Shown in pieces: positions 1 through 8,338 of a DNA stretch of 8,338 nucleotides. Origin of the DNA: Octopus sinensis (taxonomy: Eukaryota); assembly GCF_006345805.1 (NCBI RefSeq), contig NW_021828452.1, positions 1 to 8,338 on the forward strand, read 5' to 3'. The position numbers and the translations under genes were made by a program. The first letter of the stretch is position 1, and the number at the start of each line of letters is the position of its first letter. The notes under the pieces are model-generated. The model ran no database searches, had not been told where the DNA came from, and saw nothing but the letters and a program-made list of their open reading frames with translations.

Positions 1-301
1 TACTTAAATTTTCCTCGAATGAGGCTTTTACATGCCGAAGTCTACTTGGTGTAATGATAATTTTTCCAAATTAATTAATTTCACCCTTCATTATTACGGA
101 TAACCATATTTTATCTCAGTAGATGACCACAGCATCTTGTTTTGGCTACACGCGGGTGGGAAGGGGCTGTTGACACAATCGTTTCATTCACAAATTGAAT
201 TCGGTGATACCAGTTGCGGATTCTAGCTCGCTCTGACACTGAGTTGAGTTGTGCCTTCTGGTATCTCAAAATTCAATATATAATCATTTATGATATAGTA
301 T

Positions 302-411
302 TCTACGCTGAAGAGAAAAGAAGTTTCGGTAAGATAGAATTATTTATTTATATTTAATATTTAATTCCTATGCTTTCCTAAAAACTTGATTTCGAAACGT
401 ACGTCCGTAGA
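302..411 (+). ncRNA. Type I hammerhead ribozyme, copy 1 (core intact; predicted cleavage after 405)
   Basis: Helix I TCTACG 302-307 pairs with CGTAGA 406-411. CTGAAGA at 308-314. Helix II 315-393 is closed by GAAA/TTTC. GAAAC 394-398, GTAC 399-402, GTC 403-405. Confidence 0.9.
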
Positions 412-898
412 TAACTAAAAAAACGTATGATAGATTGCAGTTAATTCATTCTCTTACCTGTTTGTGTCTGCCTTCCAAATGCTGTTTTTACTGAGATCTC
501 CCTTTTTAGTAGAAGAAATAGCTATAACCCTTTGACTACTATTTCTAAATTCGGTATGTGGTAGGCAACTCGTTGCTAAACCCTTATTGCTAAGTATTAC
601 TTAAATTTTCCTCGAATGAGGCTTTTACATGCCGAAGACTACTTGTTGTAATTGATAATTTTTCCAAATTAATTAATTTCACCCTCTTATTACGGATAAC
701 CATATTTTATCTCAGTAGATGACCACAGCATCTTGTTTTGGCTACACGCGGGGGGGAAGGGCTGTTGACACAATCGTTTCATTCACAAATTGAATTCGGT
801 GATACCAGTTGCGGATTCTATCTCGCTCTGACACTGAGTTGAGTTGGTGCCTTCTGGTATCTCAAAATTCCATATATAATCATTTATGATTATAGTAT

Positions 899-1004
899 TC
901 TACGCTGAAGAGAAAAGAGTTTCGGTAAGATAGAATTATTTAATATTTAATATTTAATTCCTATGCTTTCCTAAAAACTTGATTTCGAAACGTACGTCCG
1001 TAGA
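899..1004 (+). ncRNA. Type I hammerhead ribozyme, copy 2 (core intact; cleavage after 998)
   Basis: TCTACG 899-904, CTGAAGA 905-911, GAAAC 987-991, GTC 996-998, CGTAGA 999-1004. Confidence 0.9.
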
Positions 1005-1495
1005 TAACTAAAAAAACGTATGATAGATTGCAGTTAATTCATTCTCTCTTACCTGTTTGTGTCTGCCTTCCAAATGCTGTTTTTACTGAGATCTCCCTTT
1101 TTAGTAGAAGAAATAGCTATAACCCTTTGACTGCTATTTCTAAATTCGGTATGTGGTAAGGCAACTCGTTGCTAAACCCTTATTGCTAAGTATTACTTAA
1201 ATTTTCCTCGAATGAGGCTTTTACATGCCGAAGACTACTTGGTGTAATTGATAATTTTTCCAAATTAATTAATTTCACCCTTCATTATTACGGATAACCA
1301 TATTTTATCTCAGTAGATGACCCAGCATCTTGTTTTGGCTACACGCGGGTGGAAGGGGCTGTTGACACAATCGTTTGTTTCATTCACAAATTGAATTCGG
1401 TGATACCATTGCGGATTCTAGCTCGCTCTGACACTGAGTTGAGTTGGTGCCTTCTGGTATCTCAAAATTCATATATAATCATTATGATTATAGTA

Positions 1496-1604
1496 TCTAC
1501 TACTCTGAAGAGAAAAGAAGTTTCGGTAAGATAGAATTATTTAATATTTATATTTAATTCCTATGCTTTCCTAAAAACTTGATTTCGAAACGTACGTCCG
1601 TAGA
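1496..1604 (+). ncRNA. Type I hammerhead ribozyme, copy 3 (helix I 5' strand altered)
   Basis: CTGAAGA 1505-1511 and GAAACGTACGTC^CGTAGA (cleavage after 1598) are present. The 5' strand reads TCTACTACT instead of TCTACG, which breaks the core-adjacent pair. Confidence 0.6.
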
Positions 1605-2104
1605 ACTAAAAAAACGTAATGATAGATTGCATTAATTCATTCTCTCTCTTACCTTTTGTGTCTGCCTTCCAAATGCTGTTTTTACTGAGATCTCCTTTTT
1701 AGTATAAGAAATAGCTATAACCCAAAACCCTTTGAGACTGCTATTTCTAAATTCGGTATTGGTAAGGCAACTCGTTGCTAAACCCTTATTGCTAAGTATT
1801 ACTTAAATTTTCTTCCCGAATGAGGCTTTTACATGCCGAAGACTACTTGGTGTAATTGATATTTTTTTTCCAAATTATTAATTTCACCCTTCATTATTAC
1901 GGATAACCATATTTTATCTCAGTAGATGACCACAGCATCTTGTTTTGGCTACACGCGGTGGGAAGGGGCTGTTGACACAATGTTTCATTCACAAATTGAA
2001 TTCGGTGATACCAGTTGCGGATTCTAGCTCGCTCTGACACTGAGTTGAGTTGGTGCCTTCTGGTATCTCAAAATTCAATATATAATCATTTATGATTATA
2101 GTAT

Positions 2105-2213
2105 TCTAACGCTGAAGAGAACAGAAGTTTCGGTAAGATAGAATTATTTAATATTTAATATTTAATTCCTATGCTTTTCCTAAAAACTTGATTTCGAAAC
2201 GTACGTCCGTAGA
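2105..2213 (+). ncRNA. Type I hammerhead ribozyme, copy 4 (1-nt insertion in helix I; cleavage after 2207)
   Basis: TCTAACG-CTGAAGA (core 2112-2118). Helix II begins GAAC instead of GAAA. GAAAC 2196-2200, GTC 2205-2207, CGTAGA 2208-2213. Confidence 0.75.
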
Positions 2214-2710
2214 TAACTAAAAAAACGTATGATATATTGCAGTTAATTCATTCTCTCTTACCTGTGTTTCTGCCTGCCTTTCCAAATGCTGTTTTTACTG
2301 AGATCTCCCTTTTTAGTAGAAGAAATAGCTATAACCCTTTGACTGCTATTTCTAAATTCGGTATGTGGTAAGGCAACTCGTTGCTAAACCCTTATTGCTA
2401 AGTATTACTTAAATTTTCTTCGAATGAGGCTTTTACATGCCGAAGACTACTTGGTGTAATTGATAATTTTTCCAATTTTAATTCAAACCCTTCATTATTA
2501 CGGATAACCATATTTTAATCTCAGTAGATGACCACGCAAGCAGCTTGTTTTGGCTACACGCGGGTGGGAAGGGGCTGTTGACACAATCGTTTCATTCACA
2601 ATTGAATTCGGTGATACCAGTTGCGGATTCTAGCTCGCTCTGACACTGAGTTGAGTTGGTGCCTTCTGGTATCTCAAAATTCATATATAATCATTTATGA
2701 TTATAGTATT

Positions 2711-2817
2711 TCTTACGCTGAAGAGAAAAGAAGTTTCGGTAAGATAGAATTATTTAATATTTAATATTTAATTCCTATGCTTTCCTAAAAACTTGATTTC
2801 GAAACGTACGGCGTAGA
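2711..2817 (+). ncRNA. Type I hammerhead ribozyme, copy 5 (cleavage triplet lost)
   Basis: CTGAAGA 2718-2724 is present. The 3' side reads GAAACGTACG-G-CGTAGA (2801-2817), with no GTC triplet. Confidence 0.55.
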
Positions 2818-3305
2818 ATAACTAAAAAACGTATGATAGATTGCAGTTAATTCTTTCTCTCTACCTTTTGGTCTGCCTTCCAAATGCTGTTTTTTAACTG
2901 AGATCTTCCTTTTTAGTAGAAGAAATAGCTATAACCCTTTGACTGCTATTCTAAATTCGGTATGTGGTAAGGCAACTCGTTGCTAAACCCTTATTGCTAT
3001 AATTACTTAAATTTTCCTCGAATGAGGCTTTTACATGCCGAAGACTACTTGGTGTATTGATAATTTTTCCAAATTAATTAATTTCACCCTTCATTATTAC
3101 GGATAACCATATTTTATTTCAGTAGATGACCACAGCATCTTGTTTTGGCTACACGCGGGTGGGAAGGGGCTGTTGACACAATCGTTTCATTCACAAATTG
3201 AATTCGGTGATACCAGTTGCGGATTCTAGCTCGCTCTGACACTGAGTTGAGTTGGTGCCTTCTGTATCTCAAAATTCAATATATAATCATTTATGATTAT
3301 AGTAT

Positions 3306-3410
3306 TCTACGCTGAAGAGAAAAGAAGTTTCGGTAAGATAGAATTATTTAATTTTAATATTTAATTCTATGCTTTCCCCAAAACTTGATTTCGAAACGTA
3401 CGTCCGTAAT
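3306..3410 (+). ncRNA. Type I hammerhead ribozyme, copy 6 (core intact, helix I shortened; cleavage after 3404)
   Basis: TCTACG 3306-3311, CTGAAGA 3312-3318, then GAAACGTACGTC. The 3' strand reads CGTAAT rather than CGTAGA. Confidence 0.75.
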
Positions 3411-3904
3411 AACTAACTAAAAAAACGTATGATAGATTGCAGTTAATTCATTCTCTCTTACCTGTTTGTGTCTGCCTTCCAAATGCTGTTTTTACTGAGA
3501 TCTCCCTTTTTAGTAGAAGAAATAGCTATAACCCTTTGACTACTATTTCTAAATTCGGTATGTGGTAAGGCAACTCGTTGCTAACCCTTATTGCTAAGTA
3601 TTACTTAAATTTTCCTCGAATGAGGCTTTTACATGCCGAAGACTACTTGGTGTAATTGATAATTTTTCCAAATTAATTAATTTCACCCTTCATTATTACG
3701 GATAACCATATTTTATCTCAGTAGATGACCACAGCATCTTGTTTTGGCTACACGCGGGTGGGAAGGGGCTGTTGACACAATCGTTTCATTCACAAATTGA
3801 ATTGGTGATACCATTTGCGGATTCTAGCTCGCTCTGACACTGAGTTGAGTTGGTGCCTTCTGGTATCTCAAAATTCAATATATAATCATTTATGATTATA
3901 GTAT

Positions 3905-4010
3905 TCTACGCTGAAGAGAAAAGAGTTTCGGTAAGATAGAATTATTTAATATTTAATATTTAATTCCTATGCTTTCCTAAAAACTTGATTTCGAAACGTA
4001 CGTCCGTAGA
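3905..4010 (+). ncRNA. Type I hammerhead ribozyme, copy 7 (core intact; cleavage after 4004)
   Basis: TCTACG 3905-3910, CTGAAGA 3911-3917, GAAACGTACGTC^CGTAGA ending at 4010. Confidence 0.9.
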
Positions 4011-4498
4011 TAACTAAAAAAACGTATGATAGATTGCAGTTAATTCATTCTCTCTTCCTGTTTGTGTCTGCCTTCCAAATGCTGTTTTTACTGAGATCTC
4101 CCTTTTTAGTAGAAGAAATAGCTATAACCCTTGACTGCTATTTCTAAATTCGGTATGTGGTAAGGCAACTCGTGCTAAACCCTTATTGCTAAGTATTAAC
4201 TTAAATTTTCCTCGAATGAGGCTTTTACATGCCGAAGACTACTTGGTGTAATTGATAATTTTTCCAAATTAATTAATTCAACCTTCATTATTACGATACC
4301 ATATTTTATCTCAGTAGATGACCACAGCATCTTGTTTTGGCTACACGCGGGTGGGAAGGGGCTGTTGACACAATCGTTTCATTCACAAATTGAATTCGGT
4401 GATACCAGTTGCGGATTCTAGCTCGCTCTGACACTGAGTTGAGTTGGTGCCTTCTGGTATCTCAAAATTCAATATATAATCATTTATGATTATAGTAT

Positions 4499-4604
4499 TC
4501 TACGCTGAAGAGAAAAGAAGTTTCGGTAAGATAGAATTATTTAATATTTAATATTTAATTCCTATGCTTCCTAAAAACTTGATTTCGAAACGTACGTCCG
4601 TAGA
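4499..4604 (+). ncRNA. Type I hammerhead ribozyme, copy 8 (core intact; cleavage after 4598)
   Basis: TCTACG 4499-4504, CTGAAGA 4505-4511, GAAACGTACGTC^CGTAGA ending at 4604. Confidence 0.9.
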
Positions 4605-5090
4605 TAACTAAAAAACGTATGATAGATTGCAGTTAATTCATTCCTCTTACCTGTTTTTTGTGTCTGCCTTCCAAATGCTGTTTTTACTGAGATCTCACTT
4701 TTTAGTAGAAGAAATAGCTATAACCTTGACTGCTATTTCTAATTCGGTATGTGGTAAGGCAACTCGTTGCTAAACCCTTATTGCTAAGTATTACTTAAAT
4801 TTTCCTCGAATGAGGCTTTTACATGCCGAATACTACTTGGTGTAATTGATAATTTTTTTTCCAATTAATTAATTTCACCTTCATTATTACGGATAACCAT
4901 ATTTTATCTCAGAGAATGACCACAGCATCTTGTTTTGGCTACACGCGGGTGGGAAGGGGCTGTTGACACAATCGTTCATTCACAAATTGATTCGGTGTGA
5001 TACAGTTGCGATTCTAGCTCGCTCTGACACTGAGTTGAGTTGGTGCCTTCTGTTCTCAAAATTCAATATATAATCATTTATGTATAGTAT

Positions 5091-5194
5091 TCTACGCTGA
5101 AGAGAAGAAGTTTCGGTAAGATAGAATTATTTAATATTTAATATTTATTCCTATGCTTTCCTAAAAACTTGATTTCGAAACTTACGTCCGTAGA
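5091..5194 (+). ncRNA. Type I hammerhead ribozyme, copy 9 (helix III loop TTAC; cleavage after 5188)
   Basis: TCTACG 5091-5096, CTGAAGA 5097-5103, GAAAC-TTAC-GTC^CGTAGA. The helix III palindrome is broken by G>T at 5182. Confidence 0.8.
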
Positions 5195-5684
5195 TACCCT
5201 AAAAAACGTATGATAGATTGCAGTTAATTCATTCTCTCTTACCTGTTTGTGTCTGCCTTCCAAATGCTGTTTTTACTGAGATCTCCCTTTTTAGTAAAGA
5301 AATAGCTATAACCTTTGACTGCTATTTCTAAATTCTGTAATGTGGTAAGGCAACTCGTTGCTAAACCCTTATTGCTAAGTATTACTTAAATTTTCCTCGA
5401 ATGAGGCTTTTACATGCCGAAGCCTACTTGTGTAATGATAATTTTTCCAAATTAATTAATTTCACCCTTCATTATTACGGATAACCATATTTTATCTCAG
5501 TAGATGACCACAGCATCTTGTTTTTGGCTACACGCGGGTGGGAAGGGGCTGTGGACACAATCGTTTCATTCACAAATTGAATTCGTGATACAGTTGCGGA
5601 TTCTAGCTCGCTCTGACACTGAGTTGAGTTGGTGCCTTCTGGTCTCTCAAAATTCAATATATAATCATTATGATTATAGTATTC

Positions 5685-5788
5685 TCTACGCTGAGAGAAA
5701 AGAAGTTTCGGTAAGATAGAATTATTTAATATTTAATATTTATTCCTATGCTTTCCTAAAACTTGATTTCGAAACGTACGTCCGTAGA
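5685..5788 (+). ncRNA. Type I hammerhead ribozyme, copy 10 (1-nt deletion in core)
   Basis: TCTACG 5685-5690 is followed by CTGAGA, one A short of CTGAAGA. The 3' half GAAACGTACGTC^CGTAGA (5771-5788) is intact. Confidence 0.6.
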
Positions 5789-6278
5789 TACTAAAAAACG
5801 TATGATAGATTGCAGTTAATTCATTCTCTCTTACCTGTTTGTGTCTGCCTTCCAAATGCTGTTTTTACTGAGATCTCCCTTTTTAGTAGAAGAAATAGCT
5901 ATAACCCTTTGACTACTATTTCTAAATTCGGTATGTGGTAAGGCAACTCGTTGCTAAACCCTTATTGCTAAGTATTACTTAAATTTTCCTCGAATGAGGC
6001 TTTTACATGCCGAAGACTACTTGGTGTAATTGATAATTTTTCCAAATTAATTAATTTCACCCTTCATTATTACGGATAACCATATTTTATCTCAGTAGAT
6101 GACCACAGCATCTTGTTTTGGCTACACGCGGGTGGGAAGGGGCTGTTGACACAATCGTTTCATTCACAAATTGAATTCGGTGATACCAGTTGCGGATTCT
6201 AGCTCGCTCTGACACTGAGTTGAGTTGGTGCCTTCTGGTATCTCAAAATTCATATATAATCATTTATGATTATAGTAT

Positions 6279-6384
6279 TCTACGCTGAAGAGAAAAGAAG
6301 TTTCGTAAGATAGAATTATTTAATATTTAATATTTAATTCCTATGCTTTCCTAAAAACTTGATTTCGAAACGTACGTCCGTAGA
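6279..6384 (+). ncRNA. Type I hammerhead ribozyme, copy 11 (core intact; cleavage after 6378)
   Basis: TCTACG 6279-6284, CTGAAGA 6285-6291, GAAACGTACGTC^CGTAGA ending at 6384. Confidence 0.9.
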
Positions 6385-6876
6385 TAACTAAAAAAACGTA
6401 TGATAGATTGCAGTTAATTCATTCTCTCTTACCTGTTTGTGTCTGCCTTCCAAATGCTGTTTTTACTGAGATCTCCCTTTTTAGTAGAAGAAATAGCTAT
6501 AACCCTTTGACTGCTATTTCTAAATTCGGTATGTGGTAAGGCAACTCGTTGCTAAACCCTTATTGCTAAGTATTACTTAAATTTTCCTCGAATGAGGCTT
6601 TTACATGCCGAAGACTACTTGGTGTAATTGATAATTTTTCCAAATTAATTAATTTCACCCTTCATTATTACGGATAACCATATTTTATCTCAGTAGATGA
6701 CCTCAGCATCTTGTTTTGGCTACACGCGGGTGGGAAGGGGCTGTTGACACAATCGTTTTCATCACAAATTGAATTCGGTGATACCAGTTGCGGATTCTAG
6801 CTCGCTCTGACACTGAGTTGAGTTGGTGCCTTCTGGTATCTCAAAATTCAATATATATCATTTATGATTATAGTAT

Positions 6877-6980
6877 TCTACGCTGAAGAGAAAAGATTTC
6901 GGTAAGATAGAATATTTAATATTTAATATTTAATTCCTATGCTTTCCTAAAAACTTGATTTCGAAACGTACGTCCGTAGA
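6877..6980 (+). ncRNA. Type I hammerhead ribozyme, copy 12 (core intact; cleavage after 6974)
   Basis: TCTACG 6877-6882, CTGAAGA 6883-6889, GAAACGTACGTC^CGTAGA ending at 6980. Confidence 0.9.
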
Positions 6981-7469
6981 TAACTAAAAAAACGTATGAT
7001 AGATTGCAGTTAATTCATTCTTTCTTACCGTTTTTGTCTGCCTTCCAAATGCTGTTTTTACTGAGATCTCCCTTTTTAGTAGAAGAAATAGCTATAACCC
7101 TTTGACTGCTATTTCTAAATTCGGTATGTGGTAAGGCAACTCGTTGCTAAACCCTTATTGCTAAGTATTACTAAATTTCCTCGAATGAGGCTTTTACATG
7201 CCGAAGACTACTTGGTGTAATTGATAATTTTTCCAAATTAATTAATTTCACCTTCATTATTACGGATAACCATATTTTATCTCAGTAGATGACCACAGCA
7301 TCTTGTTTTGGCTACACGCGGGTGGGAAGGGGCTGTTGACACAATCGTTTCATTCACAAATTGAATTCGGTGATACCAGTTGCGGATTCTAGCTCGCTCT
7401 GACACTGAGTTGAGTTGGTGCCTTCTGGTATCTCAAAATTCAATATATAATCATTTATGATTATAGTAT

Positions 7470-7576
7470 TCTACGCTGAAGAGAAAAGAAGTTTCGGTAA
7501 GATAGAATTATTTAATATTTAATATTTAATTCCTATGCTTTCCTAAAAACTTGATTTCGAAACGTACGTCCGTAGA
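7470..7576 (+). ncRNA. Type I hammerhead ribozyme, copy 13 (matches consensus; cleavage after 7570)
   Basis: TCTACG 7470-7475, CTGAAGA 7476-7482, helix II 7483-7558 (76 nt), GAAAC 7559-7563, GTAC 7564-7567, GTC 7568-7570, CGTAGA 7571-7576. Confidence 0.92.
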
Positions 7577-7761
7577 TAACTAAAAAAACGTATGATAGAT
7601 TGCAGTTAATTCATTCTCTCTTACCTGTTTGTGTCTGCCTTCCAAATGCTGTTTTTACTGAGATCTCCCTTTTTAGTAGAAGAAATAGCTATAACCCTTT
7701 GACTGCTATTTCTAAATTCGGTATGTGGTAAGGCAACTCGTTGCTAAACCTTATTGCTAAG

Positions 7762-7795
<34 letters not shown>

Positions 7796-8015
7796 TAAAT
7801 ATATGTATGTATGTGTGTGTGTATGTATGTATATATGTATGTATGTATGTATGTATGTGTGTATGTATGTATGCATGTATGTATGCATGTATGTATGTAT
7901 ATATGTATGTATGTATATATATATGAACCTATGTATGTATGTATCTATGTATGTATGCATATAGGTATGCATGTATGTATGTATGAATGTGATTGTGTGT
8001 GTATGTGTGTGAATG
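7762..8015. repeat. Compound microsatellite (TA)n / (TATG)n / (TG)n
   Basis: A (TA)n tract from 7762 grades into degenerate TATG/TGTG/CATG tetramers up to about 8015. Confidence 0.95.
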
Positions 8016-8111
8016 TAAGTATTAGGGTTTGTACTGTTTCTGTATAAAAAATAGAAAAAAAAGATTTGTTTACGAAGAAAAAATGTTTGTATGGAAATGG
8101 GCGAACTGATT

Positions 8112-8127
8112 GTGGTGGTGGTGGTGG
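8112..8127. repeat. (GTG)5 microsatellite
   Basis: GTGGTGGTGGTGGTGG read directly from the sequence. Confidence 0.85.
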
Positions 8128-8143
8128 CCACGTTGGTGAGGAC

Positions 8144-8145
<2 letters not shown>

Positions 8146-8211
<66 letters not shown>
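8146..8211. repeat. (GA)n microsatellite, slightly interrupted
   Basis: About 66 nt of AG/GA dinucleotides with two short interruptions. Confidence 0.95.
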
Positions 8212-8338
8212 AAGAAATACTGTAGCAATGAATGGGTGAAGCGTGAGAGATATTATTCATTGTGTTGTTATTTGAGACAGGTAGTCTCTGTCTACTCGCT
8301 AACACACACGCTACAATATACACACATATACCTTTAAT

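Follow-up and report, generated by a model that had tools for sequence, protein, structure and literature searches.

The window, an 8,338-nt stretch of Octopus sinensis DNA, is occupied over 1-7763 (+ strand) by a tandem array of 13.0 head-to-tail units with a 600-nt consensus of 35% GC, and every unit has the parts of a type I hammerhead ribozyme (HHR) on the + strand only. The array, with its 13 non-coding units of 600 nt and one HHR in each, is in our view probably a non-LTR retrozyme, which is equivalent to a satellite bearing hammerheads. In the literature, non-LTR retrozymes and ribozyme-bearing satellites are marked by the features seen here: one HHR per unit on a single strand, tandem units that are non-coding and AT-rich, a highly self-paired monomer, and a short, palindromic helix III. 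Points that weigh against this reading are the low Rfam score, the missing covariation support, a ribozyme region as variable as the rest of the unit, the damaged copies, the extended helix II and the 2-bp helix III. As far as can be judged from sequence, the array has every testable feature of a non-LTR retrozyme, and the retrozyme-like interpretation offered in a preliminary description of this DNA is supported wherever such analysis can reach it.

Repeat families spaced 590-609 nt apart extend over 1-7763, where the preliminary description had placed a ~600-bp tandem repeat of non-coding units with one type I hammerhead each, a reading that holds for repeat, coding capacity and ribozyme alike. 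When the array is cut at the predicted cleavage sites, the units between them measure 593, 600, 609, 605, 592, 600, 594, 590, 594, 596, 596 and 596 nt, and partial end units of 405 and 194 nt are left. With unit positions counted from the predicted cleavage site, the first base of the window is at 196 and the last base of the array at 195. TRF, which reports periods of up to 500 only, missed the array for that reason alone. The longest stop-to-stop frame of the 600-nt consensus is 51 codons, no tRNA-like part was found in the repeat unit and no Penelope-like element (PLE) lies within the window. A (TA)n/(GTAT)n microsatellite at 7761-8016, to which no strand is assigned, abuts the right end of the array as context outside the repeat. 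It is a possible insertion target, and (TA)n targets are preferred by PLEs (PMC8557442).

The hammerhead elements had been described as complete and ordered on the + strand, and each was recovered at its coordinates: helix I (UCUACG/CGUAGA, 6 bp), the CUGAAGA core box (C3-A9), helix II as an imperfect hairpin of 73-79 nt with closing pair G10.1-C11.1, the GAAA element after it, helix III of 2 bp with a GUAC loop, and the cleavage triplet GUC. All invariant core positions (C3-A9, G12-A14, A15.1-U16.1 and C17) are present in type I order, and the CUGANGA box occurs once in the consensus unit, on the + strand, and is absent from the - strand. With 2 bp of helix III plus the GUAC loop, ACGUACGU forms an 8-nt palindrome. 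Canonical metazoan type I HHRs have a helix I of 6 bp, a helix II of 4 bp and a helix III of 1-2 bp with a small palindromic loop, and those in tandem repeats work as dimers (PMC4209133); read from its sequence, the arrangement here (6 bp / 4 bp / 2 bp plus palindromic loop) matches this published design point by point. The extended helix II of copy 13 (7483-7558, + strand) comprises 4 bp of GAAA/UUUC, a 2x2 AG/GA internal loop and ~20 further pairs in an imperfect AU-rich hairpin, and it folds as a single hairpin (-13.5 kcal/mol, z = -2.4). A helix II of 73-79 nt leaves no canonical loop 2, and the loop 1-loop 2 contact would therefore be absent or replaced. This contact is the source of the speed of natural hammerheads at physiological Mg2+.

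Seven of the 13 copies, all on the + strand, are intact: copy 1 (302-411; 6-bp helix I, CUGAAGA at 308, 79-nt helix II, GAAA at 394, predicted cut after 405), copy 2 (899-1004; GAAAC at 987, predicted cut after 998), copy 7 (3905-4010; GAAAC at 3993, cut after 4004), copy 8 (4499-4604; GAAAC at 4587, cut after 4598), copy 11 (6279-6384; GAAAC at 6367, cut after 6378), copy 12 (6877-6980; GAAAC at 6963, cut after 6974) and copy 13 (7470-7576; GAAAC at 7559, cut after 7570). The parts of copy 13 are helix I at 7470-7475/7571-7576, CUGAAGA at 7476-7482, GAAA at 7559-7562, helix III with its loop (ACGUACGU) at 7562-7569 and C17 at 7570. Core and helices are also intact in copy 9 (5091-5194; GAAAC at 5177, predicted cut after 5188), where a G-to-U change in loop 3 (ACUUACGU) breaks the palindrome. 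Two further copies combine an intact core with a weakened helix I: copy 4 (2105-2213; GAAAC at 2196, predicted cut after 2207) has an extra A (UCUAACG), and copy 6 (3306-3410; GAAAC at 3393, predicted cut after 3404) lacks one G in the 3' strand (CGUAAU), with 4 contiguous bp remaining. The other three are broken. The 5' strand of helix I in copy 3 (1499-1604; GAAAC at 1587, nominal cut after 1598) reads …CUACU against UCUACG, with loss of the G2.1-C1.1 pair and of the helix I register; copy 10 (5685-5788; GAAAC at 5771, nominal cut after 5782) has the box CUGAGAG, from which one A is deleted, and an intact 3' half; and copy 5 (2711-2818; GAAAC at 2801) has GGC in place of GUC. Since U16.1 and C17 are lost in copy 5, no cut is expected there, and units 4 and 5 would remain one ~1197-nt piece. 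All 12 cuts predicted earlier, from 405 through 7570, were confirmed as predictions; the damage reported for copies 3, 5 and 10 is as stated, and the defects of copies 4, 6 and 9 had gone unmentioned.

The whole + strand monomer is predicted to fold at -163.9 kcal/mol (z = -6.4). As a circle the + strand reaches -158.4 kcal/mol with 65% of its bases paired (z = -6.25), far more stable than the - strand circle (-129.8 kcal/mol, z = -3.07), which suggests that the ribozyme strand is structured as RNA. The minimum-free-energy fold contains ribozyme helices I and II whether a 123-nt region or the complete monomer is folded. When two copies are cofolded, the predicted double hammerhead is a domain-swapped dimer joined by 8 intermolecular bp of helix III (-57.2 kcal/mol vs 2 x -22.4).

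That the + strand fold is much more stable than the - strand or shuffles argues against a dead or silent satellite, in which a genuine HHR relic of a retrozyme or PLE ancestor, now ordinary heterochromatic DNA amplified by unequal crossing-over, would be neither transcribed nor processed. We regard this explanation as unlikely, although several observations agree with it: within the array the ribozyme region has 0.40 variant cells per column vs 0.35 in the rest of the unit and is thus conserved no better, five of the 13 copies have defects, no promoter was identified, and the copies diverge from the consensus by only a few percent, as DNA-level homogenisation predicts. Seven copies are nonetheless perfect and an eighth has the loop 3 change only, and single-base indels of the sort that long-read sequencing introduces account for many of the defects; indels make up ~55% of the differences among copies and may be such errors. 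The retrozyme arrays examined experimentally, moreover, are all transcribed (PMC7229834).

Many animal genomes contain thousands to >100,000 copies of ribozyme-bearing repeats of this kind, and the published units of vertebrate, insect and coral families span 51-972 bp (Li, Clavereau & Pollet 2026, bioRxiv 10.64898/2026.07.22.740005), a range that includes the 600-bp unit found here. The array shares with metazoan non-LTR retrozymes (Cervera & de la Pena 2020, PMC7229834; Li, Clavereau & Pollet 2026) its tandem units, the single type I HHR that each unit has on one strand, a GC content under 50%, a monomer RNA predicted to be highly self-paired, and the 2-bp helix III with tetraloop called typical for invertebrate retrozyme HHRs; LTRs and coding capacity are absent from both. 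It differs in the length of its 600-nt unit, 150-450 bp being given for invertebrate retrozyme families, and in its 73-79-nt helix II hairpin, where retrozymes have 4 bp and loop 2. Ribozymes acting as dimers in newt satellite 2, PLEs and retrozymes have a short palindromic helix III too (PMC4209133, PMC7229834). Compared by features and not by sequence, newt/salamander satellite 2 (HHR_Amex1/2) also resembles the array in its satellite-type organisation, type I HHR and predicted double-hammerhead dimer dependence, but the unit here is nearly twice as long as its ~330-350 bp, and the amphibian motifs retain conserved loop 1-loop 2 nucleotides whereas helix II is extended here. pDo500 of Dolichopoda cave crickets (463-505 bp, PMC2837043), compared by description only, similarly has one hammerhead in a ~500-bp satellite unit, with single and double hammerhead modes proposed and multimeric transcripts processed to monomers; its hammerhead is compact at 49 nt (68 nt extended), against 107 nt here due to helix II. 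Schistosoma Sm-alpha is likewise a non-coding repeat, abundant in an invertebrate genome, that bears a type I hammerhead, whereas the array here is tandem and has no tRNA-like part. The Sm-alpha unit is SINE-like, ~335 nt long, and its compact ribozyme is active as a monomer.

The minimal hammerheads of PLE pseudo-LTRs (pLTRs; PMC4209133) share the type I topology, the small palindromic helix III, the dimer logic, a helix II that exceeds the canonical length and the (TA)n target association, but have a helix I of 4-5 bp and a helix II of 6-8 bp, against a ~25-bp helix II hairpin here. The array might be an amplified pLTR segment of an autonomous PLE and no independent non-autonomous element, an origin that we judge quite improbable. 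The type I HHRs of pLTRs also have a helix III that is short and palindromic, and pLTRs form partial tandems (PMC4209133, PMC8557442); retrozyme-type elements derive from PLE pLTRs and nest phylogenetically among them (bioRxiv 10.64898/2026.07.22.740005), and the array adjoins a (TA)n tract. However, one or two pLTRs flank a 3-4-kb RT/GIY-YIG body, whereas 13 uniform units are found here, and the 7.7-kb repeat contains neither an RT/GIY-YIG reading frame nor any ORF longer than 71 aa.

Viral contigs contained no match, a result that speaks against reading the array as DNA copied from a viroid-like circular RNA replicon, exogenous or infectious, and either integrated or carried as a rolling-circle multimer. 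The 600-nt size, compact fold and ribozyme do resemble those of viroid-like RNAs, and the array contains an integral number of units, its two ends falling at the same unit position. The ribozyme nevertheless occurs in a single polarity and is of type I with the dimer-type helix III of metazoan genomic repeats, vs type III in most viroid-like RNAs, and the flank consists of eukaryote-style microsatellites; this reading is very improbable.

Two of the checks named in the preliminary description bear on the motif itself. Positions 1-45 of the 45 in the Rfam model RF00163 (Hammerhead_1) aligned to 7470-7576 (+ strand), copy 13 at full length, with 20.4 bits and E = 0.0073 in a 136-nt search; the alignment is thus complete, and the score falls below the gathering score of 34. 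The penalty on the 72-nt insert in helix II confined the match to this 136-nt search, and the 641-nt and whole-window searches returned no Rfam hammerhead match, owing to filters. The 73-79-nt helix II hairpin accounts both for the missed gathering score and for the unavailability of the canonical loop 1-loop 2 contact. For the structural descriptor, the circularised unit was dinucleotide-shuffled 20,000 times, with hits on either strand counted: a relaxed type I form (helix I >=4 bp, helix II >=3 bp, helix III >=2 bp, helix II span 8-120 nt) turned up in 14 of the shuffles, and one matching the observed motif in quality (6/4/2 bp) in none. Even with the Rfam score below gathering and the full-window scans without a match, a plain satellite with chance hammerhead-like strings is scarcely credible in view of these shuffles, the canonical metazoan design of 6 bp / 4 bp / 2 bp plus palindromic loop (PMC4209133) and a helix II closed exactly by G10.1-C11.1 as a single hairpin.

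If the array is a non-LTR retrozyme, + strand read-through transcription would yield multimeric RNA, with Pol II or an outside promoter as the likely source because the seven T>=4 runs per unit should stop Pol III. Each ribozyme would cut 3' of GUC, between …ACGUC and CGUAGA…, to release ~590-610-nt monomers with 5'-OH and 2',3'-cyclic phosphate ends. Since helix III has just 2 bp and a palindromic GUAC loop, efficient cutting would probably require a double hammerhead of two neighbouring ribozymes paired via ACGUACGU; under such a need multimers would be cut and monomers or circles spared. The monomers would fold into a compact, branched form and be circularised, probably by an RtcB-type tRNA ligase, and PLEs would most likely provide, in trans, the reverse transcription that makes new DNA copies, in keeping with the junction of the array with the (TA)n tract. 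No relatives were found in the collections searched, which exclude Dfam, Repbase and eukaryotic genomes, so that no helix has covariation support, and on that comparison the repeat family looks undescribed. Its kind is well known, and the array looks like a member of that kind, not a new kind of system.

Direct-repeat families in the window are spaced at 590–609 nt from position 1 to about 7763, and division at the predicted cleavage sites resolves this interval into 12 full units of 590–609 nt, with two partial units (405 and 194 nt) left over. Alignment of the units gives a consensus of 600 nt. The preliminary description had placed a ~600-bp tandem repeat at 1–7764, and its extent and period are confirmed to within a nucleotide at the right-hand end. 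Tandem Repeats Finder did not report the array because its longest period was only 500. The GC content stays flat at ~35% along the array and shifts only where the microsatellite flank begins. All units are alike in layout and lack terminal repeats. Mean divergence of the units from the consensus is ~3% (over 12 units, 103 cells hold a substitution, 81 a deletion and 46 an insertion), and the differences between units are mostly private to a single unit. About 55% of these differences are indels of 1–3 nt, clustered in a few units (u3, u5 and u8), and the differences may partly be residual long-read error. In a comparison within the array only, the ribozyme region and the rest of the unit are equally conserved.

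The unit had been described as non-coding, and this holds: stop-to-stop frames in the consensus reach at most 51 codons, and ORFs within the repeat (1–7763) at most 71 aa. No tRNA-like or SINE-like segment was found in the unit. Each unit contains seven runs of at least four T residues on the + strand, making Pol III read-through across several units unlikely, as judged from the sequence.

One hammerhead ribozyme (HHR) motif is found per unit in the 13 units of 590–609 nt, always on the + strand. The elements had been reported in the correct order on this strand, and all are found where they were placed. In copy 13, the last of the motifs (7470–7576), the 6-bp helix I is formed by UCUACG (7470–7475) and CGUAGA (7571–7576). 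The core box CUGAAGA (7476–7482) is followed by helix II (7483–7558), which is opened by G10.1 and closed by C11.1, and by GAAA (7559–7562). Helix III comprises 2 bp, A15.1-U16.1 and C15.2-G16.2, around a GUAC loop, and ACGUACGU, the helix together with its loop, is a perfect 8-nt palindrome. Cleavage is predicted after C17 at 7570. Copy 13 has the correct residue at every position that does not vary among natural hammerheads. The invariant core (C3 U4 G5 A6 N7 G8 A9 with G12 A13 A14) reads CUGAAGA/GAAA in the consensus and in 12 of the 13 copies, and 12 of 13 likewise have the A15.1-U16.1 pair with a residue other than G at position 17 (C17; GAAA-C…G-UC). The full-length Rfam alignment, the minimum-energy folds and the descriptor search agree on a three-helix type I topology in which helix I is open.

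Seven copies (1, 2, 7, 8, 11, 12 and 13) are perfect, copy 9 differs only in loop 3, and copies 4 and 6 each have a one-base indel in helix I. The three copies that had been singled out as defective are so in the sequence at hand: copy 5 has GGC instead of the GUC triplet, copy 3 has lost the G2.1-C1.1 pair and copy 10 has lost one A of the box. Some of these "damaged" ribozyme copies may nevertheless be intact in the real genome.

When only 136 nt are searched, the Rfam type I model RF00163 aligns to 7470–7576 over its full length (model positions 1–45 of 45; 20.4 bits, E = 0.0073). The score lies below the gathering threshold of 34 bits, and the match is absent from the 641-nt and whole-window searches, where it is removed by the speed filters. 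Searches of the whole window at the gathering threshold and at E ≤ 10 gave no ribozyme match; apart from weak noise, they returned only low-complexity miRNA-like matches in the GTAT microsatellite. The alignment skips 72 nt within helix II, and the cost of this insert probably explains why the score falls short. A practical blind spot results: with 20.4 bits against a 34-bit cut-off, and with filter loss in searches of more than about 150 nt, standard annotation would label the array plain satellite.

As an independent check, a type I descriptor was applied to both strands of 20,000 dinucleotide-preserving shuffles of the circularised unit. When helices of at least 4, 3 and 2 bp were allowed, 14 of the 20,000 shuffles matched; when the descriptor was set equal to the real motif (6, 4 and 2 bp), none did (0/20,000). 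The consensus contains a single CUGANGA box on the + strand; the − strand contains none and gave no descriptor match.

Canonical metazoan type I HHRs are described as having 6 bp in helix I, 4 bp in helix II and 1–2 bp in helix III, the last capped by a small palindromic loop; so short a helix III is too weak in a single motif, and these ribozymes are active as dimers in tandem repeats (PMC4209133). For retrozymes, the ribozyme-bearing repeats, of invertebrates, a helix III of 2 bp closed by a tetraloop is regarded as typical (PMC7229834). The HHR of the array has the same helix proportions as the canonical metazoan type I motif, but unlike it has a helix II that does not end in loop 2. Instead, the 4 bp of helix II (GAAA/UUUC) are followed by a 2x2 AG/GA internal loop, and the helix runs on as an imperfect AU-rich hairpin of ~20 further pairs; the whole 76-nt hairpin has a predicted folding energy of −13.5 kcal/mol (z = −2.4). 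Beyond the 6-bp helix I there is a 2x2 internal loop and then 4 further pairs. When two ribozyme regions are folded together, a domain-swapped dimer with an 8-bp intermolecular helix III is predicted, at −57.2 kcal/mol versus 2 x −22.4 kcal/mol for the monomers. The modelled dimer is the double-hammerhead arrangement.

The linear 600-nt + strand RNA has a predicted folding energy of −163.9 kcal/mol (z = −6.4), and helices I and II of the HHR are retained in its minimum-energy fold. The circular form reaches −158.4 kcal/mol with 65% of its bases paired (z = −6.25), and none of 150 shuffles was as stable. The − strand RNA is predicted at −129.8 kcal/mol (z = −3.07). The + strand is thus the more stable by about 29 kcal/mol, an asymmetry that would follow if G-U pairs stabilised the folding of the ribozyme strand and that, on these models, argues for RNA-level structure on that strand. 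Two segments 36–86 nt downstream of a cut site show 78–86% complementarity to helix II, one to each of its strands (7010–7030 to 7495–7515 and 7043–7060 to 7544–7561). Judged by complementarity, an alternative inactive pairing with the helix II strands is possible, and in the monomer or circle it could turn the ribozyme off; the minimum-energy fold keeps the ribozyme helices despite these complements. A 20-nt inverted repeat (7360–7379/7425–7444, 85% complementary) forms a long local hairpin (7356–7449) just upstream of the ribozyme.

The array shares with non-LTR retrozymes (PMC7229834) tandem units, one type I HHR per unit, the lack of an LTR, a non-coding unit, a GC content below 50% (35%) and a highly self-paired monomer, the last as predicted by folding. 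It displays all of the hallmarks of non-LTR retrozymes that can be tested in sequence, in agreement with the retrozyme-like system that the preliminary description had proposed. Invertebrate retrozymes are quoted at 150–450 bp, and the 600-nt unit lies above that range; it lies within the 51–972 bp found in a 2026 survey, in which ray-finned fish have a mean of 650 bp (bioRxiv 10.64898/2026.07.22.740005). The RT + GIY-YIG ORF that lies between pseudo-LTRs (pLTRs) in an autonomous Penelope-like element (PLE) is absent from 1–7763, where no ORF exceeds 71 aa. Plant LTR retrozymes have type III HHRs in two LTRs, a PBS and a PPT, whereas the array is of type I and consists of uniform units without LTRs. 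Viroid-like RNAs of the Avsunviroidae type bear ribozymes in both polarities, and no − strand box or descriptor match is present here.

No relatives were found among metagenome, viral, prokaryotic, phage and plasmid collections. An exact 21-mer from the 3′ half of the ribozyme had no match in metagenome contigs or in prokaryotic genome contigs, and a gapped pattern of the HHR core had none in viral contigs. The same pattern gave three matches in metagenome contigs (L001, 2835–2936; L002, 3263–3351; L003, 12193–12285). All three represent a single locus, conserved but unrelated, whose would-be helix I strands do not pair, and they match the core strings by chance. The 52-aa consensus ORF, used as a protein query aimed at spurious gene calls on related repeats, yielded no candidate, and blastn found no match to one unit and the flank in phage or plasmid collections. 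Ribozyme strings (GAAACGUACGUC, CUGAAGAG and others) retrieved nothing relevant from full texts and supplements.

We regard it as likely that the array is a genuine retrozyme-type hammerhead repeat; that it is transcribed and processed today we would put at about even chances. By analogy with known systems, transcription would most likely produce a multimeric + strand RNA. This RNA would cleave itself 3′ of GUC, with neighbouring ribozymes probably acting in pairs, and would release ~600-nt monomers with 5′-OH and 2′,3′-cyclic phosphate ends. These monomers would be circularised by a tRNA ligase and reverse-transcribed in trans by PLEs. Of the competing explanations, a silent satellite carrying a relic ribozyme is the most serious, although we think it unlikely. 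An amplified pLTR of an autonomous PLE is distinctly improbable, since no ORF is present. Still less credence is due to a DNA copy of an infectious viroid-like RNA: the ribozyme occurs in one polarity only and belongs to the type I dimer motifs, and eukaryotic microsatellite DNA flanks the array. Chance resemblance is the least credible of all in view of the shuffle results.

At its right-hand end (7763) the array adjoins a (TA)n/(GTAT)n microsatellite (7761–8016), and the final bases of the repeat, GTAT, overlap the microsatellite motif as microhomology. The 575-nt flank is unusually dense in simple repeats, including a (GGT)4–5 run (8113–8126) and a 70-nt (AG)n tract (8146–8215); this density hints at a microsatellite-rich animal genome. 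No gene is recognisable in the flank. Rfam matches to mir-297, mir-3149, mir-1277, mir-466 and similar models (7763–7985) score up to 54 bits versus gathering thresholds of 80–101; they are not miRNA genes but low-complexity artefacts of the GTAT/TA microsatellite. PLEs are reported to prefer (TA)n targets (PMC8557442), and the link between the (TA)n junction of the array and PLE targeting is circumstantial.

Counted from the predicted cleavage site, the window opens (position 1) at unit position 196, and unit position 195 is the last of the array (7755–7763). The array thus comprises exactly 13.0 units, its left flank lying outside the window. The chance of such a phase match is roughly 1 in 600. 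Both junctions could fall at one point of the unit, as from an integrated circle or rolling-circle multimer, or the match could be fortuitous or stem from the way the record was cut. If position 1 is the true left junction, a shared point is what would result if a rolling-circle multimer, or a circle that had been opened at a single site, inserted at a PLE-type (TA)n target. It is a rather improbable reading that the array is the direct footprint of an animal retrozyme integration and that its ~75-nt helix II marks an HHR subclass missed by screens run at Rfam thresholds. Were that subclass real, retrozyme censuses would undercount.

Newt satellite 2 was reportedly described in 1987, to be followed by Sm-alpha and pDo500, with retrozymes said to have been named in 2016–2020. 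HHR-bearing repeats reach copy numbers of up to about 120,000 per genome. The kind of system is thus well known, and the array opens no new mechanism and settles no open question; it adds a new member to that kind, unusual only in its long helix II, which causes standard screens to overlook it. This trait would test the tolerance of the type I motif for peripheral structure and show whether the loop 1–loop 2 contact is replaceable. If the array is confirmed as a retrozyme-type repeat, a family with long, 600-nt units would join the animal ribozyme repeats that produce abundant small circular RNAs.
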